The notes beneath the pieces were generated by a model. The model ran no database searches and was not told the DNA's origin. It saw nothing but the letters and a program-made list of their open reading frames with translations. This document shows positions 1 to 64,000 of a DNA stretch of 64,000 nt, piece after piece. The stretch's first letter is position 1. Each line of letters opens with the position of its first letter. The stretch is from Candidatus Zixiibacteriota bacterium. Lineage in GTDB: Bacteria; Zixibacteria; MSB-5A5; UM-FILTER-46-8. The stretch lies in the NCBI GenBank assembly GCA_026983835.1, contig JALSTH010000116.1, positions 16,362 to 80,361 on the forward strand. The letters run 5' to 3'. The position numbers and the translations under genes are program-made.

Positions 1-867
1 GAGCTACCTGAGGTCGAGGTAATTGTTAGGGGACTGAATAAGAAAATTAGGGGGTTGACCATATCTAATATCCAAATAAATTTTCCTTCCATAATCAAAG
101 GTATGAACCCTTACGGGATACGATGGTTTAAGGGCAAAACGATTAATAAAATCCAACGACATGGGAAATTCATTTCCATAGAGTTTGTTGGAGGCCATAA
201 GATTCTAATGCATTTATGTATGTCCGGGAAACTATTGGTTTTGCCCAAAAACGGCGAATTGCCCAAACATTCGCACTTAATCTTTGATTTTGAGAATTAC
301 GATAATAGTTTAATCTTTAATGATGTTAGGCGGTTCGGGAAAATTATTTACAGTTTTGCTGGTGATTATCTTGTGGATGAGAAGCTTTCCGGTTTAGGAG
401 TGGACCCCCTTGAGATGACAGAGGAACAGTTTGTGGAAATAATCCAATCACACCGAAAAATGATTAAATCTCTTTTATTAAGTCAAGCTGTGATTTCCGG
501 ATTGGGGAACATTTATGTTGATGAATCACTTTTCGATGCGGGGATCCACCCGATGAACTTGAGCAACGAAATAGAGCGAGAACAGATAATAAAACTATAT
601 CATTCAATTCAAAAAATCCTTTTAGCGGCGATTGAAGCAGGAGGTTCAACCATAGATAGTTTTCGTAATGAAGAGGGCAAAAAAGGCACTTTCCAATTTC
701 AACACAGAATTTATGGGAAATATGGCGAAAAATGTCCCAAATGCGGAAACACAATTATTAAAATAAATGTTGCCGGTAGGACCAGTTCGGTTTGCACCAC
801 CTGTCAAGTACCGCCCGCACCAAGGCCTACCGCACGTGTTTTTCGGGAATGTTGGTGGGGGCAATAA
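1..867 (+). CDS. mutM: Formamidopyrimidine-DNA glycosylase (Fpg), 5'-truncated by window edge
   Basis: Frame 1 is open from base 1 and reads ELPEVE (N-terminal [P]ELPEVE motif); R-x-GK, DVRRFG, GLGNIY (H2TH) and C-terminal zinc finger CPKC...CTTCQ. Confidence 0.97.
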   Translation, partial: ELPEVEVIVRGLNKKIRGLTISNIQINFPSIIKGMNPYGIRWFKGKTINKIQRHGKFISIEFVGGHKILMHLCMSGKLLVLPKNGELPKHSHLIFDFENYDNSLIFNDVRRFGKIIYSFAGDYLVDEKLSGLGVDPLEMTEEQFVEIIQSHRKMIKSLLLSQAVISGLGNIYVDESLFDAGIHPMNLSNEIEREQIIKLYHSIQKILLAAIEAGGSTIDSFRNEEGKKGTFQFQHRIYGKYGEKCPKCGNTIIKINVAGRTSSVCTTCQVPPAPRPTARVFRECWWGQ

Positions 868-1033
868 AATCACCGAAGTGATTACCCTATAAGAATCAAA
901 ACGCCATTTAACGGCCGCTTATTTTATATTGTTGACTTATTGCGCATACGGGTATTATATAAGTTGTTGAGCTAAATGGTCAACCGATAAATGTTGGCCT
1001 CTTTTTTTAACTGGATTTAATGGAGAGTCTAAA

Positions 1034-1957
1034 TTGAAAGTAGGGCTTGCTCTCGGCGGAGGAGGAGCGAGAGGATTAGCGCATATAGGGGTCCTTAAAA
1101 TACTCGAAAGAGAGAGCATCCCTATTGATATTATTTGCGGCACATCGATGGGTGCTGTCATCGGATCCGTTTATGCCTGCAATCCTGATGCGGACAAACT
1201 CGAAAAATTGGTAAAGGATTTCTATAAACAACATAAAATAAAAGGCGGTTGGCTCGAATTCTTATCGAAGCCGGAGGAGGATTACAAGAAGAAATTGTTT
1301 TCCGAAATGTCCTATCATATCAGAAAGAAATATATGGCGATCGTAGCAATGCGGAAAATCAGCCTCGAGCCGGAATCTACTCTACGAGAACCTCTTATGA
1401 ATTTTCTCAAAAATTGTAATTGCCACCACGAGATGAGCACCATAAAAACACCATTTGCTTCTGTGGCAATCAATTTGACCGAAGGACATGAGGAAATTTT
1501 CACGACGGGACCGTTAATAGATGCCGTCTATGCTTCTTCTTCTATCGAGGGCTTCTTTCCCCCCTTGCATAGATATGGAAATTATTATTCCGATGGAGGT
1601 CCGGTTTCTTATGTACCGGTGGATGCCTGTAGGAAGTTAGGCGCAGATTTGGTAATAGCGGTATATCTCCCAACTTCAATTAAAAGGGTGGACGATTTCT
1701 CCAACGGATTGGAGATAATATTCCGCGCCGACAGTATTGCTAATTTGAAATTAAGCAATCTATTGTTGCAAAGTGCTGATATTGTTATCAAACCGGAAGT
1801 GGAGGATGTGCATTGGGCAGCTTTTCAGAGGATAAACGAATGCATCGCCTTGGGAGAAAAGGCTGCTGAGGGTAAAATAACGGAGATTAAAAGGATTATC
1901 AAGGAACATAAGGCGCCCTTATCCAAAATAAGGCGCTACTTAAGATCAAAAATATAA
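1034..1957 (+). CDS. Patatin-like phospholipase (RssA/NTE family)
   Basis: GGGGARG oxyanion motif, GTSMG nucleophile elbow, DGG motif; TTG start after GGAG. Confidence 0.92.
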   Translation: MKVGLALGGGGARGLAHIGVLKILERESIPIDIICGTSMGAVIGSVYACNPDADKLEKLVKDFYKQHKIKGGWLEFLSKPEEDYKKKLFSEMSYHIRKKYMAIVAMRKISLEPESTLREPLMNFLKNCNCHHEMSTIKTPFASVAINLTEGHEEIFTTGPLIDAVYASSSIEGFFPPLHRYGNYYSDGGPVSYVPVDACRKLGADLVIAVYLPTSIKRVDDFSNGLEIIFRADSIANLKLSNLLLQSADIVIKPEVEDVHWAAFQRINECIALGEKAAEGKITEIKRIIKEHKAPLSKIRRYLRSKI

Positions 1958-2053
1958 TAATTCCGTCAAACTCAGATTCTTCGCTTGATCCCCATCTATA
2001 AAAATTGGAAATACACTTTGCGATTATTCCCCCGATTTTGGATAACATTTTAC

Positions 2054-2081
2054 TTGACAGGCCAAAAGTTGATTTTATATT
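2054..2081 (+). promoter_or_regulatory. Sigma70-type promoter of tRNA-Gly
   Basis: TTGACA-16 nt-TATATT, 22 nt upstream of the tRNA. Confidence 0.65.
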
Positions 2082-2103
2082 AACATTTGTTATTTAAGTT
2101 TCC

Positions 2104-2176
2104 GCGGGAGTAGCTCAGCTGGTAGAGCACAACCTTGCCAAGGTTGGGGTCGCGGGTTCGAATCCCGTCTCCCGCT
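2104..2176 (+). tRNA. tRNA-Gly(GCC), CCA not encoded
   Basis: Acceptor stem GCGGGAG/CTCCCGC, D-arm AGCTCAGCTGGTAGAGC, anticodon arm CAACC-TTGCCAA-GGTTG, T-loop GTTCGAATC. Confidence 0.98.
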
Positions 2177-2304
2177 TTTTATTTTTCCATAAAAGCATTC
2201 CCGTTTTAACCAATAATAAAATAACCCTCCCGGGAACATATAGTAATATAGTCAAGTTTATATTTTTAAGCTTCTTAGGAGAGGAGAAATAGTTTTTTTT
2301 ATAC

Positions 2305-2333
2305 TTGACTAAAGTTTAAGTGTATATTATATT
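2305..2333 (+). promoter_or_regulatory. Putative sigma70-type promoter upstream of the matrixin operon
   Basis: TTGACT-17 nt-TATATT in an AT-rich intergenic region. Confidence 0.55.
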
Positions 2334-2671
2334 TGTTAAGGTAGAATTTAGTGTTTTATTATTTAAAATAAAGTTTAATAGCAATTAAACAGTATTCTTC
2401 GACTTCTTTGTGTAGCCCTAACTTACCGAATGTTCCTTGAAAACATTATATCATCCTTCGAAATGCTGTCCTGACTCATAATTATAGGAGCTATGTCGAA
2501 ATATAGGCTCATATTAACCCTGAACTATTATGTATTAGAGATTAGTTTTGCCAGTGCAAAATCATATCAAGATTAAACCGATTATCTAATTTTGTTAGGA
2601 GGTGATGAATAAATAACAGAATAAGTTTTATAATTAAATTAAACTGAATGTTAAATTAACGAGGTGAGATA

Positions 2672-3154
2672 ATGATGCTAAGCTGGAAAAAGGCGATAAT
2701 ATTGCTTTTGGGAACAATTATCCTCTTCGGAACAGCAACCGTTTCATACTCAGCGATGTATCCTGTTTCGGATCGCTGGATGGTTGCGCATTCCGATGTA
2801 ATTGTTACCGGTAAGATAATATCAATCACCAGTAATTACGAAAGCGACGGACTGATTTGGTCTTATGCCACTATAAGGGTCGCTGATCGAGTAATGGGGA
2901 TAACGCCCGATGAAGTCATTTTCAAATATCAGGGCGGCACAGTAGGAGAGGTAACTATGGGGGTCAGTATTTCTCCCAAATTCGAAATCGGCGAGGAAGT
3001 TTTGGTTTTCCTCAAAAATGCCGATGATGGAATGTTGGAGATCACCAACTGGAATTTAAGCAAGTATACTCTTGTAAATGGTTCTTTTCTCGAAAACGGA
3101 AAGACATATCGGGAGTATATCGATGAGTTAACCGAAATTATAAAAGCCCGTTAA
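2672..3154 (+). CDS. Secreted hypothetical protein (possible OB-fold; partner of downstream matrixin)
   Basis: Signal peptide, strong SD (GAGGTGA), 'HSDVIVTGKIISI...GGTVG...PKFEIGEEVLVFL' pattern; 15 bp from the next gene. Confidence 0.8.
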   Translation: MMLSWKKAIILLLGTIILFGTATVSYSAMYPVSDRWMVAHSDVIVTGKIISITSNYESDGLIWSYATIRVADRVMGITPDEVIFKYQGGTVGEVTMGVSISPKFEIGEEVLVFLKNADDGMLEITNWNLSKYTLVNGSFLENGKTYREYIDELTEIIKAR

Positions 3155-3169
3155 GGGAGGAGGAATAAG

Positions 3170-4501
3170 ATGATGAGAAAACTATCTATAATCATAGCAA
3201 TCGTTCTCCTTCCGACATTAGTTTTTGCGTATGTAATTGGAGACGGTGATTGGACCTATAAAACCGATCCGATGGGTGAAAACATATACTTCAACCCCAA
3301 CTGCGCCGATGGGGGCTGCGGGAGTGATGAGGATCAGATAAATGCGCTTTGGCAGGGAGCAAAAGCCTGGCAGGATTGGGGGTTGGCTGAATTTGAATTC
3401 CCTTACGGCGGGACTACCACCCGCAATAGTGTATTATACGACAATTGGAATATCGTCTTCTTTTCGCCTACCAGCAACGGTAGCGCCATAGCTGCTACTT
3501 ATTACTGGGTAAGCTCCGGGAATATGACCGAATGCGATATGATATTCTACGATGGTGCGTGGAATTTCAACGCCTATATGGGACCCTCCTATAACGAATT
3601 CGATGTTTGGGATATTGCCGCTCACGAATTTGGGCATTATCTTCAATTAGATCATTCCCCATATTATTATGCTACGATGTACGCATATTCCAATGAAGGT
3701 GAAACCTACAAGCGTGATTTATATTCCGATGATATCGCGGGGATACAGGCTATTTACGGAATGCAGGATCCATTCTCGGTAATTCTGGAAACCAATGATG
3801 ATTCCTACGCCCGTGTGTTCACCCAATCGGGGGGGAGCTTTTCTTTTACCGTGACCGCCTATAACAACACGAGTACCGGCAGGTATTTTCGAGCTACGAT
3901 CGATTTGATATTACCTGATGGTTCAGAATATGGTCCTTTGATGAATGTCAACAGTGTTTATATCGGACCAAACGCAACCCTTACTTACAACTCCACACAA
4001 AATATTCCCGGCGGCGCTCCCGTAGGCGAATACAAATACCGCGCCCGTATGCGCCATACCTCTTCGCCCTACGACGATTATGATGTAAGCTATTTTATGT
4101 TCTGGGTTAATGGGACTGCCAAAGGCAATATGGGTGATATCAGCTATTGGAAGCTCCCCGAGGGGAATTTCGTCCCCGTTTACGAATCTCAAACCCCGGG
4201 ATCGGACGGAAATGTCCCCGGAGTATTCGAGTTGAAGCAGAATGTTCCGAATCCATTTAATCCGACCACCAATATAAGCTTCAACCTATACGAAGATGCT
4301 TCGGTTACTTTGGAAGTTTATAACATTCGGGGCCAGAAGATTAAAACTCTGATTGACAACAGGTATTCCGAAATCGGGCCTTATAGAGTCGTTTGGGATG
4401 CTACCGATAACAACGGCGCTCCGGTTTCGGCAGGCGTTTACCTATATAAATTGGATGTAGGGAACAAGACAGCGGTTAAAAAGATGATCTTAATCAAATA
4501 A
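3170..4501 (+). CDS. Matrixin-family (M10) zinc metalloprotease with Ig-like domain and T9SS/FlgD-type C-terminal domain
   Basis: Signal peptide; HEFGHYLQLDH metzincin motif, Met-turn ATMY, DDIAGIQAIYG; C-terminal NVPNPFNP...GVYLY...KKMILIK. Confidence 0.92.
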   Translation: MMRKLSIIIAIVLLPTLVFAYVIGDGDWTYKTDPMGENIYFNPNCADGGCGSDEDQINALWQGAKAWQDWGLAEFEFPYGGTTTRNSVLYDNWNIVFFSPTSNGSAIAATYYWVSSGNMTECDMIFYDGAWNFNAYMGPSYNEFDVWDIAAHEFGHYLQLDHSPYYYATMYAYSNEGETYKRDLYSDDIAGIQAIYGMQDPFSVILETNDDSYARVFTQSGGSFSFTVTAYNNTSTGRYFRATIDLILPDGSEYGPLMNVNSVYIGPNATLTYNSTQNIPGGAPVGEYKYRARMRHTSSPYDDYDVSYFMFWVNGTAKGNMGDISYWKLPEGNFVPVYESQTPGSDGNVPGVFELKQNVPNPFNPTTNISFNLYEDASVTLEVYNIRGQKIKTLIDNRYSEIGPYRVVWDATDNNGAPVSAGVYLYKLDVGNKTAVKKMILIK

Positions 4502-4533
4502 TGTTCCCTAAACTTCAAATTACCCTTTCGGAT

Positions 4534-4562
4534 GGGGAGGATTTAAAATCCTCCCCTTTTTT
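4534..4562 (+). terminator. Rho-independent terminator
   Basis: GGGGAGGAT-TTAAA-ATCCTCCCC followed by TTTTTT. Confidence 0.88.
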
Positions 4563-4606
4563 ATTCCTCTTCCTCAAAAAGAATTTTTTACACCCATAAA
4601 TTATTA

Positions 4607-4654
4607 TTGACTTTTTTATTCGTACATCTTATTGTTGAGCATTCATTCAATAAT
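4607..4654 (+). promoter_or_regulatory. Promoter overlapped by ArsR/SmtB-type operator 1
   Basis: TTGACT-17-TATTGT; imperfect inverted repeat ATTGTTGAGCATTCATTCAATAAT (4631-4654) overlaps the -10. Confidence 0.75.
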
Positions 4655-4666
4655 AGAGGAGCTGAT

Positions 4667-4969
4667 ATGAAAAGCGATCCGAAAGAAAAGATACTAATGC
4701 GGATGGCGGAAATCTTTTTTGTGCTTTCCGATCCAACCCGTTTAAAGATTTTATATTCAATGCTGGAGAGGAGTATTCAAGTATCGGAAATAGCGGAATT
4801 TGTTGGGATGAGCGTATCTGCGGTGTCTCATCAACTGAAGCTGTTGAGGGATAAGCATCTGGTAAAGACTTTTCGGCAGGGGAGGAAAATATTTTATTCT
4901 TTGAACGATTATCATATCCCGGCATTATTGGCTTTAGCTCGGGAACATTCATCAGAAAGCAATTGTTGA
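4667..4969 (+). CDS. ArsR/SmtB-family metal-responsive repressor
   Basis: LSDPTRLKIL, SAVSHQLKLLR, GRKIFYSL; D-x-H...HxxE alpha5-type residues; ATG at 4667 after GAGGAG. Confidence 0.93.
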   Translation: MKSDPKEKILMRMAEIFFVLSDPTRLKILYSMLERSIQVSEIAEFVGMSVSAVSHQLKLLRDKHLVKTFRQGRKIFYSLNDYHIPALLALAREHSSESNC

Positions 4970-4985
4970 GTATTTACTCAACAAT
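4962..4985. promoter_or_regulatory. ArsR/SmtB-type operator 2
   Basis: Perfect 11-2-11 palindrome ATTGTTGAGTA-TT-TACTCAACAAT, near-identical to operator 1. Confidence 0.75.
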
Positions 4986-5018
4986 AGGCTTAGTTATAAA
5001 TACTAATATAGGTGTTAG

Positions 5019-7367
5019 ATGGAATCAAAAGAGAGAAATAAGTCCTGCAAATTGTCGGTCGAGGGTTTAGACTGTACCGATTGCGCCAGAAAAATAGAAA
5101 ATGGGCTGGAGGAAATGGAAGGGGTGGGGAAAGCCAGAATAAATCTTATATCCCAGACTGTGGAAATCGATTTCGACCCGAAATTAACCGTCGTAGGAAA
5201 TATAACGGAGAAATTGGGCAAATTGGGATATCCGTCAACTGCGATAGAAGAAAATGAATATACCCTCAAAGTCGAAGGGATGGATTGTGCCGACAAGGAA
5301 AGGATAATACGGAAGGCGCTTGAAGGGCTGGAATCACTTAGCGATATAAAGTTTGATTTGATAAATGAGCGTTTGACGGTGCGGATAAAGGCCGATCTGG
5401 AGCAAATAATCAAAGTAGTAGGAAAAGTCGGATTTAAGGCGGTACCGATTAACCCCAAATCGAAAAATATGCCTCAAAATCAAGGTAATACCGATATGAT
5501 ATCGACTGTGATCTCCGGAATAGCCGCCGTTTTGGGGATTATTATGAAATTATCACATCTCCCCGAACCGCTGATAATCGGGATTTTGTCGGTGGCGATA
5601 ATATCGGGAGGATATAAAATTGCTATCAAGGGGATAAAGGCTTCCCTCAGCGGGGTTTTGGATATGAATTTTCTGATGACCATAGCGGTTATCGGAGCGG
5701 TGGCGATAGGCGCATGGGAGGAAGGAGCGATGGTTGTTTTCCTGTTTTCGCTGTCTCATTTGCTCGAACGAAGGAGTATGAATCGCGCTCGGAGAGCTAT
5801 TTCCGATCTGATGAATGTAACGCCTAAAACAGCCTTGGTTATCAAAGGTGATGAGGAGATTATCACCGATGTCGAAAAGATTTCCGTTGGTGAGACAATT
5901 ATAATAAAGCCGGGAGAAGCCATCCCTTTGGATGGGGAGGTTATTGGTGGAGTTTCATCGGTCAATCAAGCTCCGATTACCGGAGAATCAATGCCTGTCG
6001 AGAAAAAAAGCGGGGATAAAGTTTATGCCGGCAGTCTAAACAATAATGGCATACTTAAAGTCAAAGTTGACAAACCTTATTCCGATTCAACTATCGCCCG
6101 AATAATACATTTGGTAGAAGAGGCACAATCGAAGAGGGCACCGATACAGCTTTTTGTGGATAGATTTGCGAAGTATTATACTCCATCCGTAGTAGTTGTC
6201 TCTATCCTTATCTCGGTTATTCCCACTTTGTTCTTCAATCAGCCTTTCTACAGCTGGTTCTACCGATCCTTGGTTTTACTGGTTATCGCTTGTCCCTGTG
6301 CCCTCGTTATATCCACTCCCGTATCTTTTGTTTCCAGCTTGACGGCAGCTGCGAAAAACGGGGTCTTGATTAAAGGAGGGGCATATATCGAAAGGGCAGC
6401 CCATATTAATGCATTCGCTTTCGATAAAACGGGGACCATCACCTATGGAAAGCCAATCCTAATCGATATCATTCCTCTCAATAATTTCAGCAAGGAGAAA
6501 ATATTGGGCTTGGCGGCATCTTTGGAAAAATATTCCGAGCATCCGCTGGCGGAAGCAATAATAAATGGAATTGAAGGGAGAGGTATTCGTTTGCAGGAAG
6601 TTGATGAATTTTCCGCAATAACGGGAGCCGGCGTGGAGGGGATAATCAAAGGGAAAAAATATTATTTGGCGAATCATTCATTTTTTGAGAGGAGAGGAAT
6701 TTGCGACGGCTCGGTACATCGGATTTTGGAGAAAGTGGAAAATAGCAATCAAACCGCAATCCTACTCGGAACCGAGAACAACTTGTATGGACTATTGGCG
6801 ATTGCAGACGGTGTCAAGCAGGAAGCAGCCAAGACAATCACTGAACTTAAGCGAATAGGGGTGGAAAAAAGTTTTATAATCTCCGGCGATAATCACAGAA
6901 CAACGGAGGCCGTCGGTAAACAGGTCGGCTCGGATGCTTATTACGGGGAGCTTCTTCCGGAAAATAAACTTGAAATCATAAGAGATCACAAGGCGGACGG
7001 TTTTAGAATCGCTATGGTTGGTGATGGTATCAATGATGCTCCGGCATTAGCCACTTCCGATTTGGGGATTGCGATGGGAACCGGTGGAACCGATGTCGCT
7101 TTGGAAACAGCCGATGTAGCGATTATAGGTGATGACTTGCGTAAAATTCCATTCCTGATCAGATTGTCGAAACAGACGATGAGAATTATAAAACAAAATA
7201 TCTTCCTCGCATTGGGGATTAAAGCGATATTTATGATTTTGACATTTTTTGGGGCGGCGACTTTGTGGATGGCGGTTTTAGCCGACAATGGAGTTTCTCT
7301 TATGGTTATCTCAAATTCACTGCGTCTGCTCAGAACCCAAAAGATACTTAAAGCTTTTTCAATATAA
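5019..7367 (+). CDS. cadA: Heavy-metal translocating P1B-type ATPase (Zn/Cd/Pb, CadA/ZntA-like)
   Basis: Two N-terminal HMA domains (GLDCTDC, GMDCADK), TGES, CPC, DKTGT, SEHPL, GDGINDAPAL, Lys in TM7 and D-x-G in TM8 (P1B-2). Confidence 0.93.
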   Translation: MESKERNKSCKLSVEGLDCTDCARKIENGLEEMEGVGKARINLISQTVEIDFDPKLTVVGNITEKLGKLGYPSTAIEENEYTLKVEGMDCADKERIIRKALEGLESLSDIKFDLINERLTVRIKADLEQIIKVVGKVGFKAVPINPKSKNMPQNQGNTDMISTVISGIAAVLGIIMKLSHLPEPLIIGILSVAIISGGYKIAIKGIKASLSGVLDMNFLMTIAVIGAVAIGAWEEGAMVVFLFSLSHLLERRSMNRARRAISDLMNVTPKTALVIKGDEEIITDVEKISVGETIIIKPGEAIPLDGEVIGGVSSVNQAPITGESMPVEKKSGDKVYAGSLNNNGILKVKVDKPYSDSTIARIIHLVEEAQSKRAPIQLFVDRFAKYYTPSVVVVSILISVIPTLFFNQPFYSWFYRSLVLLVIACPCALVISTPVSFVSSLTAAAKNGVLIKGGAYIERAAHINAFAFDKTGTITYGKPILIDIIPLNNFSKEKILGLAASLEKYSEHPLAEAIINGIEGRGIRLQEVDEFSAITGAGVEGIIKGKKYYLANHSFFERRGICDGSVHRILEKVENSNQTAILLGTENNLYGLLAIADGVKQEAAKTITELKRIGVEKSFIISGDNHRTTEAVGKQVGSDAYYGELLPENKLEIIRDHKADGFRIAMVGDGINDAPALATSDLGIAMGTGGTDVALETADVAIIGDDLRKIPFLIRLSKQTMRIIKQNIFLALGIKAIFMILTFFGAATLWMAVLADNGVSLMVISNSLRLLRTQKILKAFSI

Positions 7368-9090
7368 TCACGGTGTAATCATCTGATTGAGGGGCTGTAT
7401 CGCGGAAAGTTTTTAAATCATTCAACAGCTTGTTTGAAATCTCTTTCGCAGGTAAATCTCGGGAGCTGTTGATTAAATCAATTAATCTATCGGTGCCGTA
7501 TTCCTCCCCTGAAGGGCTGAATGTTTCCGTGACCCCATCGGTATAGAATAAAATCAGGTCGCCGTTATTCAGGAAAACAGGCCTCTCCACATAATTACAA
7601 TTGGGAATAACTCCCAATGCCACTCCGCCTTCGGAAAGCTCTTCGACTTTGCCTTTCGATCGGAACAGTAATGGGGGATTGTGTCCGGCGTTTGAAAAAG
7701 TAAAAATCGAATTCTGGGAATCCAAAACGCCATAGACGGCGGTTACATAATTTCCGGATTCCACGCTTTCATAAATCAGGGAATTTACTTTTGAAAGAAT
7801 TGTCCTTATGGCATAGTTGTTCCTTATTTCCGCTATCAGGCTGGCACGGAACGCCGCCATAATCAATGCCGCGGGGATACCCTTACCGGCGACATCGCCA
7901 ATGGCTATACCGTATTGATTTTCCACGATTCTAATGAAATCGAAATAGTCCCCGCCGACTTCAATATAAGAATGATTTAATCCATAGATATCATAACCGT
8001 CTATCTGCGGCTGCTCCTGCGGAAGGAAAGATAGCTGGATCCGCCGAGCTATCTTCAATTCTTCTTCAAGCTCACGCTTACTTAAAATCTCATTATGAAG
8101 ACGGGCTCGCTCGATTGCCACTCCAGCTTGAGAAGCGAAGGCTTCTAAAAGTGTAATATCTTCTTCGGTATATTTGTTGACCTCATCGGATTCGATGTTA
8201 AATACCCCTACAATGTGATTATCGCTTTTAATCGGCACCACCATCTCGGAGGATGTATTTTTCCTGAACTTAAAATATCGGGAGTCGGCATTTACATCGG
8301 GGACCAAAACGCTTTTCCCGTTTTTCGCCACCCAGCCAACCAACCCATCCCCCAACTTAAGTTTGATATTCTTCCGAAGCAATTCATCCCCACCCCTCGT
8401 TTTGGATTTCTCGAATTGGGGGGTCAAATCCCCCGTTTTCCGGTTTACAAGAAATATCCCCGCCATATCATAATCGATGACTTCGGATAAGCTATCTATA
8501 ATTGTATCTAAAATCTCATCCAAACTTAAAGATGTATTCAGTTTTTTGCTTATCTCGAAAAGTATCTCTTTTTCCCGCCTATCTTTCTCCGATTTCTCTA
8601 AAAGTATCGCATTCTCAAGCGAAATAGCCATTTGGCCTGACAAGGTTATCAAAATATCCAAATCTTCCCGGTCGAATAACCTCCCACCTTCGGGATTTAG
8701 CGCCTCAATAACCCCCAAAACCTTTTCCCGCCGTTTTATCGGAACACAAATCAACGCACCCGTTTTGAAATCCGCCATATTCTCATATCCGGTGAAGAAC
8801 CGGGGATCGGAGCGGGCATTATCGGTAATAACAGGTTCCCCCTTCTCTGCAACCCAACCGGCGATACCCTGCCCAAAAGCTAAATGGGAAGACCATATCT
8901 TGGGGTTATCTTCACCCGCCTTCAGGTATAAATCCAACCTATTTAATTTAGGGTTAATCAGGAATACGGAAACCGCCGCCGCATTCAAATACCGCAAGGT
9001 AAGATTGAGGATGTTCTCCAACAACGGCTTAATCCTTAATTCGGAGTTTAGGGTCTCTGCGGCTTCCAATAAAAGGGCAACTTTATCCAT
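7348..9090 (-). CDS. GAF-GAF-SpoIIE (PP2C/RsbU-like) serine phosphatase
   Basis: Two GAF repeats (G+G++GWVA), ARRIQ..FLP, VGGDYFD, GDVAGKG, NAGHNPP, YTDGVTE, DDYT. Confidence 0.93.
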   Translation of the reverse strand: MDKVALLLEAAETLNSELRIKPLLENILNLTLRYLNAAAVSVFLINPKLNRLDLYLKAGEDNPKIWSSHLAFGQGIAGWVAEKGEPVITDNARSDPRFFTGYENMADFKTGALICVPIKRREKVLGVIEALNPEGGRLFDREDLDILITLSGQMAISLENAILLEKSEKDRREKEILFEISKKLNTSLSLDEILDTIIDSLSEVIDYDMAGIFLVNRKTGDLTPQFEKSKTRGGDELLRKNIKLKLGDGLVGWVAKNGKSVLVPDVNADSRYFKFRKNTSSEMVVPIKSDNHIVGVFNIESDEVNKYTEEDITLLEAFASQAGVAIERARLHNEILSKRELEEELKIARRIQLSFLPQEQPQIDGYDIYGLNHSYIEVGGDYFDFIRIVENQYGIAIGDVAGKGIPAALIMAAFRASLIAEIRNNYAIRTILSKVNSLIYESVESGNYVTAVYGVLDSQNSIFTFSNAGHNPPLLFRSKGKVEELSEGGVALGVIPNCNYVERPVFLNNGDLILFYTDGVTETFSPSGEEYGTDRLIDLINSSRDLPAKEISNKLLNDLKTFRDTAPQSDDYTVIILKKL

Positions 9091-9104
9091 AGTATCCTAT
9101 ACCC

Positions 9105-10292
9105 TCAAATTCTAAATAATACTTCTTCACGGTCGAATTGCCGCTTAGCTATGAAAACCGATAATGACGCCAATACGGCAGTCGATAAAAATACCAAGCC
9201 GATATAACCCCATTGAATGTTTCCCATAAGGGCTTCCTTCGCCACCAAACTGATATTGACGATTGGGACCAATGCTAACTTAAAATTTAGCTCGATGCCG
9301 GGGACAAATGAAATCATCGACGGTATGATCACAACCATCATTGCCGGCGTCAGATAGCTTTGTGCTTCTTTATAACTTTTTGCAAACAGGGAAATAGTCA
9401 TCAAGGTCGCGGAGAAAAGGCAGGATATCGGCAGCATCAAAAGTAAAAGCACAATAAAACTTAAGGGCTGTATCTTGAAAGCTATATCCGAACTTCCGGC
9501 CTCGAAATTCGCCATACCTATCTTCGCGGTTAGGGTGAGGGAAATCAAAGAAATCAAAGCAGTAATCATTGAGGCGGTGAAAATTGTCAGGAACTTGCCG
9601 GCAGCTATCTCCATCCTTGAAGCGGGTGAAGCAAGTATAGTTTCCAGTGTTCCTCTTTCCTTTTCCCCAGCCGTCAGATCAATAGCCGGATACATTGCGC
9701 CGACCATTGTTAAAATAATAATTATATAAGGGAGGAATATCGCTAAAGCGTAGCCGGACATCTTTTCTTCCGAAGCGACATTTTCCGTCCTTACAGAGAT
9801 CGGATTTAAAATATGGACATCCGCACCAAGAACCTTTAACCGTTCGGAGACAACGCTATCTTTAAAGGCGGCAATTGATTTGGTTATCCTATTCCGAGCG
9901 AATTGGGATTTTATTTCCGCCGCATCATAATAAATTTTCACAACCGCAGAATCTCCCATTTCCACCGCGGTCGCCGCCGATTCGGGGATAACTACCGCCG
10001 CTCCCAGAGATTTGTCCGCAATCGCCGATTTATAATCATCAACCGAAACAACTTCCAACCCATCGGTTGAAGCAATATATTCCGAGAGCCGCGGATAATT
10101 ATCGGCACCCTCGATAGCTATCTTATGGGTTTCCGCCTTTGTTTTCTTTAATTGGGAACCGACAATAGTGGACATACCGACGGTCATCAGCGGGATAAGG
10201 AGTAATGGCACAACAATCATCGAGATTAGTGTCCGCCTATCCCTTAAAACATCCAGGAATTCCTTTTTGTATATCGTTTTTACTTTGTTCAT
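9105..10292 (-). CDS. ABC-2 type transporter permease (NatB-like)
   Basis: RDRRT N-terminus, large extracytoplasmic loop, GEKERGTLETILASP motif, several TM helices. Confidence 0.9.
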   Translation of the reverse strand: MNKVKTIYKKEFLDVLRDRRTLISMIVVPLLLIPLMTVGMSTIVGSQLKKTKAETHKIAIEGADNYPRLSEYIASTDGLEVVSVDDYKSAIADKSLGAAVVIPESAATAVEMGDSAVVKIYYDAAEIKSQFARNRITKSIAAFKDSVVSERLKVLGADVHILNPISVRTENVASEEKMSGYALAIFLPYIIIILTMVGAMYPAIDLTAGEKERGTLETILASPASRMEIAAGKFLTIFTASMITALISLISLTLTAKIGMANFEAGSSDIAFKIQPLSFIVLLLLMLPISCLFSATLMTISLFAKSYKEAQSYLTPAMMVVIIPSMISFVPGIELNFKLALVPIVNISLVAKEALMGNIQWGYIGLVFLSTAVLASLSVFIAKRQFDREEVLFRI

Positions 10293-11026
10293 ATCACCTC
10301 GCGAATCGATTCGATAAATATATTATCGAGGTCTTCCATTCCCGTTTCGGAACGCATTTTATCTATACTGCCGGAACGGATCAGCTTGCCGCGATGAATA
10401 ATTATTATTTCATCGCAGACCTTTTGAGCTTCATACATCATATGCGTGGAAAATATGACCGCTCTGTTTTGAGATTTGGCTTCATAGATAAGCTGCACAA
10501 TATTCTCCGAAGCGATAATATCCAAACCAGCGGTAGGCTCATCCATTATAAGGACTTTGGGGTTATGCAGCATAGTGCGAGCTATAGAGACCTTTTGCTT
10601 TTGGCCGGTAGAAAGTTTGTCGATTTTGGTATCCAAAAACTCTTTCATATCGAGTTGTTCGGCGAACTTCTCCAATCGCTTATTGGATTCCTTCTTGGGA
10701 ATATCATACAGCTCGCCAAAATAACAAACCAACTCACGGGGAGTTAAGCGGCGATATAGTCCCGTATCCCCGGAAAGAAACCCTATCCTCTCTTTAGCCC
10801 TATCCGGTTTTTCCAAGATATTAATACCGTCGATAAACGCAGTTCCCGAAGTAGGCTTCAGCAGTGTAGCCAATATCCGAAGGGTCGTTGTTTTGCCTGC
10901 CCCGTTTAGTCCCAAAACTCCTAAAATCATCCCCGATTTACACTCGAAGGACAAATTATCAACAGCGATTATTTCTCCCCTCTTTTTATCCCTAAATATT
11001 TTAAGCAGAGATTCAACCTTTACCAA
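10289..11026 (-). CDS. ABC transporter ATP-binding protein (NatA-like)
   Basis: GLNGAGKTT, LSTGQKQK, DEPT, STH; 4-bp overlap with the permease. Confidence 0.93.
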   Translation of the reverse strand: MVKVESLLKIFRDKKRGEIIAVDNLSFECKSGMILGVLGLNGAGKTTTLRILATLLKPTSGTAFIDGINILEKPDRAKERIGFLSGDTGLYRRLTPRELVCYFGELYDIPKKESNKRLEKFAEQLDMKEFLDTKIDKLSTGQKQKVSIARTMLHNPKVLIMDEPTAGLDIIASENIVQLIYEAKSQNRAVIFSTHMMYEAQKVCDEIIIIHRGKLIRSGSIDKMRSETGMEDLDNIFIESIREVI

Positions 11027-11083
11027 CTCAACTTCCTTTTACCGTTTTTGGTGTTAATATAATATATAATATTCCAGTTGGAA

Positions 11084-12511
11084 TCAGCGGATTACTTTGG
11101 AGATTTGCAGTTTTTCCTGCCAGTCCTTCTCATATTTCTCCCCTTTGACATTGGAGTGGAACAAGCGATAATCCCCCTGCCCTTGAAAATCCACAAAAAC
11201 AAATATCCTCTCTCCGGGTTGGTCGGGTATGTTGTAATAATACCATACTTCATAAGGCCTCGTGTCAATCTCCAACGGGTGGGTTTCCCTCTGGCTGGGG
11301 GGACCGTAGAGTATAAAGACCCTTCCCATATCCGTCGCCCAACCTTCGCTATAACTTCTGCTGGCAAAAGCTTTATTGGCGAAATCCAAACGAGCATAAT
11401 GCTGAACTTCAAATTCATTATAACCATTGGTAGTGTCGGGGTCCCTATCCCGCCAAAACTTCTTCATAAAATTATTTTTTCCCTCGATATTCAGCTCGCC
11501 ATATATTTTAAGCTCCTCAGGCGAGGCGATGTATAATATCTCTTTCCTTACCAATTTAGCATCTTTTTCGTCTTTAATCCTCTCCGCCTCCGGATGCTTG
11601 CTGTAAAGCTTTCTGACGAGCGGATTGACTGCATAATATCCAGAGTGTTTGACTCTAAACCGCTTGGTCCTACTTACCTCATCCCTCGTTTCGAGGTCGG
11701 TTGCGGTTATTTGAAGTTTGTAAAATCCATCTGGCAGGGGATATGGATTGATGCCGTTCGATATAACCGCGGTACTTCCCGGTTTAGTAAAAGTTTTGGA
11801 GTAAAAATTCCTATACAAATTTCCGGCGTCATCCAATACTTTCACATCGACCCTAAATTTCCCAATCGTATCCGGGCTGTATGCCATATTATGTAACTCG
11901 GCATAGAAAAAAAGGAAATTCTCCTCTGGAATTACCACCCTCGAAGCATTGGGGATAACCAATGTCCCATCCTTAGCCGACGGCACATTCGAGGTGTCCG
12001 GATTTAATGTGTAAGCCAACTCGATTTGAGAAAGTTTAATCCCATCCCCACTGAAATCAGGGATGGATATCCTCTTTTTAATCCTACCATTGACCCCGGA
12101 GTTGACATCATTAATACCAACGGTTAAATAATAATCACCCGGATCTACATATGCCGGAACGGTGTCGAAGAATTTATACTCTTCGTTATTTAATTCCTTT
12201 AAGTCCCTTATCGATGTTATTCCTCTCCAACTGACCTCATCGATGGAATCTCCGGCGATTGAATCGAGCCTCATTGTAATATCCATCGCCGCTTCGTATA
12301 AACTATCACCTTTGGGGATAAATCTAAGCTGGTGTCTCGGAAAGGTATAATAGACCTCCAATAAAGTTTGATGCGGATTGTCGCTTTCCGGATAGCAAGC
12401 CGTATCCACATTAAGCGCTAATTCCGTTTGAGCCTTTAAGGTATTCGTGATAAATATTGAAATAAATAATATTAGAATTACCTTTAAAAATGTTTTTTTA
12501 ATAATAAACAT
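11084..12511 (-). CDS. GWxTD domain-containing secreted protein
   Basis: Signal peptide; FW..RDPD, GWATDMGRVFILYGPP, EVWYY; start placed at the ATG after GGAG. Confidence 0.88.
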   Translation of the reverse strand: MFIIKKTFLKVILILFISIFITNTLKAQTELALNVDTACYPESDNPHQTLLEVYYTFPRHQLRFIPKGDSLYEAAMDITMRLDSIAGDSIDEVSWRGITSIRDLKELNNEEYKFFDTVPAYVDPGDYYLTVGINDVNSGVNGRIKKRISIPDFSGDGIKLSQIELAYTLNPDTSNVPSAKDGTLVIPNASRVVIPEENFLFFYAELHNMAYSPDTIGKFRVDVKVLDDAGNLYRNFYSKTFTKPGSTAVISNGINPYPLPDGFYKLQITATDLETRDEVSRTKRFRVKHSGYYAVNPLVRKLYSKHPEAERIKDEKDAKLVRKEILYIASPEELKIYGELNIEGKNNFMKKFWRDRDPDTTNGYNEFEVQHYARLDFANKAFASRSYSEGWATDMGRVFILYGPPSQRETHPLEIDTRPYEVWYYYNIPDQPGERIFVFVDFQGQGDYRLFHSNVKGEKYEKDWQEKLQISKVIR

Positions 12512-12525
12512 ATAATCTCCTTCGG

Positions 12526-13863
12526 TCACTGTATCTTAAGACCTTCCGAAAATGGGTCCGCCAATTCATAGGAACCAAACCCAGTCCTATCAACAAAGAT
12601 AAATTTTCTGTGGTAACGATAATAATACCATATCTCATAAGGTATGCTATCCATCTCGAACGGGTGGCGCTCAATCTCTTCGGGTTTACCATAAGTTATA
12701 TAAATCCGCCCGAAATCGGTCAAATATCCGGGCCTGCCGTATCCCGAGAAATTATTATTGGCGTATTTCACACGGGAATAATATTCATCATGAAGCTCAT
12801 TCTCCGGAGTGGAAGGAGTCGGATCGTGTCTTTTCCAGAAATCTCTAATAGCCTCCAACCTTCTGTCTTTAGGGACCTTTTTCAGGGAATCCCTTTCGGC
12901 GGCGGTGGCGATATATCTCAACTCATCGACTGCGGTCTTATAATCATTCTCCACCAAAGTCTTTAATGACCACCCGATTTCGAAATCCGCTTTTCTCTCG
13001 GCAAATTTCTTTTTAAGGGCGGTATCCCACAACTCGATGTCCAGTATATATTCTCCCGGCGGCAGCTGGCTTATATGCAACCTTTCGATAACGGGCTTTA
13101 CACCTTCGGTGGTATCCTGCAAAACCACCTCTTCCATCTGAGAATACATACCCCCTTTTTGAGTGCTTATAATCCTATATTTTGCTTTTAGTATATCGGG
13201 GGTATTTTTGCTCGGATATATCTCATAATAAAATTCCGGTGCGTCGCTTTCGCTATCGAACGATCTCGAAACCAAAGGGATTACCCGTTCCCCATATTTC
13301 GTGAAATTATTTTCCAAGATATCGGATTGGGGAACATTCCCTTGCACAAATTCCACCCCGGAGATAATCATCCTTTTTCCATAACTTTTCAGATCGATTT
13401 TAATTATATGTTTATTTTGACTATTGGATATCTTGTCTGTCAGCAGAAACTCTATGGAATATTGTTGGCGAGGCAGGTTGAAAACTTGTTTTTCCAATAT
13501 AGCAGGCGATTTTTTGACATCCCTTAAGCTCTCCTTATCATTCTCTAATTTATTATCCCAGCTTTTACCGGTAATCTGTTTACCATGCTTATCTCGGATA
13601 ATGATTGCAAATTCATACTTCGAAATCTCTTTTCCGTCCTGAATAATAGTATAAAGCGATTTCAGGGGTATCTTAGCATACAATTCGATATTATACTTTG
13701 AATTATTGCCCAAATCCATAAATACCGCATAGTCAACCGCGAAGTGAGGAGTGCCTATCGGCTCCTCTTTGAATTGGTCGTGCCGCTTGGCGCCGGAAGA
13801 TCCCAATAGTAGAAGCGATACTCCCAAAAGAATTAATACGATTTTCAATTTTGCCGTTATCAT
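12526..13863 (-). CDS. GWxTD domain-containing secreted protein (GYLTD variant)
   Basis: Signal peptide; FWKRHDPTPSTPENE, GYLTDFGRIYITYGKP, EIWYY. Confidence 0.88.
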   Translation of the reverse strand: MITAKLKIVLILLGVSLLLLGSSGAKRHDQFKEEPIGTPHFAVDYAVFMDLGNNSKYNIELYAKIPLKSLYTIIQDGKEISKYEFAIIIRDKHGKQITGKSWDNKLENDKESLRDVKKSPAILEKQVFNLPRQQYSIEFLLTDKISNSQNKHIIKIDLKSYGKRMIISGVEFVQGNVPQSDILENNFTKYGERVIPLVSRSFDSESDAPEFYYEIYPSKNTPDILKAKYRIISTQKGGMYSQMEEVVLQDTTEGVKPVIERLHISQLPPGEYILDIELWDTALKKKFAERKADFEIGWSLKTLVENDYKTAVDELRYIATAAERDSLKKVPKDRRLEAIRDFWKRHDPTPSTPENELHDEYYSRVKYANNNFSGYGRPGYLTDFGRIYITYGKPEEIERHPFEMDSIPYEIWYYYRYHRKFIFVDRTGFGSYELADPFSEGLKIQ

Positions 13864-14007
13864 CTTCTCTACCCTCGACCCGGAAAGAAAATCTGTCCGA
13901 AATAAAAACATAACCCAGCTTTATAATTTAACGCCGACAAACCGATTTTGTGTCTATATTTTTAATATATCATACCATCGGTCATATACAAATTAAATTA
14001 TTGTTTT

Positions 14008-15252
14008 CTATTCATATCGCAGAGCTTCGATCGGGTTGAGGCGGGCGGCCCGAGTAGCGGGATATATTCCGAAAAATAAACCAACACCAACGGAAAAACT
14101 AAAACCTATTATAACCGAAGGGATAGAGATTGCGGCGGATAAAGGGGTTGTGGCACTTACTATTGCAGCGATCGCAAAACCGAACATTATCCCCAATAAT
14201 CCCCCAACTCCGGTCATCGCCATAGCCTCGATTAAAAATTGCCATAAAATATCTTTCCGTCTTGCGCCGATAGCTTTTCTTATCCCTATTTCCCGAGTGC
14301 GTTCGGTTACCGAGACAAGCATTATATTCATCACCCCAACCCCTCCGACCAATAGCGCGATGGAGGAGATTATAATCAGCACTATATAGATGGCATCGGT
14401 AATCTGATGATAAATATCCAATAAAGCATCCTGAGTAAAAACAGCAAAATCATTGGGTTTATCGTAAGGGACACCTCTTCGCCTGCGGAGGAGTTCGGTT
14501 ATCTCATCGATCGCTTGCGGTATCAAATCCGGAGATTTCGCCTCCGCTCCTATCCACACTCCTTCATCAGCAGGGTGAATTTTTAGATATGTTGTCATCG
14601 GTATTAAAATAAAATTATCCAATGACTGTCCTAACAACGCTTTTCGTTTTTTCACCACACCGATTACGGAGAATTTATGATTATTAACCGTTATAATTTC
14701 ACCGAGGGGATCGGAATATGGAAACAATACCTCCGCAATATCAGCCCCCAAAACAGCTGTGTAAGTTTTATAACGCATATCGGTTTGATTAATAAATCGC
14801 CCGGCGGAAAGAGTCAGAGTATATACAAGCTGATTATCCGGAAGCACCCCCTCCAATTGAAAGCGTTTAACTTCATTGTTCTTATATTTCACCGAATTCC
14901 CGTCGGGTGGCTGCCACCAGATTTTGGAAACAGCGACAGCTTCTATCGACGGACAGTAATTCTTAATCGCAAACCCATCCTCCAAAGTCAGATGTTTACG
15001 ATTTCGCTCTTCCTCATTCCTCATCCCTAATTGGATTCCCGGTTTATAGCGGGATACATATATGGCATTTGAACCGAAGGACTCAATCTGTTCAGCCATA
15101 CTATTATTTAACCCCTGAATAATACTTACCATCCCGATAACCGCGGTAACACCTATAAACACCCCCAAAATAGTTAAAAAGGAGCGCATCTTATTGGCCA
15201 CCATAGCTCCCCAAGCCAAGAGGATGCTGTCGGTTATTTCACTAAGTCTCAT
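14008..15252 (-). CDS. MacB/YknZ-like ABC transporter permease
   Basis: RSFLTILG, periplasmic MacB domain, GGVGVMNIMLVSVTERTREIGIRKAIGA, C-terminal PIEALRYE. Confidence 0.95.
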   Translation of the reverse strand: MRLSEITDSILLAWGAMVANKMRSFLTILGVFIGVTAVIGMVSIIQGLNNSMAEQIESFGSNAIYVSRYKPGIQLGMRNEEERNRKHLTLEDGFAIKNYCPSIEAVAVSKIWWQPPDGNSVKYKNNEVKRFQLEGVLPDNQLVYTLTLSAGRFINQTDMRYKTYTAVLGADIAEVLFPYSDPLGEIITVNNHKFSVIGVVKKRKALLGQSLDNFILIPMTTYLKIHPADEGVWIGAEAKSPDLIPQAIDEITELLRRRRGVPYDKPNDFAVFTQDALLDIYHQITDAIYIVLIIISSIALLVGGVGVMNIMLVSVTERTREIGIRKAIGARRKDILWQFLIEAMAMTGVGGLLGIMFGFAIAAIVSATTPLSAAISIPSVIIGFSFSVGVGLFFGIYPATRAARLNPIEALRYE

Positions 15253-15254
15253 AA

Positions 15255-16478
15255 CTATTCATACCTCAAGGCTACAATGGGGTCAAGCCTTGCCGCTTTC
15301 ATAGCCGGGTATATTCCAAAGAATAAACCGATCGCACTCGATATACCTACCCCCGCCAGTACCGACCACAACTCCACCGAGGACGGAATAGGAGTAGCAG
15401 ACGCAACCAATAACGAAACTCCCGCTCCGCATAAAATTCCAAGTATTCCGCTTACGAGGGATAGGGTCAGCGACTCGACCAAAAACTGCCACATTATGTC
15501 CCGCCTCTTTGCACCAACTGCCTTACGAATACCTATCTCACGGGTTCTATCGGTAACGGCTACCAACATTATATTCATTATTACAATTCCGCCCACAATC
15601 AACGAAATAGATGAAACCCCGACTAAAACTATCCAAGCAATTCTGGTAAAATTCTGAAACATATCGATTAAACCTTCCGAGGTCATCATATCGAAATCGT
15701 CCGGCTCGGAATATTTGATATGATGGCGCGAGCGCAAAACAACTCTTGCTTCATCCATAGCATCTTCCATCCTGCTGTAGCTTGAGGCTTTGGCAAAAAT
15801 CACAATAGTCTCCTGATTTGAAAAGTACTTCTCATAAGTCGTCAACGGAATAACCACCCAATTATCGGCATTTACTCCAAATGTGGATCCTTTCGGTTTA
15901 GCCACCCCGATAATGGTGAAATAATACCCGTTTATTTTAATATTCCTACCGATAGGATCTATTCCCGGAAAAAGATTGTCCACAACATCAGGTCCCACTA
16001 TCGCCATCGACCTCCTCTTCTGGGCATCGGATTTGGTGAAACTCCTCCCATAATCGATATCATAATCCGTAACTTCGAGGAAATTGGGCGTAACTCCTTG
16101 AAGGAAAGTACCGCCAATACTTAAATTTCGTCGTTTTACGGTAATAATAATTTTTCTCGTTGCGCCACCAACCATCGCACAATCTTCGCAGTTCTTGGCA
16201 ATTGCGCTTATATCGGCGGCGACCAAATCCTTTCTTTTTTGCGCCTTGAAATAATCCTCTTCCGAAGTGATAACCCCATATTTATCTATTATGAAAGTTG
16301 ATGAGCCCATCGCATTTATAGTCCCCGAGACATAGTTATTCATCCCATTGATAACCGAGACAATCGCTATCAAAGTCATTACCCCGATAATCATCCCTAT
16401 AAGCGTTAAGATAGATCTTAATTTATTGGCGAATAAAGATTGGAAGGCAATCCTTACGCTTTCCCACACCCGCCGCAT
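15255..16478 (-). CDS. MacB/YknZ-like ABC transporter permease (paralogue)
   Basis: RSILTLIG, GGIVIMNIMLVAVTDRTREIGIRKAVGA, PIVALRYE. Confidence 0.95.
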   Translation of the reverse strand: MRRVWESVRIAFQSLFANKLRSILTLIGMIIGVMTLIAIVSVINGMNNYVSGTINAMGSSTFIIDKYGVITSEEDYFKAQKRKDLVAADISAIAKNCEDCAMVGGATRKIIITVKRRNLSIGGTFLQGVTPNFLEVTDYDIDYGRSFTKSDAQKRRSMAIVGPDVVDNLFPGIDPIGRNIKINGYYFTIIGVAKPKGSTFGVNADNWVVIPLTTYEKYFSNQETIVIFAKASSYSRMEDAMDEARVVLRSRHHIKYSEPDDFDMMTSEGLIDMFQNFTRIAWIVLVGVSSISLIVGGIVIMNIMLVAVTDRTREIGIRKAVGAKRRDIMWQFLVESLTLSLVSGILGILCGAGVSLLVASATPIPSSVELWSVLAGVGISSAIGLFFGIYPAMKAARLDPIVALRYE

Positions 16479-16480
16479 AG

Positions 16481-17158
16481 CTATTTCCTTACCACTTTCT
16501 CTATTTTCCCATCCCGCAGATATATTATCCTTTGGGTGTAATCAGCTATTTCCTGCTCGTGGGTAACCACAATAATCGTATTGCCTTGATCGTGGATCTT
16601 ACCGAATACTTCCATAATCTCGCGGCTGACTTTGGAATCCAGATTTCCGGTAGGTTCATCAGCTAAAATAATGGACGGCTCGTTAACCAATGCCCGAGCG
16701 ATAGCCACCCTCTGCCTTTGTCCTCCGGATAATTCACTGGGCTTATGATTTATTCGGTCCGCCAAATCGACCATCGCCAAAGCTCTTTTAGCCTTCTCCA
16801 TCCTGTCCTTGCTCCCATTACCGCTGTAAATGAGGGGCAACTCGACATTATGAAGGGCGGTTGCCCGGGGAAGCAAGTTATAGGCTTGGAATACGAACCC
16901 TATCTCTTTATTCCGAATAAACGCTAACTCATCATCATTCATCTTAGAAACAGCCTTGCCATTAAGTATGTATTCTCCCTTAGTTGGCGTATCCAAACAA
17001 CCGATTAGATTCATCAAAGTTGATTTCCCCGAACCGGAAGGTCCCATAATAGCAAAATATTCCCCCTTTTCAACTTCCAAATCTATTCCCCGTAATGCGT
17101 GGACATCCTCGGATCCGACGCGATAAGTTTTCCAAAGATTTCTCGTGATAATAAGCAA
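16481..17158 (-). CDS. MacB/LolD-type ABC ATP-binding protein
   Basis: [37 protein letters not shown]. Confidence 0.96.
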
Positions 17159-17170
17159 AGCTTTCCTCTG

Positions 17171-18406
17171 TTATTTTTTATTTTTCGGTTTCTTAATTGG
17201 TTTGACGAAATCGCCGTCATTTAAACTCCTGAGGATTTTGAAACTTCCGATAATTATGCTGTCACCGACGGAAACCCCTTTCTTTATTTCGATATTCTGT
17301 TGGTCCGCTATCCCCGTCTTTACGGAAACAAATTTAGCGACCCCATCTCTTACGACGAAGACACCTTCAACAGCTTCTTTTTTCCCTTTGGTTTTTAAAT
17401 TTTTCTCAGCGGAGGTTTTGTCGATATTTGATTTTGCATCGCCTTCGGAGGTGGAATCTTCGGGGGGAATTCTCATCACAACCGCTTGTATTGGGATATA
17501 AACCACCCCTTTATGTTCAGCGGTGATAATATCCACTGTCGCAGTCATCCCGGGCCTAATCCCATCTATCGGCTTTAGGATTTGAATCGTTACCAAGAAA
17601 TTTACCACCTGATCCTGCGACCCCAATCCCATCCCTTTGGCGGAGTTTCCAATTTCCGTTACGACTCCCTCGATGGTGGTATCGGGGAATGCATCGAGCT
17701 TGATATTTACTCTTTCCCCCAATTTTATGGAAGCGATATCGGTTTCATCGACATCCGCCTTTATTTCGATTTGGGATAAGTCGGATACCGTCATTATAAT
17801 CGTCCCCGGATTATTCATAGTACCGATTACAACATTTTCGCCTTCCTCAGAATTGAGCACGGTGATAATCCCATCAATAGGGGAACGAATTGTGGTTTTG
17901 CTTAATTGGTCTTTCGCCTGCCGTAGGCTTGCCTCGGCTTGAGCGACCTGCCCTTGTGCCGAAAGCAGATCACTGTAGGATAGGTCGAATTCCTCTTTGG
18001 AAATCAGCTTCTTCTCATAAAGTCCCTTGTTTCTATTGTATGCCAATTGAGCTTTATTTAAAAGAGCCTTAGCCGAAGTCAGTGAAGCTTCAGCACGGGC
18101 GACATCGGCTTCATATGTTGCGGGATCGATTTGAACCAATAGGTCCCCCGCCTTGACTTTTTGACCCTCGACGACCGGTAGCTTGATAATTCTGCCCATT
18201 ACATCGGCGGAAACTTTAACTTCTTTTTTGGCTTCCACATGACCGGTAGCTGTTACAATGGCTGTAATGTCTCCTTTTTTAGCTTCCTCGACTTTAACCG
18301 ATTTCCTTTCCACCCTATTGCTCTTTACCACATAAACCACCAACACCGCTAATACAACCACTCCCAATACTCCGATAATAATTTTCTTCTTCTTTGATTT
18401 CGCCAT
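17171..18406 (-). CDS. Periplasmic adaptor (MFP, MacA/YknX-like)
   Basis: N-terminal TM anchor, lipoyl halves (V.EGQKVKAGDLL / IRSPIDG), coiled coil, RPGMTA. Confidence 0.93.
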   Translation of the reverse strand: MAKSKKKKIIIGVLGVVVLAVLVVYVVKSNRVERKSVKVEEAKKGDITAIVTATGHVEAKKEVKVSADVMGRIIKLPVVEGQKVKAGDLLVQIDPATYEADVARAEASLTSAKALLNKAQLAYNRNKGLYEKKLISKEEFDLSYSDLLSAQGQVAQAEASLRQAKDQLSKTTIRSPIDGIITVLNSEEGENVVIGTMNNPGTIIMTVSDLSQIEIKADVDETDIASIKLGERVNIKLDAFPDTTIEGVVTEIGNSAKGMGLGSQDQVVNFLVTIQILKPIDGIRPGMTATVDIITAEHKGVVYIPIQAVVMRIPPEDSTSEGDAKSNIDKTSAEKNLKTKGKKEAVEGVFVVRDGVAKFVSVKTGIADQQNIEIKKGVSVGDSIIIGSFKILRSLNDGDFVKPIKKPKNKK

Positions 18407-18447
18407 ATCTTAACTCCGTGCTATTCTATTTGCAACAGGGATATTAT

Positions 18448-19788
18448 TTATAACCCTATAGCCTTTTCAAGTTGGCTGACCGCAAGGTTGTAGTCATACA
18501 GCGCTTGAATATGATTTGCCTCAGCCTGTTTATAACTAACTTCGGCGTCGATTAAATCCAGAATTGTCGCTGCCCCCAAAGTATATTTCTCTTTAACAAT
18601 ATTGTAATCCTCTTCTGCGGATTTGCGGGATTCCTCAGTCAATTTCATATTTTCTCTGGATTTCTGGATACCGAGATAAGCCTGCATAACCTCCAAAGCA
18701 ACCGCATTCCGAACGGAATGAAAATTATCCTCCGCCATTTTATATGCTATTTTCGAGGAATTATATTGAGCTTTTGTCTGAAACCCCTCGAATATATTGA
18801 AATTCAGTGTCCCGGTGATGTTCCATTGATAATTCTCATCAAATATTTTCCCCAAATGGAGACTTTCATCGTTCCAAGCATAAGATCCCCTAACAGATAG
18901 GGACGGCAACCAACCTCCCCTGGCGGATAATTTTCGGTACTTCGCAGTTTTTAAATCCTGTGAAGCTTGCAGAAGGATCGGTTGTCTTTCCAAAGCGGCT
19001 TTATATGCAGACTCATAATCATAATTGACCTTTGGGGTTGTAAACTCATCCACAGGTTCAATATCCGAATCTATAGGTCTGTTTAGAATATTATTCAAAT
19101 CGGCTTTCGCTAAATTGTATGTATTTTTCGCATCTACCAAATCCAATTTGTCTTGACCATATTGGACTTTGGCTTTTAAGACATCGGATATGGAGGCAGC
19201 CCCCAATTCATATCTGCTTTGTGCATATTTCAACTGCTCCTCACCCCTTTTCACCCCATCCTTACGGACATCCACCATCATTTTGGCTTTCAACAAGTTA
19301 TAGTATTTCTCCTTGACGCTGTATATAATATCCTTTTCCGTTTTGATATATTGATAACGCTTTGACTCCTTATCCGCTTTTGCACTATAAATATTATAGA
19401 TATTCGCCCCACCGTTGAAAATAGTCTCGCTTAATGATATGCCTGCGGAATAGCTTTTGCTGACAGAGATGCCGGTGGAAGCATTGACAAAACGACTTGT
19501 ATTCTGATCCCAACGGAGATAACCGGTAGGGCCTATTACCGTTCTCGAACCGCTTATCCAAGAATCTATACGGGGTAAAATCCCGCTATAGGATTGCCAG
19601 ACATTTTCCTTTGAAGATCGATAACTGTTATATGCGGAGCGAAGTTCCAAATTCCCTTTTTTCGCTAAAGCAATACATTCTTCTAATGTCAGCTTTTCGG
19701 CTCGAACGAAGCCGACCACACCACCCACAAAACCAAATACTATTATAAGGGATATTGTAATTCTAAGGAGCTTAAAGGATTTTTGCAT
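18448..19788 (-). CDS. tolC: TolC-family outer-membrane efflux protein
   Basis: Signal peptide, LTLEECIALA, two repeats ending RYELG/KYTLG, LEKAIG C-terminus. Confidence 0.92.
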   Translation of the reverse strand: MQKSFKLLRITISLIIVFGFVGGVVGFVRAEKLTLEECIALAKKGNLELRSAYNSYRSSKENVWQSYSGILPRIDSWISGSRTVIGPTGYLRWDQNTSRFVNASTGISVSKSYSAGISLSETIFNGGANIYNIYSAKADKESKRYQYIKTEKDIIYSVKEKYYNLLKAKMMVDVRKDGVKRGEEQLKYAQSRYELGAASISDVLKAKVQYGQDKLDLVDAKNTYNLAKADLNNILNRPIDSDIEPVDEFTTPKVNYDYESAYKAALERQPILLQASQDLKTAKYRKLSARGGWLPSLSVRGSYAWNDESLHLGKIFDENYQWNITGTLNFNIFEGFQTKAQYNSSKIAYKMAEDNFHSVRNAVALEVMQAYLGIQKSRENMKLTEESRKSAEEDYNIVKEKYTLGAATILDLIDAEVSYKQAEANHIQALYDYNLAVSQLEKAIGL

Positions 19789-19808
19789 AGAGTTCTCCTA
19801 TATAATCT

Positions 19809-20552
19809 TTATATGTATAATCCACTAAATGTGTTCGTAAGAGCGCTTGTCAACAGAATCCAAATCAACCACAAAACCCCGACGGATATATAAGCCTTTG
19901 CTTTTGAAAATCCATAAATAGTCGCAAATCCGATAGAGGTTAATATATATGCCCAAATCGTAAAGAATTCAAAGTGATTCAGAAAATTATAAATAAAGGA
20001 CTTATACATCGATGCAGGCAGAAATATGGCGGGAGAAAGGGAAATATCCAGTGTGCCTTTAATCTTGACGAGGAATACTGTGACTATGGTTCCTAATATG
20101 CCGATAAGAGAAGCATGGCTATAAGCCGCAAGATTATGTTTGAAGGTTGAGTTCCCTCCGCCTATTACCGAGCCGGTAAAATAAAGCGCCGCAGCCACAA
20201 CTACAAATACCACTAAAATCCCGATGGGGGCGCCCACCGTTGCAAGGGTACGGTTAATGCTCCAAGAATTGGGATCGCCCATCTTATCTTCTATAGTTTG
20301 CATTTGCTCCACAGTTATTCCGGGTGTATTGCGAATTTTTTCGAGTTGCGATTTGATATTTATCGACCAAGTTAGTTGAAGTCCGATCATGGCAAAAACA
20401 GATATCAATATCCAAGGTGCAACCCAGGAGGGTTTCGATTTGATATATTCAAAAACTTTTGATGGTTCCCAAAAAATGTTAATCATTCGGGCAAGGGTTC
20501 CCATAGGTTTTTGATTCCCATTCTCGGCAGTGATATTTGCTTCATTCTCCAT
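19809..20552 (-). CDS. Yip1-family membrane protein (YknW-like)
   Basis: IFWEPSKVFE...P.W motif, about 5 TM helices; first gene of the efflux operon. Confidence 0.85.
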   Translation of the reverse strand: MENEANITAENGNQKPMGTLARMINIFWEPSKVFEYIKSKPSWVAPWILISVFAMIGLQLTWSINIKSQLEKIRNTPGITVEQMQTIEDKMGDPNSWSINRTLATVGAPIGILVVFVVVAAALYFTGSVIGGGNSTFKHNLAAYSHASLIGILGTIVTVFLVKIKGTLDISLSPAIFLPASMYKSFIYNFLNHFEFFTIWAYILTSIGFATIYGFSKAKAYISVGVLWLIWILLTSALTNTFSGLYI

Positions 20553-20578
20553 AAATCACCTTCCTATCATTTATTCTT

Positions 20579-20606
20579 TTGACGATTATTCTCAATTAAA
20601 GTTTCA
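20579..20606 (-). promoter_or_regulatory. ECF-sigma-type promoter of the Yip1-TolC-MFP-ABC operon
   Basis: Minus strand reads TGAAAC-N16-CGTCAA, 26 nt upstream of the ATG. Confidence 0.7.
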
Positions 20607-20777
20607 AAAAAATACTTCCCGTTTAATACAACATCCTGCTGTTATGCCGTTTCAAAAGCGGATAGTTCTATTTAAACGGAAATTTACCTCATAATATAAT
20701 AGCACAATGAAATATATCATTAAAATCTACAGTTTGACAAACAAATATTTACCACGAGGATTTTGCATCATAAAAAC

Positions 20778-20814
20778 AAAAAAGCCGAGAGCATAGCTCC
20801 TCGGCTTTTATTTT
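20778..20814. terminator. Bidirectional-looking intrinsic terminator downstream of tRNA-Lys
   Basis: AAAAGCCGAG...CTCGGCTTTT stem flanked by A and T tracts. Confidence 0.8.
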
Positions 20815-20823
20815 ATAATTATA

Positions 20824-20896
20824 TGAGGGTGGCAGGACTCGAACCTGCGGCCACCTGCTTAAAAGGCAGATGCTCTACCTCCTGAGCTACACCCCC
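20824..20896 (-). tRNA. tRNA-Lys(TTT), CCA not encoded
   Basis: Reverse complement GGGGGTGTAGCTCAGGAGGTAGAGCATCTGCCTTTTAAGCAGGTGGCCGCAGGTTCGAGTCCTGCCACCCTCA folds as a cloverleaf with anticodon TTT. Confidence 0.97.
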
Positions 20897-21009
20897 GCAC
20901 TTCCCGGTAGAAAGCATTCGTTAGTAAATTAAATTTCCCTTCGTTGTCAAGCAAAATATATCGTATAATTCCGTCCTAATAGGTCGCTATTCTGAATTAA
21001 ACTGTCGAT

Positions 21010-21040
21010 AAATAAGGGGTGGATATCCTTATCCACCCCG
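21010..21040 (-). terminator. Probable intrinsic terminator of the rrf2-moaA-dinB-lipoprotein unit
   Basis: GGGGTGGAT-N6-ATCCACCCC followed by TTATTT on the minus strand. Confidence 0.6.
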
Positions 21041-21183
21041 ATGGTAAAGGGGAACTATCTCAGTTCCTCCCTGCAATTCATATTAACTCTGCGAATCACA
21101 AATTCGTTCTGTAAAAATTTTATTCATCGGGATTAAAATTATCGGCGAAGGAAATAATTAGCCGGTCAGTTGAAATATTACGA

Positions 21184-22185
21184 TTACCGTTGGCAATCGA
21201 TGAACTTACCGACACTTGTTTTGGGAATAATGCCTTTTAATATAACGATATCCCCTTCGGTCGATATGGATTGGATCTCAAAAGAATCGCCTGTGGAATC
21301 GCTTTTGGGGAGAACGGAAGCAAGCTTATCGTATAGTTTTATCGCCCCGGAGAGAATCATAGCGGAGCTTGGATTTTTCATTTTTATGTACAATATAGAT
21401 TGATAATTGTTGCCATTCGGATTAATGGATATCCCGTATTCGGCGGCATAATCGACATACTCAAGGACAAATTCCATATTATTGAGTTTTAAAATCTTCA
21501 TAAAAGCTCGTATATCTCCCCAATTGGAGCCTAAACTATCCTTCAAAGATTGTGGAATTAATCCCCAAACCGATATAACTGTTTTTCCTTCCCCCACGGA
21601 AATATCATCATATTGGCTTCGAAGAATATGGTGCCGATAAATAACCGTCTCCTTGTCCCCCCGTATATTCGCAATCTCGGAAAGCACCTTGGCTGATGAG
21701 GTCAGAGCAATATCGCCATCCCTAATCGGTAAAAGATATAAGCTGTCGCCCGAAGAATAATATCCAAGGCGTTTACCATTAATATCGGCCCCCCTCCAAT
21801 CATAATTGGAACTGCTTTCCATTGCATGCTTGTAATCCAACTCACCCCTGAATATTATCGCCCCATTTTTAAGAAGCGTTCCGACGGGACTGTTGGCATT
21901 ATGTGCAAACGATTCCTGTTTGATGGAAAAGGCATAGCAGGAGGGCTTTTTCCCTTCCATATCAATTGTTTTAACGAAGCCGATACTATCCTCGAATTTT
22001 TGGAAATAACAACTTAAAGCGGTATCCCGGGATAATTTTTCCCATTCGAGCATCACGACAAAATCAGCTTGGCTCGGAATCGGCGGGAAATGCTCCGCTG
22101 CGGATATATTTTCGCAGCCGGCAAGAATAACCCATAACATCGTAAGTATCGGGATAATTTTGAAAGGCGAAGCACGGAAGTTCAA
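21184..22185 (-). CDS. Hypothetical lipoprotein
   Basis: 333-aa ORF with LAGC lipobox; no family recognised. Confidence 0.7.
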   Translation of the reverse strand: MNFRASPFKIIPILTMLWVILAGCENISAAEHFPPIPSQADFVVMLEWEKLSRDTALSCYFQKFEDSIGFVKTIDMEGKKPSCYAFSIKQESFAHNANSPVGTLLKNGAIIFRGELDYKHAMESSSNYDWRGADINGKRLGYYSSGDSLYLLPIRDGDIALTSSAKVLSEIANIRGDKETVIYRHHILRSQYDDISVGEGKTVISVWGLIPQSLKDSLGSNWGDIRAFMKILKLNNMEFVLEYVDYAAEYGISINPNGNNYQSILYIKMKNPSSAMILSGAIKLYDKLASVLPKSDSTGDSFEIQSISTEGDIVILKGIIPKTSVGKFIDCQR

Positions 22186-22246
22186 TGGCTACCCAAAACT
22201 AAATATAACTGACAGTAAACCAATATCTCTTTTTTATAGGAATGCG

Positions 22247-22750
22247 TTAAATCTCCGGGGGCTTCATCCCAAACTGCTCCCATTCCTCTTTGGAGGGACC
22301 ATAAACACCAAAAACTTTCAAGCCCGCCTGACGCATAAGCACCGTCATCTGTCCGCGGTGATGGATTTCGTGTAACATCATCAAAAATAGGGAAAAGCCC
22401 CGTGACCATCGTTCGCCGTACATATCATCCTCGATCTTCAGCGTATCATCGTTCCAATTATCCTCAATTTGACTCAGAAGGGATGAGCTAACCAGATCGT
22501 ATCCCTTTCTTATCTCCTCCGCACTCTTCGGGACAGCGACATCGACAAGTGGTCCTTCGATACTAAGCCCGGTTCTACCCATCATTTCAGGGATTGTAGT
22601 TATGATATGCCAAGAAATCTGTCCTAATGTGCGATGACCCTCGGCTACCCTTTGGTTTAATGATTCATCGGTCAATTCGTCGAGGAGCTTTTTTGTGTTT
22701 GTCGTTTCATTCCCCCAAAGCTCCTTAAAACTACTGATACTTGTAAACAT
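22247..22750 (-). CDS. DinB/YfiT-family metalloprotein
   Basis: RTLGQISWHI and HEIHHRGQM metal-binding His motifs, C-terminal YGPS. Confidence 0.92.
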   Translation of the reverse strand: MFTSISSFKELWGNETTNTKKLLDELTDESLNQRVAEGHRTLGQISWHIITTIPEMMGRTGLSIEGPLVDVAVPKSAEEIRKGYDLVSSSLLSQIEDNWNDDTLKIEDDMYGERWSRGFSLFLMMLHEIHHRGQMTVLMRQAGLKVFGVYGPSKEEWEQFGMKPPEI

Positions 22751-22778
22751 TTTAACACCTGCGTTATATGTTAAGGGT

Positions 22779-23792
22779 TTATCCTCCGACGGAGCGCATC
22801 AAAGGTTTATGTTCGCGGGCGAAGAACCCTCCCCGAATACCTTTGAATTCAGGGTCCCCTACCGCCTCGAAGATTCTTTCCATAATATCTATATTATTTA
22901 ATCCCTTTTTCATCATATTGCCCAAAGAAAGTTTTCCTCTCCCAAACAAACAACCGATTAAATCGCCGTTTGCCGTTAAACGGAGTCGATTACAGCTATC
23001 ACAGAAGTTATGGGAAACTGCGGAAATAAAACTTATCCGCCCGGGATAATCCTTGTAGCGATACCGTCTCGCAGGCCCGATATTGTCCCCCGATTCGGGG
23101 TCAGCTTCGAGATTGAGCCTTATTTTTTCCCTCATCTCATCTTCGCCGACAAACAGATTCTTCCCCCAACCGGAGTCGGCCGTCGGCATAAATTCGATAA
23201 ACCGTAAATCGATTTTTCTTTTAAGAGCCCATTCGGTGAAGCGGGGCATCTCCATATCATTTATTGAGCGCATAACTACGGTATTCACCTTTACCAAAGG
23301 GAAATATCCGCTTTGCTCCGCTAACTCAATGGCTAAATAAACCTTCTCGAACCCGTCCACGCCGGTTATTGCTTTGAATGTATCCTTATTCAAGGTATCC
23401 AAACTGATATTAACATTGCTCAATCCGGCGGTGGCCAAATCGGGGAGATATTTCGCCAGATAATATCCATTTGTAGTTATTCCGATGGATTTAATCCCTT
23501 CGATTGACGATACATTTGCGATTAAATCGATAATATCCCGCCTAAGTAGTGGTTCCCCGCCGGTAAATCGAATTTTATTAATCCCCAAAAAAGCGGTAAT
23601 TTCTATTAAGCGAATTAAATATTCATTGGGTAATCGGTCATCCTTCGGAATTTTTAAATCAGGATTCCCATAACAGTACTTACAACGAAAATTGCATCTG
23701 TTCGTGAGGGAAACTCGAAGGTATGTTATTTTCCTCTTCCAAAAGTCAACAAGTTCGGTGCGAGAAGGCTTGTTATCGGTATCGTTGCTCAT
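22779..23792 (-). CDS. moaA: GTP 3',8-cyclase MoaA
   Basis: YLRVSLTNRCNFRCKYC radical-SAM motif, TGGEP, RFIEFMP, FCDSCNRLRL...C, C-terminal GG; start trimmed to MSNDT. Confidence 0.96.
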   Translation of the reverse strand: MSNDTDNKPSRTELVDFWKRKITYLRVSLTNRCNFRCKYCYGNPDLKIPKDDRLPNEYLIRLIEITAFLGINKIRFTGGEPLLRRDIIDLIANVSSIEGIKSIGITTNGYYLAKYLPDLATAGLSNVNISLDTLNKDTFKAITGVDGFEKVYLAIELAEQSGYFPLVKVNTVVMRSINDMEMPRFTEWALKRKIDLRFIEFMPTADSGWGKNLFVGEDEMREKIRLNLEADPESGDNIGPARRYRYKDYPGRISFISAVSHNFCDSCNRLRLTANGDLIGCLFGRGKLSLGNMMKKGLNNIDIMERIFEAVGDPEFKGIRGGFFAREHKPLMRSVGG

Positions 23793-23815
23793 ATAATAGC
23801 ATATAGATTCGGGAA

Positions 23816-24244
23816 TCAGAGAGAAAAGGAGTTGTCGATTCTTCCCGAAATTCCCGCTAAAGTAATTTTTTTTGATTTTCGTATCATTTCGTTTTTGAAC
23901 CTTAACCATTCCGAATGGAAAGGGCAAGGAGTATTATCAGAGCAATTTTTCAAACCAATTATACATTTATTATTTAAATCAATCATTCCCCCCATTGCGT
24001 TGAATATATCATATAAGGTAATTTTATTCGGGTCAACCGCCAGTTTCACCCCTCCCCGAGGTCCCCTTATAGAAACGATAAATCGGTGCTTTACCAAAGT
24101 CAAAAGTACTTTAGCTAAAAAAAAATTCGGTATATTCAGTTTCGATGCCATATCCCTCGTCTTAACTACTTCTCCTTTTGGTAGAGAGGAAAGATATCGA
24201 AGAGCTTCCAAAGCGTAAATTGTCGATTGAGAATAAATCATCAA
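23816..24244 (-). CDS. Rrf2-family transcriptional regulator with Cys triad
   Basis: S..YAL, FLAKVL, SIRGPRGG, CIIGLKNCSDNTPCPFH. Confidence 0.92.
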   Translation of the reverse strand: MMIYSQSTIYALEALRYLSSLPKGEVVKTRDMASKLNIPNFFLAKVLLTLVKHRFIVSIRGPRGGVKLAVDPNKITLYDIFNAMGGMIDLNNKCIIGLKNCSDNTPCPFHSEWLRFKNEMIRKSKKITLAGISGRIDNSFSL

Positions 24245-24444
24245 ATTCCTTATGGCGTCACAACCACGGGCTTAAGCCTGTTATTTAGCTATAATAAGGG
24301 GGAAGTCCATACCATTGTCAATTAATTTCAGATATCCCTCATTAATAAAATTGCAAACATTAATAGGAATTGAGCTTTTATTTCTACTGTTATTTCAATT
24401 ATTCTCTTGAATAATGGGGTTGTTTTTGTTAATTACTTCGATGG

Positions 24445-25347
24445 TTGATAATTATGAACAGAAATAATGACCCGAACATAAAAATTATCTCTAATCCATC
24501 CGCAGGCGTTGGTGGATCACATATCAATCTTCCGGAGATAAGAAAGCATTTCGAAAGTGCTTTCAGCTCGGTTGATTTTTCCCTCACGAACGGACCGGGT
24601 GATGCTACTCGATTAGCGGAAGAATCTGTGGAAAATGGGTTCCATATAGTTGTAGCGGTCGGGGGGGACGGTACCATTCGGGAAGTCGCCGCGGGAATAC
24701 TGGGGACCGAAGCGGCATTGGCGGCTGTACCAGTCGGAATCCAAAATAATTTCTACAAATCCCTTTCCAAAAATCGTTCCTTGAACGATATCGTCGGGAT
24801 GATTCGCCGCGGAAAGACAAAACTTTTCGATACCGGCTCAATCGGAGACGGTATTTTTATCAATGGCTTGGAAATAGGAATAGGTGTTGAATTCGGGAAA
24901 CTCATAAATAAAAAACAAAGGGAAGCTTCCCTGAAAGATATTATCTATTATGGTTTCAAAGCCTCCTCACATTACAAATGTCCGAAATACAAAATAAAAT
25001 TGGACAATACGGAATTGGACAACCGTTATGAGGTAATTTCGATAGGAATCGGTAAGCATTTCGGACGAGGGTTTAAATGGGTTCCTTACTCGATTGAAAA
25101 CGATGGCTTATTCGATATTTGTTTGGTTAGATGCGTGGGGAAATATAAATCGGTTAATCTCTTGCAGAAAGCATTTTTGGGGAAACATATCGATAATCGC
25201 AATGCGGTATTATATAGATCGAGACAGATTTTAATAAACACTTCAGCGCCTATCGAATACAATCTCGACGGCGATTTATACAAATCCAAAGGGAAAGAGT
25301 TTCTTATTAGGATAAAACCTAATTCACTGCGAGTTATAACGGAATAG
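24445..25347 (+). CDS. Diacylglycerol/lipid kinase family protein (YegS/DAGK-like)
   Basis: NPSAG, GGDGT, DGLFD, DGD motifs; exact start uncertain. Confidence 0.85.
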   Translation: MIIMNRNNDPNIKIISNPSAGVGGSHINLPEIRKHFESAFSSVDFSLTNGPGDATRLAEESVENGFHIVVAVGGDGTIREVAAGILGTEAALAAVPVGIQNNFYKSLSKNRSLNDIVGMIRRGKTKLFDTGSIGDGIFINGLEIGIGVEFGKLINKKQREASLKDIIYYGFKASSHYKCPKYKIKLDNTELDNRYEVISIGIGKHFGRGFKWVPYSIENDGLFDICLVRCVGKYKSVNLLQKAFLGKHIDNRNAVLYRSRQILINTSAPIEYNLDGDLYKSKGKEFLIRIKPNSLRVITE

Positions 25348-25359
25348 GTTTTCTGTTCA

Positions 25360-25986
25360 ATGAAAGGATTTTTCTTAATTGTATTTTTTGCAATAAGTTA
25401 TTCCTTATGGGGAGTAAGCCCTTTATTTGCTCAGAGCGATGTAAATCAAGAAAAAGGAATTTACCGAAATAGTTCCGATTCACCTGCCGATAGCAGCAAA
25501 TCCAAAATTAAAAAAAAGAGTTTTAATCCGAACCCGACAGGAGCTTTGATTCGTTCCGCCGCCTTTCCCGGCTGGGGGCAGTTTTATAATCATAAATATA
25601 TCAAAGGCTCGGTTATCTCCGTTGGGGAAGGAGTTTTGATTTATTATTTTATCCATAATTGGGACAAAGCGGAATATTATAAAAGGAAGTTTCGGCAAAC
25701 CTTCCTCGAATTTTCGGATGCCCCTTCTTTAGTCTCTGATTATGGAGGTACAGCACCTCTCGATGAGAATTATTGGAACGAAAGGCGCACCAATGTATTC
25801 AATAAATGGAGAAAATATAATGGCGAACGAAATAAATTTATGTGGTTCACGGCAGCGGCGATATTCTTTTCGATGTTCGATGCTTATGTGGATGCGCAAT
25901 TAATGGATTTCGATATCGAAATGAATGAAGATTTGAAATCAGCCGATTTAGATGAAATAACGGTAAAACTCGCTATCAGGTTCTAA
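25360..25986 (+). CDS. DUF5683-like secreted/membrane protein
   Basis: Signal peptide, SAAFPGWGQFYN, SMFDAYVDAQL, C-terminal beta-strand ending in F. Confidence 0.8.
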   Translation: MKGFFLIVFFAISYSLWGVSPLFAQSDVNQEKGIYRNSSDSPADSSKSKIKKKSFNPNPTGALIRSAAFPGWGQFYNHKYIKGSVISVGEGVLIYYFIHNWDKAEYYKRKFRQTFLEFSDAPSLVSDYGGTAPLDENYWNERRTNVFNKWRKYNGERNKFMWFTAAAIFFSMFDAYVDAQLMDFDIEMNEDLKSADLDEITVKLAIRF

Positions 25987-26027
25987 TCTGACAAATAACG
26001 GATTTACATATATGGATAGAAAATGAT

Positions 26028-27029
26028 ATGAAACCAAATGCACAAAAAGGGGTTATACCCGATGATTTTATGGCCGTTATCCGTTCTTTTATGGAAAGCC
26101 GTATTATCTTAAGCGCTGTCGAATTGGATATTTTTTCCGCAATCGATAAAGGCGCCGATTCAAAAGAGATCGCCTCTCGCTTGAAAACCGATCACCGGGC
26201 TACGGAGATGTTCTTGAATGCGCTGGTGTCAATGCATCTGCTTATCAAAGAAAATAATAAATTCTACAATTCATCACTTGCTACGGATTATTTAACGGAT
26301 AAATCACCTTATAATTCCAGAATGAGCCTGAAGCATTTCGCAAATCTATGGTCTAAATGGTCTAACCTTACCGATTGCATACGCAATGGCGGTTCAGTTG
26401 ATTATAAAGAAAGGGATGACAGGGATACCGAATGGACGGAATCATTTATCGCCGCTATGCACCATAACGGATTACAAAGAGCTACGGAGGTGATTGAAAA
26501 ATTGGATGCGAGTAGTGTTTCGAATCTCTTGGATATCGGGGGTGGTTCGGGCGTGTATTCCATAACCTTCGCTCGCGACAATCCGAATTTGAAGGCGACA
26601 GTCTTGGATTTACCCTCTGTTGTCCCTCTTACCCGCCGCTATATCGATGATGCGGGTTTGAACCTCCGTATCAATGTGCGAGCAGGTGATTTCCACAAGG
26701 ATAAATTCGGCAATGGTTTCGATTTGGTCTTTTTATCAGCCATCTGCCATATGAATAACATCGAGGAAAATAAGAGGCTTTTGGAAAAATCATTTTCCGC
26801 ATTAAAAAGCGGGGGAAGGGTTGTTATTCAGGACTTTATTTTGGATGAGGATAGAACAAAACCAAAAATCGCAGCCATATTCGCATTAAATATGTTGGTA
26901 GCCACGCTTGAAGGTGGGACATATACTGAGAGCGAATATTTCGATTGGCTAAAAGGGGCGGGATTTGTGAATCCGAAACACGAAAGATTATCCGGTACTA
27001 CGGGGCTGATAATCGGTTATAAGCCCTGA
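26028..27029 (+). CDS. SAM-dependent O-methyltransferase with N-terminal dimerisation domain
   Basis: AVELDIF wHTH, LLDIGGGSG, LDLP, GDF, GGRVVIQD. Confidence 0.92.
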   Translation: MKPNAQKGVIPDDFMAVIRSFMESRIILSAVELDIFSAIDKGADSKEIASRLKTDHRATEMFLNALVSMHLLIKENNKFYNSSLATDYLTDKSPYNSRMSLKHFANLWSKWSNLTDCIRNGGSVDYKERDDRDTEWTESFIAAMHHNGLQRATEVIEKLDASSVSNLLDIGGGSGVYSITFARDNPNLKATVLDLPSVVPLTRRYIDDAGLNLRINVRAGDFHKDKFGNGFDLVFLSAICHMNNIEENKRLLEKSFSALKSGGRVVIQDFILDEDRTKPKIAAIFALNMLVATLEGGTYTESEYFDWLKGAGFVNPKHERLSGTTGLIIGYKP

Positions 27030-27054
27030 TATAATGTTGAGGTTGAGGGATTAA

Positions 27055-27993
27055 TCAAATTCCGATTCTATTTCGGAAATACCTAACAATCCTATCAACG
27101 ACACCGATTTTTTCAGGATTAAACCATTTGATATCTTTGTCCGCTCTAAACCAAGTCATCTGTCTTTTCGCATAATGTCTGGTATGCAGCTGTGTCAGAT
27201 AGACAGCCCTATCCAAATCGTATTCCCCATCCAAATATCCCTTAAATTCCCGGTAAGCAAGCGTCTTGAACAGATGGCTCGATTGCGGACGAAGGTTCTC
27301 ATAAACCATTTTCACCTCCGCAATAAGCCCATCCTCAACCATTCTCAAAACCCGTTCGTTTATCCTTTGATATAATGTGTCGCGGCGCAACCGTATCCCG
27401 ATTTTGATAAAATCATAATCGGTTTGGGGATACTTCCCCTCCTTTTGAAGGGCAGTGATACTCCTGCCTGTGCTCCTATAAACCTCCAACGCACGGACAA
27501 TTCTCGCCCTATCGTTCGGATGAAGACGAGTTGCTGTTTCAGGGTCGAGCTTTTCGAGCTTTCGATAGATGGTTTCAATGCCCTCCTTTTCTATTTTATT
27601 TTCCAAATAGAGACGGTACTTGGAGTCTCTCTTCGGACCCTCGAAGAACCCTTCCTCTAAAGCCCTGATATACAATCCCGAACCTCCGACAAAAATCGGC
27701 AGATTACCTTGAGCATAGATATTTTCAATACACTCGATAGCCAACTTACGAAAATCAGCGGCGGAGATATGATTATTGATGTCGGCAAAACCGACCAAAT
27801 GATGAGGAATCTCCGCTCTTTCCTCCAATGAGGGCTGAGCCGTCCCGATACTCATCATTTTGTAGAATTGACGAGCATCAGCCGAGATAATCTCTCCATT
27901 CATTTTTTTCGCTACTTCAATACCTATCCTCGTCTTCCCCGAGGCGGTAGGTCCGCAAATCACCAAAACCGGTTTGTATCTATCATTAGACAT
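27055..27993 (-). CDS. miaA: tRNA dimethylallyltransferase
   Basis: GPTASGKT, IISADARQFY, PHHL, VGGSGLY, RALEV, YAKRQMTW. Confidence 0.97.
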   Translation of the reverse strand: MSNDRYKPVLVICGPTASGKTRIGIEVAKKMNGEIISADARQFYKMMSIGTAQPSLEERAEIPHHLVGFADINNHISAADFRKLAIECIENIYAQGNLPIFVGGSGLYIRALEEGFFEGPKRDSKYRLYLENKIEKEGIETIYRKLEKLDPETATRLHPNDRARIVRALEVYRSTGRSITALQKEGKYPQTDYDFIKIGIRLRRDTLYQRINERVLRMVEDGLIAEVKMVYENLRPQSSHLFKTLAYREFKGYLDGEYDLDRAVYLTQLHTRHYAKRQMTWFRADKDIKWFNPEKIGVVDRIVRYFRNRIGI

Positions 27994-28013
27994 AAATATC
28001 CCGTAATTATTTA

Positions 28014-30839
28014 TTATGTATCATCAATAGAGACCCCAAAAAGTAGTGCCTCCAAGTCGTTGTAATTCTCCATTATAATAGATTTTACGGGCAGAGCCTT
28101 CATAAAAAATCGCCCGTAATATTTGGTCGATATCCTGTTATCCAAAATCACTACTATACCTCTGTCGGTACTGGAACGAATCAATCTCCCACAGCCCTGT
28201 CGGAATTTAATAATCGCCTCCGGGAGACTATAATCCTTGAAGGCATCCATCCCCAATGATTGAAAATATTCGCTTACAGCTTGAGTTATCGGTTCTGTCG
28301 GAACAGCGAATGGAAGTCTCAATATAAAGAGGACTTCCAATTTTTCGCCCGGGAAATCGACACCCTCCCAAAAGCTATCCGTCCCGATTAAAAGCGTCGG
28401 TTTGGTTGATTCGGAAAAACTTTTGGCAACAGTTTCCGCATTTCCATTGATACCCTGAGCAATTACATTATAACCGAGAGACTTGAGCCTTGCGGATATT
28501 AATTGATACAAACTTTCCAATTGGGAATAGCTTGTGGTCAGCGCCATCATATTTTTTCGCAAAGTGTTAGCGAACAGCTCGAATATCTCCGCGGAAGCAA
28601 GCGCATAATTTGATTCATCGGGGTGGGGCATAAATTTCAAAGCTAAAACCCTAAGCAGGTTCTTGAAATCAAACGGCGAAGGGTAATACTTTTCAACCAC
28701 CCTCTCCGAATCGACCAAGTTCAACCCTATCTTAAATTCGATATTTTCAAAATCATCATTACTTTTTAGGGTCGCGGAAGTGAAGACCGCCGATTTCAGT
28801 TTGGAATAAACTGTATTATAGACAAGCTCACCTATATTTACAGGCGACGCCTTAAGGATTCCGAAACGACTCCGCCCTCTGCCTGTCTCGAACCAATACA
28901 CCCATTTGTTATCCTCACCCAACGCCAATTCCCACAGATGCTCATAAGCTTGTTTGATATTCTCGGCGTTCTGATTGATAATCTCCAAAACATCCTCAAT
29001 CTCGGAGATATCCTCACCACATTTATCATAAGCGATTTTCACCAAATCGGACAAAGCCTTATAAAGTAATTGAATTTGTTTGGAAAGCGGTTCCAATGTT
29101 TCCTGAATATGGGCTTGAAATTCATCACCGTAGCGATACCGTATCTTGATACCGTTGTCATTTCTCTTGCGCTTTCTCCCTGCGCCGCTTCTTGCAGCTT
29201 TAATGGATATTCCTTCAAACGCATTCCGCAGGCTCCGGGAGATGGTTTTGGCTAATGATTTTATTCCATCCACCTTAATTTCTATATCTTCAATGTCCCG
29301 ATCCATTATTACATTTTTAGAGATTTTATTCCGGAGGACGGATAAAACATCGATCCCATCAATCCTCTCACCGCTTAAAAATTCCAATATCGGATTAAGT
29401 ATCGACGGTGAAAATTCCAATCCCAAATAATCTCGGGCAACATTATCCAATTGATGTGCTTCATCGAAAACGCCGATTTTGAAATCAGTTAGAATATCCG
29501 CACCCGAGGACAAATCAGCGAAAAAAAGATAATGGTTCACGATTACAACGGAGGAACCCTTTGCCTTCTTTCTCGCTTTGAATAAAAAGCACTTTTTGAA
29601 AAAGGGACATTTATTGCCGGTGCAAAAACCATCTGAGACGGAAAACCGATGAGAATAAAAGCTGAAATTCCCGCTGAATTCGCTTGTTATCTCGGAGAAA
29701 TCGCCTGTGCGGGAATATTCGGCAAAGGATAGCAATGGAAGTATTCGAGGTACTTCCTGCGGGCTGATAATTCCCGTGCTGATGGACAAATTATAAAGCT
29801 TTAACAGACACAAATAATTTCCCCTCCCCTTTAACAGCGAGACTTTCAAATCGCTTGGGAAATATTTCAAAGCAAAAGGAATGTCCTTTTCAAACAACTG
29901 CTTTTGGAGATTTTTAGTCTTTGTGGAGATAAATACCTTTCCCCTCTCCAAGGCGGTCATCATCGACGGGAAAAGGTATGAAAATGATTTACCTGTTCCG
30001 GTTCCAGCCTCCACCAACAAAAAGTTGTCCCTGCCGAAAACATCAAGACAATCCTGTGCCATTTCGGCCTGCCCCAAACGGTATTCATAATTATCCAAAT
30101 CCTTCGCCAAGACACCATCAGCTCCGAAAAGAATTTTTAATTCACCGATGGTGGTTTTTTTATCCGCTTCACCGGATAGTATATTGCTTTTTGGTATCTT
30201 ACCCGGCGGTATGAGGTTTATTTCAAATTCCTTTTGTTGCGGTAATGAGAACTCCCCCGAAAAGAATTCCGCCATTGCCTTATTTCCCCAAACAGAGCAA
30301 AACAGAGCGAGTTTATCTTTAAGGTGAAGAGGCAGATACTTTTGCAGCGCCACAAGTTTCACCATTATCTCACCGGTAACCAAGGCATCAGATAATGCTC
30401 GGTGTGTATTCTTATTCTCAATTGAAAACATTTCGGCAAGGGACCTCAAACCGTGGTATCTGGCGAATGGATAATATATTCGCGAAATAATTTTTGTATC
30501 GAGGAAAGAAGCACCTATCGTGGAGATAAACTTTTCCAAAAAAGAAATATCGAATGCCCCATTGTGAAAGACCAACGGGGAATCGCCGATGAAATCTCTG
30601 AAGTTATCGATTACCTCATCCGCAGGCCTCCCATCGTTTTCCAACATTACATTCGTTATTCCCGTCAGCTCGGTTATAAAATCCGATATGGGCATAAAGG
30701 GATTAATAAGCTCGGAAAATTCCTCAATCGGTCTTAAAGAATTGAAACGCGCCGCCCCTATTTCGATAATTTCATCTTTTGAATTATCCAATCCGCTGGT
30801 TTCAATATCGACTGCGACAAAATCATCGAAAAGATTCAT
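28014..30839 (-). CDS. dinG: DinG-family helicase fused to an N-terminal DEDDh (DnaQ-like) exonuclease
   Basis: DIETSG, HNGAFD, HRALSDA; EAGTGTGKS, KGRGNYLC plus Fe-S Cys cluster, DEAH, TSATL, FWEGVD, QGCGRLIR. Confidence 0.93.
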   Translation of the reverse strand: MNLFDDFVAVDIETSGLDNSKDEIIEIGAARFNSLRPIEEFSELINPFMPISDFITELTGITNVMLENDGRPADEVIDNFRDFIGDSPLVFHNGAFDISFLEKFISTIGASFLDTKIISRIYYPFARYHGLRSLAEMFSIENKNTHRALSDALVTGEIMVKLVALQKYLPLHLKDKLALFCSVWGNKAMAEFFSGEFSLPQQKEFEINLIPPGKIPKSNILSGEADKKTTIGELKILFGADGVLAKDLDNYEYRLGQAEMAQDCLDVFGRDNFLLVEAGTGTGKSFSYLFPSMMTALERGKVFISTKTKNLQKQLFEKDIPFALKYFPSDLKVSLLKGRGNYLCLLKLYNLSISTGIISPQEVPRILPLLSFAEYSRTGDFSEITSEFSGNFSFYSHRFSVSDGFCTGNKCPFFKKCFLFKARKKAKGSSVVIVNHYLFFADLSSGADILTDFKIGVFDEAHQLDNVARDYLGLEFSPSILNPILEFLSGERIDGIDVLSVLRNKISKNVIMDRDIEDIEIKVDGIKSLAKTISRSLRNAFEGISIKAARSGAGRKRKRNDNGIKIRYRYGDEFQAHIQETLEPLSKQIQLLYKALSDLVKIAYDKCGEDISEIEDVLEIINQNAENIKQAYEHLWELALGEDNKWVYWFETGRGRSRFGILKASPVNIGELVYNTVYSKLKSAVFTSATLKSNDDFENIEFKIGLNLVDSERVVEKYYPSPFDFKNLLRVLALKFMPHPDESNYALASAEIFELFANTLRKNMMALTTSYSQLESLYQLISARLKSLGYNVIAQGINGNAETVAKSFSESTKPTLLIGTDSFWEGVDFPGEKLEVLFILRLPFAVPTEPITQAVSEYFQSLGMDAFKDYSLPEAIIKFRQGCGRLIRSSTDRGIVVILDNRISTKYYGRFFMKALPVKSIIMENYNDLEALLFGVSIDDT

Positions 30840-31672
30840 CAGTGGAATATCAAGGATCCCTTAACGGTGTTATATACATATTTGAATTTAGCTTTCATCC
30901 GCCCCATTTCCCCAAAAATATCGGTGCAGAGCAGTTCGGCGAAATGATTGTCCGCAGTCCGCAGAATATAAAAATCTCCGACCTTCAACCGCACCGATGT
31001 TTTGCCCGAAAACTCCCGTTTGGGATATTCCCTTACCTTCTCGAATGTCAGTTCCCTTCCCAAATCTATGAATTCGGTTGGAGATAAGCCATAGTCCAAT
31101 TTTGATGGCGCTGATAATTTGGCTTTCCCCTTGCCGGCGAAAAATAAAATATCGCTCCATCGGGACCTTGCGGGAACATATTTCCCCCGGGAGAAATCAT
31201 AACCGCTGCTATCTTTGGAGTATCTTAAATTCAAGGTAAACTCCCCACGCATAAGCGGACGGAATAAAACCGTATCGCTGGTGGAGAAGGCGGAACCATC
31301 CAAAGAATAAGCGATAACCCACGCCCTATAAACAAATCCCGGTTTAACATCCGTAGTTTGGAATGATTCGGTTTGCGGGTCGGCATCAGTATCCCCGGGA
31401 TAGCGGGAATCATTAAATTTCGATACATCGTCTTTGCCGATTCCCTCACTGGGGACGATATAAATATCGTAGCCGCCGAATGGTTGGTTTATGTCTCGGT
31501 CCGTTTTCCATTTAAGAACTGTTTCTCCGTTGAACGATGACGCCGATAGAGCACTTAACGAGGGAACCCATACAGCTTTCGGTTTACCTTTGGTTTTCGG
31601 CGGTTTGGGCCCGCAGGAAAAACCGAAGGTTGAAATTATTATAAGTCCGATAATCAGGTTTACATATCGCAT
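30839..31672 (-). CDS. Hypothetical lipoprotein (FN3-like N-terminal part)
   Basis: FSC lipobox, beta-rich; stop overlaps the dinG start (TGATG). Confidence 0.75.
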   Translation of the reverse strand: MRYVNLIIGLIIISTFGFSCGPKPPKTKGKPKAVWVPSLSALSASSFNGETVLKWKTDRDINQPFGGYDIYIVPSEGIGKDDVSKFNDSRYPGDTDADPQTESFQTTDVKPGFVYRAWVIAYSLDGSAFSTSDTVLFRPLMRGEFTLNLRYSKDSSGYDFSRGKYVPARSRWSDILFFAGKGKAKLSAPSKLDYGLSPTEFIDLGRELTFEKVREYPKREFSGKTSVRLKVGDFYILRTADNHFAELLCTDIFGEMGRMKAKFKYVYNTVKGSLIFH

Positions 31673-31680
31673 TCAGCTCC

Positions 31681-32448
31681 CTATAACTTATAAAAATAGA
31701 CCAATCCGCCCCCAACAAACCATTGATTGCTTTCAATGTCGATGTTTCGATTTGAGTCAAAGGAGGCATCGAAATTCAATTCCGAACTGCTATAACGGGA
31801 AACTGCCTTGAACGCAAATCGTCTGCCCACGGGAATGACCAACCCGGCTTCAAAACGATAACCGAAATTAAAAGTGCTTTCCCGATAAGACATATCATAC
31901 CTCGCCCCCTGGCCAACTTCGGTGTATAGAAACTCCAATGTGCCGGAGGAAATCATCCCGCCCGCCGAGAAATATGGCACCACCCGGGATCTTCTCGTAT
32001 TGATCGGAGAAAAAGATAAATCCATCCCTATCCGTGCGGATTTTAAATTATATTCTTCGTATGACTGATAGGGATTCGAGTAATCGTCATAATAATTAAA
32101 AACCTGATCGGTGGAGAAACTACCGAAGGAAAAGAAAAAACCATACCCGAAATGCGGAGTAAAAAAGGATTTATATTCGAAATTCATTCCTACCCCTCCG
32201 CCAAAATTGGAAAGCCTATCAGTCGATCCTTGTTGAAAATAATAATTATTTAAATATGTGCGATAACTACCCAAATCGGGGGAACTAAGATATCCCAAAT
32301 CCAAACTAACCCATCCCAATGGCGGCCTATGAACCCTCCTTAAGGAGGCGCCCGAGCTTGGGACGAGGATGAACAGGAACATACCTAAAGTTAAGGTAAT
32401 TACCGTAATTTTCGGGATTTTTTTATTCATTTTCATTTTCCTTTCCAT
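31681..32448 (-). CDS. Small outer-membrane beta-barrel protein
   Basis: Signal peptide, amphipathic aromatic-rich strands (VVPYFSAGG, FGYRFEAG, GGGLVYFY). Confidence 0.78.
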   Translation of the reverse strand: MERKMKMNKKIPKITVITLTLGMFLFILVPSSGASLRRVHRPPLGWVSLDLGYLSSPDLGSYRTYLNNYYFQQGSTDRLSNFGGGVGMNFEYKSFFTPHFGYGFFFSFGSFSTDQVFNYYDDYSNPYQSYEEYNLKSARIGMDLSFSPINTRRSRVVPYFSAGGMISSGTLEFLYTEVGQGARYDMSYRESTFNFGYRFEAGLVIPVGRRFAFKAVSRYSSSELNFDASFDSNRNIDIESNQWFVGGGLVYFYKL

Positions 32449-32612
32449 TTTAAGTTAACAACCAAGCTTATGCAGGTCAAAGTAATTTACAAAATAAATT
32501 CCGATATGTTCCCCAAAATAGCTACTGATTAGATATCGAAGACTCGGGGAAGGTTTAATCGGGGAACTCATTTCTTTAATGAAGATGTCTTGAGAACGGA
32601 GTAAGAAAAATT

Positions 32613-33167
32613 TTGATTAATACACAGGTCTCCGAAAGAAGTAAGGATTTTGAGGAAAATATAATAAAGCACATAAAAAGTCTGTTCTTTATGGCTTATA
32701 AGTTAACTGATGATAAATGCAAGGCGGAGGATCTAACTCAGGATACTATTTTCAGGGCTTTGAAATACTTCGATAAATTTGAACCGGGGACTAATCCTCG
32801 TGCCTGGCTTTCAAGGATAATGATGAATATTTTCATAAATAATTATCATCGACGGAAAAGGGAAATCAGATGGGATTATGAAAATAATCCCCAATCCGAT
32901 TACTTGGAAGTGAAAACCATAGGAGAGAGGCAACAATTATTTCCGAGAAACGGATCAATAGTTGATTCGATCAATGATAAATTAAAAAGTGCGCTTAATA
33001 AACTTCCTAAAAAATACCGTAAGGCTATAGTACTTTTCGATTTATCCGGACACACATATAAAGAGACGGCGGATATATTGGGTTGTGCCATAGGAACCGT
33101 AAAATCGAGACTTTTCAGAGGCAGACAAAAGCTGAGAGGATTATTGAGGGATTATTCGGAGCGGTGA
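32613..33167 (+). CDS. ECF RNA polymerase sigma factor (SigH/SigR-like)
   Basis: AEDLTQDT, FEPGTNPRAWL, YKETADILG, GTVKSRLFRGR; TTG start after GGAG. Confidence 0.93.
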   Translation: MINTQVSERSKDFEENIIKHIKSLFFMAYKLTDDKCKAEDLTQDTIFRALKYFDKFEPGTNPRAWLSRIMMNIFINNYHRRKREIRWDYENNPQSDYLEVKTIGERQQLFPRNGSIVDSINDKLKSALNKLPKKYRKAIVLFDLSGHTYKETADILGCAIGTVKSRLFRGRQKLRGLLRDYSER

Positions 33168-33265
33168 GATAATTTCTGCATACAAATCAATAGCGGGATT
33201 TAATAGCCATATCGGTTGATTGATGAATTCGATTCAAGGATAGCAAATCATGAGGTCTTCTTATG

Positions 33266-34969
33266 TTATTTTAACAAGGTCATCCGAAATGTCTTGCTTA
33301 CAGTTTTACCGCTGATTCTATAAAAATAAATTCCTGTAGGAACAACGATACCGTCATTATCAGCGCCCCTCCAGATAAATTCGCCGCTACCTCTAATTGG
33401 AGTAGATAAAATAAGTCTCCCCGATATATCGTATATCCGAAGATTCGAGGGCGACTCCACATTATTATAACGAATGACAGTTGAATTATTAAACGGATTT
33501 GGATAATTTGCCGACAATGTATTGCTTTCCGGTAATATGGAACCGTCCGCATAACCATCCGAAACCCCTTCCGAATGAATCCATTCGGTCAGTTGCCAAT
33601 CACCCGCACCTTGCGAAGTCCCAACGCTCTTTTCAAAATGGATTACCGCCGAATCCAGAACCGTGTATGGATAATTCCCGGTATAGGCGATATAGGAATA
33701 TTCGCCGGCAGGCGCATAAGCAGGGACATTTTGAACTATATTTTGCTGTGATATCGTTTGGCCCGGATTTAAGGCTACATTATGATAAATCTCCAGCGGA
33801 CCATAAGGACTTCCATCGGGAAGGTTAAGCATTATCCATACATCCTTGTTTTGCGCATAATTAGTATTATTCCGCAAAATCCCCGTATAACGGAAGGACC
33901 CTCCATCGGAAGGGATAATAATCGGGATAGTTTCAGCAATCATATAGATCAATGTTGGTGAAGTCGGATTATTCTCCATATCAATGGTCATACTATCTGC
34001 GGTAGTATTGCCGACCCCATCCGAAGCGGTAACCACAAACCAATAGTTCCCGTCGGGAAAATCGGTCGTTTTCAGTCCACAGGGAGCATCATCGGATTCA
34101 ACGACACCATCCCCATCGGTGTTGGTAACAATAAAATAGAAATCCCGATAATCATAATCACCGCGGGTATTACATACTGCATCATCCCGATAAATCACAT
34201 CTATATTATCCTCCCAATATAGCCTATCGGAAAACTTAAACGACAGTATCGGTCCGAAACTCAGCATATCGTTATGGACTGTGTATTCAATTTTATGAGG
34301 ATTTACACGCCAATAATCGCTCCCCACAAGGTCATCGATCTTGGCGATAACATCCACCGTACCCTGTATAGAACCTCCGGGATTGAAATAATAAGAAGTG
34401 TTATTATTATCACTTATCGCAAAACGGTAGCTGTTGTAAGCATTATAAAACACCGGCGGTGCGGTATCGTTGAAAACATCCAGAGAATCATAAGGATTGC
34501 CCACGAAAAGCCAGTCGGAGGTCCAGGTCCAACCACCCCCTCTGATACAGGCGAAATGCAAGTGATGGAAATTATAAATAGGCCATTCCACCAATCGCCC
34601 CAGATATTGCCCCTGCGCAACATAGTCACCTTCATTAACCGCTATGCTCGATTGTTCGAGATGCGCATACAACCAACCATTACAGCTATCCGGACCGTCG
34701 GTATCTCCTATAGCAACCCTCCAATGCCATTCACCGCTGGTGGTTAATACCGCCTTGACAAATCCGGGGCGGACTGCGAATACCGAATCACCGGGATTGC
34801 CGAAAATATCTATTCCGGGATGAAGATATGGGTCCCAAGAGTAATTTTGATATTCACCCCAATAATTTCCAAGTGCGTGGGGCTGATTGATAGGCTCGAC
34901 GGGCCAAAAGATAGCAAATACAAATTGAGGCCAGAGGAGAACAAGGAAAGTTATCACAAATTTACGCAT
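33266..34969 (-). CDS. Secreted M23-like metallopeptidase with Ig-like domains and T9SS-type CTD
   Basis: Signal peptide; HPGID (HxxxD), YAHL, HHLHF (HxH); NYPNPFN...GIYFY...RMTLLK. Confidence 0.83.
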   Translation of the reverse strand: MRKFVITFLVLLWPQFVFAIFWPVEPINQPHALGNYWGEYQNYSWDPYLHPGIDIFGNPGDSVFAVRPGFVKAVLTTSGEWHWRVAIGDTDGPDSCNGWLYAHLEQSSIAVNEGDYVAQGQYLGRLVEWPIYNFHHLHFACIRGGGWTWTSDWLFVGNPYDSLDVFNDTAPPVFYNAYNSYRFAISDNNNTSYYFNPGGSIQGTVDVIAKIDDLVGSDYWRVNPHKIEYTVHNDMLSFGPILSFKFSDRLYWEDNIDVIYRDDAVCNTRGDYDYRDFYFIVTNTDGDGVVESDDAPCGLKTTDFPDGNYWFVVTASDGVGNTTADSMTIDMENNPTSPTLIYMIAETIPIIIPSDGGSFRYTGILRNNTNYAQNKDVWIMLNLPDGSPYGPLEIYHNVALNPGQTISQQNIVQNVPAYAPAGEYSYIAYTGNYPYTVLDSAVIHFEKSVGTSQGAGDWQLTEWIHSEGVSDGYADGSILPESNTLSANYPNPFNNSTVIRYNNVESPSNLRIYDISGRLILSTPIRGSGEFIWRGADNDGIVVPTGIYFYRISGKTVSKTFRMTLLK

Positions 34970-35235
34970 AATAAAGCCTCACAAAATAAGGGAAACTGTT
35001 TTTTTGGTTGACGAGCGCAAAACGATTTATGGACAGGAAGATATTAATCTGCCTTTTTTAATAATAATAAATAATGTGAAATTGTCAATAAAAGATATTG
35101 CTGAAACCGGTAAGCGGATCGATAATGATATTTTATTGTTGAAGAATTAGATGGATTTTCGTATTTTAAGAAAATTAATGTAATGTAGTGCGATAATTTG
35201 ATTTGGATTTTAACGACCCTTTTGGAGGCTCATAT

Positions 35236-35841
35236 ATGATTACCAAAACACTAAAGCATTCCGCTTTCATTCTGCTGTTAGGTTTGCTCACTTTTGAATT
35301 CACACCTTCGGCTAACGCTCGCATCCCCGAAGGATGGAGACCGGGGGCGAAAATAAAAAATTACGAAGTAGGTATCGATACCACTATAACCCATAGTGGA
35401 AAAGCAAGCGGGTACATAACAAACAAAGTACCCGACCCCAAAGGATTCGGCACACTATTTCAGAAAATAAGGTCCATTAACTATCGGGGCAAAAGGGTAC
35501 GACTGACGGCATATATTAAGACTAAGAATGTTGCTAAATGGGCGAGTATGTGGATGCGTGTGGATGGGTTGGGAAATAAACAGCTTAGTTTCGATAATAT
35601 GAGGAACAGACCTATAAAAGGGACTACGGATTGGACCAAGTATCAGATTGTTTTGGATGTTGCCGATGAAAGCTACAACATTTCTTTTGGTTTGTTGCTT
35701 GATGGTGAAGGGAAAATTTGGGGGGATGATTTCCAATTGGAAGTAGTCGGCAGGGATGTTCCGTCAACCGCAATGATAACCGCATCGCGAAATCTAAAAC
35801 AATTACCCAAAGAACCTGTCAATACCGGATTTGAGAAATAG
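35236..35841 (+). CDS. Secreted hypothetical protein with a galactose-binding-like (jelly-roll) domain
   Basis: GGAGG SD before the ATG, signal peptide; FGTL.Q, YRGKRVRL, WMRVD, FDNM..RPI.GTTDW, NLGFE-like end. Confidence 0.75.
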   Translation: MITKTLKHSAFILLLGLLTFEFTPSANARIPEGWRPGAKIKNYEVGIDTTITHSGKASGYITNKVPDPKGFGTLFQKIRSINYRGKRVRLTAYIKTKNVAKWASMWMRVDGLGNKQLSFDNMRNRPIKGTTDWTKYQIVLDVADESYNISFGLLLDGEGKIWGDDFQLEVVGRDVPSTAMITASRNLKQLPKEPVNTGFEK

Positions 35842-35852
35842 CGCGCTTACCG

Positions 35853-36806
35853 TCATTTTCCGATTTTATCGTAATACTTCAGACCCCAAGCTATTAAAGG
35901 AAGGATTATTTCAAAATGACTCGTTATCGTGTAGCGGTTGCCTCCGCCGGATGTCGGACGGTTAACCACATTTGTTACCGGGCGATAATGCTGAATCATA
36001 TCAATATTAGCCGCGGAGAAGTTATCAATTTTTCCATATAAGTTTCTCGACAAATTCAAAGCCTTTAGAAAAACCTCAGGCAGAATTACCGCCGACCCCA
36101 AATTAATGACCACTCCACCGTCGTCCAAGTTTCGGCAACTCTCCACAAGCGTATAGAAATCATTACCGCTGAGCTTTCCCCATTTACCCGCTTCAAAGGA
36201 AGGATGCTGATGTATGGTATCCGCTCCTATTGCGATATGAACCGTAATCGGTATTCTATTTTTAACCGCAGCAACAACAACAGAAATGTCAAGGAAGCGA
36301 GGATTATCGTTGAGAATCGCACTCCCGATCGTCTCCCCCAATCCCACCTCATCAGAAGCAGCGGAAACCGCTGAATTTAAATATTGAGGAGTCTCTTCAA
36401 CCATTCCAAACATCCCCATCGAGAGCGTTTCCGCAACATTCTCGGAACTCCGTCCATAAAAAGCAAATTCATAATCATGGATTAACACCGCCCCATTTAC
36501 ACCCAAATGGGTAATAAACCCATTTTCAATCAGATCAACAATAATCGGCGCAAGACCCACCTTAAGGGAATGCGCTCCCATTAATAATATCCGAGCCTTA
36601 CCCTTAACCTTAGCGAGGTGTATATCTTCAAGCAATCCTTTGAACTCGGAAGCCTTTAAGAACTCGGGCAAACCGTCGAGGAAGTCACCTACTCTCCAAT
36701 CAAGGGAAGGGATTTTAGCGAATGATCCCACTTCCGATTTCGTAGGGCGATCGTCAATCGAATAAGTCTTAACCCTACTAAAATTCATCTTTCGTTTCTT
36801 TTTCAT
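35853..36806 (-). CDS. Conserved hypothetical protein (GSU2086-like; distant deoxyhypusine-synthase-like fold suspected)
   Basis: MGAHSLKVGL, IHDYE, FGM..ET, TVHIAIGADTIHQHP, GSAVILPEVFLKAL, HYRP..NVV.RP. Confidence 0.75.
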   Translation of the reverse strand: MKKKRKMNFSRVKTYSIDDRPTKSEVGSFAKIPSLDWRVGDFLDGLPEFLKASEFKGLLEDIHLAKVKGKARILLMGAHSLKVGLAPIIVDLIENGFITHLGVNGAVLIHDYEFAFYGRSSENVAETLSMGMFGMVEETPQYLNSAVSAASDEVGLGETIGSAILNDNPRFLDISVVVAAVKNRIPITVHIAIGADTIHQHPSFEAGKWGKLSGNDFYTLVESCRNLDDGGVVINLGSAVILPEVFLKALNLSRNLYGKIDNFSAANIDMIQHYRPVTNVVNRPTSGGGNRYTITSHFEIILPLIAWGLKYYDKIGK

Positions 36807-36807
36807 A

Positions 36808-37686
36808 TCATTTTTTCGCCAAGCGATACCATACAAGTTCGGTGGTTATCGAACCTATAAAAACCTTACTTTTCATCATCACCGGCATTTTGTATTTGTC
36901 ATCTGTAACCCAAATCAGCAACCGTCCCTTATTTTCGAAAATCGATGCAGTTCGCAAAACAGGTTCAATCATCAAACAATTAAAAGTTCCCGCTTTGGTT
37001 TTTACGCGTTGTTTACGATGTACCTTAACCTCGATCGGATAATTTTTCCTGTCCGTATGATTATTTACAAAAATAGGTTTGTCCACTTCCATCTTTAAGG
37101 TCCGCGCATAATAGAAAGCCGACAGCATATCCTGAACAAAGGGATATGTTTTTATAGTATCTTTGCCGGTGATAGCAAGGTGCTTGACTTGATCGAAGTT
37201 TGTTGTCTTGTCGGCTTTGAATTTCCCCTCGCGAATATGTTTTTCGAACCGCCGCGTAAAAATCCCGGCGGTATCAACAAAACTTTCAACTTTGTCATTG
37301 ACTCTGAAAAACAAGGAGAAAAACCTGCTCGATTTGGCAGTGGAAACAATATGATAAGTCGGGTACCCCCCGCAATCGGCAACCCTATCGACCTCCATTA
37401 CTGCGCTACCTGCCTTAATGGGACCATAACGGACCGTAAACTCAAACCTTTCACCGACTCCCCAAGATTCATTCTTTATATGGCGGGACCACCATTTTGG
37501 GGAATTATAAAGTGTATCCACCGAATTTAAATCGACACCGGAGCTGTCAACAATAGTAGCAGTCGAATCATCGGGGAAAATATCCTTATCCTCCGGAGTG
37601 ATAATATCCTTTCCGGAATATGAAACCTGTGAACATAAAGTAAATAACAGGAAAAATAAAAGGGAACGAATACATTTATTAGCCAT
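36808..37686 (-). CDS. DUF3108-family secreted protein
   Basis: Signal peptide, GERFEFTVRYGPIKAG, D.LSAFYYAR, AGTFNC, IWVTDD.YKMPV. Confidence 0.83.
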   Translation of the reverse strand: MANKCIRSLLFFLLFTLCSQVSYSGKDIITPEDKDIFPDDSTATIVDSSGVDLNSVDTLYNSPKWWSRHIKNESWGVGERFEFTVRYGPIKAGSAVMEVDRVADCGGYPTYHIVSTAKSSRFFSLFFRVNDKVESFVDTAGIFTRRFEKHIREGKFKADKTTNFDQVKHLAITGKDTIKTYPFVQDMLSAFYYARTLKMEVDKPIFVNNHTDRKNYPIEVKVHRKQRVKTKAGTFNCLMIEPVLRTASIFENKGRLLIWVTDDKYKMPVMMKSKVFIGSITTELVWYRLAKK

Positions 37687-38174
37687 TATTGAGGTTTTTT
37701 GCTCAATTCAATAATTTTGGGGAGTATCTTTCTTATGATTTCATCCAATTCGAGAAAAACCCGCGAATATACCTGAAGCGATTCCCCAATCGGATCGTCA
37801 ACCGTTTCCATATTCATATCATTGGGTCTTTTAGGAAAACCTTTCAATAGAAATACTTTCTCATCCGCCGATGGGAATTGTTTTAGTTTGTCATAATGCT
37901 CCGAAGACATTGCGAGGATCAGGTCAGAGGAATTTATCATCTCCTCCGAAACTTGGCGTGAAATATGTGATGTCAGATCGATTCCCCAATCACGGCTCAC
38001 TATAACAGCATTCCTTGCCGCCGGATAACCTTCCTCCGCGGATATGCCAGCCGATGATACTTCGATATTGTCAATCCCCCTATCCTCAAGTATTTTCCTT
38101 AAAATCCCTTCAGCCATTGGCGAACGGCAGGTATTGCCGGTGCAAACAAAGAGCACCCTGAATTTATCCTTCAA
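37686..38174 (-). CDS. Low-molecular-weight protein phosphatase (YwlE-like arginine phosphatase)
   Basis: P-loop CTGNTCRS (Thr variant typical of YwlE), SAG, DP general-acid motif. Confidence 0.9.
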   Translation of the reverse strand: MKDKFRVLFVCTGNTCRSPMAEGILRKILEDRGIDNIEVSSAGISAEEGYPAARNAVIVSRDWGIDLTSHISRQVSEEMINSSDLILAMSSEHYDKLKQFPSADEKVFLLKGFPKRPNDMNMETVDDPIGESLQVYSRVFLELDEIIRKILPKIIELSKKPQ

Positions 38175-38865
38175 GTTCCATAACCTCTTGCTTAATTCCC
38201 TTTTCCGCCAAAACCTCTTTTATTTTTTTTATCGGTATAACTCCCTTGCGCAACACAATCAATTTGTCATTCTCCATCGAAACAACGGTTGAGGGTTTAT
38301 TATAAGAAAAGGATGTTTTTTTTGATCCAACAATTAATAATTCCGCATTCGGAAAAATCTCCCTTACCTCCTGCGATGTAGTGCAGGGAGGCCTGTCGGT
38401 TATATTCGCACTGGTTGCCGTAAGTAATTTACCTGTGCGTTCCAATAAATCATTAACTAAATCCGAGCCGCTCTTACGAAAACCTATTCTCCGATTATAA
38501 CAGACAGGCAATTCAACCATTTCATCGGAAACATCAAAGACCAAAAGCAGAGGTCCCGGCAAAAATGCTTCCTCGAGAATATTCAATATCGGTAATGGAG
38601 CTTTGGAAAACTGTTGTAGATTAATACCCTTAGGAATAAAAATCGGAATAGGGCTTTCTTTCGGCTTATGCTTCAATCTCCTAACTTTATCTACGGCATA
38701 GGTTGAAGAAGCATCCGCAACCAACCCATAAACGGTCTCCGTCGGAACTGCGGCTACTTTTCCCCGCAATATGTGATCTGATAATTTCTCCAATATCCGT
38801 TCCAATCGACAAACCCCGCGTTGGGTGATGGGATCTTCCACCTCCTTTATATTATTGGGAATCAT
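38164..38865 (-). CDS. tsaC: Threonylcarbamoyl-AMP synthase (Sua5/YrdC/YwlC family)
   Basis: PTETVYGL, PGPL, TSAN, PSTVV, LRKG. Confidence 0.9.
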   Translation of the reverse strand: MIPNNIKEVEDPITQRGVCRLERILEKLSDHILRGKVAAVPTETVYGLVADASSTYAVDKVRRLKHKPKESPIPIFIPKGINLQQFSKAPLPILNILEEAFLPGPLLLVFDVSDEMVELPVCYNRRIGFRKSGSDLVNDLLERTGKLLTATSANITDRPPCTTSQEVREIFPNAELLIVGSKKTSFSYNKPSTVVSMENDKLIVLRKGVIPIKKIKEVLAEKGIKQEVMELEG

Positions 38866-39365
38866 TATTCTTCAAGGCGGACTTTCACCAACCAAACATC
38901 CGTATAGCCAAGATCCCGTACCTGTCCCAAAAACCTTTCCCCTTCTTCCATAGTTTCGAAATCGCCGATTCTCACTTTATAATATGGGGCATCGAAATCC
39001 ATGTGGACAGTTTCCTCGAATTTAGTAGTAGCCTCATCTCTTACCCGCTCCGCCTCCTGCAAAAATCGGGAGGTGAATATCTGGACGCGATAAACGAATT
39101 TTACGGTATCGGCAGGCGATTCTATCGAATCGGATCTCAATTTATACCTATCCAATCCGGAGACAAGACTATCGCTCTCCGCCGATAAAGGGGAAGGGAC
39201 CACATCGCTATCCCCCTCGAATCCCATCGGATTAAACCCCTTCTCCGCTCGTGTTCGCTTATCCTTCTGTGAACCTTCCTCATAATAGGGCGATATCCCC
39301 GCACAGGATATAAACAAAAGAATTATCAGCGGGATAAATATATATGATGTTTTGGAGCGAATCAT
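38865..39365 (-). CDS. SPOR-domain lipoprotein
   Basis: ISC lipobox; YRVQI...APYYKVRIGDF...GY.D.W.V. Confidence 0.87.
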   Translation of the reverse strand: MIRSKTSYIFIPLIILLFISCAGISPYYEEGSQKDKRTRAEKGFNPMGFEGDSDVVPSPLSAESDSLVSGLDRYKLRSDSIESPADTVKFVYRVQIFTSRFLQEAERVRDEATTKFEETVHMDFDAPYYKVRIGDFETMEEGERFLGQVRDLGYTDVWLVKVRLEE

Positions 39366-39373
39366 TTCACCGC

Positions 39374-40462
39374 CTACAAATATTCCTTCAAATCCTCATT
39401 CTCGGAAATCCGCTTCACCAAATCCTTTATTTCCGAAGCCCTTGTTTTGTGGGCGACCATTACAATCCCGTTAGTTCTGACAATAATTAAATCCGAAACA
39501 CCAAAAGTCGTTATTATCCCATCCTCTTCATCGTTTACTACCGTGGTTTCAAATGTGTCGGTCAATAGTGCCCTTCCGACAGCGACATTGTTATGTTTAT
39601 CTTTCTCCTTGAACCTCTGCAACGCCAACCAAGAGCCTACATCATCCCAAATGAAATCGGATTTAATTGTTAAAACATTATCCGCCCTCTCCAAAATTGC
39701 GCAATCGATGGAAATGTTTTCCACCTTTTCATACAATTCTTTTTTCCGCTGTTTCTCGTCGGCTGATCCCAAATATTTCCTGTATTCATCGAGATGACTA
39801 TTAATGCCCGGAGCATACATTCCCATAGCTTTGAGGATAGCTTTTACCGTCCAAATAAATATACCTGAGTTCCATAAATGTCTTCGGTCATAATAATATT
39901 CCTGAGCTAAAACGCGGGATGGTTTCTCTTTGAATGTGTTTACACGATAGATATCTATTCCATCGACAGTGTTAAAAATATCGGCAACCTGAATATAACC
40001 GTAGCTGGTTTCGGCGCGGGTCGGGACAATTCCAATCGTTATCAGATAGTCGCCGGTTGTCGCTACTTTAATCGCCGCCTCCAAGGCGCGATTGAGTTTT
40101 TCCGCAGGGCGGATTAAATGGTCGCAGGACAGTGTAATCATCACCGCATCGGGGTCTATATCATAAATATAAGCGGCGGCATAACCTACCGCTATACAGG
40201 TATTTTTACCGAAAGGTTCAAACAAAATGTTTTTATCGGGGATTTCGGGTATTTGTTTTTTGATTTTCTCCCCGATGCCTTCCCCAGTTACAACAATTAT
40301 ATTTTCATAGGGGATAATCGGTAATATCCGTTCCACCGTTTCTTGGATCATAGACCTTTCTGAGGTCAAGCGGAGTAATTGTTTAGGCTGACTCGATCTG
40401 GAGAGAGGCCAAAACCTCTCTCCCTTCCCACCTGCCAACACCACCGCATAAACATTCTTCAT
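39374..40462 (-). CDS. manC: Mannose-1-phosphate guanylyltransferase
   Basis: LAGGKGERFWPLSR..PKQ, EPFGKNT, DH, YGYI, FKEKP, WNSGIF, WDDVGSW. Confidence 0.93.
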   Translation of the reverse strand: MKNVYAVVLAGGKGERFWPLSRSSQPKQLLRLTSERSMIQETVERILPIIPYENIIVVTGEGIGEKIKKQIPEIPDKNILFEPFGKNTCIAVGYAAAYIYDIDPDAVMITLSCDHLIRPAEKLNRALEAAIKVATTGDYLITIGIVPTRAETSYGYIQVADIFNTVDGIDIYRVNTFKEKPSRVLAQEYYYDRRHLWNSGIFIWTVKAILKAMGMYAPGINSHLDEYRKYLGSADEKQRKKELYEKVENISIDCAILERADNVLTIKSDFIWDDVGSWLALQRFKEKDKHNNVAVGRALLTDTFETTVVNDEEDGIITTFGVSDLIIVRTNGIVMVAHKTRASEIKDLVKRISENEDLKEYL

Positions 40463-40501
40463 ATAAAAACCTCCAAAATCATCATCAATCAGCAATTATT
40501 G

Positions 40502-40530
40502 AATTTATCACAGCTACTTAATTATGTCAA
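40502..40530 (-). promoter_or_regulatory. Sigma70-type promoter of the manC operon
   Basis: TTGACA-17-TAAATT with extended TGn. Confidence 0.7.
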
Positions 40531-40583
40531 GGGATTTGCCTTAAGCTATGTCTATCGCATAACCATATTTATACGCCCGAAAC

Positions 40584-41411
40584 CTATAAACATCCCAAAT
40601 AAATAGCTATTATTCCCAACGGCATTGCGATTTTCAATAACTGGGAAATCAAAGAAGCGTTAAATCGTTTTATAGATTCTATGCAATAGATAATGTAAAC
40701 AATCAATATGTCCAATCCCAAAATCGCCCATAAATATGTTTGATTGTAAAATCCCGCAAAATGGACAAGAACGGTAACCACAACAAATAAGACCAAAATC
40801 CATAAAACGATTCTTTTAGCATAATGCTTTCCCCTAATAATCGGCAATGTTTTCGCCCCCAATGCCTTATCCCCATCATAATCCTCAATATCCTTTACGA
40901 TCTCCCTGCCCAAATGTAGAATAAAAGCCATCACGGCAGCTGGAAAAACCTTTCGAAATTCGCCATAGATCGAGCCTCCATACACAAACGCCAAAGATGC
41001 CGTAAAAGCAACAATAATATTCCCGCTTATCGGGGTTCGCTTAAGGTATAGGTTGTAAAAGAGCATACAGGTAATTGCTATAATCCCGATTATGAATGTG
41101 CTTTTGCTCAATTGATAACTAATCGCCATTGCAATTAAGCCCAAAATAACCGCTTCGACTATGGCGGCTTTAACGGATATTATCCCGGAAGGTAGGGGAC
41201 GATTTGTCCGATTGATTTTATCGATCTCGATGTCCTTAATATCGTTAACCACATTGGCAAAACCCGCAAAGGCAAATCCGGCGGTCCCGGCAATTATTCC
41301 CGATAATTCATTATATCCCCCTCCGGCTATTAAATAGGATACCCAAACCGCTATTGAGGATATAATTCCATTTAATGGCCTCAATATTTTAACTGTTCCA
41401 TACAGCCTCAA
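40584..41411 (-). CDS. UbiA-family prenyltransferase, DGGGP-synthase-like
   Basis: RP.N N-terminus, NDIKDIEID..NR..RPLPSG, YN..LK, GN, REIVKDIEDYDGD, TLP; TTG start overlaps upstream TGA. Confidence 0.87.
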   Translation of the reverse strand: MRLYGTVKILRPLNGIISSIAVWVSYLIAGGGYNELSGIIAGTAGFAFAGFANVVNDIKDIEIDKINRTNRPLPSGIISVKAAIVEAVILGLIAMAISYQLSKSTFIIGIIAITCMLFYNLYLKRTPISGNIIVAFTASLAFVYGGSIYGEFRKVFPAAVMAFILHLGREIVKDIEDYDGDKALGAKTLPIIRGKHYAKRIVLWILVLFVVVTVLVHFAGFYNQTYLWAILGLDILIVYIIYCIESIKRFNASLISQLLKIAMPLGIIAIYLGCL

Positions 41412-43138
41412 AACCGATTCTCCAATCCAAAATAAAATTTGCCTTCGCCAAAGGAATTGCCTTTGCCCCAAGCGAACTCAACGGTAAATATCCCCAAGGG
41501 CGTCATCGATGCCGCCCCCATCCCAAATCCCGTGAGGATAGCGTTTTGGGATTTGTTCTCTTTATCCCTGAAATAGTAATAACCATTATCCGAAAATACA
41601 AATATCCTCCCATCCCGTCCAGATAAAAGCCGATACTCGCTACGAATATACGCAATTAACGCCCCATAATAACGACCCTCGAGATACCCTCTAACGGTTC
41701 CCCTACCACCTATAGGAAATCTCTCCGAAATAGGCAAATAAATATCCGTTTTATTCAGCCCAGCCACCTTTCCTGAGAAATGGAGGATCGAGTTCGCGGA
41801 TATTCTGAAAATCCTTACTGTTGATATTTCCGCAGATGTCTTTTTCGACTGCGATTCGGGGGGGATATAATCGCCGGTTCGATAATAATTCTTTTTTAGA
41901 TATTTAACCGCAATATCAAAAGAATATCCCCGCCGCGGATTGGGCGGATAATCGGAATAATCGCCGATAACCGCTACACCAACCGAAGTTCCCGTAAAAT
42001 GTTCCTCCGGATAAAGCCCTCTTTTACCGGGCGTAGTCCTTTGGGTAGCTAATTTGGCTTCTAATGCGGTGTACGCCCCCAGCCTATAAGAGATATCGAT
42101 TCCACCGGATATTTTTATATAAGTGCTATCACGGTCTATTTGCTCGGCAGATAAGGTCCAATAAAACGGCAAACCCAAAAAATACGGCTCGGTATAACTG
42201 AAGCGGATTTCCTTTGATTCCGGGTCTGTCGTGGCGTAGTATAAATTGCTTTTTCTCCCGGTGCCTAAAATATTATTCAGGGTTATATCCAAAACCCCGC
42301 TTATGTATCCTTTCCGCGTCCGCGTGGAAGGGACATACCCGAAAACCCCGCCGACAGTCGAACTTTTTCGTTCCCTTATATTAAACACAACAATCCCTTT
42401 CGACAATTCCCGCCCATAAAATAATTTTGGCTCTCCGATAATAGATACAAACCCAAGCCGATTAATCCTCTCCGCTGATAATCTCAAAGAGCCAAGCATA
42501 AAGACATCGCCTTTATGCAATTGTATTTCCCGACGGATAACATAATCGTGGGTTACCTTATTCCCAAGAATAATTACGCTATCTGTATAAACTCGGGGAC
42601 CTTCGTTAATATTGATAGTTAAATCGACAAGCCCATTACTGTCAACAATGGCAAAATCGCTAACATTTACGCTGGTATAGGGATATCCTCTTTCTCCGTA
42701 ATAATGAAGTATCCTTTGAAGGTATTCGTTGAGATTATCATCATCAGCCCTTTTTCCTTTAAGCTCGCCAATATAATCACCTAATTCGTTCTCAGAAATC
42801 GAATTTAAACCTGTCAACGAAGTTTCCCCAAAATAAAACAAATTCCCTTTTTCAATGCGGAAAACAACAGTATCGGGGAAAAACCCGATATCGGATGTAT
42901 CGGCACGAACACGACAATCGAAGTATCCCGCGGATTGATAAGCTGTTTTTATCCCTTCGATAATCGCTTTGATTGAGTCCCGATCTGTTTGCGGTTTTTC
43001 GAGATCGATCGATTTTTTAATTTCATAAACCGAGACGGCTTTATCTCCTTCGAGCTTATACTCAAATGACAAGGCAGATACCGTCAAGAGCGAAATTGCC
43101 AACAATGTGAAACTGAATATCCTACGGTATTTGTTCAT
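41408..43138 (-). CDS. Omp85 (BamA/TamA-like) outer-membrane protein with POTRA domains
   Basis: Signal peptide, POTRA motifs (Y.SAGYF, Y.ERGYP, GN.VT...IRRE), NILGTGR, GG..TVRGY, terminal F. Confidence 0.88.
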   Translation of the reverse strand: MNKYRRIFSFTLLAISLLTVSALSFEYKLEGDKAVSVYEIKKSIDLEKPQTDRDSIKAIIEGIKTAYQSAGYFDCRVRADTSDIGFFPDTVVFRIEKGNLFYFGETSLTGLNSISENELGDYIGELKGKRADDDNLNEYLQRILHYYGERGYPYTSVNVSDFAIVDSNGLVDLTININEGPRVYTDSVIILGNKVTHDYVIRREIQLHKGDVFMLGSLRLSAERINRLGFVSIIGEPKLFYGRELSKGIVVFNIRERKSSTVGGVFGYVPSTRTRKGYISGVLDITLNNILGTGRKSNLYYATTDPESKEIRFSYTEPYFLGLPFYWTLSAEQIDRDSTYIKISGGIDISYRLGAYTALEAKLATQRTTPGKRGLYPEEHFTGTSVGVAVIGDYSDYPPNPRRGYSFDIAVKYLKKNYYRTGDYIPPESQSKKTSAEISTVRIFRISANSILHFSGKVAGLNKTDIYLPISERFPIGGRGTVRGYLEGRYYGALIAYIRSEYRLLSGRDGRIFVFSDNGYYYFRDKENKSQNAILTGFGMGAASMTPLGIFTVEFAWGKGNSFGEGKFYFGLENRF

Positions 43139-43139
43139 A

Positions 43140-46100
43140 TTAAAAATTATATTTAATCTCCGCCCTAACAAAATTACGGGGGCTCTCTCCGGAACGCTTG
43201 ATAAGATTATATGATATTTCCCCGAAACTATTTGCGCTGATTTTGAAAGTCCCTTTAGAAGTCAAACGATAATTGCTCCCCTTACGATTCCCCTCGGCGA
43301 TTCGATAGTTGAAATAATCCATTTTCGCAGAATGCGCATAAACATACTCTCCATTGAAATCCAAACGGCTCTTGTGGGTGGCATTCCATCTGAGATGAGG
43401 AGAGAGGGAATAAAGTTGAACCGAAAAATCGGTGATATGCTCCTTGTCATTGCGGAATTTCACCCCCATTCCGACCTCAGACGCACTTGTCGGCAAATGA
43501 GTAACATCGACGAGGATATCGAAAGAATCTATTCTCAATACCGATGTTCCGCTAACTACTCTATGTTCACGGGACAACTCGGTTTTCAAGGCGGTCGTCC
43601 TGCGAAGCGGATATTTAATCCTGATACCCCCCGAACGCAAATCATCAGCTTCGCCGATAAAAGTCCCTCCCGCAGAAACATTCACCTTTTGTCGATAACG
43701 GAACCGTATTTCCCGCCTGCGGTTTTTCAGCGATGGGAATAAATAAATATCCTGAACGAAACTTAATTGCTCATTAACAAGCGCCGATTTATCCGTCTTC
43801 CTCCAAGGGTTTATAATATCCAATAACCTTAAACCGCTTTCTTTGGTTTGTTGATTGGAGTCGATGGTTGTTTCCAATTTAATTTTATTAAAGGACGATT
43901 GAGATGTTTTCATCGAGCGCCCATCAAATCTAATATGGACGCTGTTGTCTATTTCCGAAACCGGCACATACTCCCCCGCATCCTCAACAATCCGCACATA
44001 ATCGCCGAACGGATCGGGGATATATTCCCCATTTTCATAACGGTATTCCCCCTTGCCTTCATCCACCTTTACATAATGTTCCACCTTCAGCGCGGATCTG
44101 GTGCGATTGTATTTGTGAATATAATCGATATCAAACGGACCGTTGTTATATGAACCTGTCAAATAGGACAGATGCTGGCGATTATCGGTCCCTGAGATTT
44201 CCTTATAAAACTTATGCCGAAAAACATATTCATAGTTCAGTTTCAACCCCTCGGGGATATCGGAAAAGGAAACATATTCCCTCAAGGTAATAGCATCATC
44301 GCGACGCATCCAACGAGTATCGAAAATATCGTCCCTCTGTAGGCTATAGCTTATCTTGTTGCTGATCCTCGAATAAGGCTTCACGGTTAAACCAGCCTCA
44401 TAGATATTGTATCTTTCGCCGTTTAATATCGAATATCCCTTATATCCCGCCTTATAGCGATATTTATACGAGAATGAAGGAATAACAACTTTTCCATCAA
44501 TTTCCAATTCGGAATAAGATTCGCTTAATTTGTTTATATCGCTCGTATCGGTCTGCGCCGCATCGGTTCCCGCAGAATATTCGGCATTATTTGTATCACC
44601 ACGATAATTAATATTGAACGGCAATTTCAATTCCGTTCCGGCCGACCACCTCTGAGAAAATCCCTGCGATGTCCTCGAAAGTCTTCCACCTTCAAATCGG
44701 AAATTATATTTAGAGAATAAATCGAATACCGCCTTGGCTTCCCCCATATCCTCGACGGCGGAGGTATAATCAATCGGCAGGTTCCATTTATTGTAATAAT
44801 CAGGCCCTCTGAATTCCGCAAACGGCTTGAAGTATTTCCCCGTATGCCTGAAATCACCCCCCAATGAAAAATCAAGCGGCGAATGAGAATCCTTTGATTT
44901 AGAGGTATATATACCCTTTAGGGTAATACCCGGATCATCATAAACCGCATCCCCACCCAAAAAGAGATTGCGATTATCGCGGCTATAGGCGGTCTCCATA
45001 CTAAATGATAGTTTCTCCGATGGATTAAACTTTCCATCAATCGAATACAAATAATGCGATTTTGGAATAGGAAGCCTGATAAGGGGAGCATATTCCCCTA
45101 ATCCGACACCTACGAATTTGTATATACCTCGACCTTCGTAAATATAATCCCCTTTACCCACACCCACATTGGAGAAGACGACTTTGTATTCGCCGGAATC
45201 CGGACCCACATAAGTATAGTAAATATATCCCGTCGAGTCGGAAAGACGGTTATATTCTCCATTGTCGGCTCCAACATCTTCCACCCCCGATTTATAAGCA
45301 TACTCGGAAGCGCCCGAGTTCTTTATCAATTCGATGTCATCGGGGGATAGTTCTACATTTAAGGGATTGCTTTTATCATCTGTCTCGCCGATGACAGTTG
45401 TCCCGAAGGAAATTTTATCACCGCCGATTTCTCGTTGTAATCTGGAGGAATAAAAATTACGCGAATAATCGATATCGGCATATTCGTACTCCACTTCTAT
45501 ACGGGAGTCCGAAGTAATTAGCCTTTTGGGAGTAAAAATGAGGTATGCGTTGGAATAATCAATGGTGTAATCGTTGTCCGAACCCCTCATTAACTTCTCT
45601 CCATCGATATAAACCCTTTCGGTACCGGGCAAAACGGAAATACCTCCGGAACCGGCGGCATCGGTTAGGAAATACGGGCCTTGATCGCCTTCTCTACCCT
45701 CGAATTTATCGATTGTAAATCTCCCCGAAGATGATGCTCCCGAAAACATCACCCGATTTATGTCATCGTCGTAGGCAACCGTAACCCCTTTCAACTTTTT
45801 GTTGTACTTCGCCAATTCCAAATCATCGAAATCTATATAAAAATCACCTAATGTAGCCGTAAGATTTTTTGTGGCGATGCTCACAAAGAATTTATCCAAT
45901 TCCTCGATCGTTCCGCTCGAACCACCGGAAGTCAACGGAGTTCCTTTGTCCGACACATAAGCGGTCGCCTCAACTCCGTTTGTAATCGCACCCCTAATCG
46001 ATAAGTCAAGCGATTGAGAAATATCGGGTGTTATCCCGTTCCCGAATTCGAAGGATAACGATTTACTGCCGCCTATTTTAAGCCCGGGTTGGATAAAAAC

Positions 46101-46505
46101 CCCTTTTTGCTTTTCCGATAAGGAAACATTCGGAAGTGTGTCTGCCGAAAAACTCCGCATTAGATCAATCGGAGTCGGTTTATATAAATGATATGGATTC
46201 TCGGTTCTGAAATATATCGGGATAAAGGTGATTACAACTTTGGAATTATCATCTATCGGAGACGAAAAAAAGATATATCCCTTGTCGTAATCGATTTTAT
46301 AATCATTTGCCCGCTCACGCAAATTTCCATTTACCCAAACTGAATCGCTATGAAAAGCTGTTGGGCGAGACGAGAATAAATAAGGACCTTTGGTGCCGTT
46401 TCCCAAAAACACCATTTCCCTTCTTGAAGCGGCAAATGTAGAGATATTCGATATGGAAAGGAGTATAATCAGAATAATGAAGTTTTTTTTAAGTGTAATC
46501 GGCAA
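43140..46505 (-). CDS. Very large outer-membrane beta-barrel protein, SprA-like motifs
   Basis: Signal peptide; two 'V..G..L.R..DY.IDY..G' segments resembling a SprA/Sov motif; long run of amphipathic strands; ends in YNF. Confidence 0.65.
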   Translation of the reverse strand: MPITLKKNFIILIILLSISNISTFAASRREMVFLGNGTKGPYLFSSRPTAFHSDSVWVNGNLRERANDYKIDYDKGYIFFSSPIDDNSKVVITFIPIYFRTENPYHLYKPTPIDLMRSFSADTLPNVSLSEKQKGVFIQPGLKIGGSKSLSFEFGNGITPDISQSLDLSIRGAITNGVEATAYVSDKGTPLTSGGSSGTIEELDKFFVSIATKNLTATLGDFYIDFDDLELAKYNKKLKGVTVAYDDDINRVMFSGASSSGRFTIDKFEGREGDQGPYFLTDAAGSGGISVLPGTERVYIDGEKLMRGSDNDYTIDYSNAYLIFTPKRLITSDSRIEVEYEYADIDYSRNFYSSRLQREIGGDKISFGTTVIGETDDKSNPLNVELSPDDIELIKNSGASEYAYKSGVEDVGADNGEYNRLSDSTGYIYYTYVGPDSGEYKVVFSNVGVGKGDYIYEGRGIYKFVGVGLGEYAPLIRLPIPKSHYLYSIDGKFNPSEKLSFSMETAYSRDNRNLFLGGDAVYDDPGITLKGIYTSKSKDSHSPLDFSLGGDFRHTGKYFKPFAEFRGPDYYNKWNLPIDYTSAVEDMGEAKAVFDLFSKYNFRFEGGRLSRTSQGFSQRWSAGTELKLPFNINYRGDTNNAEYSAGTDAAQTDTSDINKLSESYSELEIDGKVVIPSFSYKYRYKAGYKGYSILNGERYNIYEAGLTVKPYSRISNKISYSLQRDDIFDTRWMRRDDAITLREYVSFSDIPEGLKLNYEYVFRHKFYKEISGTDNRQHLSYLTGSYNNGPFDIDYIHKYNRTRSALKVEHYVKVDEGKGEYRYENGEYIPDPFGDYVRIVEDAGEYVPVSEIDNSVHIRFDGRSMKTSQSSFNKIKLETTIDSNQQTKESGLRLLDIINPWRKTDKSALVNEQLSFVQDIYLFPSLKNRRREIRFRYRQKVNVSAGGTFIGEADDLRSGGIRIKYPLRRTTALKTELSREHRVVSGTSVLRIDSFDILVDVTHLPTSASEVGMGVKFRNDKEHITDFSVQLYSLSPHLRWNATHKSRLDFNGEYVYAHSAKMDYFNYRIAEGNRKGSNYRLTSKGTFKISANSFGEISYNLIKRSGESPRNFVRAEIKYNF

Positions 46506-46522
46506 CTAATTATCACCGGTTT

Positions 46523-47482
46523 TTATCTCGAAATACTTAAAATGACAATTCGGTTTAATTTCTCATCAGCGATATATAATTCGCCGGCAGGAGAAAAAGC
46601 CATTCCCATCGGGTTCCCGAACACAATACCCGAAGAAGCCGATTCCATAAGGAATTCTCCATATTGCGAGAATATCAAAATCGACCTAAGTGTTTTATCG
46701 GAGACATAGATATAACCAAATCTATCCCGTGCAATATCGATGGGACCCTTCAATTGAGCATCACCGATGCTTCCCAAGTATTCCCCTAAATTATTGTAAA
46801 TCGCCACCCTTCCATTTTCCGAATCGGCAATGTAAATTTTATCGGAAGGATCGGTAATTATCCCCCGTGGCGAGGAAAGCTCCCCATTACCATATCCAAA
46901 TCCCCCGACTTCCTGTTGCAATTTATAAAAACCATCCAGCACCAAAACCCGGTTATCATCTCCATCGCTCAGAAAAATATATCCGGAGGATGATACATAT
47001 ATCCCCATAGGTTTTCCTACATCAGCGGTGGATCCATCCTCGGTGGTATATTGATAAAACCAATCGATGAAATTGAGACTCCTGTCGAATCGCTTTACCT
47101 TTCGCTGTTGATTGTCCGCCACCAACAATGTCAACCCATGATCGAAAGCGATAGCTATCGGAGAAGAAAGCTGTTCTTCGCCGAGACCGCCCCCTCCCGT
47201 CTCGCGAAGGAATCCCGAATTTTTATCTAAACTAACTATACGGTCATTACCGTTATCACAAATGAACAAACGCCCGCCGGCGCTAAAAGATATATCAACG
47301 GGAGAATCCAAGTTTCGGGTTCCATCGATGGCAGGTCCGATATATTTTACTAACTTAAAACCTACGGGAGGTCTATCATCAATTTTGCTTAACGATTTAT
47401 AATCGCTCCCCGCCGGGCAGGAGATAAGGGTTATTCCAACGAGCGTTAAATATAATAAAAAGAATTTCGGTGAAATACTCAC
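46523..47482 (-). CDS. NHL-repeat beta-propeller protein (possible lipoprotein)
   Basis: About six P..I..D..G.IY.AD..N.R repeats; N-terminal hydrophobic stretch ending LISC. Confidence 0.88.
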   Translation of the reverse strand: MSISPKFFLLYLTLVGITLISCPAGSDYKSLSKIDDRPPVGFKLVKYIGPAIDGTRNLDSPVDISFSAGGRLFICDNGNDRIVSLDKNSGFLRETGGGGLGEEQLSSPIAIAFDHGLTLLVADNQQRKVKRFDRSLNFIDWFYQYTTEDGSTADVGKPMGIYVSSSGYIFLSDGDDNRVLVLDGFYKLQQEVGGFGYGNGELSSPRGIITDPSDKIYIADSENGRVAIYNNLGEYLGSIGDAQLKGPIDIARDRFGYIYVSDKTLRSILIFSQYGEFLMESASSGIVFGNPMGMAFSPAGELYIADEKLNRIVILSISR

Positions 47483-47491
47483 TCGAAGTGA

Positions 47492-48262
47492 CTAATTTAT
47501 GGTTTTAACTAATTTAACGGATGCCCTCGGGTTAGAGCCGAAGGGGGAGGCATTGTAATCAAACCTCCACCCTCCGAAAATCTCGAAATTCTCGGCTTTA
47601 TTTAATTTTTTCGCCAACCTCAAAGCATCAACAAAGCTAACTACACGGTTTAACACCGAAACACCTATCATAAAGGTAGCGTTTCTGAAGGCAGATTTGG
47701 AATTATTCCGTATTTCCCGATATTTCATTCTCGAGACCTGACTGTCCCACTGCCAATAATAAAAATCGGTATAAGGATATGCTTCGCCATACCGAAGCCC
47801 TTCTATTTCATTATACCAATCCCTGCTCTCGTAAAATTGCATCCTATCGAAAAATTTACTATCCTTACCGCTGATATTTGCGTCCGCGTGTTCTGCCGCA
47901 TAGCTTTTATAATCATCCTCCAGCCAACCGCCATAAGTATGGAATGCCAAATAACCACTCCATATCACCGCCTCGGCGCCAAGGAAAACCGCCGCTTTGG
48001 ATTTGTTCCCCAAATAATACTCCCCGGCTCCCGGAAGCATCAAGGACAGAAATCCAGCTTTTAGTCCGGATTTTTTCCCGCTTTTTTCCGCAGGTTTAGA
48101 CCAATTGAAATCAATGCCCGTGTCACCATCGCTTTTTGCGGAGTTTATCTCCGATGCCATCATAGAGCTTACCGAGGTATTTTCCTCCCCATAGGCTACG
48201 CCCAACACAAGCGTCGTAATTAGAAAGAATGCCGCTAAAGGCAATAAAAGTTTCATTCTCAT
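47492..48262 (-). CDS. DUF5683-like secreted/membrane protein
   Basis: Signal peptide, SLMLPGAGEYY, YA..HA, NRVVSFVDA. Confidence 0.72.
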   Translation of the reverse strand: MRMKLLLPLAAFFLITTLVLGVAYGEENTSVSSMMASEINSAKSDGDTGIDFNWSKPAEKSGKKSGLKAGFLSLMLPGAGEYYLGNKSKAAVFLGAEAVIWSGYLAFHTYGGWLEDDYKSYAAEHADANISGKDSKFFDRMQFYESRDWYNEIEGLRYGEAYPYTDFYYWQWDSQVSRMKYREIRNNSKSAFRNATFMIGVSVLNRVVSFVDALRLAKKLNKAENFEIFGGWRFDYNASPFGSNPRASVKLVKTIN

Positions 48263-48264
48263 AA

Positions 48265-49083
48265 TCAGAATTTCTTATAGAAAGTTAATTGTGCAAGGAC
48301 TTGATTATCCATTATCCTCGGAACCATTCGAACACGAACATCGCTCCACAAATTACCTCCTCCTTTTTTATAATGTGATTTTGCCGTAAAAGCCGCATCA
48401 AATGCGGATACCACATGGTTGACCATCGCAACTACCATAAAAGCCCGCGCCGTATCGAATTGATCGTTTGCCTGTTTCCGCAAGTCGAGATAATGAGAAC
48501 GGTGAGGCGTAATCGAATCCCCCGGGGAATAATCATCCCACCCCACAACGAATTGGGTATATTTCCCGATATTTTCGTAGTACTCATAATTATTGGTCGG
48601 CGGGAGTCTATGCGAATAACTCGCCTGCGTTGTCGAATCCAAGGTATTCCACCATAAATCATAATTATCACGGATATAATGAGCATCGGCGTAAGCCCGG
48701 TATGTCCTCTCCCCGTCTTTGCCCTTATTGTGATATATTATATGCCCGCTCCATAAGGCGACATCGGCCCCAAAAAATACGAAAGGCTTAATTCTTGAAC
48801 CAGCATAATATTCGCCCAAACCGGGCACAGCCAACGACAGAAAAAATGCCTTAACCGTGGATTTCTTCTCATATGCGAATAAATCCGCACTTTTGGATGA
48901 GTTGGATTGTAATTCTGAAGAACTGCCATTATAAGCCAAAAACTTGGATTGGGTGGAGATATTATCGAAATATTCGGTGATTTGCCCTTTTTGAATATCC
49001 GTTGACCCAATCGCCGATTGACTAATAAGGAAAATTAGTATTATAACGATCCCGGAAAGGGATAATTTAATCGGAAACTTCAT
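48265..49083 (-). CDS. DUF5683-like secreted/membrane protein (paralogue)
   Basis: Signal peptide, SLAVPGLGEYY, YADAH, YYENIGKY.QF..GW, NHVVSAFDA, terminal F. Confidence 0.72.
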   Translation of the reverse strand: MKFPIKLSLSGIVIILIFLISQSAIGSTDIQKGQITEYFDNISTQSKFLAYNGSSSELQSNSSKSADLFAYEKKSTVKAFFLSLAVPGLGEYYAGSRIKPFVFFGADVALWSGHIIYHNKGKDGERTYRAYADAHYIRDNYDLWWNTLDSTTQASYSHRLPPTNNYEYYENIGKYTQFVVGWDDYSPGDSITPHRSHYLDLRKQANDQFDTARAFMVVAMVNHVVSAFDAAFTAKSHYKKGGGNLWSDVRVRMVPRIMDNQVLAQLTFYKKF

Positions 49084-49136
49084 AACAACCTCCTAAAAAG
49101 GGAATAAAATATTTTCAAAGCCGTTCTATGTCCCCA

Positions 49137-52100
49137 TTATCGAACAATTGCGATCTTTGTGAATTTATATTCGCTCTCACTTCCGTATTGCGCCTCCACA
49201 CGGGCGATATAAACACCCGAGGCGAAAGAGGAGCAATCCCAATCAAATTCATTATCAGACGGACCCCGTGCGGTAATATGATGCTCATCCATCAGATTAC
49301 CGGCCACATCAAAAATTCTAATACCGATTCGTGTCTCTCCTTCCTTACCTATTTTATATCTTATATGCGAAACAGCGCTATGAGTTGGATTGGGCCAGGC
49401 ATAAACCGATGATAATAATATCCCCGAAGGATTCTTTGGAGCCGATAATCCGCCGGGATGATAAAACCTATGCTCGGGACCGCGACCGTAAGTGGGCCAA
49501 ATATTCAAGGAATCCGCTGATTGTTTCTGGATATCCCAAATGTTGATATAACCATCATCCCCTCTCGCACCCAAATCGATATCGCCATCCCCGTCCAAAT
49601 CAGCTATGAAAGGAGAGGAATTTACCGGCATACCAACCGCCAATGGGAAATTATCGAGAGAGGTCCCATCTTTGGAAAATACATAGATATCCCGGTCCGT
49701 CCCCCCCATAATAATATCCGGATAACCATCCGCATCAATATCCCCAACCACGATGGGAGAATTTATTAAACCGACCGGTTCGTTTCCATTCAACTCAACG
49801 GGGAAATTTTCCAAACTTAATCCGTTATAGCTAAAACAATACACTTTGTTATTCCCGGGGACTATAACTTCCAGAAAACCATTTCTGTTAATATCAGCCA
49901 TAACTACATCAGCCCCCAAATAATCTCCGGTGCCGATAGGCCAGCCATTCAATTCTCCCCCATTTATCGAATAAGCCATTATCTCCCCCTCAAGGCTGGA
50001 GACGATAACATCATCAATTCCATCACCATCCAAATCGCCGACTGCAGGTTCATAAAATCGAACATCCGAAGCACCCCTTTTCCATACAAGTGAGTGTTGC
50101 TCCAAATTTATCGCTCCGACATAGGAGCTGTCATCGGAGGAATCGGCTGGATTGCAAGCGAAAACAATTTCTTCGATATTGGAACCGAGAGCCAACCCGG
50201 TCGGAACGCCGGGTATCGAATCGGTGCTGTCAATAAGCTCGCCTTTATAATTATATATTGAAATTACACCGTTTGCCGAAGCGATACAAATCTCATCAGT
50301 AGCCACATTATCATCGAAATTCGCAAGCAACGGCGTAGTGGCGGCGAGGGTATCCATTTCCACAGGAAAACCATCTAACATATCCGCCAATCCGTCATCG
50401 TCAGAATCCGTAATACTATAAGCATAGAGCTTTCCATCATCGGCTCCGATAACAACCTCCGCTATGCCATCGCCGTCAATGTCTCCAACGGACGGCGTTC
50501 CGATATAACTCGCCGTGTCGGCTAAAAGGGCGAATATTTTCAAGGGAACATCGATATAATCACCGTCGAATCCGAGCGTCCGCAAGGTGAAATCGTTATC
50601 TATTATCCCGGAACCGTCATAGTTGTATCCGGTAAGAATATAATCCTTCGCTTGGAATATCTCCATAGTTCCATCTCCATCGATATCGACCGGAACCGGG
50701 TGGGAGGCGACCTTACCCGGAACGGACATCAGGGGCCAACCGGACATTGTAATATCCCTTTTAACATCGAAGAACATCATTGTATCCGCAGCGGTTATAT
50801 TGGTGATGGAAATTCCCGTATATGCCCCGGAATTGGAAGCCGAAGAGAAAGGCAAAGTAAAGGGGGTGATGCTGTTTACCGCATCGGTCGGAAACAGGTC
50901 CAATGTGGAACCATAGCCCGCATGGTATGAATTTCCGAAATCCACCTCGTCATCGGCTTCAACCACCCTCATAAACCATCTTGTAGTATCGCATTGTAAG
51001 GTATTGGTGTACCAATTTCCCAAACCGCTACCGGTGTAATCCTGATAAGCGACGACCTCGTCGATATGGAAAACCAACAGACCGCCGAGTGTATCCGGCT
51101 CATCCCCTTCAGGCAACAATCTATCATATTCGCCGTTTACAACCTTCACCAAACTATCGCCTTGAATATAAGCATATCCGGGTCCCATCACCACGCTGGT
51201 TGTTTTGTCCAACAAAATGACATTCGGGTAATCTATCGAGGGGTTGAAAGCATCGAAATCGAACTCTCTCAACCTATCTTCGATCACAAAATATTCATAA
51301 TTGTCTATTGGCACCTTGACACATTTAACCCCATCTTTGGGCATTCCCGAGCCGATTATTTCGATGTCGGCGGTATCGTTTGCCACCAACGGATTCACAA
51401 ACCCCAAATAAGCTTTATGCCAAATATCGAGGGATGCCGGGAGCACCCCAAAAACCAACGGCAGCGGATCGCCAAAATCGACAGCAACATCGGCAAAGTT
51501 ATTGTCCATCAAGGAAAAATCCCCGACACGGGTCGTGAAACTACAGGTGGAATAAATATCTCTCGTACCCAAAATATGACCGAACTCATGTGCCATAACG
51601 GAATTCAACACTCGGACAGGCCATTCGATACCCGGTCGATCCTGAGTAACGGTCTCCGGCATAATTATTCCTTCGGATATAGTATGTGCGCCGTTATCGA
51701 CAGGAACCCCGTTTCCGGTTAGAAACATAAACCCGGTAGGCAAATCATACGGCGAATCGTAATTGACATCGTTTTGCCAATCCGAGCCCGGATGGAAAAT
51801 TATAATCGGTTTTAATCTCCCGTCCGGCTGGGCAAAATCGATATCGGGGGAAACCGAATCAGCCAAAGCAACCGCTTCGCTGAAATATCCACCCAAGACA
51901 TTTTGGAAGGAATAACCGTATTTTTCCCAATACTCGCGAAGAGTCAAAGGGAGATGATAAGTTGAATCATCACCGGGGGGCCAGATTTCATATTGTATCT
52001 GAAGCGTATGCCCGGACATTTCCCACCAATAATGCGCCATCGCCTTCATATGCTCGGAGAAGTATGCTTTATTATGGGGAGATGTATCGAAGAAATGCCC

Positions 52101-52484
52101 TTCCTCCTGATAAAATTGGAGGGTATCCCGCATATCGAACAAGCCGTTCCCGGTCGTGGAGTCATCATCAGGTATCTCCTCTTTAAATTCCACCCTCAAG
52201 CCAAGAGCTATCAGCGTATCTATCTGATGCACATCCAAAGGAAGTCCCTTTCGGGCGTAAGGCAAAGCTCCGGGCCTTTCCCTTTCGAGTTGTAATATAT
52301 TGCTATGGGAAACCTGCGGAGTGAAACTTTTCCGTTTCAAAACTTCCGCTTTTACCATTCGATTCTCATTCGGCGTAACGATCCTTTTAATTTTAAGAAT
52401 ATCCTTAGATGGTTCAGCCGACGCAATAGTTATAACTGCCGAAACAAGAAGTAAAACCATCAATGGTAATTTACGGCTATTCAA
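49137..52484 (-). CDS. M6-like (immune inhibitor A type) metalloprotease with FG-GAP/VCBS repeats and T9SS-type CTD
   Basis: Signal peptide; HEFGHILGTRD, FSLMD Met-turn, W.K.YLG, EYFVIE.R; multiple GD+DGDG..E repeats; YAWPNP...GVY...KIAIVR. Confidence 0.85.
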   Translation of the reverse strand: MNSRKLPLMVLLLVSAVITIASAEPSKDILKIKRIVTPNENRMVKAEVLKRKSFTPQVSHSNILQLERERPGALPYARKGLPLDVHQIDTLIALGLRVEFKEEIPDDDSTTGNGLFDMRDTLQFYQEEGHFFDTSPHNKAYFSEHMKAMAHYWWEMSGHTLQIQYEIWPPGDDSTYHLPLTLREYWEKYGYSFQNVLGGYFSEAVALADSVSPDIDFAQPDGRLKPIIIFHPGSDWQNDVNYDSPYDLPTGFMFLTGNGVPVDNGAHTISEGIIMPETVTQDRPGIEWPVRVLNSVMAHEFGHILGTRDIYSTCSFTTRVGDFSLMDNNFADVAVDFGDPLPLVFGVLPASLDIWHKAYLGFVNPLVANDTADIEIIGSGMPKDGVKCVKVPIDNYEYFVIEDRLREFDFDAFNPSIDYPNVILLDKTTSVVMGPGYAYIQGDSLVKVVNGEYDRLLPEGDEPDTLGGLLVFHIDEVVAYQDYTGSGLGNWYTNTLQCDTTRWFMRVVEADDEVDFGNSYHAGYGSTLDLFPTDAVNSITPFTLPFSSASNSGAYTGISITNITAADTMMFFDVKRDITMSGWPLMSVPGKVASHPVPVDIDGDGTMEIFQAKDYILTGYNYDGSGIIDNDFTLRTLGFDGDYIDVPLKIFALLADTASYIGTPSVGDIDGDGIAEVVIGADDGKLYAYSITDSDDDGLADMLDGFPVEMDTLAATTPLLANFDDNVATDEICIASANGVISIYNYKGELIDSTDSIPGVPTGLALGSNIEEIVFACNPADSSDDSSYVGAINLEQHSLVWKRGASDVRFYEPAVGDLDGDGIDDVIVSSLEGEIMAYSINGGELNGWPIGTGDYLGADVVMADINRNGFLEVIVPGNNKVYCFSYNGLSLENFPVELNGNEPVGLINSPIVVGDIDADGYPDIIMGGTDRDIYVFSKDGTSLDNFPLAVGMPVNSSPFIADLDGDGDIDLGARGDDGYINIWDIQKQSADSLNIWPTYGRGPEHRFYHPGGLSAPKNPSGILLSSVYAWPNPTHSAVSHIRYKIGKEGETRIGIRIFDVAGNLMDEHHITARGPSDNEFDWDCSSFASGVYIARVEAQYGSESEYKFTKIAIVR

Positions 52485-52500
52485 GATAAAACTCCTTTAA

Positions 52501-55110
52501 TTAAAATCTAGCTGTCATCGAGAATCTCATTGTGTTGGCTAAGCGGTTCTTATCACCAAAAGCGCTTGGAATATAAGAGAAATCGAAACGATAATTGGTG
52601 TATTGCAACCCGGCGCCGAGGGTGTAATATCTCTGGTCCCCTTCCTTATCGTTGACGAAACCCGCACGGAGCGCGAGGAATGTTCCATACCAATATTCAG
52701 CTCCTATATGGGCAATCACCTGTTCCAACCTTTCGGCTATCTTATTCTTCAAACCTTCCCGCTTGAAATCGGTCAAGCCTATGAGCAATTTGGAACCTTC
52801 ACCGATCAGGGTTAGCTTGTTGTAAGGATTTTTAAAAATATCATAAGCCAAACTCAAAGTCAAATTCCTTGGCAGCGGGTCCGCCTGAGCCGCATCAATA
52901 TAGGAAATGTCGGGACCTATATTGGTGATGCTCAATCCCATCTTCAATTTCCTGACGGGCGTATTCCAAAGCATTCCACCATCGACCGCAAATGATGATG
53001 CCGTCCCACTGCCCCTTTCCTGTCCCGCTCCCACATCCGACAGATGGGAATGGATATACTTGGCACTCATCCCCAATGACAGTTTATCACTAACTCTTGT
53101 GCCATAACTGATCGCCAACGCCATTTCGTAGGAAAAGAAGGTTCCCAAATCCTCTCCCTGTTCGCCTGTTCTCTGTTGAGAACCGTATGAAAGGAAAGTT
53201 ATTGCTCCACCCATTGTCCCCACACCTTCTATGTGCTGAACATAGGAGAGATATTCGAAATAGATATCATTGGCAAGTTCCACCAACCAATTACTGTGCA
53301 TAAAAGACATTTCGCGCTTAGCGTGAGCCGCCACCACCAACTCATCGGGAGTAGCCAACCATACCTCTCCATCCTTCTCCACAAGACTCACAACCCCTTT
53401 CTCATCGAGATTTGCGTGCGTATATCTCTTCCAATTATTACCGGAACCTATAAATGTACCGTAATTTGTCCCAACGATTACTTTATTACTTCCATTACCC
53501 CCCACGGCCAAAATCTCAGTAGCCAACGGCGATGACGGAATATAAAGAATCTCCCCGGCATTTATAGGGGAACTTTCCAAATTATTAAAAGAAGTAATTC
53601 CAACAGCCAATTGCTGCACCTTTTTATCGGTAGCCGCCTTGCCCAATAGATTGCGGGCGATACTTTCCGGTGTATCCCCTTGCTTTGCCGAATATTCCTT
53701 GAAACCATAGTAACTCCACGCTTTCCCATCGAAACCGGCCAATCCATCGGTCGTCGCAACCCAAAGGTTATCATTACTGTCGATGTAAATCGATTTAATA
53801 TCGCCCTTGATAACTGCGGTATAGGGGATTTTGATTTTTGTTCCCTTTTCGGGAACGGAATCACCAAATGCGTTGTAATCGCTAACTATCTTCACCGCCT
53901 CATCCAAAGCGGGACCGGGCTTCAGGTGGATATATTTACAGACTGCTTTTTGTAAATCTTCCCCTACATTCAAAGTATAGTTGGCGTAGGAAAGAAAAGA
54001 TCCTCCCTGATATTTGGCTAAACCGCTATCCGTAATCACCCAAATATCATTCCTTTTACCCACTTCGATATCCAAAATTCTGTTGCTCGGAAGGCCATTT
54101 TCGGTGGTGTAAGAAATCCATTTTCTTCCGTTGTATTTGGAAATGCCCTCGCTCGTGCCTATCCATACGGTCCGCATTTTCGCAAAAGCGACATCGGTCA
54201 CATCATTGGATATCAGCGAATCGGCCGTCGAATACGATACCCAGCGTTTCCCGTTGTATTTATATAATCCGGTAGGTGTTCCAACCCATAAATCCTTGGC
54301 ATCCGAGGTTAAAGTCGTCAATGTGTCGGGCAACACGAAATCATAAGGAACATCGATTTTTTCCGGCAACCTTACTTTAACCGCCCCGTTTATCGCAAAG
54401 GTCAGTTTATCCAACTCATCGGCGGTAAGAGAATCATCTTGCAGAGCCTTATCGGTCATCCCTACCAGCTTGTCGAATTTCACAGGATCAAGAGTAAGTT
54501 CCGCCCAAGCGTTAACAAGGGTTTCCAATGAATATTTTATGTCGTCGATATAAGCATAATCCGCGGGGATATTAGCTTTTATCCTATTCGATAAGCCATA
54601 CACTTCCGATTTATCCATTTTATTATTGGCAACCGCTAATTTGTCCCTCAATACCTTGATGCTATCGTCATTATCGACTCCGGAGAAACGCCTGACAATA
54701 TCCTCCGCATTCTCCCCCGGAAAAGGATAATACATCTCCCCATAAACCCATTTTTCCCCATTGAAGCGCGCCAATTTATTGCCCAACAATCCCCAAGTAT
54801 CATACTTACGGTAGTTGTTATCAGGCATACCATTATCCATAATCGCTATCTGCCCGATTTTTGATTTGGTATTATTGGGATACTCAAACCACGCCGGCGA
54901 CAATGGATAACGCCCCAATCCTGCGGGATTCCAATAGGTGGCATTTGCATCATCAGCAATGGATGTAAAAGCATCACCCATCCCCGAAGCCCTTGCGCCA
55001 GGGGGCAAAAGCAAAAAGATAACACCCGCTTGACTTACTTGAGCTACGGTGTCAACCGCTATCGAAGAAACCATCAGCAGAGCCAAAAAGGTGATTAGTA
55101 TTAGTTTCAT
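52501..55110 (-). CDS. porV: PorV-family outer-membrane barrel with large inserted beta-propeller/LysM-like region
   Basis: N-terminal FL...PGARASGMGDA....ADDA.A.YWNPAGL; barrel resumes at SFMHSNWLVELANDIY with K.IHS.L, G.SITNIGP.ISY, DPLP, G.EYWY, LRAG, terminal F. Confidence 0.85.
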   Translation of the reverse strand: MKLILITFLALLMVSSIAVDTVAQVSQAGVIFLLLPPGARASGMGDAFTSIADDANATYWNPAGLGRYPLSPAWFEYPNNTKSKIGQIAIMDNGMPDNNYRKYDTWGLLGNKLARFNGEKWVYGEMYYPFPGENAEDIVRRFSGVDNDDSIKVLRDKLAVANNKMDKSEVYGLSNRIKANIPADYAYIDDIKYSLETLVNAWAELTLDPVKFDKLVGMTDKALQDDSLTADELDKLTFAINGAVKVRLPEKIDVPYDFVLPDTLTTLTSDAKDLWVGTPTGLYKYNGKRWVSYSTADSLISNDVTDVAFAKMRTVWIGTSEGISKYNGRKWISYTTENGLPSNRILDIEVGKRNDIWVITDSGLAKYQGGSFLSYANYTLNVGEDLQKAVCKYIHLKPGPALDEAVKIVSDYNAFGDSVPEKGTKIKIPYTAVIKGDIKSIYIDSNDNLWVATTDGLAGFDGKAWSYYGFKEYSAKQGDTPESIARNLLGKAATDKKVQQLAVGITSFNNLESSPINAGEILYIPSSPLATEILAVGGNGSNKVIVGTNYGTFIGSGNNWKRYTHANLDEKGVVSLVEKDGEVWLATPDELVVAAHAKREMSFMHSNWLVELANDIYFEYLSYVQHIEGVGTMGGAITFLSYGSQQRTGEQGEDLGTFFSYEMALAISYGTRVSDKLSLGMSAKYIHSHLSDVGAGQERGSGTASSFAVDGGMLWNTPVRKLKMGLSITNIGPDISYIDAAQADPLPRNLTLSLAYDIFKNPYNKLTLIGEGSKLLIGLTDFKREGLKNKIAERLEQVIAHIGAEYWYGTFLALRAGFVNDKEGDQRYYTLGAGLQYTNYRFDFSYIPSAFGDKNRLANTMRFSMTARF

Positions 55111-55187
55111 TATCTCCTCCTAAAAATTAAACTATAGAATTTTCGGTTTTTAAACATCAATTATTTTCGCCTTAATATAGTAACGAT

Positions 55188-58100
55188 CTATTTTAATTTC
55201 AATGCTTTTTGGACACTCTCCGCCTTACCTCCCGGTCCATCGACAATAACCTTGTAAATATACACCCCGTTTGCCACCTCATCATTATCGTCATCCCTGC
55301 CATTCCATTCGACGAAGTTGTATGAATTTTCGGTCGGACAGTTTTTTATTGTCCTTATTTTCAGACCCGATAAAGTAAATATCAGTATCTCCGCTTTTCT
55401 GACATCGCTTCTGTTAACCAGATATTGAATCACCGTCTTCGACCTGAACGGATTTGGGTAATTCATTACTTCCGCCAATTCGGTTGCGCCTTGTTCCACT
55501 ACTTCTATGTTGAACATCACCCTAGCGGAATTATTATTATTGTCCCACACCTTAAACTCAACTGAATGCCCTCCTTTCTCCAAACCGCTGACGGGATACT
55601 CCAACGATCCGGTTTGATAACTGTTGACATCATACTCGAATTTATCACTCAAATTCGCATCTAAACTTTCCCCTCCATCGATTCTCAAAGAAATATAATG
55701 ACCCGCCTGCCCGGTCATATTTATTCCGCTGGAATCGGCAATGACTGCGGAAAAAGTGAAATCGGAGCCTATGGTCATAAAGTTTCCCTTCAACTCCGAG
55801 TCGTTAAGGTATATCGTTATATCCGGACCGGTCGAGTCATCGGGGGCCCCAACAGCTCTTCCCAAATAAAGGGAATCATAATAACCGGCACCATTTATCC
55901 CCGTATCCTCATCCAAAACGAAGACCAAAATTTTACCGGTCTGTTTACCGTAATCAATGTCTTTCGGCATCAGGAATTTCGAGGCGAACAATCCATCGGA
56001 TACCTCTACAGGACCACGGAAAACGGTATTCCCAGCATGCTTGTATGTAAAACTTGTGCCGTAGGGTATCAATTGCACTGCATCGTGAGCGGTAATATAA
56101 GCTACTCCGTTAAAATCGGTGGCTACGGAACTATCACCATAAGTGACTTCGCCGTCTATCGTCACCAATCCCAATGCATTCAGCGTATCTTCAGCCGAAT
56201 CCGTTGCAACCGAAGTTATATCTACATTCAATATAGGGGCGGCAATCCTAAGCTCCGCATCTCCGAAGGATTCATACCGCAAATCGTTGCTACTCGAATG
56301 CCTTAAGAGTTTAGCCACATAAAACGCTTCGGCGACGGAAAACGAATCCGAGTAGAGCAACTCATCGAAAAATTTATTATTCAGGGCTTCATTCGAGGAG
56401 GCATAAACTCCCCGAGTAGCAGCAATAACGAAAATCGCCCCCCCAGCGGAGTTTGCCCTCAAAAAATCTTCCGCCATTCCCTCTTCGGTAGGGTCATCGA
56501 AAAACCCGATACTGCAGGAGGCTCCGAATACCAAAGGTAATCTTTTTAGATTGGTAAGCCGCGGAATATCCTCATCCCTTTTGAAAGTATGTTCATGCAT
56601 CCAGACATTCTTATTACCATGACCGATATAATCTATGATTAAAGAACCATCGTTAAAGGCGGAAAGTATCGCTTGATTAACCAATGGTTTTGTTCTGCCC
56701 TCTTCCATAGGGTAATCCACCGCGTAAATTTTATTTATCTCATAAGAAGGAGGAATATGCCCATTGGCAAGGTCTTCGGCTTGGCTGGTATGATACCATT
56801 CATCATCGTAATCATCCTTGCCGTATTGGTCATCGGCAACGATAGAAATCCTATTCTCCCACTCCCCAGGATCCAAATCCGCATCGTAAGTGGTAATCTT
56901 ATTGAGGACATTTTCCAATTGCTGGTTTGATTTAACGGAAATCCTCGATATGTACATATCAGGGAATCCGGAATCGTCACTATCAAAATCCCCGTAAGCC
57001 CCAAAGAAAACATAATTGTCATCGGAAGCCCAAGCATCAAAACTCCCGCCGGGCGTAGCCTCGAATGGAGGGATATAAGAGGGAATACCCAATCCCATAT
57101 TATCTAAATAATCGTAATGGCCATCCCCTATCAGGGTGCAGGATGACGGCTTCGGCGTGCTCCAGTTCTCAAAAGCATATCGGAGGAAATAACGAATCGC
57201 CAACGGATCGGACCTCCCCCAACCAAATTCATTATAAACATCCGTAATATTTGCGACATAATAATTCAAACCATTGAGCGACTGTCTGTGCTGAGCCAAG
57301 GCTTCCGCCTGTTCTCTGAAACCATCATAAGTTATTATAATCGCATCGGCTGAATTCATCACACCCCTTAACCCCGCGGGGATATACGATTCCAATGATG
57401 AAACACTCAGATACCCAGCCGAATTGGTATAATAAAAACTCGTCACCAGTCCATCCGACGAATATTGAAATCTCCATGCACCATTTCCACCCTCACCACC
57501 TTCCAACCTTTTAGGCTGCAATGGATTCGTAATATCCAAAAGAATTTCATTCGGGTCGGAATTACTCAATTGGAAGATATATGAACCCGGCTGCTTCGAG
57601 CCCCTGAAATGCAAAGAATTTCCATCGACTGAAAGATAACGGTTATACTCAATTTCGAAGTAGTTAAAAGATACCTTACCAGCATAAGAAAACTCGAAAG
57701 AATTCAACCCATCCTGCAGATTAAGGGCATATAAAGTGCTTAAATACGATACACGGGAGGCAAAAACAGCATCGGTTCCGTTTAATTTTAAGGAGGCGGC
57801 GGCATTTGTCGGCAAATCGGAGTATGAATAAGTATAAATCCAAGCGGTATCCCCCATTACAACATCATAAAACGGATTATCATTAAAAAAAGTGAACCCA
57901 TCCCCCTCCTCCCAATACCACTCGAAATAATCCCCTATTCCACCATCGCTTTTTGTCCGTAGCAGATTGTTATGCTCCACCCGAACGAAATCCCTAAAAG
58001 TGGACACGGATGGCAACCCGGGATTGCTTATGTCGGCATTGGTTATCTCCCACCTTTGCGGCTGATGTTGAAATTGGGTGTTCCCAAAGGTTAGGAAAAA

Positions 58101-59132
58101 ATAATTGTTTTTCTCATAATGATTATAATGATAGGCATATTTACCCGAAGTGCTGTCATAATCGAACCCGTTCACCGGCGGGGCATAGAAAAGAATAAAG
58201 TCATTGGAATCAAAGCTCCCGTCTTCCTCACCGTTTATATAAATCGGCACCTCGGTCAACATCGGATATACCTCGCTGTTATCGGTGGGAAGCTCCTTGG
58301 AGGGCGAACCGAAGATCCTTATCGTTCTCGGATCCAAACCGGCAAGATCAACACCGGAATTCAACAAAACATAATAAGTCAGCTTATAAACTCCTTCATC
58401 CGAAGTATTAAATTTAAACCAAACCGATGAGGAATCGAAAGGTGAACCGGAAATCATCGAGAATTGGGATGACTGTTTATAGTGCCACATTTTCGATTGC
58501 TCATAATTAATCAATAGACTTTTCAGAATCCGTTTGGCAAAACGGTCCTCCGCGACCTTCTTAATCCCTATTTCATTTTTTACATTAAAGTCTATGGTGA
58601 TATCTATGGATTGATAAGCAACCGCTAATTTATCGGAAGGATTATATCGAGCTGTCAAAACGGTCAATTTCAAAACCCTCAAATCGCGGATATAGCTTAC
58701 TTCCTGCGAAACCAGAGGATTAGCAGGTAAAAATCCCGCGGGAGTGTTATAACTCCCCGATTGCGGAAGTGGTTTTAATGATTTGAATACCTTTGCTCCC
58801 GGATTCCCAATGACTGAGACAATCGGTTTACTGTTAGGTGGTAAGGCTATATAAAAATTCTTTGCCGGAAGCGAAGGATATCCGGGTTGATTTATGGTAT
58901 AGCCATCTTCAGCCTGCAAGACGCTATAATTCCCATCTTCGGAATCAATATCCCGGGCGGTGATATCTCCCGGACGATATTGAAATCTCACCCCATTATC
59001 ATCCTTCTCGTAGAAAGCGATATTACCCTTATTAGGGTATATTGGCTTCGTCCCGATAGCTGATCTCGCGAAAGAGGAATTTAAGGGGGCTATAACAAGG
59101 AGAATTATAAAAAACAAAAATATCCGTCGCAT
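55188..59132 (-). CDS. porU: Type IX secretion sortase PorU (peptidase C25 family)
   Basis: Signal peptide, GVYKL, G.EDGSFD..D.ILFY, IGDG.YD, SDD, VADD, catalytic YIGHG and ASC, SGIN..G..GH, NYPNPF CTD; adjacent to porV. Confidence 0.92.
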   Translation of the reverse strand: MRRIFLFFIILLVIAPLNSSFARSAIGTKPIYPNKGNIAFYEKDDNGVRFQYRPGDITARDIDSEDGNYSVLQAEDGYTINQPGYPSLPAKNFYIALPPNSKPIVSVIGNPGAKVFKSLKPLPQSGSYNTPAGFLPANPLVSQEVSYIRDLRVLKLTVLTARYNPSDKLAVAYQSIDITIDFNVKNEIGIKKVAEDRFAKRILKSLLINYEQSKMWHYKQSSQFSMISGSPFDSSSVWFKFNTSDEGVYKLTYYVLLNSGVDLAGLDPRTIRIFGSPSKELPTDNSEVYPMLTEVPIYINGEEDGSFDSNDFILFYAPPVNGFDYDSTSGKYAYHYNHYEKNNYFFLTFGNTQFQHQPQRWEITNADISNPGLPSVSTFRDFVRVEHNNLLRTKSDGGIGDYFEWYWEEGDGFTFFNDNPFYDVVMGDTAWIYTYSYSDLPTNAAASLKLNGTDAVFASRVSYLSTLYALNLQDGLNSFEFSYAGKVSFNYFEIEYNRYLSVDGNSLHFRGSKQPGSYIFQLSNSDPNEILLDITNPLQPKRLEGGEGGNGAWRFQYSSDGLVTSFYYTNSAGYLSVSSLESYIPAGLRGVMNSADAIIITYDGFREQAEALAQHRQSLNGLNYYVANITDVYNEFGWGRSDPLAIRYFLRYAFENWSTPKPSSCTLIGDGHYDYLDNMGLGIPSYIPPFEATPGGSFDAWASDDNYVFFGAYGDFDSDDSGFPDMYISRISVKSNQQLENVLNKITTYDADLDPGEWENRISIVADDQYGKDDYDDEWYHTSQAEDLANGHIPPSYEINKIYAVDYPMEEGRTKPLVNQAILSAFNDGSLIIDYIGHGNKNVWMHEHTFKRDEDIPRLTNLKRLPLVFGASCSIGFFDDPTEEGMAEDFLRANSAGGAIFVIAATRGVYASSNEALNNKFFDELLYSDSFSVAEAFYVAKLLRHSSSNDLRYESFGDAELRIAAPILNVDITSVATDSAEDTLNALGLVTIDGEVTYGDSSVATDFNGVAYITAHDAVQLIPYGTSFTYKHAGNTVFRGPVEVSDGLFASKFLMPKDIDYGKQTGKILVFVLDEDTGINGAGYYDSLYLGRAVGAPDDSTGPDITIYLNDSELKGNFMTIGSDFTFSAVIADSSGINMTGQAGHYISLRIDGGESLDANLSDKFEYDVNSYQTGSLEYPVSGLEKGGHSVEFKVWDNNNNSARVMFNIEVVEQGATELAEVMNYPNPFRSKTVIQYLVNRSDVRKAEILIFTLSGLKIRTIKNCPTENSYNFVEWNGRDDDNDEVANGVYIYKVIVDGPGGKAESVQKALKLK

Positions 59133-59321
59133 AGCTTTTCCTAAGCATTAAATTTAAGAAACAAAAAAGCAACTCATCTATCGATTATCAAGGGCATTAA
59201 TTAATATCGGAAAAAATAATTCGTTCTGTTCAAAACCCTTTAACTATTCGACGATATAAGTTCCTTTTTTTATAACCTTTGACCTTTAATTTTTGGATTG
59301 TTTTATTATTGTAAACCCTTT

Positions 59322-59349
59322 AACATACTATTTGTTCGGAAAATGTCAA
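59322..59349 (-). promoter_or_regulatory. Putative sigma70-type promoter of the porU cluster
   Basis: TTGACA-16-TATGTT about 190 nt upstream of porU. Confidence 0.5.
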
Positions 59350-59514
59350 GTCAAAATTAATATTTATTGCGAAAATTTTATTGGGAAAAGGAAGATAAAA
59401 GGTATCCCTCTATGGTCATATATGAGGGAAGGGGGACAGGCTCAATGCCTGCCCCTATAATTTTGATTATGATCAATCTCACTTACTCCAACAGAAGGGT
59501 AAAATAAGAATATT

Positions 59515-61365
59515 TTACTTCAGCAGTGTCATTCGTTTGGTGAAGACTTTATTGCCGGCGGTTAATTTGTAGAAGTAAATCCCGCTGGAATAATCGCCCG
59601 CATTCCAAACAACCGTATGCGTCCCAGCTTCAATATTGCCGTTGACCAGCGTAGCCACCTTCTGTCCCATTATGTTGTAAATCTCCAATGAGATATTGTC
59701 CGCTGTCGGAACATCGAAGCTTATAGAAGTTTGCGCATTGAACGGGTTGGGATAATTCCGCAGATTATTTGACTGTGGGAGCTGTTGGGCTATAGGATTA
59801 TCAATCTCATTGTTCAAATTCCAACAGGCTAATTCCCAGCTATCGCTGTTCCCCTGTGTCGAATTAGTCACGGTGAACTCAAACCAAGTGGAATCGTAGA
59901 TGAAATTGTTATAATCGCCGCAGTAAGCAATATATTTGTAAGTCCCCGCGGGAGCATAAATGGGGATATCCTGAGTTACAGCACCCGATAAGTTTTGATA
60001 GGGATCGAGACTGATATTGTTCATTTGCATTATGGGACCATACAATCCGATGCCCGGAACATCGAGCATAATCCAGATATCCACCCCTCGTATCTGTTCG
60101 GTATTGTTAGTTAGATAACCGGTGTATGTAAATGAGCCACCCGGAGGGACGACTACCGGCGGATTATTCGGAGCCATATCGATGGATACCGCTTCTTCAA
60201 TTGATTCCTGACTGAATTTCAGCAAATACAGGTCACCATCAGCATCTCCATAAGAGTTCGATTCCCCGACGACAGCATAATTCCCATCATTTGTGGGAAT
60301 GATGCAGGCTCCGTGTTCATCCTCATTTCCGCCCAAAAACCAAGCCCAAAGCAGGTTTCCGACAGAATTCGTCTTTATCAGGAAAAGATCATAACTCCCC
60401 CAACCCCCAGTGCCAGCTTCACCTGTCAAAATGAATCCGCCATCATCAGCTTCCGTAACCGACCAACTGCATTCATCCCCATAGTCATAGAAATTATATT
60501 GTCTTGTCCAGAGGATATTACCATCCGCATCCGTTTTGAGAAGTAATGCGTCGCCTGAATACCAGTGTCCGGATCTACCGGAGACGATAAACCCGCCATC
60601 GGAGGTTTCATGCACGCAAAACCCTTCATCATCCGCAGTTCCACTGGGTGAATCATAAGTAACGCTCCAAATCTGATTTCCCGATGGATCAACTTTTGAT
60701 AGATAAACATCATAGTCAGAATTGACATCCCGGGTTACATCACCGCTTATAATATAATTCCCATCGCTGGTCGTATCGATATAATATCCATCGTTGTAAG
60801 AGGAACCCGCAATGGTCCTTTCCCATAACAGGTCACCATCAGGGGATACTTTTATTAAATAAATCTTGACCCCTCCATAATAATTCGTTGACCCGACAAT
60901 AAGATAACCGCTTCCATCGGGAGCGGCAACTACGGAATAAGCATCATCATAACCCGAAGTCCCGTAAGTATTAGACCATATTTCAGAGCCATCAGCCGCC
61001 ATTTTAACAACATATATGTCATAATCTCCCGCACCGAACGATTTGGTCCTCCCTACGATAACGAAAGCACCACCCCCAACATTTTTAATATCTTCTGGTT
61101 CCTCGAAATCGCTTCCGCCGAAAGTTTCATACCAGAGTTCATTGCCGTTTTCATCTGTGGCAACCACATAGAAGTCCGCTTGTCCGGCACCATAAGACCA
61201 TGTCCTGCCCACGGCGATATACCCACCATTATCAGTCTGGCACACCGAATTACCGCTTTCATTATCCGGCCCGCCGTATGTGTTTGACCAGAATAGCTCC
61301 TGCCCGAAACTGAACGAAAAGGAAAAAAGCATAAATAAAATACTGATAACAAAAGCTTTTTTCAT
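59515..61365 (-). CDS. Secreted repeat beta-propeller protein with Ig-like domain and T9SS-type CTD
   Basis: Signal peptide; about 7 repeats W..TYGG...D.G..V..T.DGG+I..G...S.G.G..D.YL.K.D..G; NYPNPFN...GIYFY...KRMTLLK; ATG after GGAGAGGTG. Confidence 0.88.
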   Translation of the reverse strand: MKKAFVISILFMLFSFSFSFGQELFWSNTYGGPDNESGNSVCQTDNGGYIAVGRTWSYGAGQADFYVVATDENGNELWYETFGGSDFEEPEDIKNVGGGAFVIVGRTKSFGAGDYDIYVVKMAADGSEIWSNTYGTSGYDDAYSVVAAPDGSGYLIVGSTNYYGGVKIYLIKVSPDGDLLWERTIAGSSYNDGYYIDTTSDGNYIISGDVTRDVNSDYDVYLSKVDPSGNQIWSVTYDSPSGTADDEGFCVHETSDGGFIVSGRSGHWYSGDALLLKTDADGNILWTRQYNFYDYGDECSWSVTEADDGGFILTGEAGTGGWGSYDLFLIKTNSVGNLLWAWFLGGNEDEHGACIIPTNDGNYAVVGESNSYGDADGDLYLLKFSQESIEEAVSIDMAPNNPPVVVPPGGSFTYTGYLTNNTEQIRGVDIWIMLDVPGIGLYGPIMQMNNISLDPYQNLSGAVTQDIPIYAPAGTYKYIAYCGDYNNFIYDSTWFEFTVTNSTQGNSDSWELACWNLNNEIDNPIAQQLPQSNNLRNYPNPFNAQTSISFDVPTADNISLEIYNIMGQKVATLVNGNIEAGTHTVVWNAGDYSSGIYFYKLTAGNKVFTKRMTLLK

Positions 61366-61505
61366 AATCACCTCTCCGAATTTATGTTTAGGAATGAACA
61401 TCCGATATAAAAAGGCATAATTAATCAAATAAAAAAGAACAAATAACCGAAGATTTCGGCGGCTTTTAATAATCGACCATAGCTCGCCAATGTTATTCAA
61501 TAACT

Positions 61506-61534
61506 AATATATCACAAAAATCATTATTTGTCAA
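61506..61534 (-). promoter_or_regulatory. Sigma70-type promoter
   Basis: TTGACA-17-TATATT with extended TGn. Confidence 0.7.
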
Positions 61535-61773
61535 GTTTGGAAGACCCAACGGTACTAATTACCACAAGATGCTTTCCATATTTGTCATCGGCGGTTTTAT
61601 AATTAATTTAATTTGGAACAAATTACAACTTTTACGGTTAAAAAATATCAAATTGCGAATAATTATTATTTGCGATTTAGGCTTTGTTTTTATATAAGAA
61701 GCTTTGATATATCTTATAAAAAGCTAATTAGCCTAAAGAACAATAAAATAATTAAAATAAGTGGTGATTAAAT

Positions 61774-61980
61774 ATGCCGATATATGAATATAAATGTGAG
61801 AAATGCGGAAACATTTTTGAGGAGTTGAGAGGGTTAAGCCATCGGGACGACCCCGTTGAATGTCCCGATTGCCATTCCGAAGCTAAAAGGATTGTTTCTC
61901 AATGCGCCGCTTCCATCGGAGGTTCCTATTCCACGGTGGGTTCAAGTTGCGGGAGTGGAGGTTTCTCGTGAGGCGTATAA
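61774..61980 (+). CDS. FmdB-family zinc-ribbon protein; probable selenoprotein (UGA at 61969 read as Sec, stop TAA at 61978-61980)
   Basis: MPIYEYKCEKCG..FE...CPDC; tail SSCGSGGFS-TGA-GGC-GTA-TAA followed by a GGTC-loop hairpin. If the UGA is a stop, the CDS ends at 61971. Confidence 0.85.
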
Positions 61981-61982
61981 AA

Positions 61983-61998
61983 TTGGATGGTCATCCAG
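61983..61998 (+). promoter_or_regulatory. Bacterial SECIS-like hairpin
   Basis: TTGGAT-GGTC-ATCCAG begins 11 nt after the in-frame TGA. Confidence 0.65.
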
Positions 61999-62032
61999 CT
62001 GTTTAACCACAGATATTTTTAAGAAGGATAAT

Positions 62033-62626
62033 ATGAATAAGTTTAAACTAATTATTTTAGCAGCAGTATTTGTGCTATCGGCTTTCCTAATAATCGGATG
62101 CGGCAGCGATAGTAAAAACGAAGTAAATCGTCATACATCGACAAATACTTCAAATAAGGCGTCTCAGTTTTCCCGCACGAGAGATCAGGAAAACTCACTT
62201 GTACATTGGTATGAATTTAATGAGGGTTATGCTGAAGCGAAGTCAACAGGAAAACCTATGGCTGTTTTCTACGAAACCAAATGGTGTACTTGGTGCAAAA
62301 AACTAAAATCCACTACTTTGTCCGATCCGACTGTCGCTCAAATGCTCAATGATTATTTCATCCCTATAAGGGTGGATGGCGAAGGGAACGGCCATATAAA
62401 ATTTCGGGGTATGGAGCTTACGGAGAGGGATTTCACCCGAAGCGTGAATGTGCGGGGCTACCCAACAACGATATTTTTTGATGCTAAGGGGAATGAAATA
62501 ACGAGACGGCCCGGCTATCTCCCTCCGCAGTATTTCATCCTCTTTCTGGATTATATCAATGACGGGTCCTATAAAAATCAATCGTTTGAGGCATATGCCC
62601 AAAAACGATTGAATAATAGAGGATAG
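62033..62626 (+). CDS. Thioredoxin-fold lipoprotein (SoxW/DUF255-like)
   Basis: IIGC lipobox, WCTWC active site, VRGYPT cis-Pro loop, PGY; ATG after AAGGA. Confidence 0.88.
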   Translation: MNKFKLIILAAVFVLSAFLIIGCGSDSKNEVNRHTSTNTSNKASQFSRTRDQENSLVHWYEFNEGYAEAKSTGKPMAVFYETKWCTWCKKLKSTTLSDPTVAQMLNDYFIPIRVDGEGNGHIKFRGMELTERDFTRSVNVRGYPTTIFFDAKGNEITRRPGYLPPQYFILFLDYINDGSYKNQSFEAYAQKRLNNRG

Positions 62627-62886
62627 ATCTATTCGCTGATTGTCAAGTTTATCCGCAACTAATTAAGATGGGGAACGAAGCTGTTGCTCGGTGTGTTTAC
62701 ACGGGAAGGTCCGCTCCAATTTTCGGTTTGATTCTATTAGTAGTAATATGCACTTGGGCTAAGACTCAAAAGCGGGTAGAAAATTTTTTGTCCGCAGATT
62801 TAATAATGTTTTATATAAATGATATTTCCAATTATCGGCTCTCCCCATTATACCCCCACCCACCAAATTGAACCCCCTGACCCGAT

Positions 62887-63372
62887 TTATTTATATCCCC
62901 CCATTAACCTCTCGATTTTGTTGATATGCCCCTGTTCGAATTTCGATAAGAAAATATAAGTATCTTTGCCTTTCGGATCCTTCACTTTTTCCGCTAAAAC
63001 AGCATAAAAATCCCGAGCCTGTTTTTCCAAAATCAAAGCTATTTCCAAAACCCTTAACGGCGTAGTAGCCTCAGAAAGCTCATCGATTAACTCGTTGTGA
63101 ATCTCCGCCATATTCTCATCGATATCCGGCAATCCTTCCTTTTTGAGGATGTCGTTATAAGTATTCCACATTTCGGAGCGGACAAGGCAATCGTATTGCC
63201 CCTCTAAAATTCGGGAATGATCCTTTTCGTCCGAAGCAAGCTTCGTTAGCATATCCCGCAACTCTTCATCCTTTACAAACCCCAATCCCTTTTTATAAAA
63301 CAGATAAGCCGCCAATTCCTGCTGGATCCCCTTTTTGAGTCCTTCCAAAACTGCTTTTTCCACTGCGCACAT
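62887..63372 (-). CDS. Ferritin-like (rubrerythrin diiron domain) protein
   Basis: Repeated E......FY...L...E..H motifs (ELAAYLFY..DEKDH; EKQARDFY..FEQGH). Confidence 0.9.
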   Translation of the reverse strand: MCAVEKAVLEGLKKGIQQELAAYLFYKKGLGFVKDEELRDMLTKLASDEKDHSRILEGQYDCLVRSEMWNTYNDILKKEGLPDIDENMAEIHNELIDELSEATTPLRVLEIALILEKQARDFYAVLAEKVKDPKGKDTYIFLSKFEQGHINKIERLMGGYK

Positions 63373-63403
63373 AAAAGCTCCTTATTTCCCATATTTTTTT
63401 GCC

Positions 63404-63432
63404 AATTTAATATTAACGATATCTCCTGTCAA
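63404..63432 (-). promoter_or_regulatory. Sigma70-type promoter of the ferritin-like gene
   Basis: TTGACA-17-TAAATT. Confidence 0.68.
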
Positions 63433-63493
63433 TTACCCATCAAAACAAAATTTGTAATGCTTCCTCAAAAGGTTGTTTAAGAAAAACGTTTAA

Positions 63494-64000
63494 TCATCTC
63501 AATATCAAGACCTTTTCCGTCTCTTTTATCCCTCCGGCTACAATGTTAATTAAATAAACTCCGGAAGGGAGTTTTTTATTATTAACAGTCTTACCGTTCC
63601 AGAGTATTGAGTGGTATCCGGCGGATTGGTTTTGATTTATTAGAGTCACCGCAAGCCTGCCTAGAATATCATAAATATTTATTGAGACTTCAGCAGGATT
63701 CGGCAGGGTATATGAAATTAATGTGGATGGGTTCGATGGGTTTGGATGGATATTTACATTTAAATTGCCTTCAGGTTTTACGGACGCATCAGGCTCTCGA
63801 ACCTCCGAAAGATAAGGGGTTTTCTCAAAATACACATCGTGATCCGAGGGGTAATTAACTGCGTGCGCCCAGACCAAATAAATATTATTCGACCGAATAA
63901 AAAAATGGGGTTGGGTGTTGTTTACATTATCAAAAGTTATTTGTTCCTCGTTGCCCCAGTTTACGGCATCATAAGATATTCGGCGGTATAAATTATATGA
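63494..64000 (-). CDS. C-terminal part of a secreted T9SS-CTD protein (runs off window)
   Basis: Frame is open to base 64000; IHPNPSNP...IYDILGR...W.G....LPSGVY...KVLILR. Confidence 0.85.
   Translation of the reverse strand, partial: SYNLYRRISYDAVNWGNEEQITFDNVNNTQPHFFIRSNNIYLVWAHAVNYPSDHDVYFEKTPYLSEVREPDASVKPEGNLNVNIHPNPSNPSTLISYTLPNPAEVSINIYDILGRLAVTLINQNQSAGYHSILWNGKTVNNKKLPSGVYLINIVAGGIKETEKVLILR

Follow-up and report, generated by a model that had tools for sequence, protein, structure and literature searches.

A long PorV of Zixibacteria carries a propeller with LysM-type units between hatch and barrel, a putative periplasmic anchor to the cell wall

PorV is central to current models of type IX secretion systems (T9SS). 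A gene of Candidatus Zixiibacteriota that adjoins the gene of the sortase PorU encodes a PorV-like protein with some 530 residues between its hatch and its barrel, and this raises the questions of whether the product is still a PorV and what these additional residues would do. We analysed the gene within a window of 64,000 nucleotides (the whole stretch of DNA under study), and the coordinates of its features are collected in Table 1. The gene lies directly downstream of PorU in the same orientation, and PorU was found upstream of the PorV homologue at 49 of 79 related loci. The M6-like protease on its other side is likely a T9SS cargo, and its homologue followed the PorV homologue at most of these 79 loci. 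SprA was found in the same genome (699.8 bits), so that the long protein shares both its place beside porU and the company of SprA with PorV of Bacteroidota.

Table 1. Features of the long PorV gene and its neighbours (window coordinates; residues refer to the 869-aa protein)
Feature	Coordinates	Strand	Residues or size	Basis and details
Insert-bearing PorV gene	52501..55110	-	869 aa	stop codon included; ORF list
PorU sortase	55188..59132	-	1314 aa	NF033707 692.9 bits (cut-off 420), E 6.7e-208; Peptidase_C25 E 4.3e-80
M6-like metalloprotease with FG-GAP repeats and T9SS C-terminal sorting domain	49137..52484	-		downstream neighbour; profile matches
N-terminal hydrophobic leader, presumed Sec signal peptide	55039..55110	-	1 to ~24	translation judged by eye
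FadL-type hatch (plug), last residues WNPAGLG	54913..55032	-	27-66	aligns to F. johnsoniae PorV 2-64 and to FadL
Inserted module: propeller, three LysM-type units, helical bundle	53329..54912	-	67-594	AlphaFold2, VIA, Reg_prop, phmmer
First LysM-type unit, split between alpha2 and beta2	54337..54750	-	121-258	strands 124-127, 252-255; helices 135-143, 148-162
Four-helix insertion in first LysM-type unit	54376..54618	-	~165-245	helices 167-179, 188-203, 209-225, 230-242
LysM unit A, between blades 4 and 5	53815..53997	-	372-432	strands 375-379, 425-429; helices 386-394, 400-413
LysM unit B, between blades 5 and 6	53521..53709	-	468-530	strands 470-474, 521-525; helices 481-489, 495-509
14-stranded PorV barrel, C-terminal Phe	52504..53316	-	599-869	AlphaFold2 strands between 600 and 868

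The 869-aa protein scored above the cut-offs of the PorV/PorQ family NF033709 (259.4 bits, cut-off 90) and of PF19572 (92.3 bits, cut-off 27). The NF033709 match was split in two, and its best stretch aligned residues 595-868 with profile positions 42-325. The PorV equivalog NF033710, the match to which is split by the insert, yielded 200.9 bits over three stretches and so stayed below its cut-off of 250. Across the genome, the gene was nevertheless the best match to this equivalog, with 116.8, 62.1 and 31.5 bits in one frame, while every other locus gave 62.9 bits or less. An AlphaFold2 model of the whole protein (pLDDT 88, falling below 50 at residues 14-28) contained a barrel of 14 strands together with a single 7-bladed Reg_prop propeller. 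In structure comparisons (VIA) this model gave Z values of 35.8 to PorV chain 8gl6_F and 35.0 to another solved PorV chain; FadL gave Z 26-29 in an alignment that took in the N-terminal segment and began at residue 3. The FadL-like barrel of 14 strands and the N-terminal NPA hatch are also those of F. johnsoniae PorV (LptO; 6h3i, 8gl6), to the barrel of which the long protein shows 28-32% identity (Z 35-36). By its architecture, this protein is a genuine PorV, with the predicted functions of outer-membrane carrier and PorU partner.

When the protein was compared by phmmer with F. johnsoniae PorV (6h3i_F), residues 2-64 aligned with chain residues 2-64, residues 599-777 with 72-258 and residues 791-869 with 315-395; the insert of ~530 residues therefore stands in for PorV residues 65-71. 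The Flavobacterium protein has a 7-residue linker between hatch and strand 1 at this point, whereas the long PorV has a propeller, three LysM-type units and a helical bundle; it also lacks a counterpart of F. johnsoniae residues 259-314. The hatch residues N61, P62, A63, G64, L65 and G66 were invariant in 61 of 61 homologues (the available text of PMC8407342 deals with what this NPA motif does in the hatch). In PorVs of canonical size from KSB1, Latescibacterota and Calditrichaeota, strand 1 follows directly on NPAGL. A preliminary description of this DNA had proposed a propeller and LysM insertion of this size after the NPA hatch, and the split PorV match and the model both confirmed it. The junctions given there agreed to within a few bases with those found here (residue 66 ends at 54913, and strand 1 begins at residue 600, ~53311), and the motifs quoted there were all found in the translation.

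The long PorV was present in 151 of 151 sampled genomes of the uncultured phylum Zixibacteria, which span 88 genera and 19 families and include single-contig genomes. The same frame ran unbroken and without an internal stop in all 151 of these independent assemblies, and likewise at 60 of 60 long-form loci in named public records. As the architecture is shared by every sampled genome of the phylum, an assembly chimera was ruled out, and neither junction showed a break in composition.

The same propeller was also found, within a shorter form of the protein, in Fibrobacterota and a UBP14-like clade. The ESM Atlas held a cluster of 803-aa Reg_prop and PorV proteins, at a score (0.76) under the level that the tool regards as reliable; Fibrobacterota was the commonest phylum among its 57 members with known phylum, and this lead was confirmed independently in named Fibrobacter and Chitinispirillaceae records. 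Pfam LysM was found in none of ten proteins of an ~810-aa clade and other divergent forms at E <= 0.01, nor in any of six Fibrobacterota and other forms at E <= 0.05, and the LysM profile matched once among the Fibrobacterota forms, over its first ~45 positions only. The propeller, and not LysM, is therefore the most widely kept part of the module. Beside canonical-size PorV genes (<=6 kb), no stand-alone homologue of the insert was found at 18 of 19 loci; the remaining one, L107, had a weak 94-residue Reg_prop-like match (E 9e-5).

Pfam Reg_prop (PF07494) was significant in the query (44.5 bits, cut-off 20.4, E 6.7e-12), and together with the propeller fold of the model this bore out the Reg_prop-like repeats seen by eye in the preliminary description. 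The inserted module was modelled with pLDDT mostly above 90, and residues 73..597 matched 7-bladed propellers of the RACK1 and G-beta type in VIA (Z ~24, 254-272 aligned residues). Among proteins with Reg_prop repeats, phmmer retrieved periplasmic sensors of Bacteroides hybrid two-component systems (HTCS), namely 4a2l at E 9e-15 and 3v9f at E 5e-12, and Foldseek retrieved HTCS sensor domains (E 1e-11 to 6e-10) and PorZ (5m11, E 6e-7). PorZ and the HTCS sensors BT4663, BT4673 and BT3049 share these repeats with the long PorV (phmmer E 9e-15 to 8e-7), but they have two propellers and no LysM, whereas the long PorV has one 7-bladed propeller that is interrupted by LysM units. PorZ, moreover, is located at the cell surface and has a CTD, which the long PorV lacks, and the PorZ profile NF052228 (threshold 260 bits) gave 23 bits (E 2.3e-5) over residues 297-370 only.

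In the AlphaFold2 model, three LysM-type units follow blades 1, 4 and 5 of the propeller, in agreement with the up to three that had been claimed. The first of these is unsplit in the ~810-aa clade, where the four-helix insertion is missing, and hhalign found that contiguous unit homologous to units A and B (probability 98.2%, E 4.3e-14); in ~1050-aa forms the four-helix insertion is duplicated along with the first unit. The claim of LysM similarity held at the profile level for the family and fell short for the query itself, in which Pfam LysM (PF01476 / CBM50) reached 12.4 bits over residues 473-525 against a cut-off of 20.9 (E 0.16). NCBIfam YneA matched the query at E 2.2e-4, and a local profile gave unit A 57 bits. 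Pfam LysM was above its cut-off at the two positions in 10 of 10 scanned homologues, nine of which had been picked because they already carried a LysM flag; the E values were 7.2e-11 at the unit A position of homologue P0007 and 3e-9 at the unit B position of homologue P0029.

A profile built from 38 units (A4) matched LytE (E 8.2e-12), 4uz2 (E 1e-8), 4xcm (E 1.2e-6) and Ecp6 (E 5.8e-5) when compared with the PDB, and the hallmark Asn of LysM was invariant in all 38. Relative to solved LysM domains, all units have an insertion of ~9 residues between the two helices. Unit B, when modelled in isolation, took up the beta-alpha-alpha-beta fold of LysM (pLDDT 82); Foldseek of this unit gave mostly LysM/CBM50 proteins at TM ~0.6, with a best E of 0.023 and no row at E <= 0.001. 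As predicted from profiles and models, the LysM identity of the units is firm for the family and sub-threshold in the query alone. LysM domains can also bind GlcNAc polymers other than peptidoglycan, chitin among them.

The side of the membrane on which these units lie was judged solely from the topology of strands and loops. In the model, the barrel of 14 strands has Phe869 as its C-terminal residue. Short connections of 3-6 residues join strands 2-3, 4-5, 6-7, 8-9, 10-11 and 12-13, and the loops that alternate with them measure up to 23 residues. Only ~5 residues separate S1 from the final strand of the propeller (590-595). On this topology the insert should lie in the periplasm, as first proposed, and the predicted face on which the LysM units are carried follows from the same argument. 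That the insert is instead a surface lectin or PorZ-like module on the outside, or that assembly or gene calling produced an artefact, we regard as extremely improbable. The propeller does resemble that of the surface protein PorZ, and external GlcNAc polymers such as chitin are among the ligands that LysM domains can bind (several match titles agree), but both junctions are at the periplasmic end of the barrel, and an insert on the outside would need two further passages of the chain through the barrel lumen or the membrane. An artefact is excluded by the unbroken frames described above, and the composition at the junctions is even.

We favour, with a probability of about 0.55, the reading that this genuine PorV carries a putative periplasmic propeller-LysM module that anchors PorV, and PorU bound to it, to peptidoglycan. 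PorV would serve the SprA-PorU-PorV secretion system of Zixibacteria, and the module, occupying the place of the linker from hatch to strand 1, would hang in the periplasm directly below the barrel. It is a rigid 7-bladed Reg_prop propeller with LysM-type units in the connections after blades 1, 4 and 5, and would most probably serve to hold the glycan strands of peptidoglycan multivalently. This hold would fix PorV, and the surface PorU bound to PorV, relative to the cell wall, and one polypeptide would do the job of separate scaffolds of Bacteroidota, namely the PorP barrel and the propeller/OmpA_C lipoprotein PorE. Against this reading weigh the sub-threshold LysM score of the query, the ~9-residue insertion between the helices, the weak Foldseek E value, the near absence of LysM matches from the divergent and Fibrobacterota forms, the short-PorV genomes that likewise gave no GldK above cut-off, and the ability of LysM to bind other GlcNAc polymers.

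Outer-membrane machines are tied to peptidoglycan by periplasmic LysM domains in intimin/invasin and in the secretin-associated TsaP, although there the LysM is terminal, single and outside any propeller, and the barrel families are unrelated to PorV. PorE is described, in the available text of PMC7192894, PMC12773672 and 10.1101/2020.05.13.094771, as a lipoprotein of the periplasm that binds peptidoglycan, contains a WD40 propeller and forms a complex with the PorP barrel. On that description, PorE (PG1058) and PorP of P. gingivalis have in common with the long PorV a periplasmic propeller, a peptidoglycan-binding domain (a candidate one in the long PorV) and a FadL-like T9SS barrel. The long PorV differs in that its propeller is of the Reg_prop type, its wall-binding candidate is LysM and all of this is contained in one polypeptide inside PorV. 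Profile searches of the long PorV for TPR, CarboxypepD_reg and OmpA gave no match, and as PorE and the long PorV have no sequence relationship, the likeness is one of analogy only.

No PorE-like protein was found at the four OmpA_C loci of this genome. Of the two that were scanned, one encodes MotB and the other a barrel of the OmpA type that has TSP3 repeats; a PD40 protein that neighbours an OmpA_C locus had no OmpA domain in its visible part and runs off the locus. The other two OmpA_C frames (234 and 190 aa), judged by length, are too short for a PorE of ~78-kDa (the size given in the available text of 10.1101/2020.05.13.094771) and thus not of the PorE type.

It is possible, if on the unlikely side, that the module is rather a periplasmic docking or sensing platform, with a propeller that engages some partner and LysM units that play an accessory part or have degenerated. 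The partner could be a chaperone, the periplasmic face of SprA, cargo (or its CTD) that awaits translocation, or, by comparison with the PorZ propellers and A-LPS, a glycan or lipid-linked anchor meant for PorU. Such a role would suit the presence of the propeller in all long forms, including those of Fibrobacterota and the ~810-aa clade in which Pfam LysM was not detectable, and the fact that the nearest solved relatives of the propeller are the ligand-binding HTCS sensor domains 4a2l and 3v9f. PorZ, related by the Foldseek and NF052228 matches given above, delivers A-LPS to PorU according to the available text of PMC8545088; however, PorZ works at the cell surface, whereas the module of the long PorV is periplasmic by topology, and a separate PorZ-like gene is apparently present in this genome (sub-threshold and cut by contig ends). 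Against the docking role stand the three LysM-type units, which are kept in 151 of 151 genomes of the phylum with their Asn invariant.

Anchoring to peptidoglycan had been described at the outset as hard to reconcile with a freely diffusing PorV shuttle. This conflict appears softer than claimed, since PMC12365241, in the part available, already moves away from free diffusion and places the attachment complexes of P. gingivalis on a periplasmic PorKN ring. According to the available text of PMC10994853, the step that needs energy in F. johnsoniae is the one in which the complex of PorV and substrate is extracted from SprA. The genome has eight loci above the PorV/PorQ family cut-off, comprising six open frames of 312-338 aa, one 640-aa frame and the insert-bearing gene, and the seven further PorV/PorQ paralogues of canonical size could act as mobile carriers. 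The long PorV might then be the fixed, wall-anchored seat of PorU, with cargo carried by one or more of these paralogues, an arrangement that is compatible with wall anchoring and that we consider quite unlikely. Besides the number of loci, the specialised carriers for different CTD types of F. johnsoniae (in the available text of PMC12618676) fit this arrangement, but the paralogues score far lower on the PorV equivalog (best stretch 62.9 bits or less). Furthermore, the contacts of PorV at the lateral gate of SprA use extracellular loops (available text of PMC10994853); the insert does not touch these, and docking of the long PorV itself on SprA would thus still be possible.

The T9SS in which a wall-anchored PorV would work differs from that of Bacteroidota in that GldK and GldM were not found among the genomes of the phylum that were searched. 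Of 41 such genomes, all had SprA and none had GldK above its cut-off. GldM was sought with PF12081, which gave no match in the phylum genomes searched and a positive control in genome G152; this profile was used because TIGR03517 matched nowhere, controls included. The idea that the insert compensates for a missing PorK/N ring was weakened by three genomes with a short PorV (G151, G154 of KSB1 and G155 of Latescibacterota) in which GldK above cut-off was likewise absent, although these genomes may be incomplete; the insert is thus not simply the price of lacking the ring.

We regard it as unlikely that Zixibacteria, and in reduced form Fibrobacterota and the UBP14-like clade, have a T9SS without the GldLM/PorLM motor or the PorKN ring in which PorV is wall-anchored and stationary. 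In such a system the propeller-LysM module may be a stator or organiser that places SprA, PorV and PorU on the sacculus, and cargo may be handed to the sortase in place, PorV not being pulled away from SprA. Secretion of this kind would amount to a T9SS mechanism that works independently of the motor. Zixibacteria combine SprA, PorU and PorV, in genomes in which searches found neither GldK nor GldM, with a large module on PorV that bears putative wall-binding domains. Should this module tie PorV to peptidoglycan, type IX export would be organised or driven differently in at least one branch of the FCB superphylum, and the long PorV would be a natural experiment on the need for carrier mobility.

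Our literature search, supplementary T9SS surveys aside, found no published description of a PorV with a propeller and LysM units, and the architecture therefore seems not to have been described before, as the preliminary description had supposed. The sequences themselves are already public, under the label 'PorV/PorQ family protein' only. For annotation, the long PorV can be recognised by NPAGLG-YPL and, after it, a Reg_prop propeller that contains LysM units.

The 869-aa open reading frame matched NF033709 (PorV/PorQ family) at 259.4 bits against a cut-off of 90, in two pieces, the best stretch of which aligned residues 595-868 with profile positions 42-325, and it was clearly the top PorV-equivalog match of its own genome. 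When it was compared by phmmer with solved structures, residues 2-64 aligned with residues 2-64 of F. johnsoniae PorV, 599-777 with 72-258 and 791-869 with 315-395, and therefore approximately 530 residues stand in place of seven in Flavobacterium PorV. In canonical PorV of KSB1, Latescibacterota, Calditrichaeota and others (349-387 aa), NPAGL joins strand 1 directly. The frame also contained a Reg_prop match (44.5 bits against a cut-off of 20.4). A preliminary description had read this gene as a PorV with a propeller and LysM-like insertion, and its coordinates and quoted motifs agreed with the translation and with the profile and phmmer alignments. Residues 259-314 of F. johnsoniae PorV have no counterpart in this protein (residues 777-791, window ~52777-52820), and in the model strands 9 and 10 are joined by a loop of just ~23 residues with a short helix.

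Features of the insert-bearing PorV and its neighbouring genes
Feature	Position	Strand	Basis
PorV-type ORF, 869 aa, uninterrupted	52501..55110	(-)	translation of minus strand
PorU sortase, 1314 aa	next gene upstream of PorV ORF	same orientation as PorV ORF	NF033707 692.9 bits, cut-off 420; Peptidase_C25 E 4.3e-80
M6-like metalloprotease, 1115 aa, with FG-GAP repeats and T9SS C-terminal sorting domain	49137-52484, next gene downstream of PorV ORF	(-)	
Two clean beta-alpha-alpha-beta units	PorV residues 375-429 and 470-525		AlphaFold2 model
First extra element: same start as the two clean units; four extra helices; closing strand	PorV residues 124-162; 167-242; 252-255		AlphaFold2 model

That the insert arose as an assembly chimera was rejected, since GC content and skews were smooth across the ORF and the insert, used alone as a query for the same architecture in related MAGs, matched 151 of 151 genomes of the phylum (88 genera, 19 families) at E <= 1e-10; among the matches listed, nearly all lay in open frames of ~790-1170 aa without an internal stop, and several of the genomes were single contigs. 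In a homologue search, 603 of 8000 scored candidates passed E <= 1e-3; the top 120 were mostly 850-950 aa long and, where named, nearly all were called 'PorV/PorQ family protein' and came from candidate division Zixibacteria. Long PorV sequences are already public, under generic names only. As the preliminary description had supposed, no account of an insert-bearing PorV was found in the listed titles and abstracts of matching open-access papers and preprints (subscription journals and supplementary tables lay outside this search), nor did we find there a paper treating Zixibacteria together with type IX secretion (T9SS). We regard the gene as a familiar component whose domain insertion is ancient, extends across the phylum and is undescribed.

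An AlphaFold2 model built from a 61-sequence alignment (pLDDT 88.0, pTM 0.82) placed a disordered leader before a short N-terminal segment with WNPAGLG at its end, followed by a beta-rich module (residues 73-597) and a barrel of fourteen long strands (600-868) with the aromatic Phe869 as last residue. The strand connections 2-3, 4-5, 6-7, 8-9, 10-11 and 12-13 spanned 3-6 residues and the alternating ones up to 23, an alternation of short turns and long loops that is typical of periplasmic and extracellular connections, respectively. Barrel and N-terminal segment superposed by VIA-align on PorV (8gl6_F, Z 35.8, 310 aligned residues, rmsd 3.5; 6h3i_F, Z 35.0) and on FadL, TodX and TbuX (Z 26-29); on FadL the aligned stretch began at residue 3 and so included the hatch. 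The NPA motif is described as the hatch motif conserved among FadL-family proteins, the hatch plugging the lumen of such barrels (PMC8407342). As the N-terminal junction of the insert lies directly after this motif and the last propeller strand ends five residues before strand 1, both ends of the insert would thus lie at the periplasmic mouth; to place the module outside, the chain would have to make two further membrane or lumen crossings. The topology of the model therefore strongly favours a periplasmic insert, as the preliminary description had proposed, and we regard this placement as very probable.

Residues 73-597 matched 7-bladed propellers by VIA-align (254-272 aligned residues, Z ~24). 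The nearest solved sequence relatives of the propeller were periplasmic sensor domains from hybrid two-component systems of Bacteroides (4a2l, E 9e-15; 3v9f, E 5e-12), and PorZ was likewise related (5m11, Foldseek E 6e-7). In the model the propeller is broken after blades 1, 4 and 5 by three extra elements, the evidence for whose LysM identity is weak in the single protein but firm at the family level. In the 869-aa protein alone, Pfam LysM reached only E 0.16 (12.4 bits against 20.9), and NCBIfam YneA matched at E 2.2e-4. A precomputed Pfam LysM hit was present in 17 of the best 120 of the 603 homologues, and all ten homologues that we rescanned, nine of them picked for their existing LysM flag, exceeded the LysM cut-off at one or other of two positions (best E 8.9e-12). 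A profile of 38 units (A and B, the second and third extra elements, from 19 genomes) matched the solved structures of LytE (E 8.2e-12), the T. thermophilus NlpC/P60 LysM protein 4uz2 (E 1e-8), 4xcm (E 1.2e-6) and Ecp6 (E 5.8e-5), and the other 33 rows of this search were mostly LysM proteins too. Relative to solved LysM domains the units carry ~9 extra residues between the two helices, and their sole invariant column is the Asn of an N-x-L motif (38/38). Unit B modelled in isolation retained its beta-alpha-alpha-beta fold (pLDDT 82.2), and among its Foldseek matches, with weak E-values (best 0.023) and TM ~0.6, every entry whose title specifies a domain was a LysM/CBM50 protein; a few others were baseplate entries of phages or injection systems with no domain in the title. 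Because the four-helix insertion is absent from a clade of ~810-aa forms, the first unit is contiguous there, and a 13-unit profile of it matched the A/B profile by hhalign (probability 98.2%, E 4.3e-14). The earlier count of up to three LysM-like units therefore holds. In ~1050-aa forms (L026:1498-3633, L036:916-3066, L035:1498-3249) the first LysM-type unit and helical bundle are duplicated, the added copy standing at the insert start, where L035 also has an extra LysM-like unit, so in some lineages duplication of units has enlarged the module.

When named species genomes were scanned, many Zixibacteria/Zixiibacteriota records, some of them auto-labelled Ignavibacteria, contained the long form, and 'bacterium' records, UBP14_UBA6098 among them, a ~806-833-aa form; forms of 764-819 aa came from two Chitinispirillaceae records and one of Fibrobacter sp., and from a 2.4-kb contig labelled Bacteroidia. 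In these short-insert clades Pfam detected PorV and Reg_prop, and LysM in 0/10 at E <= 0.01 and 0/6 at E <= 0.05. The family LysM profile, in a small search space that makes its E-values generous, still recovered three units, weakly, in the UBP14-like clade, and in Fibrobacterota no more than the initial half of the first one. The propeller is thus the most widely conserved part of the insert, and it is related to ligand sensors and to PorZ; both points favour the main rival explanation, in which the propeller provides a platform for docking or ligand binding and the LysM units are secondary. The best-supported reading is that a periplasmic, multivalent platform with putative peptidoglycan binding is built into PorV. 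The three LysM-type units would project from equivalent connections between blades of the rigid propeller, and the platform would keep PorV and its bound PorU at a fixed position relative to the sacculus. This would parallel, by analogy and not homology, an arrangement of the Bacteroidota: there the lipoprotein PorE, which is periplasmic and combines a WD40 propeller with an OmpA_C domain that binds peptidoglycan, associates with the FadL-like barrel PorP (PMC7192894, PMC12773672, 10.1101/2020.05.13.094771). The Bacteroidia-labelled contig (L103, 2447 bases) carries a Fibrobacterota-type long PorV in a bin, G152, that also holds bona fide GldK and GldM; this reflects either contamination of the bin or a genuine occurrence of the insert in Bacteroidota.

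In the source genome (94.7% complete), SprA scored 699.8 bits, and it exceeded the cut-off in 41/41 genomes of the phylum. GldK was not found in the source genome by profile search and exceeded its cut-off in 0/41, ten of which gave weak sulfatase-modifying-domain matches (<=64 bits); GldM_1st was not found in the source genome or in three near-complete relatives (G001, G020, G037), one of them a single contig. The positive control G152 gave 573 bits for GldK and 168 bits for GldM_1st. With SprA, PorV and PorU found, the phylum seems to possess translocon, carrier and sortase, with ring and motor not found in the genomes searched for GldK and GldM_1st. GldK also exceeded the cut-off in none of three short-PorV genomes, which may be incomplete (one KSB1, one Latescibacterota, one Cytophagia-labelled), and the lack of detected GldK is not peculiar to long-PorV lineages. 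No PorE-like protein was present among the four OmpA_C proteins of the source genome, of which the two longer frames were covered by the domain scan. Two sub-threshold PorZ matches, C47:33710-34693 (model positions 409-757) and C48:21-1220 (7-398, at the very start of the contig), look like one PorZ-like gene broken at contig ends.

Eight loci of the source genome exceeded the PorV/PorQ cut-off: six frames of 312-338 aa, one of 640 aa and the insert-bearing one. A variant compatible with the platform reading is that the long PorV is the fixed seat of PorU and the short paralogues are mobile carriers. The seven further loci (L002-L008) lie on contigs C9, C57, C30, C90, C25 and C47, two adjoining on C30. 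The preliminary description had found a wall-tethered PorV hard to reconcile with a freely diffusing shuttle; this tension is real but smaller than was thought, since direct hand-over on the PorKN ring, not free diffusion, is already argued in PMC12365241. As PMC10994853 describes pulling PorV-substrate off SprA as the energy-requiring step, a wall-bound PorV in a motor-less lineage would be a truly interesting possibility.

The gene order PorU - PorV - M6-like was widely kept across 79 related loci from several FCB phyla, with PorU upstream in 49/79, many having too little upstream DNA to judge, and the M6-like gene downstream in most. The top NCBIfam match of the M6-like gene in the window (49137-52484) was 'T9SS-dependent M6-like inactivated metalloprotease' (298.6 bits, below the cut-off of 600); because its HEFGH motif is intact, it may be an active protease. 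A weak match to the SprA model (22.7 bits, E 1.1e-5) lay at window ~45393-45650 (-), G000:C116:61754-62011, within a 1121-aa open frame.
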